Positions 1 through 64,000 of a DNA stretch of 64,000 nucleotides are shown here, piece after piece. Position 1 is the first letter of the stretch. The number at the start of each line of letters is the position of its first letter. Below the pieces are notes generated by a model. The model was not told the DNA's origin. It searched no databases and saw only the letters and a program-made list of their open reading frames with translations. Location of the stretch: assembly GCA_001662655.1 (NCBI GenBank), contig KV460240.1, one strand, 5' to 3'. The position numbers were made by a program, and so were the translations under genes. This DNA comes from Pseudogymnoascus verrucosus (lineage: Eukaryota).

Positions 1-2
1 TC

Positions 3-1265
3 ATTCGATCGCCTGCCAAGCCTGTCTCGCGCATCGAGGATTCTGTCGAGGAGCTAGACTTATTGGAAGACATCATGGAAGCACTCACAGAGGCCGCGAG
101 GGCCCAGGAGCTCGCGTCTCCAGTGAAGTCTAGAAAGGCAACACCTGCTATACTGAAATCTTCTCGTCCACCTACTTTGTCGCCAGCTTTAAGGCCTACT
201 CCTGTCAAGGCTAAAACCATCGGGGTTCGAGAAGGAAAGGCTCTGATGAATGAGATGTTGGCGAAGAAAGCTGCCTCGGGAACGTCGACTGTCCGCTCAA
301 AACAAGTCGCCGCGAAGAAAAGCGTACTGCCACCCACCTCAACACGTTCTGCCTCGGCCGAGCCAAAGCCTGCCGCACCTATCACCAAGCGGCCAGCAGC
401 CAAGCGTCCGGTCAGCCTCATGCCTCCAAAGGAGCCAATCAAGTCTACCAAAGCCCCAACGCGCTCGACATTTGAGCTTCCTGGTGAAGCCATCTCGCGG
501 AAGCTGAAAGAGCAACGCGAAGCACGCATTGCTCAGCGCCAGTCAAGCGTCTCCTCGGACTCGACGCCACCAATCGTTTCCGCCAAGGCAATGGCACCGA
601 AGGTCAAGTCAACAAAGGCCCCAACTAGACCTACCTTTGAGCTTCCGGGCGAGGCCCTCTCTCGCAAGAAGCGTGAGGCTCACGAGGCACGCCTAAAGGC
701 GCAAGAGGAGGAGGAAAAGAAGCGCAGGGAGTTCAAGGCGAAGCCTGTTCGCAGGAGCATCGCCCCGAGTATGCAGCCAAGGCAGACAGCCGCCAGTCTG
801 GCGCGAAGGAGTATAATGAACCCCGACGACGCCGGAGAGGGGTTGGTGGTGTCGAAGCGACGCTCAGTCATTGGCGTACCTCGTCCGTCACTCACAGCCC
901 AGAACCTTGCCAATTCATCTGCCCCACGCACGCGTGTGACTGCCCAAGGCGGTGGCCACATGACGGCTACGGCAATGAGCGATGCGTCTCAACGCTCGTC
1001 ATCTGGGGTCCCATCATTGGTACCAAAGCTGAGTGGAAGGGATATATATAAGCGTGATGCGAGAGCGCTGGAAGGTGCGGAGAGGGAGAGAAAGGAGAAA
1101 GAAGCTGCTGCGAAGAAGGCCAGAGAGGAGGCAGCTGAGAAAGGCAGACAGGCGAGTAGGGAGTGGGCAGCGAAACAGAGGAGGAAGATGATGGAGGGCA
1201 AGATTCCCGATGAGGGTCTCAGTGCTGGGTATGGACCCGGTGGGCAACTGGGCTTGAAGGGCTAG
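3..1265 (+). CDS. 3' part of a basic, low-complexity fungal protein with a TPX2-like motif (possible microtubule-associated protein); start lies upstream of the window
   Basis: Frame open from base 3 (IRSPAKPVSRIEDSVEELDLLED...) to TAG at 1263-1265. Two internal copies of KSTKAPTRxTFELPGEAxSRK, a REFKAKP motif and a C-terminal coiled coil. Confidence 0.6.
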   Translation: MRSPAKPVSRIEDSVEELDLLEDIMEALTEAARAQELASPVKSRKATPAILKSSRPPTLSPALRPTPVKAKTIGVREGKALMNEMLAKKAASGTSTVRSKQVAAKKSVLPPTSTRSASAEPKPAAPITKRPAAKRPVSLMPPKEPIKSTKAPTRSTFELPGEAISRKLKEQREARIAQRQSSVSSDSTPPIVSAKAMAPKVKSTKAPTRPTFELPGEALSRKKREAHEARLKAQEEEEKKRREFKAKPVRRSIAPSMQPRQTAASLARRSIMNPDDAGEGLVVSKRRSVIGVPRPSLTAQNLANSSAPRTRVTAQGGGHMTATAMSDASQRSSSGVPSLVPKLSGRDIYKRDARALEGAERERKEKEAAAKKAREEAAEKGRQASREWAAKQRRKMMEGKIPDEGLSAGYGPGGQLGLKG

Positions 1266-2161
1266 GTGTGGAGTAACTGTATGAATGATGTCGACAGGTT
1301 GTGGGTGACGAGACGGGAGTGTGTTTTTGTTAAACACCATGTTTTGATTTACTTTGCTTGCTGACAGTCAGATTGGGGAGCACAAGTCGATGTATGGTCG
1401 GCTTGGGAGGGATCAATCGATCATTGCTTGTGAGTTGAGGATGATTACTCGCTCGTTTTATACATATGTTTCATTTGTTGGCGCGGCGAGTTGGGAAGCG
1501 TGTATTATTGGGGAGAGCGGGATTGAGTCTGGCGTCAGCTGACAGCGTGTATTATTGAATGATTATTAGTGAAAGAATTGACTGAATGGAACAATTGAAA
1601 ACAAGTTTAGCTATGGAGTGAATGCTGAATGAAGACAAATATATATCAAAAGCAAAAGGGTTTCCCATATTGTAATATGACATTAAGATGAAAGATGACT
1701 TGGCATGATAATGCCTGGACTGTTCTGCCGTCGATAGCCCCCCCTGCCAGATCTGTATGTACCCTTGTACCGCCACATTGCATACCACGCCTTAATCCCT
1801 GTCCCCTCTCCTTAAACCTTTTCCCGACACGATTCTTCCAGACCACCGTCCTCTGAAGTTCAACCAGGCTACAGAGTATCGTCGTCGTCGTCGAGTATAT
1901 TGCCTGCACTGGAGTATTTTGCATATTGCATCTCCCCCACGATCGTTTTCACCGAGACAACTCGAGCAACAATCCGATACCCCGAGACAACACCGACCGA
2001 ATTCGAATTGCGCGCGAACTGCTGGTTTCCGTCATAATCAACGTGGAACCTTGCCCTTGGAACTGACGGCCTCTGAGGACGACATATGATGCTTTTAGAG
2101 TCCTCGACCTCTCTTTAGTGTCTTTTCAGGGCCACGCGCCAACGTTTGTCTCGCAGCCACT

Positions 2162-4138
2162 ATGCGCTTTTCCAAACCCTCGTTCCTGCCCTTCGCGAAG
2201 AGCTCCAGAAAGGCAAACATAATCACCGTCTTCCGCCATGCTCGCCGGAACCCACGCGACTTCGTCAGCCGCTTGTGGTGCCCTCGAACTATCGCGAAAT
2301 CGCTGGTCTTCCTTTCCGGTCTCGTCGTTATCGGTACGGCCATCGCCGAAATCCTACTCTATATCCGCACAGGGAAGAACAGCCGTATAGGCACTACGGT
2401 CATCAATCCGTTCATACCGCTCGCGCGTCCCAGTGTCCAAATACATCAGGGCATCTACAGAGGCGGCACCGCCAAGACTGGCCATGTCTTTGTCGAAAGA
2501 TTCCTCGGTATTCCATATGCACAGACGACGGGTGGATACAACAGGTTTATGCCGCCGGTCAAGATGATGGCAGGGATGACAAAACATGATGCGAGATATT
2601 GGGGCCACAAGTGCTGGGGAGGTCCAGACGGACCTGACCAGAGATCGGGAGATGATTGCTTGAACATCAATATTTGGCGGACACGAGGCGTGAAGGAAAA
2701 CCAGAATGTGCCAGTTGTTGTTTATTTTCACAGCGGATCATTTAATTTTGGGAGCGGTGCCGAAAGGGACATCGCTAGTTTTGTGGCATGGAGCGTGGAT
2801 CCAATCATTGGTATCTCGGTGAACTATCGAGTTGGTGCGTTGGGCTTCTTGAGCTCCAATCTTACTGCCGAGGAGGGCATTTTGAATCTCGGTTTGAAGG
2901 ATCAGGCAGCTGCCCTAGAGTGGGTGCAAGAAAACATCCGCATGTTTGGCGGAAACAAGGATCGAGTCACCATCTGGGGAAGCTCAGCAGGTGCACATTC
3001 CGTAAGTTACTTCTAGACTACCATTGATCGTCATGAGTGCGAGTCCTCTGAACTCTACGATCGTTTGATTGCTCAAACTAACATTACCCAGGTTGGCCAC
3101 CACCTCATGAAGATTGACGTCCCCGCACACTTTCAGGGAGCTATTATGGAATCTGGCGCTCCAACAGCTCGCGCCGTCTATCCATATAACCATCCCCTCC
3201 ACGAGGAGCAGTATAAAAGGTTTCTCGAGCTTACCGGCACCGCTGATATCCCCGACGAGTCAAAGATGACACATCTTCGCTCCATCGATATAGAGACAAT
3301 TGTCGCTGCCTCAGAGTCAGTTTTCCAGCAATACTCCGCATCTCTGCGCTGGCCTTTCCAACCTGTTATCGATGGACCCGGAGGCATGATCCCATGCGCA
3401 CCCCTCGAGAGCTGGAAAGCACGAGCGTATCACAAAGTCCCGATTCTGACCGGCTTCAACACCAACGAGGGCAGCATGTTCGTGGATACCGCCGTCGACG
3501 ATCCAAAGGAGTTCGACGAGTTCTTCCAGACACTGATCCCAAATTTTACCGAGAAGGACATGAGAGAGCTGAATGAGCTTTACCCAGATCCCTCAAAGTC
3601 ACCCGAGAGCAAGTATACCGAAGATCGCCCTGGTGTTGGCAAGCAGTACAAGCGTCTCGCGCGCGCGTACGGCGACTACGCTTATATTGCGCCAGTACGA
3701 CACACTGCCCACTTCGCGAGCGCATTGGATAGGCCCGATGATGCGGCGGTGTGGATGTACCAGTTCGACGTGAACCAAACGGTGATCCGCGGTTCGAACC
3801 ATGGCGACCAGGGAGAATACGTGGTGTACTCGCCCAGTGTGAGAAAACTGCCGTGGAGCAGGCATGGCGCGATTGGCGAGCAGATGCATGGTTATTGGAC
3901 TAGCTTTGTGATATCTGGCGATGTGAATGAAGTCAAGAAGGGTCGGGTTAAGAACCGCAGCACCTGGGCTCAGTATGGAAAGAGAGGAAGCAGCGCTAAG
4001 ATGGTGTTTGGAGAGCATAATAACCAGCGAGCCGGAGGGAAGGATGAGGGTGCCTTGACGGAGAACCGACCGGATCTTTGGGGTGATGCAGAGGGAGATT
4101 TCTGGTGGATGAGGACGATAATGTCGGAGAGGATATGA
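2162..4138 (+). CDS. Carboxylesterase type B / lipase (alpha/beta hydrolase), 2 exons
   Basis: Motifs FLGIPYA, DCLNINIW, NYRVGALGFL, NLGLKDQ, WGSSAG (nucleophile), TGFNTNEG and GSNHGD. GT-AG intron 3002-3091 joins ORFs 2162..3016 and 3065..4138. Confidence 0.92.
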
Positions 4139-4864
4139 GGGGACGCCCGGGGGGGCGATGATGGATGCGATGTGACGATTATAGACGGGACTTTCCAACG
4201 ACGTGTTTTTGTGTCAGGAGTTTCATACGGCGAGGGTGTGCACAGGCACGAGAATTCTAGGAGTGATTGGGATAGGACATTCATCTTGTAGCATAATATT
4301 TATTCACGCTGTTTATTTTAGTTCAGTACTGCGAATAGTAATACTCATCCAAATTACTGTGGTCCACCCTTGCCATTTCAGTGACTGGCTCCTGAAGTTC
4401 CCCCTTCAGTCACTCAACTACAAGCTAACCACCACAGACCTTCGAACAAAGCTCATATACCCCATTAACCCAACTCCTCCCGCCAACAAGCAGGTTAAGT
4501 GGTCAATGTGATAAAGTGACTGACGCTCATTCAGTAAGTGCTGAGTTCGAGCTCCGCAGTTCACATCAAGTAAAATCCAAAAATGGGTTTTCTTAGATAT
4601 CGATTACCAACTGTAATCGAATCGTTATTTTTGCATTTCTCTTCTAAAAACCAACTGCTCTTCATTAATCCTTCTTCTAAGTATGTCATCATATATCCCA
4701 TGTAATGCAAGTTCAATATCAAACTGCAGATACACAGAATTTATGGGGTTGGCTCAAACGTCTATATTTTTATTCAGGGATGCTGAAAACCGCTGCCATC
4801 TCAACCAAGACGAACAAGCTCTCTAAACTCATATAACAGAACAAACTATCCAAAGTTTCGTTCT

Positions 4865-5727
4865 CTACATAAAGTCTGACAAGTAATCATCATCTCTGTT
4901 CTGGTTGCTGCTCGCCTCCAGCGCCTCCTCCGTGAAAACATCATCATAGGCATGCTCCTTTTGGTACTTCAACTCCCTCCTCTCCTTCGCAATGCGCGCC
5001 TCTTCCTTCTTCCGCGCCTGCACGCCCGCCTGGTTCTTCTTGCTCTTCGCCTTCATGATCTCGTCGCGCTCGGCGGCGAAGTCGGGGAACTTCTCCACCT
5101 TGGTCTTGTTCAGACGGTTGATGATGGCGTTAATGCGTGTTGGCACGAGGATCTTCTTCACCTTCTTGTTGTCGTGAAAGCTGACTTGGCCGGTGGCCAT
5201 GGAGCCGTCTTTCTTCAGGTTGCTCCATGGCGTGTAGATGATGGTGACATTGTCTTTCTTGTTTCCTGAAAAGAGGTTAGTCACGTGGTTGAATAAGTCA
5301 TGGGGATTTAGCTTGCCTTCGATGGAGTTTGCTTTAGTGAGTTGAGCAAGATCAGTGAGGAGGTCTTGCGGGATGGATTCCCATGATTGGGTTTCGGAGA
5401 GGCGGAGGTAGATATGGGCGGATGAGAGATTGTCGACGTGGAACTGTGGGAGTTGGTGATGTTTCTTTCAAACGGAGATTAGACTTACCCTGGGCAGTTA
5501 TTAGCAAAGAACCTATTTAATTATTCTTAAAAATTAGGATATAACTTACCAAACGTCTTCCTCAACTCCGTATGCGATTAAATCCTCATCTGAGGCAAAG
5601 ATTAGTCACACGTTGCTTCTCAAAGAGCCAAGAGAAAAACCAGTAAAAACTCACTTTCGACCTTGTCTTTACCAACATAGACATACGCCGACGGCGACAC
5701 CGTGTTAGAGGTGAAATAGTAAACCAT
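4865..5727 (-). CDS. CCDC25: CCDC25/Jlp2 family protein (NFACT RNA-binding domain); exons 5727-5655, 5589-5550, 5489, 5443-5317, 5265-4865
   Basis: Spliced translation [52 protein letters not shown]...[37 protein letters not shown] matches family motifs. Confidence 0.9.
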
Positions 5728-5896
5728 CCTGCCTCCCGAAATCGCAACTTCGTTGTGGTGTGAATTTCTGGCCGAGGCCAAAATTATATTGACGGCGCCT
5801 CGGGTCTTTAGCGCCGACCGTAGCGAAAAGTATTGGCTTCACCTCCCTTCAACTTTCAATGACCTCCCTCCCCCAAGGCACCAAACCACCCACACA

Positions 5897-6832
5897 ATGG
5901 CGCCCAAACTCTCAAAACTAGGAGTGGCGCTCCAATCGCCCTCCTCCTTCCTTGCCGATACCCACGCCCTCCTCCCCCTCATCGCCAAGCGCGGCGTCAA
6001 ATACGGGTGGACGACCGCACCCGCCCGCTCAAAGGCGACACCAGGACGCTTCAACCAGGTCTCCGCTGGGCTCCCCATCCTCTCCGCCTCGCCCGCCGCG
6101 GCATTAAAACGAAAAGACTTCACCCTCCCCCTGCGAACAGGAGCGATGGGCATCAAGAAGGGCATGACCGCCATTTACGACCCCGAGACCGGCAAGCGCA
6201 CCGCCTGCACCGTCGTCCAATTCGACCGCGTGCAGGTCGTCTCGCACAAGACGCGCGAGAAGAACGGATACTTCGCGGTGCAGGTCGGCGCGGGATGGAA
6301 GCACCAGAGCAACGTCACGAGGCCGCTCCTTGGGCACTTCACCGAGGCGGGTGTCAGCCCCAAGAGGCACGTTGTGGAGTTCAGGGTCAAGGATGCGACG
6401 GGACTGTTGCCGACGGGACAGATGATCGGGCCGGAGTGGTTCACTGAGGGACAGTTTGTGGATACGCGCTCGAACTGTAGGGGAATGGGGTTTGAGGGTG
6501 GTATGAAGAGGCATGGCTTCAGTGGTCAGGGAGCGTCTCACGGTAACTCGAAGTCGCACAGACTTATGGGTTCGAGTGGTGGTTCGCAGGGAACTGGTAG
6601 CAGAGTTTTGCCTGGAAAGAAGATGCCGGGAAATATGGGTGGCCAACAGGTCACTGTGCAGAATGTTGAGGTGCTGAAGGTGGATGCTGAGAAGGGCATT
6701 ATTGTGCTAAAGGGATGTGTTTCCGGGCCAAAGGGCTGCGTGGTCAAGCTTCAGGATGCGATTAAGAAGCCATGGCCAAAGATGCCTGTTGTGGAGGAGG
6801 TAGTGGCGAAGGTTGAGGAGGTTGCTGCGTAA
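5897..6832 (+). CDS. MRPL9: Mitochondrial large ribosomal subunit protein uL3m
   Basis: L3 motifs KKGMT, GFEGGMKRHGFSG, SHGNSKSHR, GSRVLPGKKMPGNMG and KGCVSGPKG. ATG at 5897 followed by a basic presequence. Confidence 0.93.
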   Translation: MAPKLSKLGVALQSPSSFLADTHALLPLIAKRGVKYGWTTAPARSKATPGRFNQVSAGLPILSASPAAALKRKDFTLPLRTGAMGIKKGMTAIYDPETGKRTACTVVQFDRVQVVSHKTREKNGYFAVQVGAGWKHQSNVTRPLLGHFTEAGVSPKRHVVEFRVKDATGLLPTGQMIGPEWFTEGQFVDTRSNCRGMGFEGGMKRHGFSGQGASHGNSKSHRLMGSSGGSQGTGSRVLPGKKMPGNMGGQQVTVQNVEVLKVDAEKGIIVLKGCVSGPKGCVVKLQDAIKKPWPKMPVVEEVVAKVEEVAA

Positions 6833-7262
6833 CTCCTCGGCGAGGAGAGAGCGTTGGGTGGGTTCTTGGTGTGAAGATATTGTCGAGATAGGAGTGTATA
6901 TTACCAGCGGCGAGGCGTTATAGAGTGTATAGTAGACAATGATACTACATAAAGTCTTGATCTTTCCTAGTTTTCCTTGAGATTGCTTATATTGAGATTG
7001 TTTATATACATATATGTTCCGGTGATGTAGATGCGGATTGTCCTACCCACAGCCTCAAATCCAGAACGGAGTTGTTGTATAATATAACCACACATTACCC
7101 CAGAATACAAAGGAATATTACAGAGCTTTTGATCAGATGTTTGAGAGTAGTTGTACAACCTATAGTGAAGTATACACGGCCCGTGCAAATCACGGCCACA
7201 AAGACGCCATCCCATGCCATTTCATTCCCACATCTCCCTTCCCTCCCCATCACCAACCCACC

Positions 7263-7981
7263 CTATCCCGAAAGCGTCGGACTATACGACCCCCTCCCCA
7301 CCTTCTTCTGCTCCTCCTCCGCCGCATAAATCGCCTTAAACACATCCCCCCTATCCAACAAATCGACCTTCACCCCATCCTCTCCCTCCAAACTCCACTC
7401 CTCCGTCTCAAACACCCCATTCCTTCCCCCCCTCCTAAAGCTCCTGAACCGCATCGTACCCTGCCTCTTCGTCCCCCTGACTTCGAAATGGATATTGATC
7501 CGCCCATGAAGCTGGTTCATCTCCCCCCAGATCCACGGCATCTGGTGCGCGAAGTAGATCTCGTCGCCAAGGAACTCGCGCGCGGCGGGGGAGGTGCGAA
7601 GGGCGTACATGGTGGAGGAGACGACGGAGGAGGAGGACTTTTGGTAGTTGAAGATGCCTAGGGTGCAGCCGGTGAGGACGGCGATGAAGATGGGGATTGA
7701 GCGGAGCCATTTCATTCCCGAGCGCTGGATTTCTGTAGACACGCACACATTGGTTAGCTTCTGCCTTTACCTAACCCAAAAACTTCCTGCTTGGGGATGA
7801 AGAGCTTCTTACCAGGCAGTTCCCTATCAGCTCTCCTCTCCATCAACGGCGCACCCCCCACCTTCGGCGGACTGACAAGTCCCCGTCTCTGCACCGTCTT
7901 CCCAGCATTCGGCGCAATCCTCGCCCTCAACGGCGCCAACACAGCAGCGCGTCCTCTAGCGCCCAGCATTCGCTGCAGCAT
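7263..7981 (-). CDS. COA1: Cytochrome c oxidase assembly factor Coa1 family, 2 exons (intron 7812-7733)
   Basis: Mitochondrial-type presequence and one TM helix, then IFNYQKSSSSVVSSTMYALRTS...LGDEIYF...WIWGEMNQLHGRINIHFEVRG. Confidence 0.8.
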
Positions 7982-8308
7982 TGTATAATATTGTGTGCCT
8001 GTCAATTCCGAAGCGGCGCTTTTGTAGTTGAGAATGCGGGTTGGGAAAATGGGGTATATAATTCGTTGTGAAGAGGGCGGCGCGGAGCTCGGGGGGAGTT
8101 TTTGGGTTAGTCAGCTGCGAGGCTGGGGGTGAGGCTGTGGTGGGTGACGTCTTTGTGTCCTTGGGATCTTGGGGGGAATCTATTTGCGCAGACTTATATA
8201 GACGCCCGGATTATTGGATATTGTTAAAGATTATTTTGAGAGCGAGAAGTGATCGGTTATATGTACCTAGTCCCTTCCTCCGGTATTCATACACCCACCA
8301 CTCACAAA

Positions 8309-9062
8309 ATGGCCTCCCGCGCCCAAGCCCGCTTCCGCAAAACCTTCCAATACCCCGACTCCGACGACGATGACACCCCCGAAGCACTAGATGAAGAAGG
8401 TTCGTCTCGCTTTTCCCTTCGCCTCCCCCTCCCCTTTCCCCCTCTTTCCTTCCTCCACTCCCCAACCCTCCCCCTTCTTTCCCTCCCTCCGCGCCCAGGC
8501 AACCCAGCTAACCCCCCCCCCCCAAGAACAATCCCACCTAATCCACACCCTCCGCGCCTCCGCCACAGCCACAAACACCCTCTACACCCGCCTCTTCACC
8601 ACCTTCCCCCTCCTCCTCACCCTCGCCTACCTCCCTCCCCTCTCCAGCGCTCGGGGCGCCCTCCCTCTCATCGCCCTAACCTCGCTGCTCGCTAGCGCGT
8701 GGGTGATGTATGCTTTCCCTGTTGGACGGACTGGGTGGCCATGGGTTGATGAGTGGGCTGCGGGGTCTGGCTCTGGGGTAACAAAGGGTGGTAAGGATGT
8801 GAAGGGAAAGGGGAGGGCGGGCGATATATCACCCGGCGAGGAACAAGGACCGTTGAGAAAGTGGCTGGTACCGCTGAATGCGGGATTGGCGGCAGTGATT
8901 CTTGTTGCTGGGTTATTGGGGACGGGGGGTGGGGGGGTGAAATTAAGTGTTCTTCCGGCACTGGCGTTGGGGGTTGTGGTGACGGTGAAGGTGCAGATGA
9001 GGGGGGTGGAGGCGGATGTGGAGGAGTTGGAGGGGTTGAGGTATGGGTATAAAGGTGCGTGA
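8309..9062 (+). CDS. Conserved fungal hypothetical membrane protein, 2 exons (intron ~8400-8526)
   Basis: MASRAQARFRKTFQYP...EALDEEEQSHLI... after splicing; about four hydrophobic segments; ends LRYGYKGA. Confidence 0.7.
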
Positions 9063-9341
9063 AGGTGGGGAGGAAGCGAGAGGTGTTTTTATAGATATGC
9101 GGTAGTGGTGTACGAATAGTCACGAGGGTAATGAAGTTGTATGATGCAACGCGTACTTGTTTGCTTGCTACCTGTAGCGGTATCTATCTATCTACCCTCT
9201 CCCACTGAGTTTTCAGGAATTATAATCCCCCTTCCCCCTCCCAGCCCATCTCCCCCAACCCCTTAACCCCCAAACCGAAGTGATATATAGACCTGTCCTG
9301 TATACCTATACCCTCCCCCCACACGCCCCCAGCAACGCATT

Positions 9342-12300
9342 CTACACATCAATCGACTCATTAAACCTTAATACGCCATTCCCCTTCAATACGCCATCGA
9401 TGCCCTCCGGCAGCCTCGGGAACGGATCGCTCAGCGGATCCAGCGGCGCCTGCTGCTCCGTCGACTTGTCTGTCACCAGCACGAGGCCTTCGGATTTAAT
9501 CGCGTTGATGAGCGAAGGTACCATGTCCTGTTTGCAGCATTAGTATCCAATCCCTAAATATACACACGCCCAAAACAAAAATTGGAAAAGGGAGGAGAAA
9601 GAACGTACCAAAAGCCTACTACACGAAATCAGTCCCATAAGATTATTATCCTTCGCAATCTTCACCGCCTCCTTCACACTCGTCGTGCGCCTCCCATCCC
9701 TCTCAACACCCCCCTCCGCACTCACTATCGGCGCGCCCTCGCGGCCGAGATCATTACACAAGAACACCGGGAAGTTAGGTTGTTTCCAGTTCAGCGCCGC
9801 GCAGATGGCCGGGTTGTACGCTGAGAACACAATACTGCGCATCGCAGCCGGAGGTTCCGAGCGAAGACGTTGCGCGTGATCGAAGACGACCGTGATGATC
9901 GCGTCGACGAAGGTGTTGATATTAGCAATCGGCCCCAGATGCAGAGCTTCCTCCTCCTCGATAGAGGGGTAGATGACCTGGATATCAACATGCAGGCCGC
10001 TCGGAAGGAGATTCAGCGCCTCTTCCAGCGAGATAGCCGTGCGCGCCAGGACATGGTGGATAGACGCTACTTGCTCCAATCCCATAGTCGGGAGGCGCGC
10101 GAGATCAGCGTCATTGCGGGGACCCGATTTCAGGAACTCGGCGTAGGTGAGGCGGGTGATGGGGAGGTCGACGGCGTTGTAGGGGAGTGTCCAGCGGGGC
10201 CAGAGGACGGGGATGCCGTCCGAGGTGTGTTGGACGAAGAGCTGGATGTAGTCGCCTGACAGGCTGGAGCCGGTGATGAAGGCGTTGGGGGTGTGGTCGA
10301 ATTGGCTGGTTGCTTTCCAGTAGGTGTCGAAGTCGGTGATTTCTAGGGGCTTTCCGGAGAAGGGCTTGATCACTTGGAAGTTGAATGCGATTTGGCCGAT
10401 GGCGCGGAGGCGCGGGTCGAAGAGGGGGAGGCAGCAGCGGCCGTAGTTGCTGGATAGGGTTTTGAATGTGCTGGGTAGGGCGACGGTCTTGGCGATGACC
10501 TTTGCGCCGTAGGTGGGGAAGATGTCGAAATCGACAGCGAATGACTCGAGGCTGTCGATTTGGAAGGAGACATGGCGGGTATCTTCCTGGAATGGTAGAA
10601 GGATGTTCTTTGGAATGAGGTCTGAGAGCTTGGAGGAGATAGTAAGACGCGCAGCAGGATATTTGCTGTCGTGGAAGAACACCATCGGCTTCTCGTCGCC
10701 CTCGTCGAAGCTAATCTGCACGAATGTCTTCGTGTCGAGGAAGTTGTGGCCGTATCGGCGGAGTGGGATGATGGGTGGTGGTAGGGAGAAGTCGGGAATG
10801 CCATCGATATCAGTGCTCATCGGCATTGGCGCCGAGCTGGTCAACTGCGGTGCTAGTTGAGGTTGCGTTGACGAAGCGGCTCTGGTAGGTCTGGCAATAG
10901 ATGAGAGCAGTCTCATGCACTCCAAATTTCCCTCCCATGCTGCGTAATACATCGCATTGAGGTCTTTCTCGTCCAGGATATCTGCACGAACTCCGACATC
11001 TAGAAGGGTCTGCATCGAAAGGACATTTCCTTCGCTAGCCGCGTGGAATAGTGGTGTCCAAGAGTAGAGCTTGTCGATTTGATCGAGGTTTGCGCCGAAT
11101 GTTTGTAATAATAATAATAACTGCGGCGTCTGTCCCGATCTCGCGACGAGATGCTGAGGGTATAGTCCCTCGGCATCTGGCAATAACTTCGCTCCATGCC
11201 TCAGGAGCAGTTCAACTATGCCAATCGATCCATGCTCGCAGGCAAGGTTGAGAGGAACATGGTCACTGTCCTTCAACGGATCCAGCCTGGCGTTACGAAC
11301 AAGTAGCATAGCCACGCATTCGAGATGCCCGTGTATAATCGCGTGTATAAGAGGTGTGAAGTTGTCGTGGTCGATGAGATCAATCGCCGTGGGATTCGCA
11401 ACAAGTAAAGCTTCCATCATATCTAACCGCCCATGCATAGACGCATAATGCAATGGCACTCGTCCGTAAACATCTGTCCGGTCGACCGCCACATTTTTCC
11501 TCAGCCCAACTTCGAGGACGAACGAGTTGCCGTATATCGTCGCTTGATGCAAGCAATTCCTCTCGTTGATATCGTCTTCGGAAAGGACATCAACCAGCCC
11601 CGTGTCCAGCAGAATCTGCAACGAAGGCGCTGGCGCCTCATGAATAGCCGCGAGGAAGGTCCTCGTTATCCTCTCAGTGAGCATCAGATCTCTCGTCGAA
11701 TCCGCCTCATTCGCCGATTTCAATCTTAACAAGAGATCCTTCAGTGACTCGAGGTTCCCCGAGATCACCGTATCCAACAGCAATGTATCCGCATCCCCCT
11801 CATCCGTCCCGAGATGGCTGCTAACAACATGCTCCGTCTGACGCTCAATCGTAATATTATCACCCTCAGACCACGCGCCCAGCTCCTGCAAGCTCATCGT
11901 CGCCTGATCCGACAACTCGCTAATAACCGCCTTATTGAAGAACGGCTGTACCTCTACCGCCCTGGACAGGTACAGCTCCTTCGTCTTCGACTTGCTCGTC
12001 TTATCCCACTTCTTCAGGATCTTCGAGAACGCCGTGCCATTGATCTCCACAAACTGCTGCAGCTTATTCAGATCATTCCCGAACTGCTGGAACCCTTCTT
12101 CAAGCGTCGTAAATTTCGCCGAGCGCCTCGACGTGTTCTGGTTGCGGCTCTGCATGACCTTCTTCTTATCCAACAGCGTCTTGAGACGGATCTTCAGCTC
12201 CGCTTCCTTCTGCAGGTAAAACGCATTCACCTTCTCGAGCTCGCGCTCGAGCTGGAAGAAGAACTTGGCCTTGTTGGCCTGCAGCGCCGCCTGCGAGTCG

Positions 12301-12583
12301 ATCGGCTCATTCTGCAGGATGTCATTCTGCGACGCCAGCAGCGGCGTCGCGGATAGCTTCTTGATCAGCTTCTTCAGCGCCTTGTAGTTGACGAAGCTCG
12401 CCGCGTACTCGGGCACCTCGAGCTGCCGCTTCTGGATCTGCTTGCCGAACTTCCTAGGAGGGGCGCAGGCGCGTTAGTTGAGGGCATTGGGAAGGGGGGG
12501 GGGGGGAGGCTGGGGGGGGGGGGGGGGGGGGGAAGCTTGGGGGTCTTGGTGGACTCGGCGCGTGGAGGGTGATGAACTTACAT
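9342..12583 (-). CDS. PHO81: Pho81/Nuc-2 CDK inhibitor (SPX, ankyrin repeats, GDPD-like domain); introns 12581-12454 and 9608-9528
   Basis: SPX start MKFGKQIQKRQLEVPEYAASFVNYKALKKLIK, then ELEKVNAFY and FSKILKKWDK. Ankyrin repeats (TPLIHA, VPLNLA, TPLFHAA), PPPIIPLRRYGHNFL, and C-terminal LNWKQPNFPVF. Confidence 0.93.
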
Positions 12584-12823
12584 GTTTGCGCCGTGGACGT
12601 TGGTCGCAGTGGTGACGGGTCGCGCTTTACGTACGTGATCTCCAAAAACTCAGGTTCGCGCGGGGGGAATAAGTCGAACTCCTCTATCGATCACCGAGTT
12701 TCAGGCATTGTCGGCGCAGGAGATATTTATCTGAAAGTGACGGGGTTTCCCAAACACGACCACAGTGGCTTAACTCCGTGACTGATAATCGCAAGTGTTG
12801 GTATTCAACAAGAGAGAGAGAGA

Positions 12824-12977
12824 NNNNNNNNNNNNNNNNNNNNNNNNNNNNNNNNNNNNNNNNNNNNNNNNNNNNNNNNNNNNNNNNNNNNNNNNNNNNN
12901 NNNNNNNNNNNNNNNNNNNNNNNNNNNNNNNNNNNNNNNNNNNNNNNNNNNNNNNNNNNNNNNNNNNNNNNNNNNNN
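12824..12977. other. Assembly gap (N run) next to an (AG)n microsatellite
   Basis: Run of N preceded by AGAGAG and followed by a G-rich tract. Confidence 0.99.
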
Positions 12978-13056
12978 TGGATGGATGGGGGGGGGGTGGG
13001 AGCTCCCTGGTCCGCGCCAAAAGCTAATCGATAAGGCGCGGCGGCGGCAGTCCCAT

Positions 13057-13496
13057 GCACGTGGGGGGGTTATCAAGGGAACTTGAGACAGCCGTAGAAT
13101 TTCGGTATATCGATACTGGGCGTACGTATGCGCTCTCAACTTTTTCCAGCTATAGCTTATTCAAATACTACATATACACATATATAAACCATGTTATACC
13201 CTCTCTCTGCCCTCCCATATTCACCATCCCACCTGTCCCACCCGCCACGCACTTTCCCATCACCCTCTTCTGCGCTGTCCCATCCCCCCCCACCAAAAAC
13301 ACCAATAAACCCCCCCCCCATCACAGCCGCCATCCCACTCCCCCCTCGCATCGGAGCAAAAGCGCAATGACTAAACTCCCCTTCCCTCCCCAGTTGAGTC
13401 CCTAAACCCCCTCGCCGTCCCCTCAAAAACAAGTGGGATGCCCGATTCTAACTCTCCGGCGGGCCGGCCAATCACACGCCAAGATGGGGACACGTG
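13057..13496. promoter_or_regulatory. Two CACGTG E-boxes (Pho4/Nuc-1 type) upstream of PHO81
   Basis: GCACGTGGG at 13057-13065 and CACGTG at 13491-13496, upstream of the minus-strand PHO81 start. Confidence 0.5.
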
Positions 13497-14778
13497 TGCC
13501 AAGCTATTCGCTGTCGAGCGCTCTCACGGCGCTGTCCGTCGTGGTGCCTTGAGCATGTTCTCGGGGGTTCTCACTTGCAGATTCCAGAGTATGCAACTTC
13601 TCGTTCTAATCTAGAAGTGGAATAGCCCTGTCCCTGGTAAACTCTCATCCCACGTCCTCGGCAACTGCAGCGCTGCTGTACGTATGCGCAACGCGCGCGA
13701 CAGAGACAGCCCAGCCACACCTGTCGAACGCGTTCGTGGCTACGGCGGCGACATTGTGGCGTCGGTGCCTGGCGGGATGGGCGGCTGGGAGGGGATAGTA
13801 CAGGGATAGCCCGGGGAGGGAGTTGCAGTGACAGGAGGTTGACGGGTGGATAGTTGGTGCGCTGGGGTGGTTTTTTTTAGTAGTATCGTGAGCTTCATTT
13901 GTGGTCTTTGACTTCGATTTAAATATAGTTGTATGTTCGTGATCAAAGTCAGTGACGAAGGGGGAAGAACGATGGGTGTAGTCCAGATTCACGAGATAGA
14001 AAGGCTATACTATATCGAGAATAACTGTAAAGTGTTCGTTTGCTCCTCCTCCAGTTCCAAAAACCCTTCATCTACATGTCTCTCCTCCCCTTCCTTTCTC
14101 AACTATATGTCCACACTCCACGGTATCATCTCACAAAAGAAGTTTCCTCCATCTCTCTCCTTCCACCAAAACATATCTCACTCCAAAGATCCACAACCAC
14201 CACTATATCATCCTTCCTCCAAACTCATCCCCCATCCGCAGTTCCATTCCCATTAGTGCCTCCACCATTGCGGTTGCGGTCAGCCAATTGTGGCTGACTT
14301 CTTGGACGAGGGTGGCTCCACATTTTCGGTATTAGTCATCAGCACACTATTCCAGATTAGGGATTTTAACCTCAGGAATCACGCGGACCTCATATACTGA
14401 CACAGGAAGCACGTGATTGTATATATTTGGGTGAGTTGCCCATCCCAGCCAAGCTCCACGATTACCGCATCAACCCACCAGTTAAATACCCATCCTAACC
14501 TTACCTTGCTCAAATGTTTTGCAGAATGCCATTTGCATAACTTTCTACCTTCCGAATTTATATTTGGCTTTCATTCGAGGTTCAAAATGGTCAACCGAAG
14601 CCTCCTATGCAAGTTCGACGTGGCTAATGCACCGCCAACGAGTCAACTCTGTCGAGCGGCACAGAACTCAGCCTCGTCTAGCTAAATTACAACGACATGT
14701 TCCGTTGTCTAGATTTGAATACTACTTACTGTTATACTTTTCCCTTTCGTGTAGGATAATGAGCCACTTAATATCACA

Positions 14779-17700
14779 ATGAGCTTTGGTTTCAGTCTAG
14801 GCGACTTTATTGCAGTAATTGAGCTTGCTAACAAGGTCCGGAAATAGTTTGTCGACGCGCCGAGTCAATTCAGGGATATTTCCGATGAGTACGAACTCTT
14901 GTTAATGACAAAGTGATGCTAACTATTTATAATTTGATAGATTTAGAAGCCTCTCAATTATCCTTCAAGACGTCGAAGTCCTATTAGAACGGGAGCTCAA
15001 CAACGAACAGAAGAAAGAGCTCCAAGAGATCTCAAACGGTTGTCGAAACGTTCTCGAGAAGCTAGAACACATACTTGACAAGTATGGCGAGCTGTAGCTA
15101 GGGTCTAAGGGCGTCGGCAGAACTATGAGGAGAGTGTGGAAGAGGCTTAAATGGGAGCCGGACGATATACGTGATTTGCGGAGTCGTATCGTTGTAAACG
15201 TTACCTTGTTAAATACGTTCTAGGGAAAACTTGCTAGGTGATTGCGAATTATCCCCTACATTTATGTATTCTAACTAAAAGTGTTCAGTCAAACCTCCCT
15301 AGCGACGAAAGGAGCTGTGGACCGCTTAAATGAACGCCAAGATGACCGAGAGCATCGCGACGAGCGGCAGACTATGCTCGACTGGCTTTCTGCAATACAC
15401 TATGCTCCTTAGCAGAACGACTTTATCAGACGGCGACAGGTAGGGACCGGACGATGGCTTTTAGAATCTATAGAGCTTAAAGAGTTGGTAACGACGAGCA
15501 AAACATTGTTCTGCCTAGGCATTCCCGGAGCTGGAAAGACAATTCTTACATCCATCGTAGTCGAAGAGCTTGCTACTCGCTTCCAAAACGACGCGAGCAT
15601 TGGCATTGCGTATGTTTATTGTAACTTCCGGCGGCAACACGAGCAGAAGGCCGAAGACCTCCTCGCGAGTCTGCTAAAGCAGCTAACTTAAGGACAATCT
15701 CCCCTCCCAGATAGTGTGAAATTTCTCTATGAGAGCCACAAGGACAAGCGGACACGACCACCATTCGATGAAATTTCAAGAACTCTCTAGTCCGTGGCTG
15801 CTATATATTCAAGGGTCTTTATCGTCGTCGATGCCCTTAATGAATGTAAAGTATCTGATGGCTGCCGAATAAAATTCCTATTATACATTGTTAGCCTCTA
15901 TGCAAACTGCCAAGCAAGCCTCTTTGTAACTTTAAGATTTATTCTAGAAATCATGGACAAATTCAACGAATGTATGCAATTAGAGATCCGGGCGAGCGAT
16001 GAGGATGTACAGAGATACCTAGATGGTTAAATGTTGCAGCTGCCTAGCTGCGTGCTTCGCAGTCCGGAGCTCTAGGATGAAATAAAGGCCGATATTATAA
16101 AGGCGGTTGATGGGATGTACGTGACTGCTTATATTCTCGGCGAATAACGCTTACTTCTCGCAGGTTCTTACTTGCACAGCTTCATCTTGATTCATTAAAA
16201 GGGAAAAAATCCCTAAAAGCTATCCGTAACGCTTTAAGAAAGCTCCCAACTGGATCCGAGCCATATGACAACGCATACAAGGACGCTATGGAGAGAATTG
16301 GAGGCCAGCTTGTAGACGACGAAGAGCTTGCGAAGCAGGTTCTCTCATGGACTACCTGTGCAAAGAGGCCCTTGACTTCGTCTGAACTTGAGCACGCCCT
16401 TGCTGTTGAGATTGGGGAGTCGCAACTTGACACAGAGAATCTTTGTCGAGTAGAAGACATGGTCTCTGTATGTGCTGGGTTAGTCAGTCGATGGGGAAAG
16501 CGGGAATATCCGGTTAGTCCACTACACTGCACAAGATTACTTCGAGCGAACGCAAAAATGTTGGTTCCCCGAAGCAGGGACGGACATTGCGAACACCTGC
16601 GTTACCTATCTCTCATTCGATTCTTTTAAAAGCGGCCTTTGCCCTACAGATGAAGAGTTTGAGGCACGACTACAGGAGAACGCAATTTATGACTATACAG
16701 CTCGAAATTAGGGACACCACGCTCGCAAGGCTCCTTTAACAAGTCAAGTGATAATGAAGTTTCTCGAGAGCGACTCTAAGGTGAAAGCCTCCATTTAAGA
16801 GCTTATAGCTACTAAGCAGCACCTATCACATGCCAATTACAGCCAAGAAGTTCCAAGAGATATAACAGGGTCTCATTTAGCAGCGCACCTTAGACTCGAG
16901 GAAGCTATAAAGGAGCTGTTTATACGTGGTCATAAAATAAACCTCAAAGACTCTAACCTTCGAACGCCGCTGTTGTGGGCGGCAAGGAGTGGGCATGACG
17001 CCGTTATCGCGCTTTTTTCTACCTAGAACAGTTTTGGCATCAACTTAAAGGACAATTCAGGCCGAACTCCGTTGTCGCATACTGCAGGAAACGGACACGA
17101 ATCCGCCGTCAAGCTCCTTCTTAATATAGATAGCGTTGAACCAGACTCAAGGGACAATGTTAGCCGGACGCCACTGTCCAGAGCTGCAATGTTTAGACAC
17201 GCAGCGGTTATTAAGTTGCTTCTTGCCTAGGACGGTGTCGACCCGGACGCTAAAGATGATGTCTCTAAGACGCCGCTGGTATTAGCTGCGATGTACGGCC
17301 ACGACGCCGTGGTCAAACTGCTGCTTGATACTGGCAGAGTCGTTCCCGAATTCAAAGACGCGAAATATGGCCGAACGCCGCTATCGTGGGTAGCAGAGAA
17401 AGGGAATGCGGCCGCTGTAGAGACGCTGCTTAGAATAGATAGCATTAATCCGGACTCGAAGTCCGCTGGATCTTAGAACAAGAACTGGACGCTACTGTCT
17501 TACGCAACAGAAAGGGGGCATCAGACTGTAGTTGAGCTCCTGATGGCGACCGGCCGTGTTAACCTGGATTCCAAAGATAACGACGGCCGGACCCCTCTGT
17601 CATATGCGATCGCAGAAGCCCAAACAGAAACAATTCATTGCCTACTAAGATACGGCGCCAGCCCCACAACCACTGATACCCAGCTGAAGGGCCTTTTACA

Positions 17701-19174
17701 CCACGCGATCGTTAATGTGAATTGCACACTTGACATCGTGAAGAAACTTCTGATGCTCGGTGCGCCAACGGATTTAGTGGATATTGACAGTATGACAGCG
17801 TTACATCACACGGTTAGATTCAATCGACAGGATATAGCTGAATTGCTTATCCAAAATGGGGTGCCAGTGGACTTTGCCATCCACAGAAAGGCATGGATGG
17901 CGAAGAATCATGAGCAAAGGACTATATATGAGCCGCGCGGTGGACACGAAATACTATGTGTCGATTGAGACTGCACTCGAGGACTTACGCCTTTACATTA
18001 TGCAGCGTTGATTGGAAATTGCCAAATGGTACAGTTCTTCCTCGATCACGGTGCCGACCCAAATGCCATCTCTTGTTGTAGAGAAACACCTCTCCATCTC
18101 ACACTATACGAGAATGTACACGCGCCAACATACAACGATGATTGGACACAAGGCTGCTGGAGAGCTGAAGTTTGGTTAGATTTGATTGACCCTGAAGATG
18201 ACGACGCCGATGACATATACGCCAATATTATCATGCAACGAATTGCCGTGGTCGACGCGCTGCTTCATCATCCAAAAGTTGATCTTAAGATACAAGACAG
18301 CGAAGGGGCATCAGCACTGCATTGTGTTCCATACGGGAAGCTAAAATTTGATGCTATAGTTAGTATGTTGATCGAAAAAGGTGCTGAAGTTTCTGCTTGG
18401 AACTCGAAGAAACAATGTCCATTGCATCTTGCCTGTCGACGTGGCGACTACGCTTCTGTGCAAGTACTTCTCACTCACGGTGCTGACATATTATATGTCG
18501 ATCAAGATGGACTAAACGCGTTCCACTATGCCGCAACAAGTAAAAGCGCGGAGACATTGTCGCGTATTTTTGAAGCATCCGATACGAATAGTCTCAATAT
18601 ATATACATTAAGAGACGAAGCGGGAAGAAATGCATTGCATCATATGTTGGCTCACGGCGCTAATATTGAGGAAGTCCGACTGCTTCTAGATAAGGGAGTT
18701 GATGTTAAGGACAGAGATGTTAACGGAAATTCGCCTCTGGCCTCCTACCTAATCAACTCATGCTTCTACATCGATGTTGGCATTTGTAGACTATTGCTAC
18801 AGAGCGGGTCAGACGCCTTGGCCATAAATGACCAAGGGTTGGCCCTTGCACACCTATCGGCCAGTTGTTCGAAATTAAATATCGCAGTTTTGGAGGCTCT
18901 AATGGATTTCGGCGTGGACATAGAAAAGCTGGACATGAAGGGGAGGTCACTTTTACATCACACTGCACTCGAGGGTTCCCTTACAGAGACAGCTCTAGCA
19001 TTTCTTTTCGATAAAACAAAGCTTCGCTCGGATGATAGAGACTCTTCTGGAAAAACACCATTGCAATACGCAGTTGAGCAGGCTCGGAAAAAGCGCCATC
19101 GGAGTGCCTTCGATTCGCAGAGGTGGTCGAGGAGTTTGGAAATCTTCATGAGGAATGAAGCTGTCGCGGGATGA
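14779..19174 (+). pseudogene. NLR-like STAND gene (SesA/HeLo-like N-terminus, NACHT, long ankyrin array) inactivated by RIP-like mutations
   Basis: Starts MSFGFSLGDFIAVIELA; Walker A GIPGAGKT; Walker [21 protein letters not shown]; many GRTPL ankyrin repeats. At least a dozen in-frame TAG/TAA stops (e.g. 14845, 15095, 15410, 16709, 17228, 17474), a frameshift near 16486, and TGA at 17966. Confidence 0.88.
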
Positions 19175-19776
19175 GGCAGTTCGTCGGGGAGGAGAGCCAC
19201 TTATTTCATCTGCCTTCGTCTCGTCCTGCACTCTTTTGGTATTCCGTGAGGTCGTACGCTTACGTCTCCAAGCCCAAGTTACTCCCGAAGCCACGGCAAC
19301 TGCCATGGCTCGTCGGTTCGTAGTTTTTCCAGTTTATCGAAGTTGTTACTGACGTCCGGCTAGCATGCTGCTATCACATCGTTTGTGCCCCTACTCGATG
19401 TATTATATGAATTTAGTCTCCGGTAGTTCGGCGTCTGTCCCAAACGGGTCTGTCGAGAAAGGGTGGAGGTCTAGAGTTCTTAGGCAGCTGTGGTGTGCAA
19501 TTCACTGTGCGTGCTCAGACTCTTGAATGGCCCCGGTTTCTTGAGTTCCGTTTATATGTGTCTTATGTGCGGAAATAGCTAGCTATCGCTTATAGTAGTT
19601 ACTGTTAACTGTGGTGAATTCAATTTATTGCTCCAAAGTACCATCACGAACAGATAAATATCCCATGGCAAAGATTGCCTACTAATAAATCGAGACGCTT
19701 TATAGTATGGATTATTGACGAGATGGCAGCGCTCACGCGCATCTCAAGTCTCTTTTAGATTTTAAAGAGCAGCAAT

Positions 19777-19947
19777 CTGCTGGTCACCACCCGGTGATAC
19801 CATCAGAAAATGGAGGTGCGTGGTCAACAGCTATTGATATCACCACCCGGTGATACCAGCAGAAAATTGAGGTGTGTGGTCAACAGCTGTACAGCAAAGT
19901 GCCACGGTAAGTAAACCACTACGACCACGTAAATATAACATGGCGCT
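19777..19947 (+). repeat. Dispersed repeat copy A with an internal tandem duplication of ~56 bp period
   Basis: tcaccacccggtgatacca.cagaaaat.gaggtg.gtggtcaacagct starts at 19784 and again at 19840; homologous to 25547-25662. Confidence 0.9.
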
Positions 19948-20142
19948 ATAGCAGCAGTGAAATATGTAATTAGATTCAGAATGAACTGCCCTCGAACCAG
20001 CAACCAGAAAAGGGCCAAATGGCGAACTGAGTGCAGGGAGAAGTTAGCCAATCACATTCATGAGTGTACTCGGTATATAATAAGCCATATCTAATTGTCA
20101 TTTGACCAGACTCCCAACTTGGGCTTACTATTCTCCCAACCG

Positions 20143-20697
20143 ATGTCAAGCTTATAACAAACCAAGAGGACCTGTATTAATGGAGTATTTTAACAGCTAG
20201 AAAGGCGGCGCTGTTCAATAAACAACTAAGCAAACTCAACTAGGGCCTATATCGACCTGTGCAACAGAGTAGGGGTACAATTTAAGGCTGTGCTAGCAGA
20301 AGGTGCTACAAATTACGGACAGGAAACGCGACTAACTACAACAACTAAAGCTTTTGACGCATTAGAGAAGAGCAGAGAATATCCTTCCGAAGATATAATT
20401 ACATTTCAACTTAGCGCTAAAGAATGGTGTGAGATATCGCGCGTAGAATTGGCTATAAGAGAGGCTTTAGAGATTGAGCTGATGAGAATTAAAGGAGAGA
20501 ATGCGGAGCTGTTAACTGAGATGAAAGCTCTTCGCCAATTAGAAGCAACGCGGAGCCAGGATCTTGAAAAATCATGGGAGATACTACTGATAACATCGCA
20601 CATTCTCGAAGAGCAAGCATCAAGGGCGTCTGAAGACTCACAGAAAATTGCACACGCCGCAGCTTACCTAAAGCTGGGAAGCAATCCACGTACGTAG
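20143..20697 (+). pseudogene. Degenerate hypothetical coiled-coil protein gene
   Basis: ATG at 20143 is in frame with ORF 20290..20697 but interrupted by three TAA codons (consistent with CAA>TAA). TATA-like motif near 20074. Confidence 0.4.
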
Positions 20698-22254
20698 TCT
20701 CGTCCGAAACGGAACCCTTGGCGCCATACTCATCTACCATTTAGAGGTAGCGAGACCCGTACGATAGTGGATTGGCGGCTGCTTGCGGCTCTCGTTCTAT
20801 CAATTCAAATGAGTTACGCGTCAACGTGCTGGTAACTATCTCCTGTGACCTCGTGGAATGGCCAGCCAAATTAGCGGGCAATCCTTGACGCATGGGTAAT
20901 TACGTCTTCCTGAAACCAGTTGTCACGTGCCATGCATATTGCAGTTTAGCCACAAAAATGATGACATAAGCGAAATTACATCGTAAGTTAACTTAGTTAA
21001 GTTAGTCATTATAGGACGTCCGGGGTCGTTACAGTAAGAAGCGAAATCGGTGTCAGGTCCGAACATTAAAATGATCCCCTGGGTCAACAGATTACGGAGG
21101 GCTGTTTTCCCCGGCGGTGGAAAATGGAAGGAAGAAGATAGGCACCTCTACTCTTAGATGATGGAGCGTCAGGAGCAGCCGTGGCAAATCAAACATGGGA
21201 AATGTAAATAGACACCGACTGGGCGTCGCCCCCCCACAATGTACTGCCAGGTGATGGAGCGGGCCGTCTTGACTTCCCGCAGTACAAGTGGGTCTAATGT
21301 TTGTGACCATCGGATGATCCCGCATTATGTAGTCGGCCTCAGGACATTAACAATGTGAGTGGTTCAGACAAGGGTTGCTGCTTGCACAAAGGATGGTACT
21401 TCATGAAACTCGAGCGCATTCACAACTTCCTGCTACTACCCCACAACATCTTCTTTCTTACCTCTACACAAAGTCGAAAAGTCGTGACAATCACAGCAAT
21501 ACTATCCAAACCGCTCCCTCGAGACCGTAGTAAGGCTGTTAGTCGAGAAAAGACGTTTTAACATGGACAATATGTTCATAACGTACACATACGTACATGC
21601 CTTCTAGGCCGTGGTGACGAGTCAATGTGCTTTGTGAGTTATCTTCTTCACCTCCGCACTGGTAGTAACGAAACGAAGCAGGTTATTTTGAGACACCGAC
21701 CATCACCGTCCACTTACCATTATGATGCGTCACGTTCATGCATGTTTCAGAATATCACTCTCATCAACATGTGCTGGCTAAGAAGAACGAAAGCCCAACG
21801 CAGGTCGTGAGTATGGTTATCTTGAAGCTGACCACTGAAAAGAAAGTTTTCATGTAGTGATATGGAACAATATCGTTTTTGGGTGGACTTGAGGCGTTAA
21901 CCGTGCATATGCTCAGATGCGGCCGTCCGTAGCAGGAAATCTTCATGTGGCTGGCGGGCTGGAGTGGCGAGGTGATCTTCTGATTATCAGGGTCAGAGCA
22001 ATGCCCATTACATTTTGATAATTTTCAAACATGAAAATTTGATTATGGTATCGAGATATTTTTTCCGCAATTAGGTATATATAGGTTTGTCCCTTTAATG
22101 GAATTTCAAGCTATCCACAGCAGTCTACCTCAAGCCATTCTCACTTTACGATCCATTGCTCTCCCTCATCGGTTTTCTTCAGCACTTTTTAACATTTGCC
22201 TTCTTCCATCCACATCTACGTATTATCACCAACACTTCAAAGCCATTTCTCAGT

Positions 22255-22986
22255 ATGAAGTGTACCATTCTCAGCAATGGCAGGCTCGCCCTTTTCGCTC
22301 TCGCCATCACACAATTCTGCCCTATTCTAGCCCACCCTTCCCTAGAGAAGCGCGGTGTCCCCATCGCCATGGGAGCTGCCAAAACATACGGAGCAATCGC
22401 AGCCACGACTCTCACCAGTACAGGCAACACCCTCATCACCGGCGACTGCGGAACCTGCCCTGGAACATCAATCTCCGGCTTTCCCCCTGGAGTGTGTACC
22501 GGAACAACATCTGCGGGTGGAACCGCAGCTTGCGCCGCAGAAGCCGCTTGTCTTTCAGCATACAACAATGCTAGAGCTCTTGCCCCCACCGCAACAGCTC
22601 TCCCATCATCGGACCTCGCAGGTTTAACATTGGCTCCAGGCGTCTACAAATTCCCCGCGTCGGCAGCCACTAATTCGGCCACTCTCACACTTAACGGAGC
22701 TACGAACACCAAGGGCCAATTCATCTTCCTTATCGACACAACTTTTACAACTGCCGCTAGCTCCAAAGTCGTGTTAATCAATGGCGCACAAGCTTGCAAT
22801 GTTTATTTTATTGTTGGCTCATCTGCTACTATTGGAGGGGCAACTGCAATGAACGGAAATATACTGGCGTATACTTCTGTTGGTTTGAGCAATGCTGCGA
22901 GTAATAAGGGTACTCTCTGTGCACTCAATGGAGCTGTTACTTTGATCAACAACGCCCTCACTGCTCAGACTGTCTGCACATCATAA
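22255..22986 (+). CDS. Secreted ice-binding protein (DUF3494/IBP-1 fold), intronless, 243 aa
   Basis: Signal peptide plus LEKR Kex2-type site. DUF3494 motifs TGNTLITGD, PGTSISGFPPG, DLAGLTLAPGVY, VVLINGAQACNVYFIVGSSATIG and GNILA. Rich in Thr, Ala and Gly; TATA box near 22076. Confidence 0.9.
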   Translation: MKCTILSNGRLALFALAITQFCPILAHPSLEKRGVPIAMGAAKTYGAIAATTLTSTGNTLITGDCGTCPGTSISGFPPGVCTGTTSAGGTAACAAEAACLSAYNNARALAPTATALPSSDLAGLTLAPGVYKFPASAATNSATLTLNGATNTKGQFIFLIDTTFTTAASSKVVLINGAQACNVYFIVGSSATIGGATAMNGNILAYTSVGLSNAASNKGTLCALNGAVTLINNALTAQTVCTS

Positions 22987-23376
22987 ACTTTCGTGCTTGT
23001 TGCGATTTTCTTCCTGTTGTTTACCAAGATTTAATGTACTTTACTAGTTACAAATCAGATCACCACATGTATTCTAGGGAAGGAATTGAAAACCGTCTTT
23101 TGACTTCTCCCCTGAGCAACTGCACCAGTGCGGTATCAGTACGTTAAATTGAAGCACAAATGCTCGAAAGAGTGGTACTCAAGCTGGGTTTCCCGGGCAG
23201 ATACGTTTTTCGATAGGCTGGCATACTAAAAATAACTATTTACATGACAAGCCTGGGACTCGCGTTATGCGTAGATATACCGACTCTATAGTCTCTGTGA
23301 ACACTGTGGAAATCTGGCTCCGCTAAAGCCCTATCGACTCACTTTAAACGCTAATCTAGAGGCTGACCCCCTAGCA

Positions 23377-23745
23377 TCAGCCTGCCTTGTGCACTGAGAG
23401 ATGCGCCATCGCAGCTGATCCCAATGCTGTTATAGTTTCTCTCGTCTGGACGAGTTCATCTTCCGCGACTCCGAGCTCGTCCTTTGGAATCCACAGGACT
23501 GGGGGATCAGACGTAAGAGTTTCGTCTTGACAAGGATCTTGGAATATCTTTGTTGCAACGCGCATATCTTTGCCTTTACTTCCGGTTTGAGCCGTCAGCT
23601 GCTTGAAAATGGGTCGCGAGGATAGCTAATGTAATCTACTTCTATAATCTAACGAAAACTGAAACAATGCAGTGAAGGCCATAGTAACAATCATAATTAT
23701 CGCTTGTGCAGTGCATGTGGCATTGCCATCAGCATCGCGGATAAA
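23377..23745 (-). pseudogene. C-terminal fragment of a CSC1/PHM7 (OSCA/TMEM63, DUF221) channel gene
   Basis: Reads IRDADGNATCTAQAIIMIVTMAFTALFQ...*...DPPVLWIPKDELGVAEDEL. No upstream part of the gene is present, and there is an in-frame TAG. Confidence 0.65.
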
Positions 23746-24529
23746 TTGATTTTATGAGAAGTGCGATTTTCACGCTCACGACCTTCGCCTCTACTCTCGT
23801 GCAGGTCACTAGATTTATAAGCATGTTTGTGCTCTCTCCTTTAATTAGCAAATCTTCAAGGCAAAAGTGGACGAGAAGACAGAGCCTAGGGCTTCAAAAA
23901 TGGAGTACCTTTGTCCCAGTCTTCACAAATATGGCGTGCATAGGTATATTTTCTGTATTAGCCACTGTTGAGATAATACTAATTGCATAGGACTTATCTA
24001 TTCAGTCATCGCTCTTCTTATTTTAGTCTTCAGCATGATTTACTTTAGGGTCCTCTGGGTTCTATACCGGTACAACCCTGCTCCATCTCCTCCTTTCCTT
24101 CCGCTTAATGCTCCATGGCATCCCCCCACCCGCCCCCCACCTGCCCCCCTTCCTAAACCCAGCACCCAACGCCCGCCTCTCTTCGCTAAAAACAAGGGCA
24201 GATCAGCGAATTTGAAAATATCGAAGCAATATGCGTTTTCAAACTGCTTGTACGCCAAATACAATCTACTAATCCTGAAATCGAGTAGAAATACTAGATT
24301 TTGACCGTTTTAGGTCCGATATTCTAACTCCCGACAGCCATGTGGATTAAGCGAAAGATTTGTACGATGCGGGGTATAAAGCAGATGAGTTCCATTCGTA
24401 CATGGCCATATACAAAACCGTCCACGGCATTTGTAGAGAGTAGCGCAGCATCGTCGATAAGGGTGCTAACCTGATTCTATCATCTGTCTTCTGTGCACTT
24501 CCTTGTAGGAGGTAAGATTGTCTTTCTTT

Positions 24530-25168
24530 AAGGTGCTGGAAGATGATGGCTAGCTATTAACCCTAGACATAGTCATAAAAAATGAGTATTACAAACACTA
24601 TCTACAAGTCGTTTCGAGTGCTATTCAGCGTGCTAGAAGCGCAGGCGTTGCCATTTATACCATTAGCTTGTTGCACTTCAAGCTTCCATTCTACGATTTA
24701 TAGGAAGAACCTAATCTAGGCCCTCTATTAGAGTCTCTAAGACAGCTGCTGAAGAACGTTAAGGTCCTGCGCGTGTGTGGGGTCTCTAAACGTGTTCTAG
24801 AACTACTGTCTCACTGCGCATCTAATCTGCATCAGCTTGACATATGTGGAGTAGTAGCTCCTAAAAAGGTCATTAAGGATTTTTTCGAGACCAACAAGAA
24901 ATCCATTCGTTCTATTGGCTTTTGTGACGTTAGAATTCTTGGAATTCCTAGGTTGAACCGCCTACATAGCAAGACTCTACTGTCGGCAAGCATGCTTTGC
25001 CGTATGCTAGGTGTGCTACAGTCCACGCTATGCTGAGCGGCTGATTGCGGCTATCTTCTCTGGCGGAAAGAGGGATGGCGGCTGATGTTTGGCGACAACT
25101 GCTCGCAGCTTTCTACAGGAACTTCTGCTAAGAGAAAATATGATGAGCTGCAACGAGCTGAACTTTGA
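24530..25168 (+). pseudogene. Degenerate hypothetical fungal gene
   Basis: Protein-like frame (HYLQVVSSAIQRAR...LPFYDL*EEPNLGPLLESLRQLLKNVKVLRVCG...STLC*AADCG) broken by isolated stops. Confidence 0.4.
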
Positions 25169-25546
25169 AGCCACACATAGTTTAAAGCCTCGTCCTTCGT
25201 GTCTTGCACCTTTTGCTCATCATCGTCGCTTTTTCGTTTCCTAGGCACACAGCAAACCAAAATCTGGCGATTGTGTTACGTTTATAATGTATCTTTTCCT
25301 TTTACTATTGTAGATTTAGTGTTAGTCGAAGCTTACTTTCGCACTCTTGGCTTCGTTAACTTTATGTGATTAACCTTCAGCAATTTCATTCCATATTTCG
25401 AACAAATAAAAGACAGCTTCCCACATGGCGTGAGCCTACACGGCTACTACTGTAGCACCTCCCTCCGCTTCAGCCGCATATTAACTCCAGCCTGCCGTAC
25501 GTGCTAACGACATGTCAGTTCCCACTCCTCGCTCGCAGCCAACATA

Positions 25547-25662
25547 CTGCTGGTCACCACCCGGTGATACCAGCTGTTGACCACACACCTCAATTTTCTG
25601 CTGCAAGGTGCCACCACGCGTAAGTAAACCACCGCGCGACTACGTAAAAATAACATGGCGCT
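25547..25662 (+). repeat. Dispersed repeat copy B (direct orientation, internal 33 bp inverted relative to copy A)
   Basis: Shares ctgctggtcaccacccggtgatacca and gtaagtaaaccac...taacatggcgct with copy A. Confidence 0.9.
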
Positions 25663-26217
25663 GCTACGAGGTATACATACTGCAACTCCTGTCCTTCTTA
25701 CTCTCCTTTGCTCATTCCTCGTTAGCCTTTACGTCTCATTCCACTTCACCCCTTCTGCCTCACCTAGGACTACTTGATCTGTGCACCGCAGCCAAGGTTC
25801 ATGCCACGCCCATGTAAGAGCCCCATTAGTATTTCGAGTCCCCTAGCTTAACTAGTGCAAAAATTGAAGCACTTTTATTATTTTTCAGTTTAGAATAGCT
25901 CCGTTTGGTCTAAATGAATATACCTAGGAAACATATATTCACTATGCTAGCGGGGCTCTTAACCATACTCTTGCTGGTTAGTTACTACACATACACCTAT
26001 CATGACGGTAAGCACTAAAGACCGTTCTCCTAATTAATCGCGCTAACCGTGGTCTTGAGGGCTGACTCTAAAATCCTATTAACAAGGCTCTCTACTATTG
26101 CAACCATTCCCCTCAAAGATCTGGCAAAGTTGGAAAGACGACTCTGAACCCGAGAGGACAGCCGGCTTCCCGCACGAGGGAGATCCGCCACGCTGCAACG
26201 CACGCAGCCACCCCAAA

Positions 26218-26250
26218 ACCACCACCACCACCACCACCACCACCACCACC
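26218..26250 (+). repeat. (ACC)11 microsatellite
   Basis: Direct reading of the sequence. Confidence 0.95.
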
Positions 26251-26616
26251 AAACGAACAAACAACGAAAGAGAAAAAAATGTTCGACTTTGTACAACAAC
26301 AACATCCTTTCAAATCCCCTTCCCATATTTCCCATCCCTAGATGCCAAATGCCAATTGCAAATTCCCCCCTTATGCTCCATTAATGACGTTAAAAAACAT
26401 ATATAAAAAAAGGTGGGTGTAGAGTTTGTAAGAAGAAGGTAAAAAAGGCCTCAAGCTCCTCATTCGCAAAAAGATTATTAAACGCCGCGTCTCTCTTCGT
26501 TCTCCTCTTTCTGTCCTCGAGCGTAATCGTACTAATAACACGTCCGTCGTCCCCGTTGCTTTTTTGGCGAAACCACCACGCTGGCACACACCTCAGCCGT
26601 CGACATCATCCACGAC

Positions 26617-27888
26617 TTAGAAATTCTGCGAAATCCCCGCACTAGCCTGCGTAGGAAAGTGCGACGGGTTCTCGATCCTCGTCGCCCTCCTCGCCAGATT
26701 ATCCCTAATAACCGGCTGTCCCTGCGCCTCTACAGGGCCCCCACGACCTCCATAAGCCTGATCCGCATACGGCCCATCATTCGAGTAGTACTGCGCGGCA
26801 CCATACGCGCCACCGGGGACAGCCTGCTCATCCGAGCCATCAGACGCGTGACCCGCGCTATACGAGGACGACGCGTTGGAAACACCGCGGTGGATGTCTC
26901 CGCCCCTGTTCCCGGCGGCGGATGGACCCATTGCGCCGAGCTGCTCGACCTCATCAGAGTGCGGGCGTCCGTTGCCTACGAGGGCGTTATCAGAGCGCGT
27001 CTCTGAGACGGGGGCTTGCGATTGTGCGCCCTCGGAGTACGCGCCTGCAGCGCCGCCAGACATAGTCGTCGACGCCTTGCGGCCAGACGTATTAGTCGTA
27101 GTTCCCCATCCACGATATCCCGATTCCTCTTCGTGATGGGCTCCGTTGTCAGTCGAGGCAGCGCCGCCGACCATGCCGATGGCGGGGAGGGTGGGGTCGT
27201 TGTTAGGGTTGTAGCCGTACTCCTCTACCTCCTTTCTGCGCAGCTCCTCGGCGTCCTTGCGTTGCTTGCGGCGGCGCCAGAACCAGAGCGCGAGGAGGGC
27301 GATCAGGGCTACGGCCACGATGGGGACGACGACTGCGACGGCGGTGCGCCCGGCTCCGGTGAGTCCATGGCTGCCGCCGCTGTTATTGCCGGAGTTCCCG
27401 TCGTTGAGAGAGGGGTCGGAGCTGGTCGTGGATGGTGGCCCGGTGGTTGTGCCGCTGGTGGGGGTTGTTGGCGCTGCGGTCGTGGAGCGGGTGATGGTTG
27501 TTTTTGAGGGTCCGTTGTTGCCGCCGCCGGTATTGTCTGTTGATGTCGGTGGAGTAGAGGAGGGAGGTTCTTGGCTTGATGTAGGGTTGTCGGACGTGGT
27601 TGTAGGGGGGGGTTCCGACGTGCTAGTCGGCGGCTCGTTGGTTGTTGTCGTGGGAGGAGGAGCCACCGAGGACGTAGGAAGGTCAGTGGTGGTCTGCGAG
27701 GTAGGAGGGGGGACCGGTTCCGTCGGCGTCGTCACTGGAGGAGCAGATGTGTCAGCAGTTGAAGTTGGTGGTTCAACATTTGACGTTGGGTTTGGTGTTC
27801 CCGGATCTGTCGGGTCCATACTGGTATTATTGGAAGTCATGGCGAAGCGTCGCTCAAAGGTGAGCCGTCGACGAGGTGGTCTATACAT
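26617..27888 (-). CDS. Ser/Thr/Pro-rich single-pass membrane protein (cell-wall-sensor-like architecture)
   Basis: 423-aa ORF with an S/T/P-rich ectodomain, TM AVAVVVPIVAVALIALLALWFW, basic stop-transfer RRRKQRK and cytoplasmic EEYGYNPNNDPTLP. The true start may be 27841. Confidence 0.8.
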   Translation of the reverse strand: MYRPPRRRLTFERRFAMTSNNTSMDPTDPGTPNPTSNVEPPTSTADTSAPPVTTPTEPVPPPTSQTTTDLPTSSVAPPPTTTTNEPPTSTSEPPPTTTSDNPTSSQEPPSSTPPTSTDNTGGGNNGPSKTTITRSTTAAPTTPTSGTTTGPPSTTSSDPSLNDGNSGNNSGGSHGLTGAGRTAVAVVVPIVAVALIALLALWFWRRRKQRKDAEELRRKEVEEYGYNPNNDPTLPAIGMVGGAASTDNGAHHEEESGYRGWGTTTNTSGRKASTTMSGGAAGAYSEGAQSQAPVSETRSDNALVGNGRPHSDEVEQLGAMGPSAAGNRGGDIHRGVSNASSSYSAGHASDGSDEQAVPGGAYGAAQYYSNDGPYADQAYGGRGGPVEAQGQPVIRDNLARRATRIENPSHFPTQASAGISQNF

Positions 27889-29814
27889 GGTAACATTAGC
27901 ACCTGCGAGTGAAGTAGGAATCTAGCAAACTAGGAAGGCATCTCTCACCTTTAGCTGAAAGAGGTCTCCAGAACCCTCGGTCGCGGCCAAATGGATTTGC
28001 AGCAGCGATCTGGTCAACGATGAGGATTCAGTGGTGATGGATGAATGTAGGCGCGGTCCACTCAGGAGGGCGTTGGGAATGGCGCGTAAACGTAAAAGAG
28101 AGAGATGCGGTGCGAGCAAAGGCGCGACAGGAGAGAGGCTGGTCTGATTGTCTCGCTTCTTCTCGAGTGTGAGACCCAAAAGAGTTTTGGGATGAGACAG
28201 ACGCGGCTCAATGGGGACAGTAGTGGACAGTCCGTCGCACACAGATGCCCTATCCCTTCTGTGTAGGCTCTTGGGTTTAGGTCTTCCGTTAGGTCTTCCG
28301 TTAGGTCTCTCCCTTAGCACTTAGCACTGGTGGGTTAGTAGCCAAAGCAGGAAAATATGGAAGCTTGGAAGAGCGGTTGGTTGCACTACTACTGGGCAAG
28401 CAAGCAGGATTGGGTGGACGGAGAGGTGGTTTGTGGAAGGCTGGTGAGGAGAGAGGGCTCGTAAGACACGGGCCGGCGTGGTTTTTCCAAGGAGGAGGGC
28501 GGGTACTTGGGGGGGGGTGGTGAGTTATTGATGGGGGCGGTGCGATGTCTGGGCTGTTGGCAGGAAACAGTTGGCTGTGGATGAATGCTACGCGGACAAG
28601 GAGTACGAGGTTTACGCTGCAGAGTACGCGGTACGAGGCAGGTACCTCGTGTCAGACCTTGGAACGGCGCCAAAAATGCCTAGGTTAGCAGAGGTCCACA
28701 AGGTACCACGTTCAGGGCGAAGCTAGAGAACTGTTAGACCGTTAGAAGAGGAGTAACTAGACCGAAGAAGAAGAAGAAAGTTGAAACTTTTTCTGTTTGG
28801 CTCAATTCAATCGTTCCATGTTGGCGTCAATGGGTGTTAGCTGATGATGTTGAAACAATTACAGAAGCGGCGTATGATATGGCCCGTTCACATGTATTGG
28901 TATTGGATTACATACAAAACTGGCGGCTGGGGATGGAGAGAGGAGCTGAGATGATGTCTCTCCTTCCTGCTGTGTACAGTACAATACAACCCCGTATTCC
29001 CTCCCCATATAGTGCAGACGCAGATGCAGAGTAACATAGCAATCTTACCATACAGCAGCAAAAAACGGTTAGCCTAGCAACCAATGCGATCAATCTTCTT
29101 GCAATATAAAAATCCCCCGATCCAATCTTACCTTACAGCCCAAATAAACCTACTATACACAGCCCATACCGCATCATATCCCACACACACCAAGCTCAGA
29201 CAATTACTCCATCATCATCATCCCACACACATCCAAGCTCAGCCACCTCACCTCACCCACCACCCAACTCGGCCCTACAGCCCAATCTGTCCCCCTTACC
29301 ACCCAACTTAGACCGACCCAATCCTCTCTTACCCCCATCTTACCATATCTCACATCCCACAGTCCCAAAAAAGTCCGGCTCCCAAATAGTCCGAAACCAA
29401 TCCAACCACCAACTCCGACTCCATCACATCGCCTAGCCATGACGGGATAACTGCTGATCCGGCAGTGCAAATCCCAACCGAGCCCGCCCACACGCGAGCG
29501 GAATACGAGAATAGCCCTCTCCGCCACCCTGTGCCGTTGTCGTGTGAGCGATCGTGTGGCGTTGGCAGATGTGGCGTCGGCTTGCCATGGTAAATTAGTT
29601 CAGCTCATTCAGCCAGTATATCGGTTCTCAGTATTCAAGTAGCAATCCCAGCCCAACGGTGACAAGTATGATCATTCCTGTTGGGGGAATCAACAGCGCC
29701 TGTTGATGAGCCCTGACCATCCTGTACAACCCCATACCAGCGTCATTTTAAGGATCGCTCCTTCCTTCACTACTCATAGACCTCAATACCCCTCATCACC
29801 CCAATCAATAACCA

Positions 29815-29888
29815 GGTCGCTTAGCTCAGTTGGTTAGAGCGTGGTGCTAATAACGCCAAGGTCGCGAGTTCGACCCTCGTAGTGACCA
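29815..29888 (+). tRNA. tRNA-Ile(AAT)
   Basis: GGTCGCTTAGCTCAGTTGGTTAGAGC...CTAATAA...GTTCGACC...GTGACCA cloverleaf, 74 nt. Confidence 0.96.
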
Positions 29889-30599
29889 AACATCACAAAT
29901 TCATTCTTTTGCCATTTGTACCGATTATTTTTTGGCCCATTCCACCTTCTTCTCAATACCCCCTCCGCCAGGTAGATCCAGTCTAGACAAGAGTCTACGG
30001 TGTAGCTGATGCGAGTGCGAGAGGGGATCCATCTTTCGCTCAGACGTGGAGACCCCGAGGATTCCCCGTTTGGCAAAAACGGCAGTCGATGAGTGGGCTC
30101 TTGACATGTGAACCACGTGAAATGGACGCACACCCGTTCTAGAGAACGTTAAACGAAAACGGCTTTTCTCTTTATTATTGGCTCCGTTTTCAGTCCGTTT
30201 CTGTTGGTGAAACGAGGATCGGCTGGTTAGTTTGTGGCCTGGACTTGAGGTGTTGATTTTATGACCCTTTCTTTTTGGTCCTCCCTGATCTGATCCAAGA
30301 GAAGGGGCTAAAAAGGGAGTAGAGCTGTGCCCAGAACATGTGATATCTATCACGCACAAAAAAGCTGTTTGTATTCAATGCCACTCCCCGGGGGTATCAC
30401 ACTGTAGCCTGATATTCCTTCGATATCATATCACCGTAACCCTCCAAACCCCCCATTCCTCTGTATCTCCCTCTATGCTCTCCTCCTCCGCCCCATCCCA
30501 TGCATTCACCGCACCCTCTAGCCCTTCCCTCACCACCACCACGAGCAAAAATCCAACCTCCATCCCCTCGCCCTCAAAAACAGCAAAAGTATGAAATAC

Positions 30600-30673
30600 T
30601 GGTCACTACGAGGGTCGAACTCGCGACCTTGGCGTTATTAGCACCACGCTCTAACCAACTGAGCTAAGCGACC
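30600..30673 (-). tRNA. tRNA-Ile(AAT), identical copy 2
   Basis: Exact reverse complement of 29815-29888. Confidence 0.96.
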
Positions 30674-30911
30674 GTGTTTGGTTATTTGATATGCTCCTCG
30701 ATCCCCAAAGCGGCCTTTGAACCCCCTCCTCTCCCTCTCATCTGTCCAAAAAAAAGGTTGTGTGTGCCCCACCACTGGCGGCGGCGTCGGCCGAAAAAAA
30801 AGTCAACCACAACACCCCCACCACCGTCGTCATCGGGAATATAGTCGGCCCGGTAAGGGATAATGGAGGGGGTGTGTGGACGAGGAAAACGGCAAAAATA
30901 TATGACATATT

Positions 30912-30985
30912 TGGTCACTACGAGGGTCGAACTCGCGACCTTGGCGTTATTAGCACCACGCTCTAACCAACTGAGCTAAGCGACC
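30912..30985 (-). tRNA. tRNA-Ile(AAT), identical copy 3
   Basis: Exact reverse complement of 29815-29888. Confidence 0.96.
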
Positions 30986-31059
30986 TGGTTATTGATACCG
31001 GTTCTTGCATATAGGACTTGATCAGATGTGTTGGTGTTGCTCTCGGCCACACCAGGCTT

Positions 31060-31533
31060 TCTTAGAGACGGGTATACCAAAGGCAACCTCCTACAAGACT
31101 GGACTATCAAACTAACTTCTAACGGATGGACGAACAATCAAACTGGCTTGGAATGGATTAAACGCTTCGAAAGCACATTCGAGGTCATAGAAAGAGCATT
31201 TACCGTATTCTACTACTCGAAGGGCATGAAAGTCACTAATCTGCCGAATTAATTCGAAACTTTCTGCAAAGAAAACAATATCAATACCCTCTCCTTCGCA
31301 CCACATCACTAAAACCAGGTTCCTCCTTGCATTTAAAGTTGCACACTTTACTATTGTGACTAAGGACAACGTTAAAAGAAGCTTTAGAAGGGCAAGCTTA
31401 GTTATTTTTAATCCTGAGGTAGGCATATCAAAGTTAGATGTTAAACTACGCACTCCGACACCTATAAGACCGCCTCCTTCAACACACGACTATCATACTA
31501 GTGGAAAGTAGCCCGCTCGGTGATGAACCACGT
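31060..31533 (+). mobile_element. Truncated, internally deleted pogo/Fot1 (Tc1-mariner) DNA transposon remnant
   Basis: DDE_1-type fragments WTIKLTSNGWTNNQTGLEWIKRF, FCKENNI and FNPEVGISKLDVKLRTPTP. The right end reads ...CGCTCGGTGATGAACCACGT followed by TA, typical of a Fot1/Pot terminus with a TA target. No left end found. Confidence 0.8.
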
Positions 31534-31709
31534 TATGCTTTGTGTAACTAAGTCCTTTATAACTATATACTTATAGTCTTACTAACTCTAATAACGAAAG
31601 GCTTCTATTCATAGGATATAAGACGTTAAATAGCTAAACACAACTACAGGTCTTGCGTTTATTCTATTACTACTATCGTGCTACACCACTGATACAAAAA
31701 TTAAGATAA

Positions 31710-33149
31710 TCACGCTGATGCTACTATTTTGCCTTTACAAGCGCCAAATCCAACATGTCCCAGCCCGCTCTTGCCTTGCACTTGTGCCTTAAATTCTATG
31801 GTGTCGCCGTCCTCTAGGAACGCCCGGCTGATATTCTGTTTCCCTGAAAACTGTGCTTTCATCTCATAGGGATCGATGCCATTTCGCGTTGCTTCTAGAA
31901 AGCACCCAAGCTCTCCTCGAGTTGGTCCGGATAGTGTACCTGTGGCAATAAGATCCCCTGGTCGCATTGGGCACCCGCCTACTGTATGATGCGCTAGCAT
32001 TTGAGCAAAGGAGAAGACCACGTGCTTCGTATTACATTCCGTCACCGAATATGTTCCAGAGTCATCTATGTGACATTAGCTTAATGACGTGTTTCGACGG
32101 CAACTGAGAGACTGACTTTCTAGCGACACTCGAATCGGGATATCATATACCGACTGCTTTTCGTCTTGGTTCAGATAGGGAAGCTGTGGATCTTTCCAGG
32201 CATAAGTTGAGCATGTCATACCAAATGAAGAGCATAGAGTACTAACCGGCTGTTAAAGGCGTGGTTCGGAATGGTTCTAGAGCTTCCAAGGTCACAATCC
32301 ACGGTGAAATAGTGGTGCAGAAGTTCTTCCCATTGAAAGGCCCAAGCGGCGTGGACTCCCACTGCTGGATGTCTCTTGCTGACCAGTCGTTCATCAGAAC
32401 AACGCCAAAGATATGGTCTTCTGCCTCATTAACATCAATGCGGCTTCCCATCTTGTTGCCGCGCCCAATGAATGCAGCAAACTCAACTTCAAAATCGAGT
32501 TTCTGGCAAAGACTTTCGGTAGGGATTCCATTTAGGACAATTTGGCCTCTTGGTCGATGAACAGGCGTGCCTGAAATGACAACTGACGATGCCCGACCAT
32601 GATAGCCGACAGGCAGACTCGAAAAGTTTGGCGGGAGTCCCATTCCAGGCCGAAAGATGTCACAGCACTAGCCAACTACGTTAGCAATAGCCATGGCATC
32701 AAGGACGATCATCAGCCAGGATTGCCACATACATTTTGAGCATGATACAGGCCGACGAAGAAGTCGGTGTAATCACCTATGTGCATCGGCATGTGCATTT
32801 TTGCTCTAGACAACGGGACAAGAACTCTGTCCCTCCGATCTCGATGATCGCGCAAGACTGGGCCAAGCAGAGTACTTTCACTTAAGATATCTTGCATCAA
32901 TTTTCTTACATCATGATGAACACTCTTTCTTAAACTTGCGTACGCATTGATCGTCGGCTCTTCGAGCGTCGAGCTGTCGAAATCGATTGCAGCAAAGACC
33001 TTTTCCTGGGCTAGAGCTTTGAGATCCAGTACATAATCCCCAATTGCCACACCAATTCGCTGGTCCAGGTCATCAGTGCTGAAGACGCCATATGGAAGGT
33101 TCTGTAACGAAAAATCGGAGCCATCTTCAATTGGAATCCACGAGGCCAT
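31710..33149 (-). CDS. Fumarylacetoacetase (FAH)-family hydrolase, 4 exons (33149-32733, 32667-32247, 32191-32117, 32065-31710)
   Basis: [75 protein letters not shown] and [11 protein letters not shown]. Confidence 0.93.
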
Positions 33150-33659
33150 CGTTTTGCGTTATATTTAAACTATAATAGTTTAAATATTTGTTGTCGGGGC
33201 TACAGATTTGCTTTGTCTATACACAATTCAATAAAGAGACATACCTTTCAAGAGATTAAATATGAAAATACTCAACGCCTCTGCAATCCTATCTGCCGAT
33301 GTATCAGGCTAGGAGGCGGGCCATTAATTAGTTTTCCGATTCGGAAAATAGGTTCGGCCCTGGTAAGATCCTGGGTTATTTTCCGGACAGACTAGCGGGC
33401 CTTGTGATTCCCTCACCACACGGTCTGTTTCGGGTTGGGGAGAAGTCCTCCTGTCGAAGCTCCTAAGTATGACAGGTTCTCTGATTCACATCTCTTTTCT
33501 TGGACGGACAATCACGTGTAACATAGTGATTCAATGTTCCCCATTTTCCGAGCGCACTGTTGTGAAGTTTTACCTTAAGTAAGATCCCAAATCCGGGGTC
33601 CCCAGAAACCCCACAGTTCTAGAGTTGTCACTAAGCCGAATACAAAGCATATACAAGGC

Positions 33660-35487
33660 ATGGAATCTAAGATTGATACTCAACCAGCCGTTCGACATGA
33701 GGAGAACGCGGGGCTCGAAAAGCATCAACTAGCTCATGGCATAGTCGATGCTGCACATTTGTTCCAGGGAATGCACGTCGATCCCGAGAGGAGTTTATCA
33801 TTGCTAACGTATTGCTAGAGGATAACAGTGGTAAGGTGACTGGCCGGCTTCTGCTTCCAAGACCTACAGATAACCCCAAAGATCCGTTGGTAAGTCTCGC
33901 TTCATTGATATAACTTGAATAGACCAAAGTCGACTAAAAAGATACAGACGTGGAGTTTGTGGAGGAAGCATCTTTGCCTCGTCACTATCTGCTACTTCGT
34001 CTTTATGTCGAACTACATCACGGCCTCCATCTCACCGATTCTTCTCCCAATTCTGCTAGACTTCAAAATTACCCTGACTAAGGCAAGCTACCTCATCACG
34101 TTCAACATCCTTTTCCTAGGGATAGGAAATATATTTTGGATTCCTCTCTCGCTGAAAATAGGGAAGCGCCCCGTTCTTATCCTAAGTTCTGCCGTCTTCT
34201 TTGCTTCAAGCATTTGGTCTGCTCGTGCTCAATCTTGGGGATCATTGTTTGCGGCACGAATTATTCAGGGGTTCGGAGCTAGTTCATCAGAGGCTCTGGG
34301 TCCAGCCATTGTGGCAGACCTCTACTTCCTTCATGAGAGAGGAGCTAAGGTTGGGTTTTACACTTTCATGATTGCCAGTGGAAGTGCTCTTGGTGGCGTC
34401 TTCTCTGGTCTTGTTGCAAATGCAAACCCGGATTGGCGATGGGTCTTTTGGATGAACGTCATATTGACAGGAGTTTGCTTTCTGGCTACTGTCCTTTTTC
34501 AAGCGGAGACAAACTTCGAACGACCGCCTGAATATGAGACCGGCGAGGGCTTAGAAGCGTCCCAATTGCCAGACATCCGGGCTCGATCGAATGCGAGCTG
34601 GGCAAAGTCACTCAGTGTGACATCATGGTACGACAGGTATGCAGCTTTATTCCCGTGCTTATCTTGCTGTGTAGGGCACTGATCAATCTCAGGCAAACCT
34701 CAATATGGCGGCTTTGGTGGAGGCCTTTTCTGACGCTCCAATATCCTGCTGTCGTTTGGGGATCTGTTACTTATGGTGTGACTTTAGGTTGGGTTGTCTT
34801 CCAACAAACAGCCAATGCATCAGCTTTCCCCCAACTTTATGGATTCAGTAAACTTGCCCTCGGCAACGTCAACATTGCGGTGAGTTTCTTTGGGAGAGGT
34901 GCACACTCCTATGCTAACTATGTGTAGAATCTAATCGGCTCAATCGTGGGATGTCTTGTTGGAGGCCCCCTGAGCGACTACCTGGTCGGTATCATCTCAA
35001 AGCGTCGTGGTGGCTATTTCAAACCCGAGTTCCGCTTGTGGTGTCTTATACCATCTTTCCTATTTGGACCTATTGGCCTAATGCTCTGGGGTGGTGGGCT
35101 TGGGGATCATTTACCGGCTATGGTCGCAATTGCAGGTTCTGGAATCACCTACGGGGTGCTTTGTGCTGTTCCAACTGTTGCGATGACCTACGTCGTTGAT
35201 TCCTATCGGCCGCTGGCTGGAGAAACAATGACAATCCTTACGGCTTTCAAGAACACCTTTGCTTTCGGGTTAAGTTTTGCTGTAGTTCCATGGCTGGAAA
35301 AGGATGGATTCGTTAAGGTAAGTTCGTTCTTACATGCTTCTCGCATGCGTAAAGAGCTTTGCTGACAAGTCTTGGAAAGGTCTCTGGGTGGATGGTCTTG
35401 ATCGAGGGACTCATATTTCTCACCGCCATCCCGATGTATATATACGGTGAAAGGGTCCAACGATGGACAAGCAAATTTGAAGTATAA
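33660..35487 (+). CDS. Major facilitator superfamily transporter, multi-exon
   Basis: LLPRPTDNPKDPL/TWSLWRK, KIGKRPV, ADLYFLHERG, WRWVFW, GGPLSD and KPEFRL motifs; many TM helices; stop TAA 35485-35487. Confidence 0.88.
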
Positions 35488-36315
35488 GAATCAGCAAGGT
35501 TTGGATGAAGCTGTCCGGCATCTATTTCTGGGTGGCAAGGAAGTAGCGACTGTCCGGAAACTATTTAGCAGAGCAATATTATACCGGATGAGGTCAATTG
35601 TTAAAGGAACCTCGGAAAAGTTATCTTTAAAGGCCGTGTAGATAACTCAACTGCTTCCTGAGGCCCTTGTCTAAGAAACTAGTAACATTCTTCGTAATAT
35701 CTTGTCGGTATGCCATATGAGAGCAAAAACACCGAGAATATTAATATTTTAAACATTTGAGTGCCTGCGATAACTTTAATGATGAGTGATTAAGTGGTTG
35801 TGGTGGGAATGCGTAGTATCCTGTTGCAATCATAAGAACTACCAGGGTACTAGGTGGGCGGCTGAAATTGTAGTTGACTTACACGATACTCTGATTCCTT
35901 CGTTACGGCATCGAGATTTAAGTAACTCATTTGATTTTGCGCAGTAGAAAATCAGATCAATCTATGCGCAGAAAATACTTCATCGTAAGTATTTCCTTGA
36001 TTTTGCCAGACCGCGGTTCTCGAGCTGACCGTCTGTACTTTGTTCTCTCGTGTTCACGATACAACACGAGCGAGCAAGTTCTTAGATTTTAGTTTGAATT
36101 TCATATTTCATCCCTACCGGCCAGTCTGCCAATTCACCTCCTCATCAGATCTGCCAGCACCTTATCTCGTATGTCCGGCCCCTCCTCCTATCATTCTGCC
36201 ATCCCACTTCCCAACGTCAACGAACGCTCGTGAGTAAAAAATAAGTCACATCCATCTTTCCAACGACCGCCGTTCGTTGACCAGGCCAAAAAAAAAGAAG
36301 ATAAAAAAACAAAAA

Positions 36316-36434
36316 ACATACAACAGTGGGTATTCGCTGGTGGTCACCCACCCAACTACTAATCCACCGATCTCAAGCTTGTGTATGGCAGAGCGGACGG
36401 GATGCCCAATTCTCTTGAGTCTATGGTCGTATGT
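36316..36434 (-). rRNA. Dispersed 5S rRNA gene
   Basis: Minus strand reads ACATACGACCATAG...CATCCCGTCCGCTCTGCC...TTAGTAGTTGGGTGGGTGACCACCAGCGAATAC...TGTTGTATGT (119 nt). Downstream poly-T terminator and an upstream TATA near -25. Confidence 0.95.
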
Positions 36435-36761
36435 ATTAGTTCTTGACGCACGGGGGTATATATACCAAATAAGGAGGAGATTTTTGGCGGCCCTCACTGG
36501 TGAGATCATTTGGGACGTGTTGCTGCTTTGAATCGGGATATCATGGGACACGGGGTCGGGATATTACCCCACGGGACACGGGGTCGGGTTATTACCCCGC
36601 AGATTTCCCCGCTGTGTGTCGTTGAACTTACGGCACCCCTTAGTCCTGCCGTTGAACCCCTAGAACTCCTTAATAAAGAGAGGAGGGGGCGACAAGAATA
36701 TGCTCAAGTCAGACTGCCTCCATCTCTATTGTCTTCGGAAATCCCTTTAAAATTCGACAAA

Positions 36762-38210
36762 ATGGTTGGAAGATATCTTATTCAGAATGCCACAGTGATC
36801 TCAGTTGACGCTGCCATTGGCATTGTTCGTAACTGTGACGTCCTTATTGAGCATGGCATCATCACTGCAGTCGCTCAGAACCTCCCCACCTCTGCAGACC
36901 TCACAATTATCGACGCGACTGATGCCATCGTGTCTCCTGGGTTTGTGGATACACACAGACATACCTGGCAAACCCAGCTGCGAACGATAACTTCGGACTA
37001 TGTACTATCAGACTACGTCGTCAACATCCGCAATATATATGGCTCCTGCTATACTCCTCATGACGCATACCTAGGCAACTATTGTGGAGCCCTAGAATCG
37101 ATCGATAATGGCATCACGTACTTGGTTGATCATTCTCATATCATGAACTCTCCTGATCATGCGGATGCAGCCGTCAAAGGTCTTCAGGACTCAAAAATCA
37201 GGGCGGTCTTTTGCTATGGCTTGTATGAAAACCCCGCTTGGGAAGGCTCGAGTGTGAACAAGGAGCAGGAGATAAAGAACCCGAAATGGAGATGGGATGA
37301 CGCCAGGCGCATTAGGGAGAAGTACTTCAAGTCCAATCAACCTACCGACCTCCTACGATTTGGGTTTGCCCCTGCTGAAATAGAACGGGGCACACTCGCC
37401 GAAGCCATTGATGAGGTTGAATTTGGTAGATCACTCGGATCTGCAGTAATTACTGGTCATGTGGCAATGGGAAAATATGATCGTGGAGCCCATATCGTTC
37501 GCAATTTCGAGCAGAGGAATATTCTTGGCCCAGATCTTTTGTTTAGTCATTGTGCAACATTGCATGATGACGAACTAGAAGCTGTCAAGAAAAATGGTGT
37601 CTCTCTATCGAGCACTCCAGATACGGAACTTCAAATGGGAATGGGTCATCCAATCGCCTTTAAAGCGCACAAACATGGTTGCGTTGCAAGCATTGGGATC
37701 GACATTACCTCAAATAATCCTGCGGACATGTTTCAACAAATGAGATTACTTCTTCAAGCTCAGCGACATTTGGACAACGAAAAACACGCCGTAAGACTTC
37801 CAAAAGTATCACAGAGGTGCGAAGAAGTTCTTGAGATGGCAACCATTGGTGGCGCAGCAGCTGTGGGATTGCAAGACGTCATCGGTAGCATCACTCCTGG
37901 CAAAAGAGCTGATCTTCTCATTACTCGCTGTGATTCGACCAGAATGACTCCCGTGCATGATCCTGTTGCAGCCTTGGTGTTGTATGCAAATGCTTTCGAT
38001 ATTGATACGGTCTTCATTGATGGGGAGTTAGTCAAGCACAAGGGGCTGCTGACGGGAGTGGACTGGCCCAAGGTACGTCGAGAGCTTTGTGATTCAGCCG
38101 CATCTATCATGGAACGATCAAAGAACGCTCCTACTGAGGAGATCAACGTTGCTATCATGCAGATGCTTCAAGGTTTTGCGGGCGATGGAAATGGGACCGA
38201 CGGAGCGTGA
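36762..38210 (+). CDS. Metal-dependent amidohydrolase (MTA/SAH deaminase / chlorohydrolase-like), intronless, 482 aa
   Basis: PGFVDTHRHTWQ (HxH), GITYLVDHSH, ITGHV, LFSH, SIGID and ATIGGAAAVGL...GSITPGKRADL. Confidence 0.9.
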   Translation: MVGRYLIQNATVISVDAAIGIVRNCDVLIEHGIITAVAQNLPTSADLTIIDATDAIVSPGFVDTHRHTWQTQLRTITSDYVLSDYVVNIRNIYGSCYTPHDAYLGNYCGALESIDNGITYLVDHSHIMNSPDHADAAVKGLQDSKIRAVFCYGLYENPAWEGSSVNKEQEIKNPKWRWDDARRIREKYFKSNQPTDLLRFGFAPAEIERGTLAEAIDEVEFGRSLGSAVITGHVAMGKYDRGAHIVRNFEQRNILGPDLLFSHCATLHDDELEAVKKNGVSLSSTPDTELQMGMGHPIAFKAHKHGCVASIGIDITSNNPADMFQQMRLLLQAQRHLDNEKHAVRLPKVSQRCEEVLEMATIGGAAAVGLQDVIGSITPGKRADLLITRCDSTRMTPVHDPVAALVLYANAFDIDTVFIDGELVKHKGLLTGVDWPKVRRELCDSAASIMERSKNAPTEEINVAIMQMLQGFAGDGNGTDGA

Positions 38211-38828
38211 TGCATGTTTTCTATTGGCCGCCTTATACTGCTTGATCTCGTTAAGGACGCCCCGAAGTTTGCGCATTAACTTCAACATTTGAGACTAAGG
38301 AGCTTGATTTGAAAGTTGATCCTTGAGTTTGTCATGTAAAAAGCGTTTATATAACCGTTAGATATTAATAAACGACTTAATGGATGCTTCTGAACCCTTA
38401 AAACCCCTATCCTAGCTGCACAAATAACCGTAACATTGCAAGCACCGGTCTAGGGAGAGAACTGTGAGTTATTGTTAACAACTAATAATGATGAATTTGA
38501 TGATTGCTCAACAGGGAGATATGACACCCTAATATATTGCATGAATTGATCCAGTCTACCTAGGCTGCGTAGTATACCACTTAGAGCATCGCGTCCGAAT
38601 AGGGGAAGGTGTGTAAACCTAACTCGAACTTTCAATTTTCCGAGGTTTTCCGAACCCCGCATTCCCCAATACCCCGCACTCCCTTATATTGTCCCTTGCT
38701 CGAGTTATACCTTCCCTTTGGATTCATGCATGATCCATCTGTTATCAAGCTCTACTTAATACTAACATCATAAACGCTACGGATAATATATGAGATTGCA
38801 TTTATGATCGGAAAATTCTAAAATCCTT

Positions 38829-41345
38829 ATGTTGGCAGCATCGGGACGGCCACGCAAGGCCTGCAGCCAATGTAAGGGCCATAAGGTACTGACTGAACTT
38901 GTGAACTGAACTTGTGACCCTGGCACTTGCAACGCTTTACAAGCACCCTTTTCAAATCCAAATCACGAATAAACAGACTGATGTTAAGCAGGTCCGCTGT
39001 TCGGGTGATAAGCCGGTCTGCAGACGATGCTCGCGCCTAAGACACGCTTGCATCTATAGTGCCAAGAGTGTCAATAGTGTCAATGTCCCTCAGGTGGACG
39101 GAACGTCGAGTTTATTGCAAAATGCGCGCGTAACAGATACTCCTCCGACACCAGTATCTACTACCACCCCTAGTCGAGAAGAAGGCCATTCTACCTACCG
39201 AGGGAGTTATGGAGCAGAAACCACCAGAAACAAGTACCCGATTCCCCCATTGCTGTTGACATCACCCTCGCAAGATTACAATCTCGGGATTCCTGAATCG
39301 TTGGTTTCTAGCCTGATCGAAGTATACTACTCTGATGTGTACAATGCATCTCTGCTGTTGCATAAGCGCATGTTCTTAGAAGCAGTAGCTGCAGGTACAG
39401 CTCGTCCTCAAGTTGTTCTGAGTGTCTGCGCGATTGCGTCAATGTATGATTGAAAACTCTCAACTCTGGATAACATAGTTGACCTTTTTTATGTTCAGTT
39501 TCCATCTTGACTCCAAGAACCAGACTTCCCTCAAAGAACATGGATTCAGCACACAATGGGCCGAGCGTGCAGGCAAGCTTGCGTTCCAAGAAGTCGAAAG
39601 CCCGAACGAAGATAACATTGTGGCATTTATAAATCTAGCGCTTTTTTGGTACAGCCAGGGATCCTGGCGGAGGTCTTATATACATAAGGGTATTGAACCT
39701 GAACCCGTTTTCTTTAGTTTAAGGTGTTTTACTAACCATTTCAATCGACTTCAGGCAATGCTCTGCAGCTGGCACATCTCCTAGGATTTGGAACCGAAAG
39801 ACCTGACAAGGCGGGTTCCTTGGAATCAGAGATCCAGCGCCGTCGCTTCTGGGCATGTTATCTTATGAATTGCCACGCACCGGAGTCTATGTCCGTGCCA
39901 GAGATATCGAAGACGGCACAAAAGCTTAGACTTCCCTGGCGAGACGAAGATTTCGAAGCTGGGTTCTGTGCGGAGCCAGGGGTCTCCCTGGATTCTGGAC
40001 AAAGCAACGAAGGTATCTTCTGCGAATTGGTCAAGGCCATGACATATTGGTATGATCGATCGACCGGTAATGCATACCTGCTCTAGAGCTGACAATATCT
40101 AGGCGTGCGGTTTTTAACTTGATCAAATCACCTGAGTCTAGCATTAGCGCTAGAGTTTCTGACATCCATGCCCTCGATGCTCAAATAGCGGAATGGTGGT
40201 CTAAACTTCCTACTTCTCTTCACTTGACGCCTTCTAGCATCTCAGAAACGCCTCACAGTGTCCTGCCTAAACTCCTACTCATCCACACCGTCCATCACCA
40301 GTGTCTCTGTGCTCTACACTCCTCCATCGTTCCTCTTTTTTCTTGGGGCGCAAGTGATAACACATGGTTGACTGCACGAAATCTCTCAGCACAAATAGCT
40401 TTCGAACACGCTTGCGAGGCTTCTACACTTTTCGAAGCGATCCTTACGAATTCCAACGAATCTAGTGCCATCCCAAGTTTTATTGCATATGCAGCCTACT
40501 GTGGATGCGCGATTCAGATTCCTTTTATGTGGTGCTCCGAACCATCAGTCAGGGAGAAGGCACATGCAAACGTCAGGACGAATATCAGAATGATCCATCT
40601 TTCGGCGAAGTACTGGAAGTTTAGCGCGTTGTTGGTAGGGTTTCTCTCTCCCATTTTCCGCCGCAAGTCGGACATGATTCAGGACCGAATGATAACATTC
40701 GAGTAGGAAATCCACTTTCAGTATCTCTACAAAATGCACGCGAAAGATCCGGTTCCTCTCGAAAACGAACCCAAACATCTCGCCGAGGGGAAATTAAAGG
40801 GATTTAGAATCAGCGCATCTCATGCGCGTGATTCCATATTGGGGCATAACAGCATTTTGTGGAGCAGGGGTGATGGTTATGCAAAATCAGGCGAAGAGGT
40901 TACCGATCTGGGGATTCAAGATGAGAATAGTCTTCAACCTTCCGGCTTAACGGGCCAAGACTGTAAGTGGAGTCTCTTACCAAGAATTGCGAGAGCAATC
41001 AAAACTAATCGTACCTCTTTTGCCACCGTAGTTTCTAGGACTATCACCCCACAGAGCCAGTGTCGTCCTCCCTCGCGGGCACCTATAGCCGAAGAAGATC
41101 AGCCACTCACATCTGCGGATCCCAATCCGACGACCATTGTTCAAGAGGACCTCTATGCTCAGCCATCTCCAACTCTGGATTTCTTCCACCCGTTTCTCGA
41201 CCCCGAGATTCTGGATGGTTTCCCCGACGGCGAGGTCTTGGATTTCTCGCAATATGGGACGATTCCAGCGAGCTTTGACTTTTTCGACGGTTGGGCTCTT
41301 GGTGCTGGAGAGGTTCCGGAGACTAGAGGGAACGAGATGGGGTAA
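38829..41345 (+). CDS. Zn(II)2Cys6 transcription factor with fungal-specific TF domain, multi-exon
   Basis: MLAASGRPRKACSQCKGHK/VRCSGDKPVCRRCSRLRHAC zinc cluster split by an intron; EIQRRRFWACY middle homology region; acidic C-terminus. Confidence 0.88.
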
Positions 41346-41558
41346 GGTGAGCTAAGGAAAGGTAATGGAAGGAAAGGAAGGTAAGGTGAGGAAAAGGAAA
41401 GGAAAGGAATAACGGTGTCATACTACTAGCCGGAGCAGCATCCATCTAAGCACACACCATTGCATCCCACACTTAGTAATTCTCCTAAACCACCATGCCC
41501 TCTCGGGTTTATGGCGCGGAATTTACAAACCAAAAGTCTCACGGCCGAGGTTCACGGA

Positions 41559-41691
41559 GCAATATCGGATCATTGTTGATGTTGGTAGTGCCGGGTCGGG
41601 ATATTGGCAATACCGGATCATTGTTGACATTGGTAGCACTGGGTCGGGATATTGCGTTTAAGGTTACACTTTTCCGATCATGATCGGAAAA
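41559..41691. promoter_or_regulatory. Cupin promoter: two 48-bp tandem units plus a perfect 22-bp palindrome TTTTCCGATCATGATCGGAAAA
   Basis: Units at 41559-41606 and 41607-41654; palindrome at 41670-41691; CGG triplets typical of Zn2Cys6 sites. Confidence 0.55.
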
Positions 41692-41846
41692 TTAGAAAGT
41701 TGCATTTCCAACTGTCGGATGGGTCTAGAAAAGCACTTTTCAATCCACAAGTTTTAAGTAAGAAGGTACCCCAAGCCTCGACATCAAAATCCCATCTCCT
41801 TCCTTCCACGCCTCGAACGAACAACTAGCCTTGCATTAAGACAAAG

Positions 41847-42428
41847 ATGTCCACCACCACCACCACCACGCTCCCCTCCAACCTCCCCAACCCCACAATC
41901 CACATAACAACCCACTCCCCCACAACCGGCAAAGCGCACCTCCACTCCTCCACCCAAAACGCCTGGACCTTCCTCCGCTCCTCCACCATCGGCTTCAACG
42001 TCATCTACACCACCTCCCAATTCCCCGCCAGCCTTTCCTCCAACACCGACATCACCACGCACGAGAAAGTCGTCCAATCCGGAACCCTCGGCCTCGTCCA
42101 ACCCCACGGCACGGTGTGCCGCATCGTCGATTTCGGACCCCAGCACGAGCCGCTCATGCACCGCACGCAGTCGCTCGATTACGGCGTCGTGCTGGAGGGG
42201 GAAATCGAGATGGAGCTCGATGGGGGGGAGGTTAAGGTGTTGAGGAGGGGGGATGTGGCGGTGCAGAGGGGGACGATGCATGCGTGGAGGAATCAGAGTA
42301 AGACGGAGTGGGCGAGGATGTTGTTCGTGCTGCAGGATTGTGAGCCGGTGGTTGTGGGGGGGGAGAGGTTGGGGGAGGATCTGGGGGGTGAGGTGGAGGG
42401 GTTGCCGGGGAGTGGGAATGGTGAGTGA
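41847..42428 (+). CDS. Cupin-2 domain protein
   Basis: MHRTQSLDYGVVLEGEIEMELDGGE...GDVAVQRGTMHAWRN cupin metal motifs. Confidence 0.9.
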   Translation: MSTTTTTTLPSNLPNPTIHITTHSPTTGKAHLHSSTQNAWTFLRSSTIGFNVIYTTSQFPASLSSNTDITTHEKVVQSGTLGLVQPHGTVCRIVDFGPQHEPLMHRTQSLDYGVVLEGEIEMELDGGEVKVLRRGDVAVQRGTMHAWRNQSKTEWARMLFVLQDCEPVVVGGERLGEDLGGEVEGLPGSGNGE

Positions 42429-43320
42429 GTTAAGGGGGGGGTGAGGATGGGTTGAGAGTTGGGGTATGAGGCGTGCTGAAGTGGTGTTGGTGAGAAGATG
42501 AATATATAGTGTTCGAGGGCGCTAGATGATAATGTTCGAACTCGTAGATCCGTGGTTGTTTGCCGACTAAGGTCTCGGTAGGAAGGTATTAGACGTAGAG
42601 TTTCTGCATTTAGCCTCATCAACACAGCTCTAAGTTCCGCAGAATCCATATTTTCTTCATTGTGCACGCCAACCTACCCTCTAAGATTCAAAGCCCCCTA
42701 GCAAGCAACAGAATAACATATTTCCTTCCCCGTTATCTTCCTTACTAACCTTACCACAGCCTTTCACAAGCTGATTAAGAGCTCGCTCAGCTAGGTTTGG
42801 TGGTGCGGGGGTTAGTTAAGTGGCTGGTTGTTTAGTTTTGATATGATAACTAGTCGCGCCCCTTCCTTCCTCCTGAAGGGGAGGTTGATATGATGTAGTT
42901 TCCACCAAGAGCCATCCTCCATCCCATCCCATCCACATATATCGCAAACAGCATCACCATTATCATCACCACGAAGACGCCACGGAAGAAGTGAAATGAA
43001 TAGATAAAATAAAAAAACAACAAAAAATATATGCCGGCCCATAGCCATAATTACAGTGTACTCCTTTCCTCCCCACCTCCCTGGCAAAAAAAACGATCGG
43101 GGTGGGTGGTGGGTCATGCTTTCATATACAAAAAACACAGATGCTGCCTTTTTATATCCCTCCCTCCAACACAAGACAGACACATCGTCATCAAGAAGAG
43201 CGAACAAAAAGAAGCCCATTCCCATTCGCGCCATGCCGTTCCTTTCCGTCTATACAAATTACCCCCCTCCTATGCAACCAACCCTCCCACCAACTAGAGA
43301 ATCGAGGGAAAAAACGGGAT

Positions 43321-45816
43321 TTACTCCCCATTCCTCAACCCCCAAGTCGGCTTAAGCGCCGCAATCATATCATCCTTCGTGCTCACGCTATCCCCGGGCA
43401 ACCTACTCACACGATGCGCACCATTGCGAATAGCCTGCAACTGCATCGCCGACACGCCACTGCGATTACTCCTAATACTGCCCGCATCACTCATCGTATC
43501 CTGATCCCTAAACACCCTCTTCGGCGGCGCAAAATCCAACGACGTGAACGTCCCCGACTTCCTCAGCGAATGCGGGCTAGGAATCACCGCAAGCTCATCG
43601 AACGCGCTCACAAGTGGCCTGTGCACAGGGACAGCAGGACTATACGGTCTGCGCTCACCCATGGGGCTCTGAGAGCGGCCCTGGGCGCGCTCTTTGTAGC
43701 TCGTGGGTGCGACGAAATCGGCTGCGTTCATGATGGCGAAGCTGTCATCCTTCAGCAGAGCGGGGGTGGGGATGGTATTCAGATCCGCGAGCGGAGCCAT
43801 GGGGCGTTTCTGCTGGGCGGTGTTGGGGCGACGGTTTGAGGCTGAGGAGAAGGGGCGGGGTTCTTGGAAACCGGGCGCGGGGCCGCGCCATTGGTTCATG
43901 GAGCGGCCGCTCATTGAGCCGTGGAAGGCGCGGGGTGGGCCGTTGGGGCCAGGGCCGTAGTTGTTGTTGTAGTTCTGGTTGAAGCCTGAGCCTTGCGAGC
44001 CGCGGGGTGGTGCTTGGCCCATGAACCTCTGTGCGCCGGGAGGAGGAGTGAAGGCGCGACGAGCCATGGGTTGTGCGTAGGGTTGTTGCGGGATGGGGGC
44101 TTCGTAGGCATCGGCGTGGGGGTCGTAGTATGCCCCGTCGTCGTAGTCTTCGTAGTACTCCCCTACGGGCGCGGGCTTGGAGTCGTCGAAGTACTCTTTG
44201 TAGAAGGAGCGGATGCGGTTGGCGCGGACTTCGGGGTCGTCGGACTCGACGGCGAGAGTGGGGGGGAGAGGGCGGAAACCCATGGAGATGCGGCGCGGGT
44301 CGACGCCTGGGGCGCCGAGGCCGGCGTTGGCGTATTCCTCCGGGGGGACGTCCATGGAGTAGCGGCTGGCGCGCTTCATGGCGGCCTCTTGGGTGGGGGA
44401 TGGGGGTGTGACGACGAAGCCGTCGTTGCCGTAGTCGCCCTGCAGCCAGTTTTCGTCGTGGGTAATTTGCGGGATCTCTGGGAGGGGAGCTTTTTCTTGG
44501 GGCAGTGACTGTAACCTCGGTGGGCGAGGGTTCGCGGGTAATGAGTTTGCGAACTTTGGTGGTGAGTTCTGCTGGGGAGCACGGTCGTCATCTAGAGAGG
44601 TTGGGCCCATGGGCATGTCAAGAGCGGCGGAGTCGGAGAAGGGGGATTTCTCGTTGTCTTTAGGGGCAGATGGTGGTGGGGTCTCCATGCGACCTCCTCC
44701 ATTGACGATTGAACCAAGGTAGTTGTTGCTCAGTCTGAAGCTCGAGGTATTACGTTCGCCGTCCTTAGAAGAGTTAGAGTCCCTGGGGCTCGATGGCAGT
44801 CCCTTTCTCTGAACACCTCCGTCAAGAGACGAGTTCTTGGGGAAGTATGCAGGTGCAGGTTCGATGTGTGCGGGTCCGTTCTCAGGCAGAGCGTTCTTTG
44901 CCAACGAAGCTTGGCGAGGAGGTGGTGAAAACTCGTTGTTCCCATCAGTGCTACCCATCTGGCTGGCATTGCGAACCAAGCCGAAGGCAGTAGTTGACTT
45001 TCCACTGTGGCCGGTGTGGCCAGTGTAGGTCGATGAGCCGTCACCACGTCTTGGAGCTGCTCCGAATCCGCTGCGCATGGAAGCATTGTCATTTTGAAGT
45101 TCGTTCACCGGGCGATAAGGGTCCTCCTTGTTGTGGATCGATCTTGACAGGGAATGCAGGGACTCGGTTGAGTTGTTTAGTCCTGGTGGGAGAAGATAAG
45201 GGCTGTTGATGATGTCCAAAGACAATTGGCCTTTGTGGCCTGGCTTCTCGCTCATATCGTAGTCCGACAAACCATTAGGGAGCTTCCTGCCCTTCTTTGC
45301 TCCAGGGTGAGGTTGCATTCCGAGACCAAAGTCAAGGGACTTGTGCTTATCGTTGGCATCCTCCTCTCTCACCTTGCGGATGTGTCTGCGGTGCAGGTAG
45401 ATCAAGGCAATGATAATGATCACAACAGGAACACTGGGTCACGATTAGCAGTGGATTTACCCACAGGAAACATTGTCAACTCACGTCACACCGACAATGA
45501 TAGCAATAGTCGAAGATGACGCGGAGTACGGCTTCTCACACTTCGAGGAAGTGTCATTAGGTCCGCACTCGGCTGTTGTAGATGCCGCAGACGCACTCGA
45601 CGTAGTACTATCGCCAGACGAAGAACTATCCGTAGTATCACCTGGCGGGGAGCGGGGAACGAGAAGAGAGGGCGTGGGTTGGGTGTATGATTTAATCAGA
45701 GTCGGAGCACCGCCCATCGTGAGCGGCCAGTGGATGTCATTGAGGTGCGCCTCCTCAGCGGCCTTCTTCTCGAGAGGAAAGTCGTGCACATCGTCAGCGG
45801 CACGGCGGGTATCCAT
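43321..45816 (-). CDS. Skg6/Tos2-like single-pass membrane protein, 2 exons (intron near 45485-45436)
   Basis: Short ectodomain with a Cys pair (ECGPNDTSSKCEKP), a TM helix, and a long Pro/Ser-rich tail with RANRIRSFYKEYF and PSPHSLRKS. The family assignment is from motif recall. Confidence 0.65.
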
Positions 45817-47965
45817 GGTGGATTTGTGGTGTCGGTCCTGCCGTGAAGCCTCCCGTGTATGTGAAGGCTTCCGGAAATGAAGGTGGTGGTGGTGAATTTG
45901 TTGGTTGGGGTCGAGATGCGGAGACAGTGAACTCGTAAGTGTAGGCTGTCACGATGTATGATGACTTTCGATGCGATGGATTTCGTCGACCGGGACGGAC
46001 GCTGGTTCTATGCTATCCTGTATTGACTGATGCTGCTATCATAGACGTCGTGGTAGAATGAAAACAATCGACAAAAAACGGTACTCTAAGGTCGTTGAAC
46101 TGGCAGTGGTGCTGGTGGACCGGTTGAAAAGAGTGACTTGGAATGAAGGACTTCGGGGTCAGGATTCGAAATGAGGGACAGTTTATTGCTGTAGTAGCAA
46201 ATGTAGGTTCTAAATGAATGGCAGTCCTGCTCGGCAGGGACTATTGAATTATGGAAAGACGCAACTTTGGATTGTCGTGATGGCGGGTTACATCAGGCTG
46301 GATCGTTGGGTGAAGTCGACGAGGAGGAGGAGGAGGAGGAGGAGGGAACGAAAGGTCAAACATAGGACGAAGGCTCACAGGTGCGTCGTGTGAGGAGAAG
46401 TCCGTGGAGAGCGCGGATGGGTGGGGGGGGGGGAGGATGCGCGGTGAGTAGTACTGTGTTCGGTCGAGAGCGATAAAGTACCTGCGTGGGTTGGTGGAGG
46501 TTGCAGTACTTCCGACCACTTCAGACCACACTTCAGACCACTTGGTGGTTCCTCTGGGCTGCTCGGATGGGTTCTCTGGGTTCGATGGTGGGCCTTGGGA
46601 CGGTACAGGACACTGCAGACGGTGAGGCGCAGGAACCTGGGGGCTTGACGGGATGCTGGAAATTGAAACGGATATCCCCTCCCCTCCACTCTGACCTCTC
46701 AGGGGTCGCGGGCCGGGATGATGCGCCTATGCGAAACGCCGGTCGTAATTATGATTTAGGTGATGGAGATGGAGGGTATACATCACAAATCGATCGGCTG
46801 TTGTTTACAAAAGATGATATTAACGCGTTTTTATTTACTGTTTACTGCTATTTTATCAAGTTCATATTGGTGTCTTGAATGTTGAATGAGGTAGTAGAGT
46901 TAAGTTAGATACATGATTAAAATGTGCATTACCATTTATTGGCTATAGTACGACATTCTATATATATGCATCCAACCCCTTCATCTGTCGCCCCCACACC
47001 CACAATCTCCCTAATCCCAAAGTAGCTTAACTCAGGAACAATCAACGAGATTGAAGTCTGGCAGGGCGCACAACAGGCCATTAGAGGCCACCAAAGGCCA
47101 ACAAAGGCCACCAAAGGACCAACCAAATCGATAGTCGGCCGTCGATAATTGGCCGAAGCCTCATTTGTACCCATCCCTCTACTATCCTGTACCCATCCTC
47201 TTCTCTACTTGTACACTGCAGTAACTATACATTCCTTTCACCCAAGCTATAGACCGTGGAACGTTCCATACCTCCCCCATCCCCCCTCCTGATTCGACGA
47301 GAAAAGAAAAAACCAGCTCGTCAGCAAAAAGAAGCGTTCCTTTCCAGTGCATACACAAGCATATCTCCCCCAAGGCAGCCCCCGCTAAACAACCGAAATG
47401 AGTTGCTGGGTGTTAGGGCCAATATTTAATCAATTTCTACATTACTAGAAGCAGGCAAGTATGCTAGGTGGCAAGCAGGCAAGCAAGTAATCTACGGAGG
47501 ACTGCACAGTGCTAGATTAGAGCAAGGGAAGTAATGCTTGCTGGTGGTGCGTGTTGGACTTTGTGCACCTACCTGTACCTGTGCTCATTCGGCTTACGCC
47601 TCACCCGGCTCGGTCGCGTTCGAGATGGTTCTTTTTTCTTCATCCCACCAAGTTCCGTCTTGACCAAGTTGTCTTGACCAAGTCTTGGCCAAGACTTGGA
47701 GACACGGCTCGGCGCTGTTTGACGTGTGCGGGTTTCTGGGAAGGTGAGGAGGAGAGGATGAGATGTGACAGAGTGGCGGCTGATGATTGATGGTACTACC
47801 CTGACAGGGAGAGAAAGAGCTTGGGGGAGCTGGGAGCTGCTTCAGCTGTCTTGTCTCGTCTTGTCTTGTCTTGTCTCGGCCCCACATGAGGTCATTCATG
47901 ATGGTTTGTGGTTTGTGGGATGGTTAGACAGCGAGTCAGTTGAGTCGCGATGATACTACCCCAGA

Positions 47966-48198
47966 ACGCGAAAATGGAGAGGTAGGGTAGGTATCATAAG
48001 TAGTAGAGGACGTCCTCAAGACGCGAAAATGGGTAGGTAGGTAGGGAGGTATCATAAGTAGTAGAGAACGTCCCCAAGACGCGAAAATGGAAAGGTAGGT
48101 AGGTAGATTAGTATCATAACTACTAGAGAGCGTTCCTAAGACGCGATTCTGGAGAGGCGGTAGGTAGGTATCATAACTAAGATTAGTAGAGATCGTCC
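47966..48198 (+). repeat. Four imperfect tandem units of ~55-62 bp
   Basis: Units begin with ACGCGA at 47966, 48021, 48079 and 48141; each contains (GTAG)n and GTATCATAA. Confidence 0.85.
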
Positions 48199-48373
48199 AC
48201 CACCGTCATCATGTGTGTTGCCCGTCGAAAACATCAATGTGTTCCTAAACTAGAGCATCCACTGACTGTCGTTAAACTGACCGTTAAACATCAATATGTT
48301 CAATTTCACCAGCCCTCCCACCCTCCCATCCTCCCAATGAAATGCCCATTACACATCACCCATCCACCCGCAC

Positions 48374-49801
48374 TCAAGCATCCTTAGCCCCATCCTTCTT
48401 CTCATCCTTCCCAGCCTCAGCAGTCTCCGACTTAACCTCACTCCCCTCCGCCGCACCCCCACTCTTCTTCACCTCCTCCTTCCCCTCCTTCACCCCCGCC
48501 TTAACCTCCTTCTCATCCTCACTATCCCCCAAACTAAACGGATCATTGTCCCCCTCCCCCACCGGATTCGGATCCACCGAGCTCAGCGGCTGCCACTTAC
48601 TCTGCTTCCCCGACGCCGGCGTCGTCGCTGCTGCGTCCTTCGCCGCGCGCCCGCCCCCATAAACATCGATCTCCTCTGGCGGCCCATCCTGGAACGACAC
48701 CTTGCGACTCCCATCATTCGACCTCGGCGTCGCGGGGGTCGGCTTGAAGAGGTCGGGGTTTGCTAATGGGCGGGTGGAGCGGCGCGCGTTGCCTGGGTGA
48801 GGGTTAGGAAGGGAGGTCGAGCGAGGAGTCACAATGTGGTGGAGCTCACTAGTATCATCGTTCAACTGTATTCCCGTGAAGTCATCGCTGAGGACCTGCG
48901 GATCGGCATCATAGCGACCGGAGTCCCCGCTGCGCCTGCCCGTGTCGCCGCGGCGCGAATTGTACTGCTGGTTCTGGAAGCCCTGGTTGTAGCCCTGTTC
49001 CTGGCGCTGCTGCGCATCGTGGATGTCGCTGAGGTCGTCGCCGTCGATGCGCTTCTTGAGGTTGGTAAACCATCCGTTCACTTTGCTCTGGGTCTCGATG
49101 AAGCCCTTACGGAGGTTCTCTTTGATCACTGGCAGGTCGTCATCCATGAAACTGTACTCATCCTCCTCGTGGTACGAACCTGAGCGCTGGTTCGGTCCGC
49201 GTTGCGGGCCTCCCCTGTTGCGGTTGCGGTCCTGGGTTGAGTCGAAGTGCTCAGCCAGCTGTCGTGCGTAGAGCTCATCCGCCTCCAACTGCGTCAGTTC
49301 TGGTCCAGCACGAGCTGGCCTAGGTGGCTGAGGAGGTGCCTGTTCAGCTATAGCAGCCGCCTCAGCAGCTGCCTCTGGATCGGTCATTCCAAGGAGGGCG
49401 TTGAATGCAGGTTCGATCTTGCCGCCGCTAGCAATCAAGACGGCCTTGATAACCGCGGCCTCCACGCCAGGGAACGCCTCCTTCAGGGTATTCTCCGCCT
49501 GTTGTTGCGCGCTGAGTGGCCGTGGGGGCTTCGCGGGTGCCTGTTCGGTGGTCGTACCTGCGGCTGGCTGGCCGGCGGGAGCTGTCGTCTGCTCACCGCC
49601 GCTCGCCACAGGCGTTTCTTGAACATCGTCGTCGTCCATTTCGAGTGGTCGTGCGGTGGTTGGGGATTCGGCGCCGGAGCTGGTCTTCGTCTGTGTGAGT
49701 ATGTGAGTGAGCTAGCTGTAGTCTGTAGGATGACGTTGCATGGATGGTGGTGGAGGCAATCCTACCGGTGGTGGGGATTCGGTTCTCTTAGGAGAGGACA
49801 T
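48374..49801 (-). CDS. CUE5: CUE-domain ubiquitin-binding protein (Cue5-like); introns 49765-49691 and ~48849-48793
   Basis: ESPTTARPLEMDDD; CUE domain LKEAFPGVEAAVIKAVLIASGGKIEPAFNALLGM; QLEADELYARQL. Confidence 0.85.
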
Positions 49802-50225
49802 GATTGTCGGAAGGGGGGGTTGGGGAGGGATGGCAAAGATGGTTTTATATCAAGCTTGGTTGCCCTTGTACGCGTACGTAAATCGCGGAGGATCTTTAAA
49901 GTCGTCGTAAGTTGCTATAAAAAGACGATCTGCTTGCGCCTCACGACTTCAACGTCTTGAAATCATGTACCGCTTCGGGTGACGACGCTCTAGCCACCGA
50001 GGGGCTAATCCAACGCCACATGCGACGCTTGGCACAAGGCTGACGTTTTGGCCGTAAATTTAAGGCATAAGATTTATGCGCCACTGAATTGTCCCTTCAG
50101 CCTTCTCACTCTTCCCAACCCATGTGAGAGATAGAACCATTCCGAGAGTCGCGACGGAAGAAGTATGATTGAGAAAACAGGATTCATTACATGATAGGTC
50201 AGAGACAAATAGGGTTGTTTTAGCC

Positions 50226-52305
50226 ATGGCGGATTTCGATCTTGCTACGAGCTTCATTCCCTCGTTATATAAACCCGCGTCACTACTGCCCATAGCAAAG
50301 CATCGTGAGAGTCTTCTTTATACCATTGAAACCCATGCGGTTACTATAGTGGTGGGTCAGACCGGGTGCGGTAAAAGCACCCAGCTGCCCCAATTCTTGG
50401 AAAAGGCTGGGTGGTGCTCTGAAGGCAAGGCCATTGCCATCACTCAGGTGAGTTACCCTTTCCCCAGTTGAGATATCGGAGTTAACATCAGGATAGCCTC
50501 GAAGAGTAGCTGCTACGACAGTTGCCACGAGAGTAGCTGAAGAGTTTGGATGTACGCTTGGGCAAGAAGTTGGATATTCGATCCGTTTCGAGGATGTGAC
50601 TTCGGCGGCCACGAAGATCAAGTTCTTAACCGATGGGCTTCTCCTACGAGAGGCATTGGTGGACCCGTTATTATCTCGATATTCCGTTATTATGGTTGAT
50701 GAAGCTCACGAAAGATCTCTCAGTACAGATGTTTTATTAGGAGTTCTACGGAAAATTCACAAGAGGAGGCCGGAGCTGAGGATCATCGTGAGCAGCGCTA
50801 CACTTCAAGCACACGAGTTCCTCACCTTCTTTACTGCCGAAGACACTGCCACCGCGAAGGATGCAGGCGGAACAGAAAGTGGCAAAGATGCGGGCGCGAT
50901 TATCAGTCTAGAGGGCAGGATGTACCCGGTCGACATTCTCTACACCGAGTCGCCTGCAGAGGACTATTTAGAGATGGCAATCCAAACAGTTTTCGACATT
51001 CACACGAAAGAGCCAGAAGGAGATATCTTGGTCTTCCTAACAGGCCGCGAAGAGATTGATAAAGCGGTACAAGCAATATCAGAACGATCAGCACAACTAC
51101 ACCCCCGCGCAGAGACAATGATGCCGCTTCCCCTATATGCAGGCCTCTCCACAGACCAACAAATGTACGTTTTCGAGCCCGCACCCGAAAACACACGCAA
51201 GGTCATCTTCTCCACCAACATAGCCGAAGCATCCGTAACAATCGACGGCATCATCTATGTAGTCGACAGCGGCTTCGTCAAACTCCGCGCCTTCAACCCC
51301 ACGACCAGCATCGAAACCCTCACCGCAACTCCTATATCCAAAGCCTCGGCAACCCAACGAGCCGGGCGAGCAGGTCGCACAAAACCAGGGAAATGCTTCC
51401 GCCTCTACACCGAATCCGACTACGCGTCCCTCCCACAATCCAGCATTCCCGAAATCCAACGCTCAAACCTCGCCCCTGTCATCCTCCAGCTCAAAGCTCT
51501 AGGCATCGACAACATCGCACGCTTCGGCTTCTTCACCTCTCCCCCCGCCGAACTCGTCATCCGCGCCCTCGAACTCCTCTACTCCCTCGGCGCGCTCGAC
51601 ACATACGCCAAGCTCACGCGACCCCTGGGCGTGCGAATGGCCGAGCTCGCGATAGAGCCCATGCTCTCCAAAGCCCTTCTTAGCGCCTCATCATTCAACG
51701 TCCTGAGCGAAATGCTCACCATAGCCGCCATGACGAGTCTCGGCGGCAGCGTATGGATCGAGCACTCCGACGAGCGCAAGCGGCTCGAGATGACGCGACG
51801 GAAATTCGCGGCTGAGGAAGGGGACCATCTCACGCTGCTGAATGTGTATCAAGCGTTCATCACTACGGGAAAGAAGGATGTCAAGTTCTGTCGCGACAAT
51901 TCACTGAATTTTAAGAGCATGACGAGAGCGGTGAGCGTGAGGGGACAGCTGAAGCGGATGCTCGAGCGCTTTGGACTCGTTGTTGATGAGACGTTGAGTA
52001 AGAACGCAAATAAACAGGCATTGGGTACAGGTAGTATGGATAAGGGAGAAGCGATACGGCGGTGTTTGACGACGGGGTTCTTTGCGCATGCGGCGAAGAT
52101 GCAGCCGGATGGGACGTTTAGGAATGTAGCGGGTGGGACGGTGTTGCATGCGCATCCGAGCTCGTTGATGTTTAATCGGAAGGCGGGGTGGGTGGTTTTT
52201 CAGGAGGTTATGGAGGTGGGTGAGAAGACGTATGTTAGGGAGGTTACGAAGATTGAGAAGGATTGGTTGGTGGAGTATGCGCCGGAGTTTTATAAGGCGA
52301 AGTGA
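50226..52305 (+). CDS. DHX35: DEAH-box RNA helicase, DHX35-like (intron 50448-50496)
   Basis: GQTGCGKSTQ, TQPRRVAA, DEAH, SAT, STNIAEASVTIDG and QRAGRAGR motifs; minimal N-terminus. Confidence 0.88.
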
Positions 52306-52758
52306 TAAAAGGTATTATACAGGGAGTTTAGGGCATAGACATCGTACACTGCTGGTATATCCTTTACATGAACTCATCTATACAAACCAACTATGGCAAA
52401 TATTGTTGTTAATTAAATGGTGTTCAGGGAAATTTGAATTTATTTTATGCTACATGATTTTATGTTTGTAGGCGAAAAATAAACATAATAAACCCAGCAT
52501 CAATAAAATACCAGATACAGCCAACCACCAAATCACAAGTAAAACCCTATAATTAACAAGACTCTCTAGCCGTAATAAAAACATGCAAAAGTCCAACATC
52601 CAACATCAACCTGCCTTCATTACCCCCAGCCTGACTCACCCCCCTCCCACCCCAGTCGACGTCACCCCTCCCAACCCCAACCCCAAAACGCCGGGACCAT
52701 CGAAGCGAGCCCTCCACATAACCCACAATACGCAACCTACCCCCAACAAACCACCCAA

Positions 52759-52847
52759 GCGGCTTTAGCTCACTTGGGAGAGCGCCAGACTGAAGACAAC
52801 TTCGGTTCGATATCTGGAGGCACTGTGTTCGATCCACAGAAGCCGCA
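52759..52847 (+). tRNA. tRNA-Phe(GAA) with a 16-nt intron (52796-52811)
   Basis: GCGGCTTTAGCTCA...CCAGACTGAAG[intron]ATCTGG...GTTCGATCC...AAGCCGCA. Confidence 0.93.
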
Positions 52848-53184
52848 TTCATCTGCGAATCGGGGATTACCTCGATTAACGAACACTTCTTTTTTTGCCA
52901 TTTTTTTCTTCTGTGTGGGGGTGGGTTGTGCGCGCACATGGATGGGTGGGTATTTGGGAAGATGAGAGACATTGTTCCAAGGCCTCGTGTTTTTTCTGCA
53001 TGGTGACTGACTGACTGGAGATGTGCGTCATAGGTTGATTTTTTTGAAGATCGATGGGGTTTTCTCTATGTTTTGTATTATTTCATATTGTGGTTGGTAT
53101 ATATATATATGCATCTCTAAAAAACAAATCCGAACACCACGCCCAATGCTTCCCACAATGCCGCTGTACTGTACTGTGTACCAT

Positions 53185-55566
53185 CTATGCCCTGTTACCC
53201 TGTCTCAACTGGACATTCCCATACCTCTGAAGCAGCTGGCGAATTATCATAACCCCAAACAAGACCGAACCGTATGTGCGAACAGGCCCAATCGCCTCTG
53301 GAGCCACTGCATTCGAAGCCACCAATATGTACACCGCAGCCGCAGACTCAACAGCAGCAAGAATAGCAAATGCGACGCTCCACTTCGAGGCCGTCTTGGA
53401 TATCGCAACTGTAGTATGATCCATAAGTGAGCGGAGCCCAATGAGTATACACCCCGTCATCGCCGCCTGAGTCATCGACCTTGAGTACTCTGTTGGCCTA
53501 TGGAATGAGAGGTTCCAGAACCACAGCAATACACCGAGAGCCACAGCGGTGAGGTTCCCAGATAACACCGATACTGGTGAACTATCCTGTGACTGCGCTT
53601 TCTCCCTCGCAGCCCGCTCATTCTCCGCTGCTTCTCGCTCATCAAACGAGAACGCCGCTCCAAACGCATCCGCCAACCCTGTCGTATCCTCAAGAGAATC
53701 AGGTGGAAAGAACTTCGGCTGCGCAAAAACAGCGTCCTGACGACTGGACTCTCTAGGCGCCTGGGAACCCTGACCTGGCAGCATATTAGACGTCATTTTA
53801 TTGAAGAAGTTCTGCTTCACCTCCTCTGAAGGGGCTGATAGTAGAGGCTGGTTTGGCGGATTTCTAAGTTTTCGTGCTGGTGTGATTGGGGCTGGGGGGA
53901 CTTTGAACCAGAAGGGTGAGGATTCTGGGCCAGATGGCGCTTGGTTGAAGTGTTGACCGTCTCTTTGGGCGGATAGGCCGCTGTTGAAGGCGCGGTGGAC
54001 GGATTGGCTGGGCATCCATTCCATTTCATCTGGATCTGGAGCGTTGGCAGCCTCCATGGATGTTGATTGTCCAGTATTAGATTGGTACTTGCCCAGAGCT
54101 CCCCTATTAGTTGGTGAAAATGGTGATGGCGAGCCCGTGATGCTCAGCGCCGAGGTTGATTTTGATGGAGTTTCCCGATTGCGATATGATATATTAGAAA
54201 TAGAACCAGGGGAATCCCAAGGCTTCGATTGCGCAAAATTTGTCCTCGGCGTTCCTTGGGACGATACCGGCGAGGAAGCTACGACGGGCTCTTGAGAAAT
54301 GCTATTTAGAGCTTCGTATAAGCTATTGGGAGCATGGGTAGGTGATGCTGTTGATTTCCGTTTAGCAATAAGAGCTTCGCGGTCAGGCGTTGATGAAAAT
54401 AGGGGTTTCGACCTGGCGGTGACCTTCTTGGTTGTCGTCATAGAAATCTAAGAAAGTTAGTACGCCCGAAGGTAAAGCATTTAGCTATTGCACTCACCCA
54501 AGCTGTGAAGGCAAACATAAACGTATGCGCAGCCATATTTATCGACGATTTAGCATCGGCGAGAATCGATTTACCATTGATGTACCAAAGGAGTCCACGT
54601 GTTAATAGCAGCACAATTTGGTGGGAATACCAGGATTCCAGGCCATGAACCTTATGAAGCCCATTCTTAATCGTATATCGAAACTCCGGATTCCACCATA
54701 GGGAAGCCAGGGAGAGCAGCAAGCTTGCCGCAGCTAAATCGGGAAGACGCGGTGCTACAACATCTGGAAGATGCGACACAGCTGATAACACGGGGTTGAC
54801 CAAGCGATAGAGAAACGGGCGAGAGGGGCCCATTCCGTCGAGGATCGAATCTCCCATGATAGAATCCTCCTCAAAGGAGTCCACCACAGCGGGCTGAAAG
54901 CCCCCCACGAGGGCCAGAACCTCACAAGCAAGCTGCAAGTAGATTCCTGATGCCCAAGCTACCTTCCCCCCGGATTGTATTCTTTCTAACCAAGTGCGCT
55001 TGGCCTTTCGTCCAGGGCCGCCATTCCTTCGGGTCCTCTCCAATTGTCTTCCATGCGCATCGACCTTGGCGCTGTAGACAGCGCGCTTCATGCGATCCTG
55101 GACCTTATCTACACAGTTTTCGCAGACCTGGGGATACCGCTCTTCTAGTTGCTGTTCGAAACGTTCGATATTCCGAGACAATCTATCGTAATCGGGATGA
55201 TCTGGATCTTCTGGGAGGTATTGCGCTAATGAGGAACGATAGAGATGTTGATTTTTGATGCATGTTTGGCAAAATACCGAATCGTCAGCCGACGCCGTCG
55301 ACCATGTTGGAGGAGGAATGGCCTTCGCAAATGACCTGCCCGGCGAGGCTTCTTCGAAAGTCGCTACCGGAGGATCCGTAATATCTCCATTCTGTAATGC
55401 GTCAGGAGTTATCAATGCAAGCAAATGAATCGCGTTTTACCTCGTCCAAGTAGTTTACAGCTTCGCAGTTGGCGCACTCCCACTGGCGAACGCTACCATC
55501 CTGCCTGCGCGTTGACTTTCGGTTACAATAAAAGCAAACGAGAGGTCGACCCAGCGAGGAAGCCAT
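53185..55566 (-). CDS. IMA1: Inner nuclear membrane protein Ima1 (Samp1/NET5 family), 3 exons
   Basis: CFYC, WECANCEAVNYLDE/NGDITDPP, VFCQTCIKNQHL and YPQVCENC zinc-finger pairs, followed by TM segments. Confidence 0.88.
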
Positions 55567-55814
55567 GCGTTCTATGCATCTAGTTCCGTTGTATGGACAG
55601 AAAAATCGCAAATATTCGCAGGCTTTGTGTTCCAACTTTTGTTGATTCTGCCGTATTCCCAGTCAGTCTGTTGATGAACCACCGCCCGGGGGTGGCTGTA
55701 GGGGTGGTAGGCGGTGAAGCGCACTGCGTCAACTTAGCGTCAGGTCAAGGTGGTGCTGTAGCTTTGCGGCTCATACACAGCTCCAGCCAGGAACACAACT
55801 TTCTCATATGCAGG

Positions 55815-56273
55815 ATGGCGTCGAGCACTCCATCACCCACCCAATTAATACACGCGTACAGACACTTGTACAAGGCCCTGCTGCATGCAGTTAGATATTC
55901 GAAACCTAGCCGCTATGTTGTTCGAGATGAGCTCCGCTCCGCCTTTCGAAAGTCCGATCCACGCGCATACGATGGAGGGAAAATTGCTCGAACACTCGAG
56001 TTTATTGAAGGCGCTGGCAGGGAAAAAGGCATAGAAAACCAGATATTGAAGAATATGTGTCAGACGGAGCATATGAGAAAGTACATCGCCACGACGTAAG
56101 TTGAAGCCGAGAATGGACCAGTCTTTTGAGAACCAAGCTGACGGATTTATTATAGTGCGACGCATAGGTCAAAAGGACTGGCTGGGGCTGCTAAAGCGAA
56201 GTCATTCGAACATTACAACAGCACAATTGCAATGCTGAATGATAGCATGGGCATGTGTTTACCAGTGCACTGA
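55815..56273 (+). CDS. Small LYR-motif-like (DUF1763-type) putative mitochondrial protein, 2 exons
   Basis: LIHAYRHLYKALLHAVRYSKPSRYVVRDELRSAFR; intron ~56096-56154; ends AMLNDSMGMCLPVH. Confidence 0.65.
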
Positions 56274-57106
56274 AATAATGCAGCATGACCAGATCCGTGA
56301 TATACAAGACGCCAGAAAGGGAACAACACCAGGCCAGCCAAGTCCAACCAAAGCAGAGAACACCATAATTGCTTGGACAACAAACTCAAAAGGGCAGGAA
56401 ATATGTCCATAGTTTGGCCTGCCGTGTCAACGCTACGCAATATGGTTGTGGCCAGGAACCTCACCACGGATCCAGAGCCAACAACTCGTCAGACACTGGC
56501 CGGATAGACACAAAATTCTACACCAATGGCTGTACACCTATATTGGTGGAAGACCAGCAACTTGGCCATATGCCCTCTTCAATTGGAGTGATCTGAGGAG
56601 GCGGCATGGGCACAGCTATCCTCCTGCAGGCGATCAAGTTAAGATGAATACATCCGGACGATAACTGCAATATCATAGGCAATTGCCTCCGAGAATAACC
56701 CTGCCGGGCGTCCCAAACCAATACTCTAATGTAAGATTATAATAAATGTAGATTATCATAATATCAAACGCTCAGCGTTGTGTACATAATGCTTGATTTC
56801 GACTGTTCAATGCTCCCATAAGTGAAATTACTAAATAAATCTTTAATTCCGTGAAGCCTACAATTATAGACCCTCCGATTGTAAATTATTTAGCCATTTA
56901 TCAAGACTTTCTCGTAGATTCGTTGTAGTTCACATATATAGTGAAAGTAGGCGTAAGAGACATTTACCACCAAACCTTACATAGTAGGGTCGGGTCCGGA
57001 AAAAGCTTGGCTCCAGCTCCGGAACCTCGCAACTTTAACGACAACCACCGCCAACTTCACGCAACGCCGCACCACCACCCTCAATTGACAGCCAACACCC
57101 TTCGCC

Positions 57107-57832
57107 ATGTCTTCGAAAGTTGCACAATCGGCTGTCAAAGCCACCCGCCGTGTCATTCCCGTGTCCGAGGTACGCTCTTCCCCCCAGCCACTCCCCCAAC
57201 ACCCTCCCTCCCTCACCTCCCACCACCACCTCCTCCTCCCTCACCACTAACCCCCCTCCCAGAAATACACCGTCCAATCCACCGGCATCTACGAGCGCAT
57301 CCGCCGCATCTTCGCCGTCGACCCAACCCGCTCCAACGGCATCCCCCTAAACCCTCAATTCCGCAACCCCACACCCGGCGCCCAGGACCCACGCACCATC
57401 GACGACCGCGTCACTCTCCCCGCCGCCGACATCGCCGGGAACCCCTACTGGAAGCGTGACACGCGCCGCAACTACGCGCGCGCGAGCGTTGTGGGACAGG
57501 GCGAGCTGGTGCAGCTACTGAGCGTGGGGAATGCGAAGGATGGAGCGAAGGTGGAGTTGATTGGGGAGCAGGGCGAGAAGGCGTTGGTGGCTGCGAAGGA
57601 CGAGGGAGAGAAGGGTCTTGCGGCGTTCTTTAGGGAGGGGGATGTGAGTGGTGTGCTTGGAGAGGGAGGGCTGCCGCCGAACCCGAGTCGTGGGGGCCCA
57701 GATGATGCACCGGTTCGGTATGAGATGCCGGAGGACCAGGCGTATCCCGCACAGTAAGTTTATTGTCGTTGATGTGGAGAGTGATGTGTGCTAACGATGT
57801 GTCTCAGGTACCCTTGCAGGACATTTGCTTAA
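57107..57832 (+). CDS. NADH:ubiquinone oxidoreductase 21.3 kDa accessory subunit (NUZM type); introns 57170-57262 and 57754-57807
   Basis: KYTVQSTGIYERIRRIFAVDPTRSNGIPLNPQFRNP...ADIAGNPYWKRDTRRNY...YPCRTF. Confidence 0.88.
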
Positions 57833-58272
57833 AGAGTGATGGAAAGAAGGAGCTGGGGAGAGAGTAGATTGTATATATGATAGCCTTTGTCGACTGAGAG
57901 TGGAATAAGAAGATTCAATGAGAGCCTTTGCTTTTTTGATAGTGTGATATGCACATGCCTTTCTAATTTCTTCTATGGATGTGCATAGACAGCTTCGGAT
58001 GCACCAATGCATACCACTGTTTATATCGGTGTCATCGACTATCCTGGTACGATTACGCAAACATAGCCATTGGCCATCTTCCACAAGATCACCATATAGC
58101 AAATACATAACAAATCAAGTTGTTTCCGTTTATTTAAAGCTACAAGCAAAGTTACCGCACAAGCCGTGCACAAACGCTACCCTGTCCATCATAATCCATT
58201 GTCAGCGGATACATAGAAGATCCGTGTACCAAACATCCCCTCCTCATACTTTCATACCATTTACTAGTAATC

Positions 58273-59087
58273 TCAAGCCTTAACTGACTCCGCAACAGCG
58301 GCATCGGTGTCCACCTTCTCCGCCGCCTCAGCTACATCAGCCGCCGCCTCATCCTCCTTAACATCCTCCTTAACATCTTCCTCCTTAGCAGCCACTGAAT
58401 CAGCGCCCAACAGCTTCTTCACCGCAGCATGGGTACCAGCAGGACTGCCCGGCTCAGCAGCCAACACCTTCCCCTCCTTGTCCACAACGAACAAGCCGCG
58501 CTGAGTGCCAGAAGGGCTTTTCTTAAGGCCAATCGCCTCAATCAGCGTAGCCTTCGGGTCGCAGAGGAGATCATAAGGCAAGTTCTGCTTAGTCTTGAAC
58601 GTGGTGTTCGCCTTGGGGCTGTCGTTGCTGAGGCCGTAGATGGCGAATCCTGCAGCGGTGAATGGCGCGTAGGAATCGCGGAAGAGGCAAACTTGCGTGG
58701 TGCCTGTGACTATTAGAGTAATTCCCCACATAAGATGGATGTAAACATACAGCCGGGCGTGCTGGCGCGGGGATACGTAAACAGCACGACGCCCTTCTCA
58801 CTCTCCTCCACTAGCTTCTGGAGAGTGGTCTTCTCGCCGTCCTGCGTCTCAATTTCGCCTCCGAAGCCGGCGAGGGTAATAGAGTCGCCGACTGCGACTT
58901 TGGTAGCCTTCTTGGCTGGCGCGGCGGCGGCGGCGGCGCCGTTGGTCTTGCTGACTGCGGCTTTGGCCTCAGGAACAGCTACAGCCTTGGCCTTGGCGGC
59001 TGGCTTTGCAGCTGGGGACTTCTTCTTGGATGGTGGAGCTGGAGCAGGCTCGACGGGGGCCTTGCGCTTGCGGAGGACGGGAGGCAT
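58273..59087 (-). CDS. DOT5: Peroxiredoxin of the BCP/PrxQ class (Dot5-like), intron 58750-58704
   Basis: FTYPRASTPGCTTQVCLFRD active site after splicing; basic NLS-like N-terminus MPPVLRKRK. Confidence 0.88.
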
Positions 59088-60312
59088 GATGGGCTGTGGT
59101 GATGAGTACGCGCGGCGGTTTGGGATAGGTGGTTGTGAAGTTGGCGCGCTGGTATGCGACGCGACGTGAGGTTTTGGGGACTCGGAAACCGGAGATAAGA
59201 GAGTAGAGCACGGGGAGACGCGATGTAAGACCGTGGTTTTCACGAAGGGATTGGGAGTGCGGGAGTCGCGTCGACAGAAGAGTCAGCGCGGATGACAGTG
59301 GGCGTGGAGTACGTAGATGGGGACAAAGTGATAAATCACTAGTAAATATCGTGACGACTACAATAACACGGATTTGGGGGGGAAGGAGGGATGGGAGAGT
59401 TAAGAAACAGGTAAGCCGGAGGGTGGCAGTACAACACCCGTAGCACGAGTATAGTACAACTACGACATCTGAGTGCTAAATTAACGGCGTTGTAGTTCAA
59501 ATGTGGTCTGGCCCGCGAGACAACGAGGCGAGGATGAGGGGGGCCGGATCGCCTCGTTTCATGCAAGGCCATAGAGTTGAGGGAGTCAAGCTGAGGCAGC
59601 AAATAGGAATGGCTGGTTAGCAGCACGACTTTCCTTGAGTAAAGGCATTATAAACCGGGTTGGAAGAGCGGCGGGAGATTGTGTGTAACGGCAGGGCGTA
59701 TATTACAGTGATCACGACAAAAAAATAGGGGGCAATCTTATATTTCAGCGATGTATTTTTATCTTCAGTACGTAGGGCAACAAGGAATAGCGATATGAGG
59801 AAATATCGATCGATGCAGAATGCCAGAATGCGAGGTACAGCACAGGACAGGACAGGAATGTTTCTAATCGAGTCTCGTCTCTTCCATTAATAAGCAAAAG
59901 TCATAAATCAAGTTTATATTGCGCATAATATCACGTGAAATAATATCACATGACTACTCCTTGTTACCCGCTTGGCACGAGCGAATCCGGGAAGCGTCGG
60001 CTGGGATCGCCAGGGAACGGAAGGGGCAAATTTTTTGGTGCTTGGCTCCGAAATCGCGCCACGGCAAAAGAAAGAAGTCAGTCACCGGAGAAGATAATTT
60101 CCATCTCTGCCTTATAATTGAACATCCAACAACCTCCCGGATCATCGGATACACCTAATTCACGCCCATAATCACAGACGATTCACTTAATTTATCAGCG
60201 ACTACTGTTCTGCCTTTGCTGCGAGGAACAGTCAACAAAGGATCGGCCGGAGTACGCTCACGACTTATCCACACGCGATCAACTGCTTTTTAGCGCCGCG
60301 CCTCACACGACC

Positions 60313-60929
60313 ATGAAGGTCTTCTCCAATTCCTGCAACTTCGACTACTCTTGGGAAGAGGTGTCGACTGCAAATTGGAGGAAGTACTGTCCATGGAACG
60401 ATAAATCTACACATGTCATTGCCGTCGACACGCTGTCGCGGCATGTCGACGCAGACACTGGAATTGTAAGTATTTCGAACCTGGCAATAGTGGCAAGCGA
60501 TGAATGCTAACCCAACACTCCCAGCTCCGCACCGAACGCCTCATAACATGCAAACAATCCGCACCGAAATGGCTCCTCGCCATGATGGGTGGAAACGAAA
60601 CCTCCCACGTCCTCGAGACCTCCTACGTTGACCCGCAATCGAAGAAAGTCACCATGTGCTCGACGAACCTCACCTTCGCGAACCTCATCGCGGTGCAAGA
60701 GACCGTCATCTACAGGCCGACATCCGACGCGAAGACCGAGTTCCACCAGGAGGCCAAGGTGACGGCCGTCTGCGGTGGCTGGCAAAAGATCAAGACCGCG
60801 GTCGAGGAGGCGACGGTCTGCCAGTTCCAGAAGAACGCCATCAAGGGCCGTGAGGGATTCGAGGCCGTGCTCGAGATGAGCAGGCTCGCGTTCAGCGAGG
60901 AGAAGAGCAGGCAGAAGATGATGGCATAG
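60313..60929 (+). CDS. UPS2: PRELI/MSF1-domain mitochondrial lipid-transfer protein (Ups2-like), intron 60466-60524
   Basis: [35 protein letters not shown] and [10 protein letters not shown]. Confidence 0.85.
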
Positions 60930-61629
60930 AGGGAACGACGATACATACGCAACCGAACCTTGTACCAACGACATAACGAACCCTCCTCATCTGCATCATC
61001 CACAACATTCGTCGATTAGCGTTGCATATAAAAAAAGGGGTTTTAGAAGGGGTTCTTGGTTGTTTTTGGGGGGTTAATTATTTAAAAGTACAGGGAGTTT
61101 TACGTGGGGGACGGACGAGCCGGTCGATGCCTAGCGTTTTTGGCGGGCTTTTTGTTACATATTGATATTGGAGCGGATAGACTTTAGCATGCGATACCCC
61201 AAATGGCAGGAAGAGCGCACTGCTACAGTTTATAGAAGGACGAAGCGATTAGAGACGCATACACCCTTAGAATCCAAATCACTTTTACAGATATTAATTC
61301 GGCTTGTTGGTGGATATCCACAGTGGGGTGATATATGGTTATATATGGTGCGATTATCTACCGTGTGAAATGTGGGCCTATATTTTCTTGTGAGAACTTC
61401 AATCATATAAACTAAATACGATCCCTATTGATACTATACAGATGACGTTGAATGTGTTTTAAGTCCCAATCCGTCCATTCCAATTCGCATCACATGATCG
61501 TATGGGAGGATTCTCAAATTCCTGGTACCTGGCATGGCTGTGCGCGGCTGAGGCGGCATCCAGCTGATATATAACCTTGAGACACAGCCTCACGAAATCC
61601 CCCAACTTTTCTTCTTCAACAATCTCACA

Positions 61630-64000
61630 ATGGAGGATCCAGATAAAACAATGCCGTCCGAGACGGAATTCCCAGTGCCGCCGACGTACGAGAAGGCGGG
61701 TGAGATCAAAGAGTTCGACGCGTCGGGACACCTGGTCGCAACCGTGACGGTGCTCCGCGGCAGCCTCGTCGAGTACGTTGGGTATTCTTACGGGGATTCT
61801 TCGTTATTGCCACCTGAGTATCTGGTCAAGTACCCAGAGAGTCGCGTTGCTATATCTGTGAGCTGCATTTCAATTCTAGTCAATATGAGAGTGTGATGGG
61901 GAGGGTGGTTGGGTTTCAATGCGTACGGAAACTAATGCCTCATAGATCCCGACGAGGTCACACTCATGGGCGAAGAGCTTTATGGAGACATTCCTACCAG
62001 CTGGGTATCCCAATAGTGTCACAGAGGACTACATGGAGTAAGTTCCGAAATATTTCTAACGCGTCATACCTATCTGACAGTGGCCCTTAGATATCAGATC
62101 TATGTAAGCATATCAACGTCTCATTGTCATATTATTCCATCTTGCTGGCCACGAAGCATTCATGTATCAAAAACTTCTACAAAGCATTGGCAACTACCCC
62201 CCATCAAAACATCCCCTAACACCCCCTCAGGACTCGCTCCAAGCCTTCTCAAGCTCCATAGCTGGCCTCATCGCTTCCCGCGCTGTCCTCGAAGGTACCC
62301 TCCCTCTCCCCTTATAATAACCCCTCCTAACACCCTCCAGGCGTTGGAGTCGGCGATGCCACTGCCTCCCCAACAACCGCCCTCCTCCTCTCCGTCCTGC
62401 AAGACTCCACCGGCCGTATTGCCACCATCCTCTTCGCCGCACGCCTTGGCCTATCCCTCGAGCCCGAGTGCAAGCGCTGGCGTCTCGTCGCCGACATCTT
62501 CAACGATGCCGCTATGATCCTCGATTGCCTCTCTCCCGCTTTCCCAAAGCCGCTACGCGTCAGCCTACTCAGCGCATCTGCCGCACTGCGCGCCCTCTGC
62601 GGTGTCGCCGCTGGCTCTGCAAAGGCAAGTCTGAGCGCGCACTTTGCTAAGAGCGGTAACCTGGGCGAGTTGAACGCTGTAAGTTGCCCCTCCCATTACC
62701 CCCATCAGATCTCAACCCCTAACAAACCCACAGAAAGATTCCTCCCAAGAAACCATCATCTCCCTCTTCGGCATGCTCGTCGGCACCGCCCTAATCCCCC
62801 ACCTCACCACCCCCCTCCAAACCTGGACCTACCTCCTCCTCCTCCTCTCCATCCACCTAACCACCAATTACTTCGCCGTCCGCGCCGTCAGCATGCGCAC
62901 CCTAAACCGGCAACGCGCCTCCCTCGTCCTCCGCCCCCTCCTCTCCCCCCCCATCGGCCCCTACGACCTCCCCCCAAACCCGATCGCCACACCCCTCCTC
63001 ATATCACAACAAGAAACAGTAATCCACCTCGACCCCTCCTCACTCCACGATCCAAACCCAGCACACGCCTCCTTCGTCCCTCTCGCCACAGTTCTCTCCC
63101 GTGCTTCGCGCGGCCCGAACCCAATAAAGCCACACATCCTCTTCAGCATCTTCGCCGCAGAATCATACATCCTCTATTTTGACCGCTACACTCGCCACGC
63201 ATTCATAGCGCTCAAATCGTACGCCACAACGTCTACAGCCCTACGCGCCTGGTTCTGCGCCATGGAGTGCGCGCACATGGACGATGGTATGTGGGCGGGC
63301 GGCTGGAGAAGGGGGCTTTCGTGGAAGCCTACGCATGGGGGGGAGGAGGGCACGGATTCCGCGGCGCTAGCGGGGTGCGTGAAGCACGTTGAGAGTGTGT
63401 GGCCGGTTATTAAAAAGGCGTTGAAGGGGAAGGGGTGGGATGTTGATACTAATGCGCTTGAGACGAGGGCGGGGACGAGGTTTCGTGTTGTTGGGGGGAA
63501 GGAGAGGGAGAAGTGGGAGTGGTGGCAGAAGTGGGTTGTGGAAAAGAAGGAAACGCGGCCGAGGGAGACTACGAGCGAAACGACGGAGAAGAAGGGGAAG
63601 GAGGTTAAGAAAGATGCCGTGTGGCCGCCGCTGCCGCCGTGGCCGATCTCTTGGGCTCTTGGGAAGAAAAGCAAGAAATCGGAAAATGTGGCGCTGGTTC
63701 AATCACCTATAAAGGAAATAGCGAGCGAGGCACCCAGCGAAGCAACAGCGAGCTCGGCAACATCGCCCGTCTCGGAAGCAGGATCACATACATCCCGACC
63801 CAAACACCGCCTGCGGAAATGGCTCTCCTCCACCTTCCTTGGAAGTCACGCACCGCGCGGAAGGGAAGACAGGGACAGTGATGCGTCTTCCTCCCGGAGT
63901 GAAAGACCATCGACTGAGAAGCCCTCCCATGACGTCCTCCGTGAGAAAGCAGCGATGGAAGCAGCAGCGGCTGACAGACCCTCCTCCTCCGTCCTCTCCG
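61630..64000 (+). CDS. RUS1/DUF647 family protein, multi-exon, open at the window end
   Basis: LPAGYPNSVTEDY, DSLQAFSSSIAG, GVGDATAS, ECKRWRLVADIFND, HFAKSGNLGELNA/KDSSQET and TLNRQRA. The last exon's frame has no stop before 64000. Confidence 0.85.

Follow-up and report, generated by a model that had tools for sequence, protein, structure and literature searches.

The splicing of exons as short as a single nucleotide has been described in fungi and in plants. In the CYP621A P450 genes of Fusarium, a one-nucleotide exon arranged as AG|G|GT has been reported for 20 orthologues and is supported by RNA-seq reads, and the authors of that report, Nelson and Syed (2026), regard it as the second example from any gene and the first from a fungus (PMC12940212). 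The APC11 gene of Arabidopsis is described as containing a single-nucleotide exon, a base swap of which in a reporter showed up in the cDNA (Guo and Liu 2015, PMC4674806), and a long-read annotation of Coprinopsis cinerea is reported to hold 13 one-nucleotide exons (PMC12230235). Stwintrons, as defined in the reports on them, are arrangements in which an inner intron interrupts the donor, the branch site or the acceptor of an outer intron, and nothing is left between the exons (PMC5587772, PMC5639578).

Results of our analysis of a 64,000-nucleotide stretch of Pseudogymnoascus verrucosus DNA (contig KV460240.1), the whole of which is referred to here as the window, indicate, with a probability that we put at roughly 0.9, that the G at position 5489 is a constitutive one-nucleotide exon of the Pseudogymnoascus CCDC25/Jlp2 gene. 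This exon joins the known but very small class of one-nucleotide exons and involves no new mechanism. Like the exon of the Fusarium CYP621A genes, it is a lone G in an AG|G|GT context between two short introns of a fungal nuclear gene, and in both cases the G completes a codon of a conserved motif, the arrangement is conserved in orthologues and backed by transcripts, and gene models nearly always miss it. The two differ in the gene and the protein family, and the Fusarium exon is described from one genus (PMC12940212), whereas the nearest named relatives of the loci with the CCDC25 exon span four Pezizomycotina classes. The APC11 exon is likewise presented as constitutive, with AG before it and GT after it, as necessary for the reading frame and as misannotated in databases, but it belongs to a plant gene, its base is an A, its introns are much longer (the base is 333 nt from the start of a 422-nt stretch) and its proof comes from a base swap (PMC4674806). 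The Coprinopsis annotation, which concerns a basidiomycete, shows a further likeness, namely, that fungal spliceosomes handle one-nucleotide exons routinely and that the omission of such exons breaks gene models (PMC12230235). Outside the supplements of the Fusarium and Coprinopsis reports, our literature search found no paper on a one-base exon in CCDC25/Jlp2. The new aspects of the present case, besides the four classes of its nearest relatives, are that it concerns a universally conserved gene and that the exon lies two codons from a His reported as essential.

The minus strand of the window, when read from 5800 to 4860, contains a small gene with the start codon at 5727 and the stop codon at 4867-4865. 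Its organization is as follows (X1 and X3 are two of the contig runs described further below):

5655..5727, minus strand: coding exon 1, 73 nt, with the ATG at 5727-5725; record 1 of the X1 spliced contig spans 5729-5655.
5590..5654, minus strand: intron 1, 65 nt, GTGAGT..TGACTAAT..CAG; a 65-nt skip in the X1 contig joins 5589 to 5655.
5550..5589, minus strand: exon 2, 40 nt, with the 3' end ...GACGTTTG at 5550; the X1 and X3 pieces span 5548-5589 with 0 mismatches.
5490..5549, minus strand: intron A, 60 nt, with a GTAAGT donor, GCTAAT at 5505-5500 and a CAG acceptor; zero depth in the spliced contigs.
5489..5489, minus strand: the proposed one-nucleotide exon G, base 3 of the Trp38 codon (TG|G).
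5444..5488, minus strand: intron B, 45 nt, with a GTAAGT donor and a CAG acceptor; zero depth in the spliced contigs.
5317..5443, minus strand: the FHVD exon, 127 nt, which begins with TTCCACGTCGAC (TTCCAC) at 5443 and carries His40.
5266..5316, minus strand: GC-AG intron, 51 nt, with a GC donor and the branch site TGACTAAC; the X1 contig skips exactly 51 nt.
4865..5265, minus strand: the last coding exon, with the stop codon TAG at 4867-4865; the X1 contig spans 4755-5264.

The original prediction, made from the sequence of the window, had placed the two introns at 5549-5490 and 5488-5444, with the G at 5489 between them, and a coordinate-reading script returned the same coordinates and lengths, base for base. 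The final TG of exon 2 provides bases 1 and 2 of the Trp codon. At the G, an AG acceptor, the single base and a GT donor follow one another, and both flanking introns have full splice signals. The putative branch site of intron A is at 5501, 11 nt from the acceptor, and the branch-site candidates of intron B are weak (CCAAC/TCAC within CACCAAC, 5458-5452). As for the GC-AG intron at 5266-5316, its TGACTAAC branch site is perfect, and the intron, if retained, is in frame and stop-free.

Six splice models of the gene were translated, and an open protein, of 213 aa, resulted solely from the two-intron model that keeps G5489. Retention of intron A or intron B led to stops, and the cutting out of 5549-5444 as one intron caused a frameshift, as had been predicted. 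The region from the end of exon 1 to the FH exon was also searched exhaustively for sets of up to three GT/GC..AG introns, 30-400 nt each, that leave a stop-free product of 42 nt. The window allows 11 such sets, and the family score of the set with the one-nucleotide exon is 77, while that of the others does not exceed 10. The claim that the single G is obligate is upheld by these results: its inclusion alone completes TGG and the EDVWFHVD motif, one of the 11 canonical models fits the family, and leaving the base out breaks the reading frame.

The assignment of the gene to CCDC25, also made in the original prediction, agrees with database comparisons. The predicted protein matches NFACT-R_1 (PF05670, E 2.8e-15) over the region from the FH exon onward and the human CCDC25 chains 7eof, 8woh and 7eoe with an E of about 1e-34 (1.7e-34), the similarity to CCDC25 being close over most of the protein length. 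The FHVD of the window aligns with the FHVD of human CCDC25, and the conserved His is present as residue 40 of the 213-aa model. Among the 2746 database relatives of the protein, the nearest are a model of Pseudogymnoascus sp. (100% identity in the shared part) and a model of P. destructans (98%); a taxonomy check places Pseudogymnoascus in Leotiomycetes. Yeast Jlp2, a CCDC25 homologue, is reported to free peptides from peptidyl-tRNA on stalled ribosomes, and His44 of the yeast protein and His41 of the human one are given as essential for the peptide release by Jlp2 in the same 2026 preprint (10.1101/2025.09.04.673968). Trp38, which is completed by the lone G, is two codons before His40, the counterpart of this His. 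As judged from its sequence, the protein encoded in the window is a CCDC25/Jlp2 homologue, with a predicted activity.

To place the exon structure beside transcripts, four contig runs were compared with positions 4750-5800. Contigs cannot show splicing intermediates, rare isoforms or strand. None of the runs is on record as RNA, the label of X1 and X3 is a guess, and their status as transcripts rests on the absence of introns; the spliced contigs of both runs derive from strains related to, and different from, that of the window. In X1, a 755-nt contig (depth 18.7), 95-99% alike, aligned with 5729-5655, 5589-5548, 5442-5316 and 5264-4755. Since it is devoid of all four introns, it represents a spliced message from a close relative. 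Of the 106 nt that separate exon 2 from the FH exon, exactly 105 are absent from this contig, as a skip between 5442 and 5548 with 2 nt of play at the joint. The same 105-nt skip is present in a 151-nt contig (depth 2) of X3, which differs from X1 in the study and the organism label, so the skip is seen in two runs, two studies and two organism labels. The message junction that the original prediction proposed to look for is thus present in both spliced contigs, and both hold one base that, in the DNA, adjoins neither of the exons on its two sides. The remaining runs comprise X24, which gave short pieces only, from more distant organisms, and X21, which gave unspliced DNA contigs.

A single cut of 105 nt can be placed in three ways, with the ends AA..GT, TA..AG or GT..CA, none of which is canonical; consequently, canonical sites yield the observed product only via two introns around G5489. 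The message alone is compatible with a G kept from 5549, 5489 or 5444, and the choice of 5489, from which the G of the message would derive, follows from splice-site rules and from conservation. The joint in the contigs could also be explained by one-step removal of a single non-canonical 105-nt intron (TA..AG, GT..CA or AA..GT), the inner AG-G-GT being coincidental. What the contigs display is indeed one 105-nt skip with 2 nt of play, with no lariat and no half-spliced intermediates, the latter of which contigs cannot show in any case, but no placement of such an intron has GT-AG, GC-AG or AT-AC ends. An intron of the U12 type was rejected together with other non-canonical single introns, as the ends AA..GT, TA..AG and GT..CA match no recognised pair.

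Another explanation of the unusual structure would be an error of assembly or sequencing, in which the sequence lacks a G at one exon border of a gene that really has a single ordinary intron. The window contains 154 N and so comes from an unfinished assembly, and an error of one base would look alike in a single genome. However, the X21 contigs, which are unspliced DNA of related strains, span 5399-5556 with substitutions listed inside both introns, and the sole indel listed in this interval is a 1-nt deletion at 5526, within intron A, at a distance from the exon borders (74 single-letter differences stand outside those listed). In addition, the same layout is found in 33 metagenome loci from many samples, and the independent annotations of Pseudogymnoascus go wrong in ways consistent with this DNA sequence. 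We consider such an error next to negligible as an explanation.

The metagenome loci were obtained by scanning metagenome contigs with the last exon of the gene, which gave 80 loci; exon 1 and the FH exon were placed in them by tblastn, and the same exhaustive model search was applied. Seventy-one of the 80 loci were scored, the nine left out being eight without a hit to exon 1 or the FH exon and one with a partial hit. The Trp is spelled via canonical models in all 71 scored loci. The layout of the window, i.e., a 40-nt exon, an intron, the lone G and an intron, is present in 33 of the 71, which represent 28 distinct sequences. No intron occurs at the Trp codon in 24 loci, a single phase-0 intron directly after the Trp codon occurs in nine (L045-L047, L049, L050, L054, L056, L071 and L077), and four loci, probably transcripts, have no introns at all. 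A phase-2 intron as the only one was found in 0 of the 71. The one locus left, L075, came out of the search as two touching introns, which we rejected as an artefact, since one 113-nt intron is an equal-scoring alternative. The nine loci with the phase-0 intron only have the structure that loss of the upstream intron would be expected to produce, and four of them have introns of 34-35 nt.

In the 33 loci of the same layout as the window, the product pieces are 1, 40, 1 and 0 nt, intron A is 45-69 nt long and intron B is 49-138 nt long. The intron sequences of these loci are so diverged that their alignment works only within close groups. When six diverged loci were aligned, conservation was confined to the G and to the donor, the branch-site block and the acceptor of each intron. 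The window and its nearest metagenome relative (L001) share GCTAAY and CACCAAY ahead of the respective acceptors.

Conservation of the ag-G-gt junction in orthologous genes had been proposed as a check of the exon, and the same arrangement is indeed present in 28 of 28 distinct loci. As a control, the interior of each of the 28 sequences was shuffled 500 times with the dinucleotide content kept. A usable AGGGT appeared in 596 of 14000 shuffles (4.3%), as compared to exactly one in each of the 28 real sequences, a difference that, as the 28 loci are related by descent, gauges retention under divergence and not independent origins or trials. In the 106 nt of the window alone, an AGGGT lying 30 nt or more from either end arose in 5.6% of 2000 dinucleotide shuffles, and the layout in the window taken alone is not beyond chance; the case for the exon rests chiefly on the full splice signals of both introns, the 105-nt skip, the 28 distinct loci and the X21 DNA. 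This frequency speaks for the coincidence demanded by a single non-canonical intron; against it, all 28 distinct loci retain the inner acceptor and donor with the G between them, as well as the second branch-site block, while the other intron sequence is scrambled and the chance is 4.3% per locus, and we regard such an intron as very improbable. RNA editing or insertion of a G was also dropped from consideration, as canonical splicing accounts for everything.

The nearest named proteins of the loci with the lone G belong, by a taxonomy check, to four classes, the labels of which are approximate below about 90% identity: Wilcoxina mikolae for L002 and L003 (94.7%, Pezizomycetes), Microdochium nivale for L041 and L042 (94.5%, Sordariomycetes), a Pseudogymnoascus model for L001 (81%, Leotiomycetes) and Penicillium lagena for L018, which stands for the six aligned loci (74%, Eurotiomycetes). 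The Penicillium lagena model is the nearest named hit for five of the six members of the aligned group, L018 included. The low identities of the more distant groups in the metagenome scan result from extra introns in the last exon, and the 'Ascomycota' labels of these groups, with protein atlas scores of 0.85-0.88, are leads, not evidence. Pezizomycetes branch early within Pezizomycotina, and therefore the lone-G layout is probably as old as this subphylum.

The two introns flanking the G differ in their signals. In the 28 distinct loci (L001-L062), the acceptor of the upstream intron is AAG, a weak acceptor, in 11, TAG in nine and CAG in eight, whereas the downstream intron has a YAG acceptor in 28 of 28 and C or T at position +4 of its donor in 22 of 28. 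This asymmetry may bear on the splicing order, or it may be mere shared descent.

In the reading that we prefer, two complete and independent U2-type introns (60 and 45 nt), each with a donor, a branch-site-like element and an acceptor, would flank G5489, and once both are out, the G would stay as the last base of the Trp codon in the conserved ..DVW-FH.. motif. In filamentous fungi, short introns are usually recognised each on its own, and intron A and intron B would be recognised individually as well. The putative branch site of intron A (5501) is 13 nt from the first donor base of intron B (5488). With the branch site and the donor only ~12 nt apart, simultaneous spliceosomes are unlikely, and hence the introns would, as the original prediction had it, be removed in turn. 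If intron A were removed first, the new junction, ...TGG|GTAAGT, would be a good donor; if intron B were removed first, the acceptor of intron A would be followed by the G and the FH exon. Either order would leave a canonical site for the second step and give the identical product, and the data do not discriminate between them.

An arrangement of this kind would act as a recursive splice site that retains one base. At the recursive splice sites of long animal introns, known as ratchet points, a donor comes immediately after an acceptor, so that a usable 5' splice site is restored by the first splice, and very long introns are removed stepwise with zero bases kept. The adjacency of acceptor and donor is common to both, whereas the CCDC25 gene keeps one base and its two introns are tiny. 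The original prediction had described the arrangement as akin to fungal twin introns. It does resemble stwintrons in having two touching U2-type introns, in their consecutive removal, in its occurrence in Pezizomycotina with their short introns, and in its bearing on one-base intron shifts between orthologues (PMC5587772, PMC5639578). However, the comparison goes too far if it is taken to mean a stwintron in the defined sense, because the two introns are each complete, with no signal of either split by its neighbour, and the message keeps one base.

A real exon could in addition serve a regulated switch, in which splicing from the donor of intron A to the acceptor of intron B would skip the G and lower the Jlp2 output, possibly via NMD. 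Skipping of the G leads to a frameshift ahead of the essential His and to a stop about 60 codons on, the upstream intron has the weak AAG acceptor in 11 of 28 distinct loci versus YAG downstream in all 28, and the old conservation of the layout could reflect a use. Yet the stop created by skipping falls in the last exon, a position from which junction-dependent NMD is poorly triggered. A 106-nt skip is not reported in any of the four contig runs, in which, as contigs, rare forms are dropped. Moreover, both introns were lost in 24 of the 71 loci and intron A in nine of them, and the loss of one or both introns in 33 of 71 loci indicates that the layout is dispensable for the function of the gene. 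We find a regulated switch unlikely; constitutive inclusion of the G would fit the message structure in both spliced contigs.

It is doubtful that the lone-G arrangement, if it does go back to the ancestor shared by all Pezizomycotina, owes its persistence to a function. One function that it could possibly have is that of a splicing-fidelity gate, in which a slip from the donor of intron A to the acceptor of intron B would lose the G and break the frame before the catalytic His. Another possibility is that the lone-G layout is a standing intermediate of one-base intron sliding. In terms of sliding, loss of the upstream intron leaves a phase-0 intron, as in the nine loci mentioned above, and loss of the downstream intron would leave a phase-2 intron, a state represented by 0 of 71 loci.

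The expectation that gene predictors miss the exon proved right, as none of nine Pseudogymnoascus models is correct. They fail in four ways: Val-Trp is lost because the donor used lies six bases upstream, the model gains five junk residues, whole exons are left out to give models of 157 residues, or, in the P. destructans model, one 106-nt intron is taken, which causes a frameshift. Among the best 120 database relatives, 50 have the correct ..D[VI]W[FY]H.. sequence and 70 are wrong at the junction. The errors consist in a dropped Val-Trp (41/120), insertion of other residues (14/120), a replaced or cut N-terminus (8/120) and a missing FH exon (7/120), and the wrong models come from many Sordariomycetes genera as well as from Phyllosticta and Wilcoxina. 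A search restricted to longer models gave 83 further proteins, of which 11 are right and 72 are not, numbers from which no error rate was derived because this set is biased to over-long or fragmentary models. Read-throughs of these introns are frequent among the 83, for example in models of Penicillium, Colletotrichum, Ophiocordyceps, Trichoderma and lichen fungi. In the models P0141-P0143 and P0156 (Talaromyces and one Penicillium), which have 731-746 residues, the CCDC25 domain is fused to a GRIP-domain protein (PF10375); the predictor has probably joined two adjacent genes in these cases, and they are not true fusions.

Alignments, structure predictions and conservation maps that are built on wrong CCDC25/Jlp2 models inherit a deletion of two residues, insertions of junk or absent N-termini beside the active site. 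The gene is a practical warning for fungal annotation, the errors being close to the active-site His of a factor that rescues ribosomes. The CCDC25/Jlp2 exon may also serve as a natural substrate for studies of how the spliceosome handles touching introns and as a test case for gene finders.

Two neighbours of the gene were assigned as well. The divergent neighbour on the plus strand (5897-6829) encodes a protein of the ribosomal protein L3 family (PF00297, E 1.3e-11), probably the mitochondrial form. Its start codon is 169 nt from that of the CCDC25/Jlp2 gene, and a shared promoter region is therefore likely. On the other side, also on the plus strand, positions 2162-4138 contain a carboxylesterase-family sequence (PF00135) in two ORF pieces about 50 nt apart, which are probably one gene with a short intron.

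Follow-up and report, generated by a model that had tools for sequence, protein, structure and literature searches.

In the DUF3494 family, the closest described systems are EfcIBP (PDB 6eio), a bacterial ice-binding protein (IBP) from an Antarctic ciliate consortium, and AnpIBP1a (PDB 7bwx and 7bwy) from Antarctomyces psychrotrophicus, a fungus that NCBI places in the Thelebolaceae, the same family as Pseudogymnoascus. More distant fungal members come from basidiomycetes, among them TisAFP6, TisAFP7 and TisAFP8 (3vn3, 7ddb and 5b5h) and LeIBP (3uyu). Pseudogymnoascus itself is common in permafrost and polar soils. A proposal on the origin of AnpIBP is reportedly due to Arai et al. in 2019. 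In the accessible part of the AnpIBP study, the authors propose that the protein is of bacterial origin (PMC7277481). Moreover, the accessible part of a recent survey states that the eukaryotic DUF3494 proteins known so far all come from icy habitats (Raymond 2024, PMC11645318).

Here we describe a DUF3494 gene in a stretch of 64,000 nucleotides from Pseudogymnoascus verrucosus (GCA_001662655.1 KV460240.1), hereafter the window. The features discussed are collected in Table 1. We read the product as a secreted beta-solenoid with four disulfides that stems from one old bacterial transfer and is predicted to bind ice. Taken as a whole, we consider this statement only a little better supported than its negation, and we are confident of the identity and evolutionary placing of the gene.

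Table 1. Features of the DUF3494 locus and its surroundings, in window coordinates.
Feature	Position	Strand	Basis or remark
DUF3494 / Ice_binding coding sequence, complete, intronless (first base of ATG to last base of TAA)	22255..22986	+	frame, Pfam, relatives
Signal peptide, putative, residues 1-26	22255..22332	+	sequence only
Propeptide, putative, HPSLEKR with dibasic KR, Kex2-type site	22333..22353	+	sequence
DUF3494 beta-solenoid domain, residues 48-235	22396..22959	+	Pfam, AlphaFold2, Foldseek
TATA box, possible, TATATATA	22076..22083	+	~175 nt 5′ of ATG; from the letters alone
Decayed NLR-type gene (NPHP3_N/NACHT, winged-helix, ankyrin repeats)	15413..19174	+	profile matches, stops
Repeat zone	19777..20694	+	49-nt tandem pair; short stretches recur at 25547-25662
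155-aa frame, multi-copy family	20230..20694	+	74 hits
RSN1_7TM / PHM7 channel gene, three fragments, both strands	23380..24301	.	profile matches

The gene product and its putative binding face

The gene specifies a small DUF3494 (ice-binding) protein. Its frame has 243 codons and no internal stop, and the product matches Pfam PF11999 (Ice_binding, formerly DUF3494) with an E-value of 2.8e-48 and 164.8 bits, far above the curated cut-off of 28.7 bits. Residues 48-235 correspond to positions 2-207 of the 208 in the profile, which makes the protein a member of the family. Since a single unbroken frame covers the whole profile, the domain is free of introns. A first-pass annotation of this DNA had called the gene intact and intronless and had counted eight Cys in the mature part. 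Both statements hold, and all eight Cys (residues 65, 68, 81, 93, 99, 181, 222 and 241) lie after LEKR33.

Named Pseudogymnoascus genomes encode proteins of 243-244 aa with 85-93% identity to the window protein. The length is exactly 243 aa in 13 of 17 aligned copies from the genus, and all eight Cys are kept by 16 of the 17. An identical protein is already present in NCBI and UniRef, the nearest named copies differ from the window protein at 1 and 4 residues, and one orthologue in UniRef bears the title 'Ice-binding protein'. Several Pseudogymnoascus strains hold at least two copies of the gene; a second copy was looked for within the window and not found. The named members of the four Pseudogymnoascus clusters come from about a dozen other strains, none of which is labelled P. 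destructans. Separately, one small metagenome record group contains at least seven distinct intronless relatives (loci L087-L095) with a mutual dS of 0.15-0.40, which suggests either many paralogues in a single fungus or several close species.

The N-terminus carries the basic residues K2 and R10 and a hydrophobic run at residues 11-26 that ends in ILA26, and the structural model has pLDDT values below 51 across residues 1-30. Within the propeptide, conservation among 81 aligned relatives is high at P28 (77/81), E31 (62/81) and R33 (64/81) and lower at K32 (43/81). The dibasic KR is found in 9 of the 17 Pseudogymnoascus copies, with NR, ER or QR in the remainder, and across DUF3494 relatives the site is common but not universal. 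This pattern predicts secretion and Kex2 cleavage of the precursor, which in the window copy would be trimmed after KR33.

The pairing of the Cys was inferred from the co-occurrence of Cys columns across the 81 sequences and not from model coordinates. Cys 181 and 241 occur together in 69 sequences and are both missing from 3, with no sequence holding only one of them. Cys 68 and 93 are both present in 51, singly in 1 and absent from 29; the corresponding counts are 59, 5 and 16 for Cys 65 and 81, and 73, 4 and 4 for Cys 99 and 222. The mature protein would thus be locked by four disulfides, 65-81, 68-93, 99-222 and 181-241. Only the 181-241 pair is found in the nearest relatives outside the Cys-rich group, and the predicted pairs 65-81, 68-93 and 99-222 are marks of the fungal branch.

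An AlphaFold2 model built on the 81-sequence alignment (mean pLDDT 90.6, pTM 0.84) shows a long helix at residues 90-107 and is otherwise made of strands, that is, a solenoid plus helix. When the model was searched against the PDB with Foldseek, all 31 matches with E ≤ 0.001 were DUF3494 ice-binding proteins. The top matches were 6eio and 7bwx (together with 7bwy), at 38% identity, an rmsd of 1.6-1.8 Å and a target TM of 0.85-0.95. A phmmer search against the solved chains ranked them in the same order as the structural comparison, with EfcIBP at 122.8 bits, AnpIBP1a at 110, IBPv at 88, TisAFP6 at 48.2 and LeIBP at 40.1.

The ice-binding residues of AnpIBP are given strand by strand in the accessible part of PMC7277481. 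From these, the putative binding face was transferred to the window protein by sequence alignment; it comprises T51-T56 (TTLTST), T71-S74 (TSIS), A135-S141 (ASAATNS), T162-A167 (TTFTTA), S189-G194 (SSATIG), T207-S212 (TSVGLS) and G226-I231 (GAVTLI). Alignment with the AnpIBP face, the sole basis here, maps 27 outward residues of the window protein, 26 of which are T, S, A or G. In the 81 relatives, the same 27 columns are 88.5% T/S/A/G compared with 51% over the whole domain, and the putative face is also conserved in relatives from fungi other than ice specialists. The alignment suggests that the face is a conserved binding surface whose ligand is most likely ice. The putative flat face of Thr, Ser, Ala and Gly would bind ice, or ordered water on ice, and such binding would slow recrystallisation around hyphae in frozen soil. 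We put real ice-binding activity of the window protein at somewhat better than an even chance.

The principal alternative keeps the same protein and the same history and has the Thr/Ser-rich face bind a surface or ligand other than ice, for instance the cell wall, the surface of a host or a substrate, or a mineral; 'ice-binding' would in that case be no more than the family's name. The face may bind something other than ice because relatives are present in fungi that are not known from icy places, the branch being found in insect pathogens, in root- and plant-associated fungi and in lichens. Most of the near relatives among bacteria belong to ordinary soil groups (Streptomyces, Micromonospora, Chloroflexota and Acidobacteriota), and the putative face is equally conserved in all 81 relatives, whether from cold soil or not. 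Moreover, the accessible part of PMC11645318 (Raymond 2024) states that, where bacteria live in places that do not freeze, their DUF3494 proteins may have other surfaces as targets. However, the two nearest solved structures are proven ice binders, and the face consists nearly entirely of the small residues T, S, A and G, as known ice-binding sites do. Many host fungi of the branch also overwinter in freezing soils, which counts against another ligand. We therefore regard a non-ice ligand as a minority reading, though one of real weight, and retain ice as the predicted ligand in what follows.

Relatives and descent of the gene

Among the best 120 relatives in a large protein collection, 31 carry an organism name and every one of these belongs to an ascomycete genus. 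They fall in the Leotiomycetes, Sordariomycetes, Geoglossomycetes and Lecanoromycetes, with one Dothideomycete, and include Cordyceps, Akanthomyces, Tolypocladium and Monosporascus. Lineages were checked for seven named relatives, all of which lie within leotiomyceta; the remaining named fungal relatives presumably belong to the classes given here. Among the matches listed, ascomycetes from five classes are the nearest, at 55-72% identity, with up to 72% in ascomycetes of other classes. A scan of metagenomes for near-identical loci likewise gave a best match of 72%. A recent arrival of the gene was considered and rejected, the closest relatives (55-72%) being ascomycete and not bacterial.

A single-protein scan of bacterial and archaeal genomes returned 439 pattern matches, none of which was confirmed. 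With an alignment as query, bacterial genomes yielded 596 relatives, of which the best 80 were retained. Those 80 loci share 39-49% identity with the window protein over residues ~36-240 and come mostly from Actinomycetota (Streptomyces, Kitasatospora, Micromonospora and Thermoleophilia), Chloroflexota, Verrucomicrobiota, Acidobacteriota, Planctomycetota and Pseudomonadota. The NGAQACNV stretch is part of the consensus of the nearest non-Cys-rich relatives. The earlier suggestion that the protein is closer to bacterial than to basidiomycete IBPs was borne out, both by structure-based identity (38% versus 26-27%) and by phmmer score (122.8 versus 48.2 and 40.1 bits).

Two trees were built, both by quick searches with SH-aLRT as the only support measure, and AnpIBP, basidiomycete and algal sequences were not included in either. 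The first holds 119 rows, namely 40 named fungal and 59 bacterial sequences and 20 representatives without a name; a mis-modelled Pseudogymnoascus protein of 288 aa and two bacterial rows containing stops were omitted, and each bacterial genus or class was capped at four rows. The second holds 100 rows, 10 of them distant Bacteroidota domains that serve as root. Every named fungal row falls within a single clade (SH-aLRT 97), itself part of a larger ascomycete clade (95-96). The 13 Pseudogymnoascus rows share one sub-clade (100), and separate groups, each with a support of 99, unite the Sordariomycetes, the Geoglossomycetes and the Lecanoromycetes. The backbone of the first tree is without resolution and contains an odd pairing of Dothideomycete and Leotiomycete rows (97). 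The wider clade (95) also takes in rows without a name, three of which were identified as Lignoscripta, Neodidymelliopsis and a Peltigera cluster, which are ascomycetes (lichen or Dothideomycete). No named bacterial row falls inside the fungal clade in either tree. Since the named fungal rows make up one clade with class-level groups, any transfer predates the split of the classes.

In the second tree, the fungal clade (96) forms the tip of a ladder whose other rungs are bacterial sister groups (SH-aLRT 78-96), and is thus nested among bacteria. Verrucomicrobiota with a planctomycete group come first on this ladder, followed by Acidobacteriota and then others. The nearest sister rows of the fungal clade (P0185, P0189, P0191 and P0200) carry no organism label, and the outgroup is not one-sided, 4 of the 10 Bacteroidota rows having fallen on the wrong side. 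Among named sequences, the Cys-rich branch is confined to ascomycetes and is placed among soil-bacterial DUF3494 proteins.

These data point to one entry from a bacterium, which would have been into an early ancestor of the leotiomyceta ascomycetes, and would have been followed by vertical descent with duplications, losses and now and then the gain of an intron. Introns occur at four distinct positions in environmental relatives (loci L097-099, L100, L101 and L102), and two further loci (L084 and L085) span 807 nt and contain internal stops; both observations fit a long residence in fungi. The first-pass annotation had taken the gene to be an acquisition of this island or lineage, a view contradicted by the single old ascomycete clade (97). 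It had named as counterevidence a gene tree that follows the fungal tree together with conserved synteny. That pattern was found in part.

If there had been no transfer at all, DUF3494 would have to be ancestral in fungi or eukaryotes and to have been lost very many times. The unrooted split between fungal and bacterial rows (support 95) gives no direction alone and would be compatible with this. However, the tree rooted on Bacteroidota nests the fungal clade many nodes deep among bacteria, all named members lie within leotiomyceta, and the basidiomycete IBPs are far more distant than the bacterial proteins, which is a misfit with a single vertical fungal gene. We consider such an ancestral origin highly improbable, and hold to one old transfer from bacteria.

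The genomic surroundings

We scanned 36 stop-to-stop frames between 13.5 and 26.4 kb for intact genes. The NLR-type relic lies in pieces over several stop-separated frames, and its ankyrin part is interrupted at 17228 (TAG), 17474 (TAG) and 17966 (TGA). The 155-aa frame belongs to a family of 74 proteins, of which the organism-labelled hits are all Pseudogymnoascus; many occur per genome, many on short contigs, and a Pfam domain is on record for only 1 of the 74, with none in the window frame. This frame is a genus-specific repeat and probably part of an unclassified repeat element. On the other side of the gene, PHM7_ext is matched at 23380-23625 on the minus strand and RSN1_7TM at 23745-24301 on the plus strand. 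The other frames of the scan had no family match. The frame scan agrees with the earlier claim that the stretch from ~14.3 to 26 kb holds no clearly intact gene besides the DUF3494 gene; an additional gene that is an orphan or rich in introns is conceivable. The description of the gene's neighbours as decayed is confirmed by the NLR pseudogene, the channel fragments and the repeats. Given these relics and repeats and the low gene content around the window gene, we describe the stretch as gene-poor and decayed. Core genes lie on both sides: ribosomal L3-like and GDE1-type genes on the left, and on the right several genes that include a helicase and one with a CUE domain. The G+C content is 0.44-0.50 over 14-26 kb compared with 0.52-0.58 in most flanks, and that of the gene-bearing bin (22001-23000) is 0.479, like its surroundings.

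Two explanations of the stretch were tried and rejected. Repeat-induced point mutation (RIP) does not account for the decay, since no 2-kb bin of 14-24 kb shows the RIP pattern (TpA/ApT 0.78-0.96; (CpA+TpG)/(ApC+GpT) 1.08-1.37). A mobile unit bracketed by long repeats was likewise discarded; the only matches, between 19.78-19.95 and 25.55-25.66 kb, are of 26-49 nt and are too short.

Elsewhere in the window, two same-phase frames at 2099-4138 (+) match positions 2-199 and 200-495 of a carboxylesterase profile and are separated by an in-frame stop at 3014-3016; the interruption could reflect pseudogenisation, an error of sequencing or an intron of very small size. At 40071-41345 (+), same-phase frames of 211 and 212 aa with one stop between them and no Pfam match may be another interrupted gene. 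Within 26030-26380 (-), a TGG/CCA simple repeat at 26207-26260 gives Trp codons and hence a frame reading WWWWWWWWWWW.

Four assemblies with four organism labels (X2, X3, X4 and X6) were aligned on 13-28 kb; they had been chosen as holders of the gene and are therefore a biased sample. All four have depth in 30 of 30 bins across 13-28 kb, at ~97-99.9% identity. Identity to the window exceeds 99.8% in X2. In X6 nearly the whole stretch is tiled at ~97-98.5%, with a 4693-nt contig across 20463-25147 that holds the gene and both flanks, and in X3 a 5450-nt contig runs across the NLR relic. Synteny around the gene is clearly common to the related assemblies. The earlier claim of an accessory island found no support in presence or absence, all four of these preselected holders having the 13-28 kb stretch.

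Depth is 3-20 times baseline at the repeats of 19.5-20.5 kb and 23-26 kb, including the 19777-20694 zone in X2-X4, and joints with a strand switch and raised depth are found near 23380-24301 in X2 and X4. Over the gene itself, depth is 2-2.7 times baseline in X2, X3 and X4, which argues for extra gene copies in these three. Two contigs of 830 nt in X3 have the same ends (22235-23064) and align to the window without gaps, with 7 and 103 differences respectively; an upstream contig at ~22036-22163 has a depth of 36.8 compared with ~18. The contig pair could represent two gene versions sharing identical flanks, which would be paralogues whose flanks have been homogenised or else alleles that diverged and occur together in a mixed sample. 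A contig of X4 joins 13903 directly to 15735, so that 13904-15734, a segment of 1.8 kb in which the NLR relic begins, is either absent there or was gained by the window.

Divergence is 3-6 times lower in the coding sequence than in its flanks, whose rate the NLR relic shares. In X3 the contig over the coding sequence has 7 differences in 830 bases, compared with 242 in 10497 for the flanks (Fisher p 0.003), and in X4 it has 2 in 455, compared with 173 in 5965 (Fisher p 0.0005). Across 24 pairs of environmental relatives with dS < 0.41, dN/dS is 0.21-0.51. Pairs with the window gene have a dS above 1.5 or undefined; because the best metagenome match reaches only 72% identity, codon tests against the window gene are saturated. 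The low divergence, together with the conserved length and Cys pattern, supports purifying selection on the coding sequence, and the earlier claim that the gene is kept under selection is thereby sustained by divergence, dN/dS and Cys retention. Gene conversion among copies could account for part of the low coding divergence.

One further reading has the gene pass recently from a bacterium into a fungal accessory island that varies between strains, and persist there as the island decays. It would suit the lower G+C of 14-26 kb (0.44-0.50), the repeats and broken genes and the lack of introns, but it is the least probable reading of all and can be dismissed, given a top bacterial identity of 49% versus 72% in ascomycetes of other classes, the single clade of fungal rows, the presence of the stretch in 4/4 of the preselected assemblies, a gene-bin G+C (0.479) like that of the surroundings and core genes on both sides. 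The gene is instead one copy from a long-established ascomycete family with bacterial ancestors, situated in a repeat-rich, gene-poor stretch, and not a fresh import.

Significance and comparison with known systems

In the openly accessible literature we found no report on the Cys-rich branch or on a Pseudogymnoascus IBP. PMC12387347 and PMC11953729 name ice-binding proteins only in a title in the reference list, the latter also using 'antifreeze' once, in its introduction and in connection with fatty acids, and PMC11898892 makes no mention of ice-binding proteins. Tentatively, the Cys-rich branch, with its putative propeptide and four predicted disulfides, may be a so far uncharacterised subfamily of secreted DUF3494 proteins, spread over at least five ascomycete classes and including insect pathogens, lichens and root fungi, none of them an ice specialist. 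If this is true, secreted ice-binding proteins are perhaps general, and overlooked, in overwintering temperate and boreal filamentous fungi; alternatively, the branch may have turned its ice-binding face to another extracellular target. The ascomycete host list sits badly with the statement, in the accessible part of PMC11645318, that all eukaryotic members are from icy habitats, and each of these two readings would conflict with it. The window protein offers a defined target, being a compact, probably disulfide-stabilised and putatively secreted DUF3494 protein with a putative ice face very rich in Thr. An assay of the branch would tell whether 'ice-binding' annotations in temperate ascomycetes carry meaning.

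AnpIBP1a, from the same family of fungi, resembles the window protein in its DUF3494 fold (rmsd 1.6-1.8 Å over ~206 columns, target TM 0.93-0.95), in being a secreted fungal protein, secretion of the window protein being predicted, and in the shared SSATxG strand of the face. It differs in sequence, with only 38% identity and no Cys at the positions aligned to 65 and 68, and the face of the window protein is richer in Thr, with TTLTST where AnpIBP1a has QGVANA. Since 38% is below the 40-49% identity to soil bacteria, AnpIBP1a probably represents a lineage separate from that of the window gene. A two-donor proposal cited in the accessible part of PMC7277481 is compatible with such a separate lineage.

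Of the solved chains, EfcIBP is the top match (E 1.5e-34, rmsd 1.6 Å), and both proteins contain the stretch GDxGxxPGTSIxGFPPG. EfcIBP, however, is without the Cys pairs 65-81, 68-93 and 99-222 and without a Kex2-type propeptide. The basidiomycete proteins TisAFP6/7/8 and LeIBP are alike in family, fold and secreted fungal nature, but at 26-29% identity and E-values of 1e-8 to 1e-12 they belong to a clearly different branch of the family. Lastly, the single- and multi-domain DUF3494 proteins of soil bacteria share 39-49% identity and an NGAQACNV-type strand with the window protein, from which they differ in often having tandem domains or long C-terminal fusions. Set against these systems, the window protein adds one member to an established family, and its evolutionary history is likewise of a familiar kind.

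What the first reader, a model, noticed from the sequence alone, without database searches (positions are those of the whole stretch)
31710..42428. Candidate uncharacterised catabolic gene cluster: FAH paralog + MFS + amidohydrolase + Zn2Cys6 TF + cupin
Seen: five intact genes in ~10.7 kb, with FAH and MFS divergent across ~510 bp. Known: tyrosine-pathway FAH usually sits with hmgA/maiA, which are absent here, and this copy has a divergent DFFVGLYH segment. FAH enzymes cleave C-C bonds of ring-fission products, HxH amidohydrolases deaminate or hydrolyse N-compounds, and some cupins are dioxygenases. Inference: a self-regulated module for uptake and breakdown of an amino-aromatic or N-heterocyclic compound. 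I do not recognise this combination as a described pathway, and the substrate cannot be read from the sequence.
Basis: partly seen in the sequence, partly recalled or inferred. Interest (0 to 1): 0.75.

Follow-up and report, generated by a model that had tools for sequence, protein, structure and literature searches.

The report
Conserved fungal ring-hydrolysis catabolic cluster
Five neighbouring fungal genes (a transporter, three enzymes and their regulator) form an undescribed breakdown unit, found linked in many fungi and mirrored in soil bacteria, that probably opens a small ring compound with water and cuts it into acetoacetate plus an acid; the exact compound is still unknown.

Summary
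All five genes model intact. The FAH belongs to a separate clade (SH 1.0), and the canonical fahA lies on another contig. FAH, amidohydrolase and regulator have neighbouring accessions in fungi of four classes, and one metagenomic contig carries all five genes. A CGGAAAA motif is enriched in the cluster's intergenic DNA and in related clusters.

The interpretation needs changes. The amidohydrolase (PRK08204, no known function) lacks the deaminase HxxE glutamate. The cupin is StrC-type (Z 21.6), not a typical dioxygenase. The cluster has no oxygenase. The FAH clade keeps all catalytic residues but has lost Tyr244.

Bacterial relatives of the amidohydrolase sit beside FAH-family, 3,5-dioxohexanoate-cleaving and acetoacetate-activating enzymes, once with the same cupin family. 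Best reading: a purely hydrolytic route from a hydroxy-pyrone or pyridone ring to a beta-diketo acid, then to acetoacetate plus an acid. The substrate is inferred, not shown. No description was found in the searches run.

The parts
31710..33149 (-). Fumarylacetoacetase-family C-C hydrolase, 422 aa, non-canonical clade. Exons 33149-32733, 32667-32247, 32191-32117, 32065-31710
   Evidence: identical to P0366; TIGR01266 485.7 bits, cut-off 375.3; separate clade
33150..33659 (.). 510-bp divergent promoter with 4 CGGAAAA sites (33332, 33342, 33379, 33544; the first two form an inverted pair)
33660..35487 (+). MFS transporter, 517 aa. Exons 33660-33768, 33819-33889, 33948-34636, 34693-34879, 34928-35317, 35380-35487. 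Intron 1 is modelled as GA-AG
   Evidence: PF07690; linked homologues in L009 and L011
36315..36434 (-). 5S rRNA gene inside the cluster (dispersed type; probably a passenger)
   Evidence: Rfam RF00001, 74.2 bits
36762..38210 (+). Amidohydrolase, 482 aa, single exon, PRK08204 subfamily. H65, H67, H233, H263, D314 present; no HxxE Glu; invariant E289
   Evidence: NF006056 440.9 bits, cut-off 391; fold; residues
38211..38828 (.). TF upstream region with 3 CGGAAAA sites (38636, 38646, 38809); possible autoregulation
38829..41345 (+). Zn2Cys6 transcription factor, 698 aa, 7 exons
   Evidence: PF00172; model; PF04082 in close relatives; 68% identical to P0243
41670..41691 (.). Palindromic pair of CGGAAAA sites upstream of the cupin
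41847..42428 (+). Cupin, 193 aa, StrC/3ES1 type, His105/Asp111/His145 site
   Evidence: Z 21.6, rmsd 1.7, 176 aligned to 8X0U StrC

Best explanation
A TF-controlled, oxygen-independent catabolic module for a small ring compound that is already at the 1,3-dicarbonyl oxidation level, most likely a hydroxy-pyrone (triacetic-acid-lactone type, alkyl or aryl substituted) or its pyridone analogue. Step 1 (inferred): the MFS imports it. Step 2 (inferred): the mononuclear-metal amidohydrolase adds hydroxide to the ring carbon and opens the ring; an enolate leaving group would not need the HxxE acid. Step 3 (inferred, weakest step): the StrC-type cupin hydrates, tautomerises or helps open the polycarbonyl intermediate, the reverse of StrC chemistry; steps 2 and 3 could be in the other order. 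Step 4 (best supported): the FAH hydrolyses the C-C bond of a 3,5- or 2,4-dioxo acid to acetoacetate (or pyruvate) plus R-COOH, with a remodelled pocket for an R that is not fumaryl. Step 5 (inferred): the Zn2Cys6 factor activates the genes through CGGAAAA sites. Shown here: gene anatomy, conserved linkage, residue patterns, motif enrichment. Not shown: any activity, substrate or expression. I put about 0.8 on 'co-regulated catabolic module ending in dioxo-acid cleavage' and about 0.45 on the whole statement including the substrate class.
For: Linkage: 5 of 5 FAH/amidohydrolase pairs looked up (chosen for sharing a contig length) lie 2-3 accessions apart. More pairs appear in locus tags and accessions. 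L011 holds all five genes. FAH: D126, H133, E199, E201, D233, R237, Q240, K253 are kept in 31 of 31 clade members, while Tyr244 is in 0 of 31 (55 of 55 others) and Arg142 in 8 of 31 (55 of 55 others). Arg142 binds fumarate (PMC5108417); the 244-249 loop enters the partner active site (PMC7916972). Amidohydrolase: no Glu at the HxxE position in 48 of 48 fungal sequences; AtzA's Glu aligns to Met236. Bacterial relatives: FAH-family gene within 5 kb in 10 of 80 loci against 0 of 76 control loci with half the flank. A 3,5-dioxohexanoate-cleaving enzyme above cut-off lies in two different operons. CoA transferase A or A/B subunits follow in two. A Rhodococcus plasmid has FAH, same-family cupin and amidohydrolase in tandem. 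Precedents: lactonase plus FAH degrade triacetic acid lactone (bioRxiv 10.64898/2026.10.14.759095); IfcD cupins convert a hydroxy-pyrone (PMC11069340); LumW lactonase and LumY cupin act on a pyrone (PMC12746152). Motif.
Against: No substrate or activity was measured. All nearest solved folds of the amidohydrolase are N-heterocycle deaminases or chlorohydrolases, and it keeps their HxHxxQ motif; none of the top rows is titled a lactonase. An invariant E289 (126 of 126) could replace the missing acid; that loop is poorly modelled (pLDDT under 50). The window's own FAH keeps R142, P246 and L247 and passes the fumarylacetoacetase model, so it may still cleave fumarylacetoacetate. FAH is not an obligate partner: the closest amidohydrolase relatives (Cadophora, Rhexocercosporidium, Rhinocladiella mackenziei; 76-88%) gave no FAH-clade row, and only 11 of 31 named clade rows could be shown adjacent to a partner. 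70 of 80 bacterial loci have no FAH within 5 kb, and 8 of the 10 that do are in one clade. Some bacterial operons do carry a monooxygenase and a dioxygenase. I could not test whether IfcD or LumY belong to this cupin subfamily. The cupin's GC3 (0.84) differs from the other four genes (0.46-0.50).
Confidence: 0.45

Rival explanations
1. Nitrogen-scavenging route for an amino-heterocycle. The amidohydrolase deaminates or opens an aminopyrimidine or aminopyridone (for example a 6-methylisocytosine type, whose C4-C6 carbons carry an acetoacetate skeleton), using E289 or E206 as the acid. The cupin and FAH then finish the carbon chain.
For: Top folds are isoxanthopterin-, isocytosine- and adenosine-type deaminases and triazine hydrolases, Z 37-40 (the isoxanthopterin label for the top row is recalled). 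HxHxxQ is kept in nearly all sequences. Bacterial partners include MBL-fold and PF04199 hydrolases, which can be lactamases.
Against: The HxxE glutamate is absent in 48 of 48 fungal sequences. The fungal cluster has no second amide hydrolase to open the deaminated ring. No deaminase model reaches its cut-off.
Confidence: 0.25
2. Lower pathway for aromatic ring-fission products. Oxygenases encoded elsewhere (or the cupin itself) cleave a resorcinol- or hydroquinone-type ring. The amidohydrolase reopens the pyrone that forms spontaneously, and the FAH cleaves a 2,4,6-trioxo acid.
For: Bacterial operons with FAD monooxygenase, PRK08204 enzyme, esterase, VOC dioxygenase and FAH, some with a beta-keto-acid cleavage enzyme. 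L011 adds a GST.
Against: No oxygenase among the five genes or in L009/L011. Those bacterial enzymes lack E206 and form a separate branch. The cupin has Thr in place of the second His and matches StrC far above other cupins.
Confidence: 0.15
3. Biosynthetic tailoring or detoxification add-on. The StrC-type cupin and an AHS-like amidohydrolase modify a polyketide made elsewhere, the MFS exports it, and the FAH removes shunt products.
For: StrC, VirC and PaltE act in polyketide biosynthesis (PMC13463297). AHS is a more distant fold match, Z 31. The MFS scores weakly to efflux families.
Against: No PKS- or NRPS-sized frame appears among the long ORFs of the window or of L009/L011. Bacterial contexts are catabolic.
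Confidence: 0.07
4. The FAH is a spare fumarylacetoacetase for tyrosine or phenylacetate catabolism and its neighbours are only loosely related.
For: Passes TIGR01266; the window copy keeps R142.
Against: A canonical copy exists. The clade lost Tyr244 in 31 of 31 and repeatedly lies beside the amidohydrolase and TF.
Confidence: 0.05
5. Chance accumulation of unrelated genes at an insertion hotspot beside tRNA genes, a 5S gene and a transposon relic.
For: Hotspot features are present; the cupin has a different GC3.
Against: The same genes are linked, in different orders, in distant fungi, and share a promoter motif.
Confidence: 0.03

Closest known systems
Tyrosine degradation (TD) cluster, hppD-hmgX-hmgA-fahA-maiA-hmgR (PMC3914699, passages)
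   Same: Large two-domain FAH, a Zn2Cys6 regulator, clustered catabolic genes.
   Different: No hppD, hmgA or maiA here. The FAH is a separate clade, 48% identical to the genome's canonical copy. Amidohydrolase, cupin and MFS are not TD genes.
Gentisate/stilbene catabolism (GC) cluster (PMC3914699, passages)
   Same: FAH-family hydrolase, cupin, C6 TF and MFS.
   Different: The GC cupin is gentisate 1,2-dioxygenase, and the cluster has salicylate hydroxylase and stilbene dioxygenase. Here there is no oxygenase and the cupin is StrC-type. 'Amidohydrolase' does not occur in that paper's main text.
Triacetic acid lactone degradation in liver: unidentified lactonase plus FAH (bioRxiv 10.64898/2026.10.14.759095, passages)
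   Same: Ring opening to a 3,5-dioxo acid followed by FAH cleavage to acetoacetate; the logic proposed here.
   Different: Not a gene cluster; uses canonical FAH; the lactonase is reported as CoA-dependent and is unidentified.
Lower lumichrome pathway LumW/LumY/LumX (PMC12746152, parts 1-2 of 6)
   Same: Metal hydrolase opens a pyrone, a cupin hydrates the product, C-C cleavage gives pyruvate and acetoacetate.
   Different: Bacterial; cleavage is by a retro-aldolase; that cluster's FAH (LumV) has no assigned role; homology to these genes was not tested.
Isoflavone catabolism ifc cluster, IfcD cupins (PMC11069340, part 3 of 6)
   Same: Cupins convert a 2-hydroxy-5-aryl-4-pyrone.
   Different: Begins with a monooxygenase and dioxygenase; no amidohydrolase or FAH named in the main text; cupin subfamily not compared.
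cog0402-type deaminases and triazine chlorohydrolases (AtzA, TrzN, isocytosine deaminase Vcz)
   Same: Same fold (Z 37-40), HxH/H/H/D metal site, HxHxxQ.
   Different: 18-24% identity; no HxxE Glu; invariant E289, D123 and H126 instead.
StrC/VirC/PaltE cupins (8X0U; PMC13463297, passages)
   Same: Closest structure, Z 21.6, 34% identity; act on polycarbonyl intermediates.
   Different: Those sit in HR-PKS biosynthetic clusters; this one sits with hydrolases and no PKS.

Membership tests
Fumarylacetoacetase (TIGR01266) sequence family | Whole-protein score above the curated cut-off; both FAH domains | tested here: met
   485.7 bits against 375.3; PF09298 and PF01557
Fumarylacetoacetase (TIGR01266) sequence family | Metal and catalytic residues D126, H133, E199, E201, D233, R237, Q240, K253, E364 (roles recalled) | tested here: met
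   All present in the window copy
Canonical tyrosine-pathway fahA | Orthology to canonical FAHs | tested here: not met
   Falls in a separate 31-member clade, SH 1.0; C31 copy groups with canonical fungal FAHs
Canonical tyrosine-pathway fahA | Substrate-side residues R142, Y244, P246 as in all canonical copies | tested here: not met
   R142 and P246 kept, Y244 is Ser; Y244 in 55 of 55 non-clade sequences
Canonical tyrosine-pathway fahA | Hydrolyses fumarylacetoacetate | not testable with these tools
   needs an enzyme assay
TD cluster | hmgA (with hppD, maiA) clustered with fahA | tested here: not met
   HgmA_C hits only on C85, C24, C18; none among window ORFs
GC (gentisate/stilbene) cluster | Gentisate dioxygenase, salicylate hydroxylase, stilbene dioxygenase | tested here: not met
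   None among the five genes; the cupin's best sequence and structure matches are StrC and 3ES1
PRK08204 amidohydrolase subfamily (no known function) | NF006056 score above cut-off | tested here: met
   440.9 bits against 391
cog0402 deaminases/chlorohydrolases | Fold and mononuclear HxH, H, H, D site | tested here: met
cog0402 deaminases/chlorohydrolases | HxxE general-acid glutamate after strand 5 (role recalled) | tested here: not met
   Met236 in the window; no Glu among the commonest residues, 48 fungal sequences
StrC/3ES1-type cupins | Structural match standing well above other cupins; HRTxSxD and QRxTxHxW motifs | tested here: met
   Z 21.6 and 17.8 against 11.4 for the next row; motifs
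Ring-cleaving cupin dioxygenases | Three-His (or three-His, one-Glu) metal site (recalled) | tested here: not met
   His105, Thr107, Asp111, His145
Ring-cleaving cupin dioxygenases | Structural similarity to a solved dioxygenase | tested here: inconclusive
   none titled dioxygenase in the top 50 rows; weak sequence hits to quercetinase, E 0.002
Self-regulated fungal catabolic gene cluster | Conserved physical linkage across genomes | tested here: met
Self-regulated fungal catabolic gene cluster | Shared cis-element in member promoters | tested here: met
   CGGAAAA in 3 of 4 window regions and 5 of 6 regions of L009/L011; no exact site upstream of the window's amidohydrolase
Self-regulated fungal catabolic gene cluster | Co-expression and dependence on the resident TF | not testable with these tools
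   no RNA holder listed

The most novel reading that the evidence does not exclude
PRK08204 amidohydrolases are a widespread, undescribed class of pyrone/pyridone ring hydrolases. Fungi and bacteria have separately assembled the same three-slot pathway around them: ring hydrolase; a polyketide-cyclase-like protein running in reverse (StrC-type cupin, MBL fold or PF04199); and a dioxo-acid cleaving enzyme (large FAH, small FAH or beta-keto-acid cleavage enzyme). This would be the missing route by which soil microbes recycle triketide pyrones and flavonoid-derived pyrones without oxygen, with duplicated fungal clusters specialised for different side chains.
Probability: 0.3. Interest if true: 0.8.

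Novelty: new variant of a known kind. Interest (0 to 1): 0.6.

Why it matters
It gives a testable function to an amidohydrolase subfamily that is labelled 'hypothetical protein' in NCBIfam yet occurs in fungi, bacteria and haloarchaea. It defines a fungal FAH clade that databases call fumarylacetoacetase although its substrate pocket has changed. It points to a catabolic role for a cupin type known so far from polyketide biosynthesis. Three small soluble enzymes, a short substrate list and a candidate TF site make the question cheap to settle. If the pyrone reading holds, it bears on the turnover of plant, fungal and lichen polyketides in soil and on product loss in triacetic acid lactone bioproduction.

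Tried and rejected
Cupin as an unrelated flanking gene: suspected from GC3 0.84; rejected because L009 and L011 have a cupin next to the amidohydrolase, the three group in a clade of 8 of 113 sequences (SH 0.88, short alignment), and a palindromic motif pair lies upstream.
One-intron FAH model of 397 aa for the 3' part: rejected, since the two-intron form matches P0366.
A second copy of the cluster in the genome: not found; other amidohydrolase hits are 22-41% identical fragments, and three paralogue neighbourhoods showed no partner genes.
Horizontal transfer: not claimed. GC3 is lower than most flanking genes, but the closest amidohydrolases are from Leotiomycetes and the tree has no sound root.
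Expression and splicing: no RNA holder listed; no reads were laid, so both are untested.
Literature: five searches for this gene combination or subfamily returned 3, 4, 5, 1 and 1 papers; none of the listings or passages seen describes this cluster. Two fungal cluster surveys do not contain 'amidohydrolase' in their main text; their supplements were not seen and could list it. Fusarium clusters induced by lactams (PMC10512309, passages and outline) contain amidohydrolases, but I could not fetch those genes to compare. Searches for FAH pocket residues and TrzN E241Q kinetics found nothing, so those roles are recalled. PMC13197243 (passages) was uninformative.
Earlier scan findings: none. Atlas search gave only generic amidohydrolase clusters.
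The 3,5-dioxohexanoate enzyme in Rhodococcus G003 lies about 18 kb from the amidohydrolase in a different gene set and was not counted. The transposon relic had no Pfam hit and no close copy elsewhere in the genome.

Full report
1. What is in the sequence. The window comes from a Pseudogymnoascus-type fungus: the amidohydrolase is 99% identical to a Pseudogymnoascus protein. Between 31,710 and 42,428 lie five genes that all model without internal stops: FAH (422 aa, minus strand), MFS (517 aa), amidohydrolase (482 aa, one exon), Zn2Cys6 factor (698 aa) and cupin (193 aa). The FAH model equals deposited protein P0366 letter for letter. FAH and MFS are divergent across 510 bp. A 5S rRNA gene sits between MFS and amidohydrolase. 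Three tRNA-Ile genes and a degenerate transposon relic with a RIP-like signature (TpA/ApT 1.49 against 0.61-0.68 in genes) lie to the left. GC3 is 0.46-0.50 for four genes and 0.84 for the cupin.

2. The FAH is not the tyrosine-pathway copy. The genome has three large FAH genes, on C31, C35 (this one) and C12. In a tree of 87 sequences (83 of 120 database rows that passed a 385-490 aa length filter, plus 4 built from loci), the window copy falls in a 31-member clade with SH support 1.0, and the C31 copy groups with canonical fungal enzymes. The two are 48% identical. All clade members keep D126, H133, E199, E201, D233, R237, Q240 and K253 (31 of 31) and 30 of 31 keep E364; the roles of these residues are recalled. 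The substrate side differs: Tyr244 in 0 of 31 against 55 of 55 others, Arg142 in 8 of 31 against 55 of 55 (a gappy loop), Pro246 in 11 of 31 against 55 of 55. Arg142 hydrogen-bonds fumarate in the mouse structure (PMC5108417, passages), and the 244-249 loop reaches into the partner active site (PMC7916972, passages). The window copy itself keeps R142 and P246 and passes TIGR01266 at 485.7 bits, lower than two canonical comparators at 586 and 698. So it is an intact C-C hydrolase with an altered pocket, and residual fumarylacetoacetase activity is not excluded.

3. The linkage is conserved. I looked up five FAH/amidohydrolase pairs that shared a contig length; all five are 2-3 accessions apart, in Thozetella (two clusters), Tothia, Cladophialophora psammophila and Exophiala aquamarina. 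Locus tags add Stylonectria (g2648/g2649) and Elasticomyces (014123/014125). A second C. psammophila cluster has TF, amidohydrolase and FAH consecutive, and Tothia and Thozetella have the TF in the same run. The TF is 1-3 tags from an FAH in Xylogone, E. oligosperma and a second Elasticomyces, and 1-2 tags from the amidohydrolase in Rhinocladiella, C. chaetospira, Fusarium decemcellulare, Rhexocercosporidium and Cadophora. These span Leotiomycetes, Sordariomycetes, Dothideomycetes and Eurotiomycetes (class assignments recalled). Four of 80 metagenomic loci were fungal. L011 (L010 appears to be the same sequence) holds cupin, amidohydrolase, TF, MFS and FAH plus a GST; L009 holds MFS, cupin and amidohydrolase, with no TF or FAH on its 8.8-kb contig; L012 (3.2 kb) holds the amidohydrolase only. 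Against: only 11 of 31 named FAH-clade rows could be shown adjacent to a partner, the rest being untestable or unlinked in capped lists, and the closest amidohydrolase relatives gave no FAH-clade row. The core is amidohydrolase plus TF; FAH is a frequent, not obligate, partner.

4. A shared promoter motif. CGGAAAA is the joint-commonest 7-mer in the four window intergenic regions, with 9 copies; any 7-mer reached 9 in 2 of 1000 dinucleotide shuffles. It occurs 11 times in 31.5-42.5 kb and 5 times in the other 53 kb. In six upstream regions of L009 and L011 it occurs 6 times in 5 regions, against 0.4 expected (0 of 1000 shuffles). The motif was first seen in a pooled count of all ten regions, so that second test is not strictly held out, although the window alone ranks it first. 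There is no exact site upstream of the window's amidohydrolase. CGG triplets are typical Zn2Cys6 half-sites (recalled); that this TF binds them is inference.

5. The amidohydrolase. It passes only PRK08204, a subfamily named 'hypothetical protein' (440.9 bits against 391). Its model (pLDDT 85.9) matches deaminases and triazine hydrolases at Z 37-40 and 18-24% identity. H67, D123, H126, H233, H263, E289 and D314 are invariant in 48 fungal and 78 bacterial sequences (2 of 80 loci dropped by length), and H65 in all but one. The HxxE glutamate is missing: AtzA's aligns to Met236. E206 is in 48 of 48 fungal and 24 of 78 bacterial sequences, including 9 of the 10 that lie beside an FAH.

6. The cupin. 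It matches StrC at Z 21.6 (rmsd 1.7, 176 aligned) and 3ES1 at 17.8, with the next row at 11.4. Its site is His105, Asp111, His145, with Thr at the second His position. StrC is an aromatase and its homologues promote cyclisation or dehydration of polycarbonyl intermediates (PMC13463297, passages). It groups with the L009 and L011 cupins more closely than with any of six paralogues in its own genome.

7. What bacterial neighbours say. An FAH-family gene lies within 5 kb in 10 of 80 loci of relatives, against 0 of 76 control loci of mostly distant amidohydrolases that had half as much flanking DNA. Eight of the ten are one clade, so this is about three independent cases. These FAHs are the short bacterial type, so the pairing is not inherited with the fungal FAH. 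The third gene varies: MBL-fold hydrolase (7 loci) or PF04199 cyclase (6 loci). A 3,5-dioxohexanoate:acetyl-CoA acetone transferase above cut-off is in the same operon in L152/L157 (identical, one event) and in L214, there followed by a 3-oxoacid CoA-transferase subunit. In a sample of 301 genomes of that order, 6 had a close relative. Of 9 annotated plasmid regions I chose to open out of 85 and 21 hits, 4 have an FAH nearby and 5 do not. One Rhodococcus opacus plasmid has FAH, cupin and amidohydrolase in tandem, with an acyl-CoA ligase-type gene and aryl-keto-acid genes beside them; its cupin is of the same family (30%, E 1.5e-14) and its amidohydrolase has E206. Another has amidohydrolase, FAH, AMP-binding protein, cyclase, MFS and CoA transferase A/B. 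A separate branch without E206 occurs with a monooxygenase and a VOC dioxygenase.

8. How it most likely works. The end of the route is the firmest inference: a beta-diketo acid is cleaved to acetoacetate or pyruvate plus an acid. With no oxygenase or dehydrogenase among the five genes, the substrate should already carry the 1,3-dicarbonyl pattern. A hydroxy-pyrone or pyridone fits, and an enolate leaving group would explain the missing general acid. Precedents exist for each step in other systems: lactonase plus FAH on triacetic acid lactone (bioRxiv 10.64898/2026.10.14.759095, passages), cupins on a hydroxy-pyrone (PMC11069340, part 3 of 6), and hydrolase, cupin and C-C cleavage on a pyrone (PMC12746152, parts 1-2 of 6). 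None of these is shown to be homologous to the genes here. Deamination of an amino-heterocycle is the main rival because the fold neighbours all act on N-heterocycles.

9. Novelty and verdict. Catabolic clusters with an FAH, a transporter and a C6 factor are a known kind. This composition was not found in the paper searches, in the main text of two fungal cluster surveys or in earlier scan notes; subscription papers and supplements were not seen. It is a new variant: a real, conserved, probably co-regulated module built on an amidohydrolase subfamily of unknown function, with a bacterial counterpart. Interest 0.6; about 0.8 if the pyrone-hydrolase reading is confirmed.

Noticed in passing
window 33769-33818: MFS intron 1 appears to be a 50-nt GA-AG intron. 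The same GA donor is present in the distant homologue L009, and the intron looks GC-AG in L011. The only in-frame GT alternative gives a 26-nt intron. A conserved non-canonical splice site; no RNA evidence.
   Followed up: partly
window 36315-36434: A dispersed 5S rRNA gene lies inside the cluster.
   Followed up: no
window about 29.8-31.0 kb: Three tRNA-Ile(AAT) genes within 1.2 kb, just left of the cluster.
   Followed up: no
window 31070-31500: Degenerate transposase relic with stops and frameshifts and a RIP-like dinucleotide bias; looks Fot1/pogo-like (recalled; no Pfam hit).
   Followed up: partly
window 36533-36600 and 41580-41660: Short duplicated CGG-rich repeats upstream of the amidohydrolase and of the cupin share a GGGTCGGGATATT-like core; a possible second TF site.
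   Followed up: no
G000:C12 about 335-358 kb (L007, L008, L185): A second divergent FAH paralogue sits in its own cluster with a same-family cupin, a PepX_C/CocE-type hydrolase, a P450, an FAD oxidoreductase, a LigB-type dioxygenase, an aldehyde dehydrogenase and a TF. It also lacks Tyr244 and Arg142.
   Followed up: partly
G000:C31 about 143-148 kb (L005): The canonical fahA lies beside a P450 (phenylacetate-hydroxylase-like, recalled) and a Zn2Cys6 gene, not beside hmgA; the genome has three HgmA-domain genes elsewhere.
   Followed up: partly
window 22255-22986: Secreted ice-binding-like protein (PF11999), single exon, in a lower-GC stretch.
   Followed up: no
L011:3006-3794: A GST shares a divergent promoter, with two CGGAAAA sites, with the cluster cupin in this relative; it is below the maiA cut-off.
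   Followed up: partly
L152, L157, L208 (Sphingomonadales): An identical amidohydrolase occurs in three genomes next to an integrase-like gene; in one copy an insertion sequence interrupts the following gene. A recently mobile catabolic island.
   Followed up: no
L214, L151, L216, L217: An apparently undescribed bacterial operon: FAD monooxygenase, PRK08204 amidohydrolase, esterase, VOC dioxygenase, FAH, and in some a beta-keto-acid cleavage enzyme, in Sphingomonadales, Pandoraea, Cupriavidus and Rhodococcus.
   Followed up: partly
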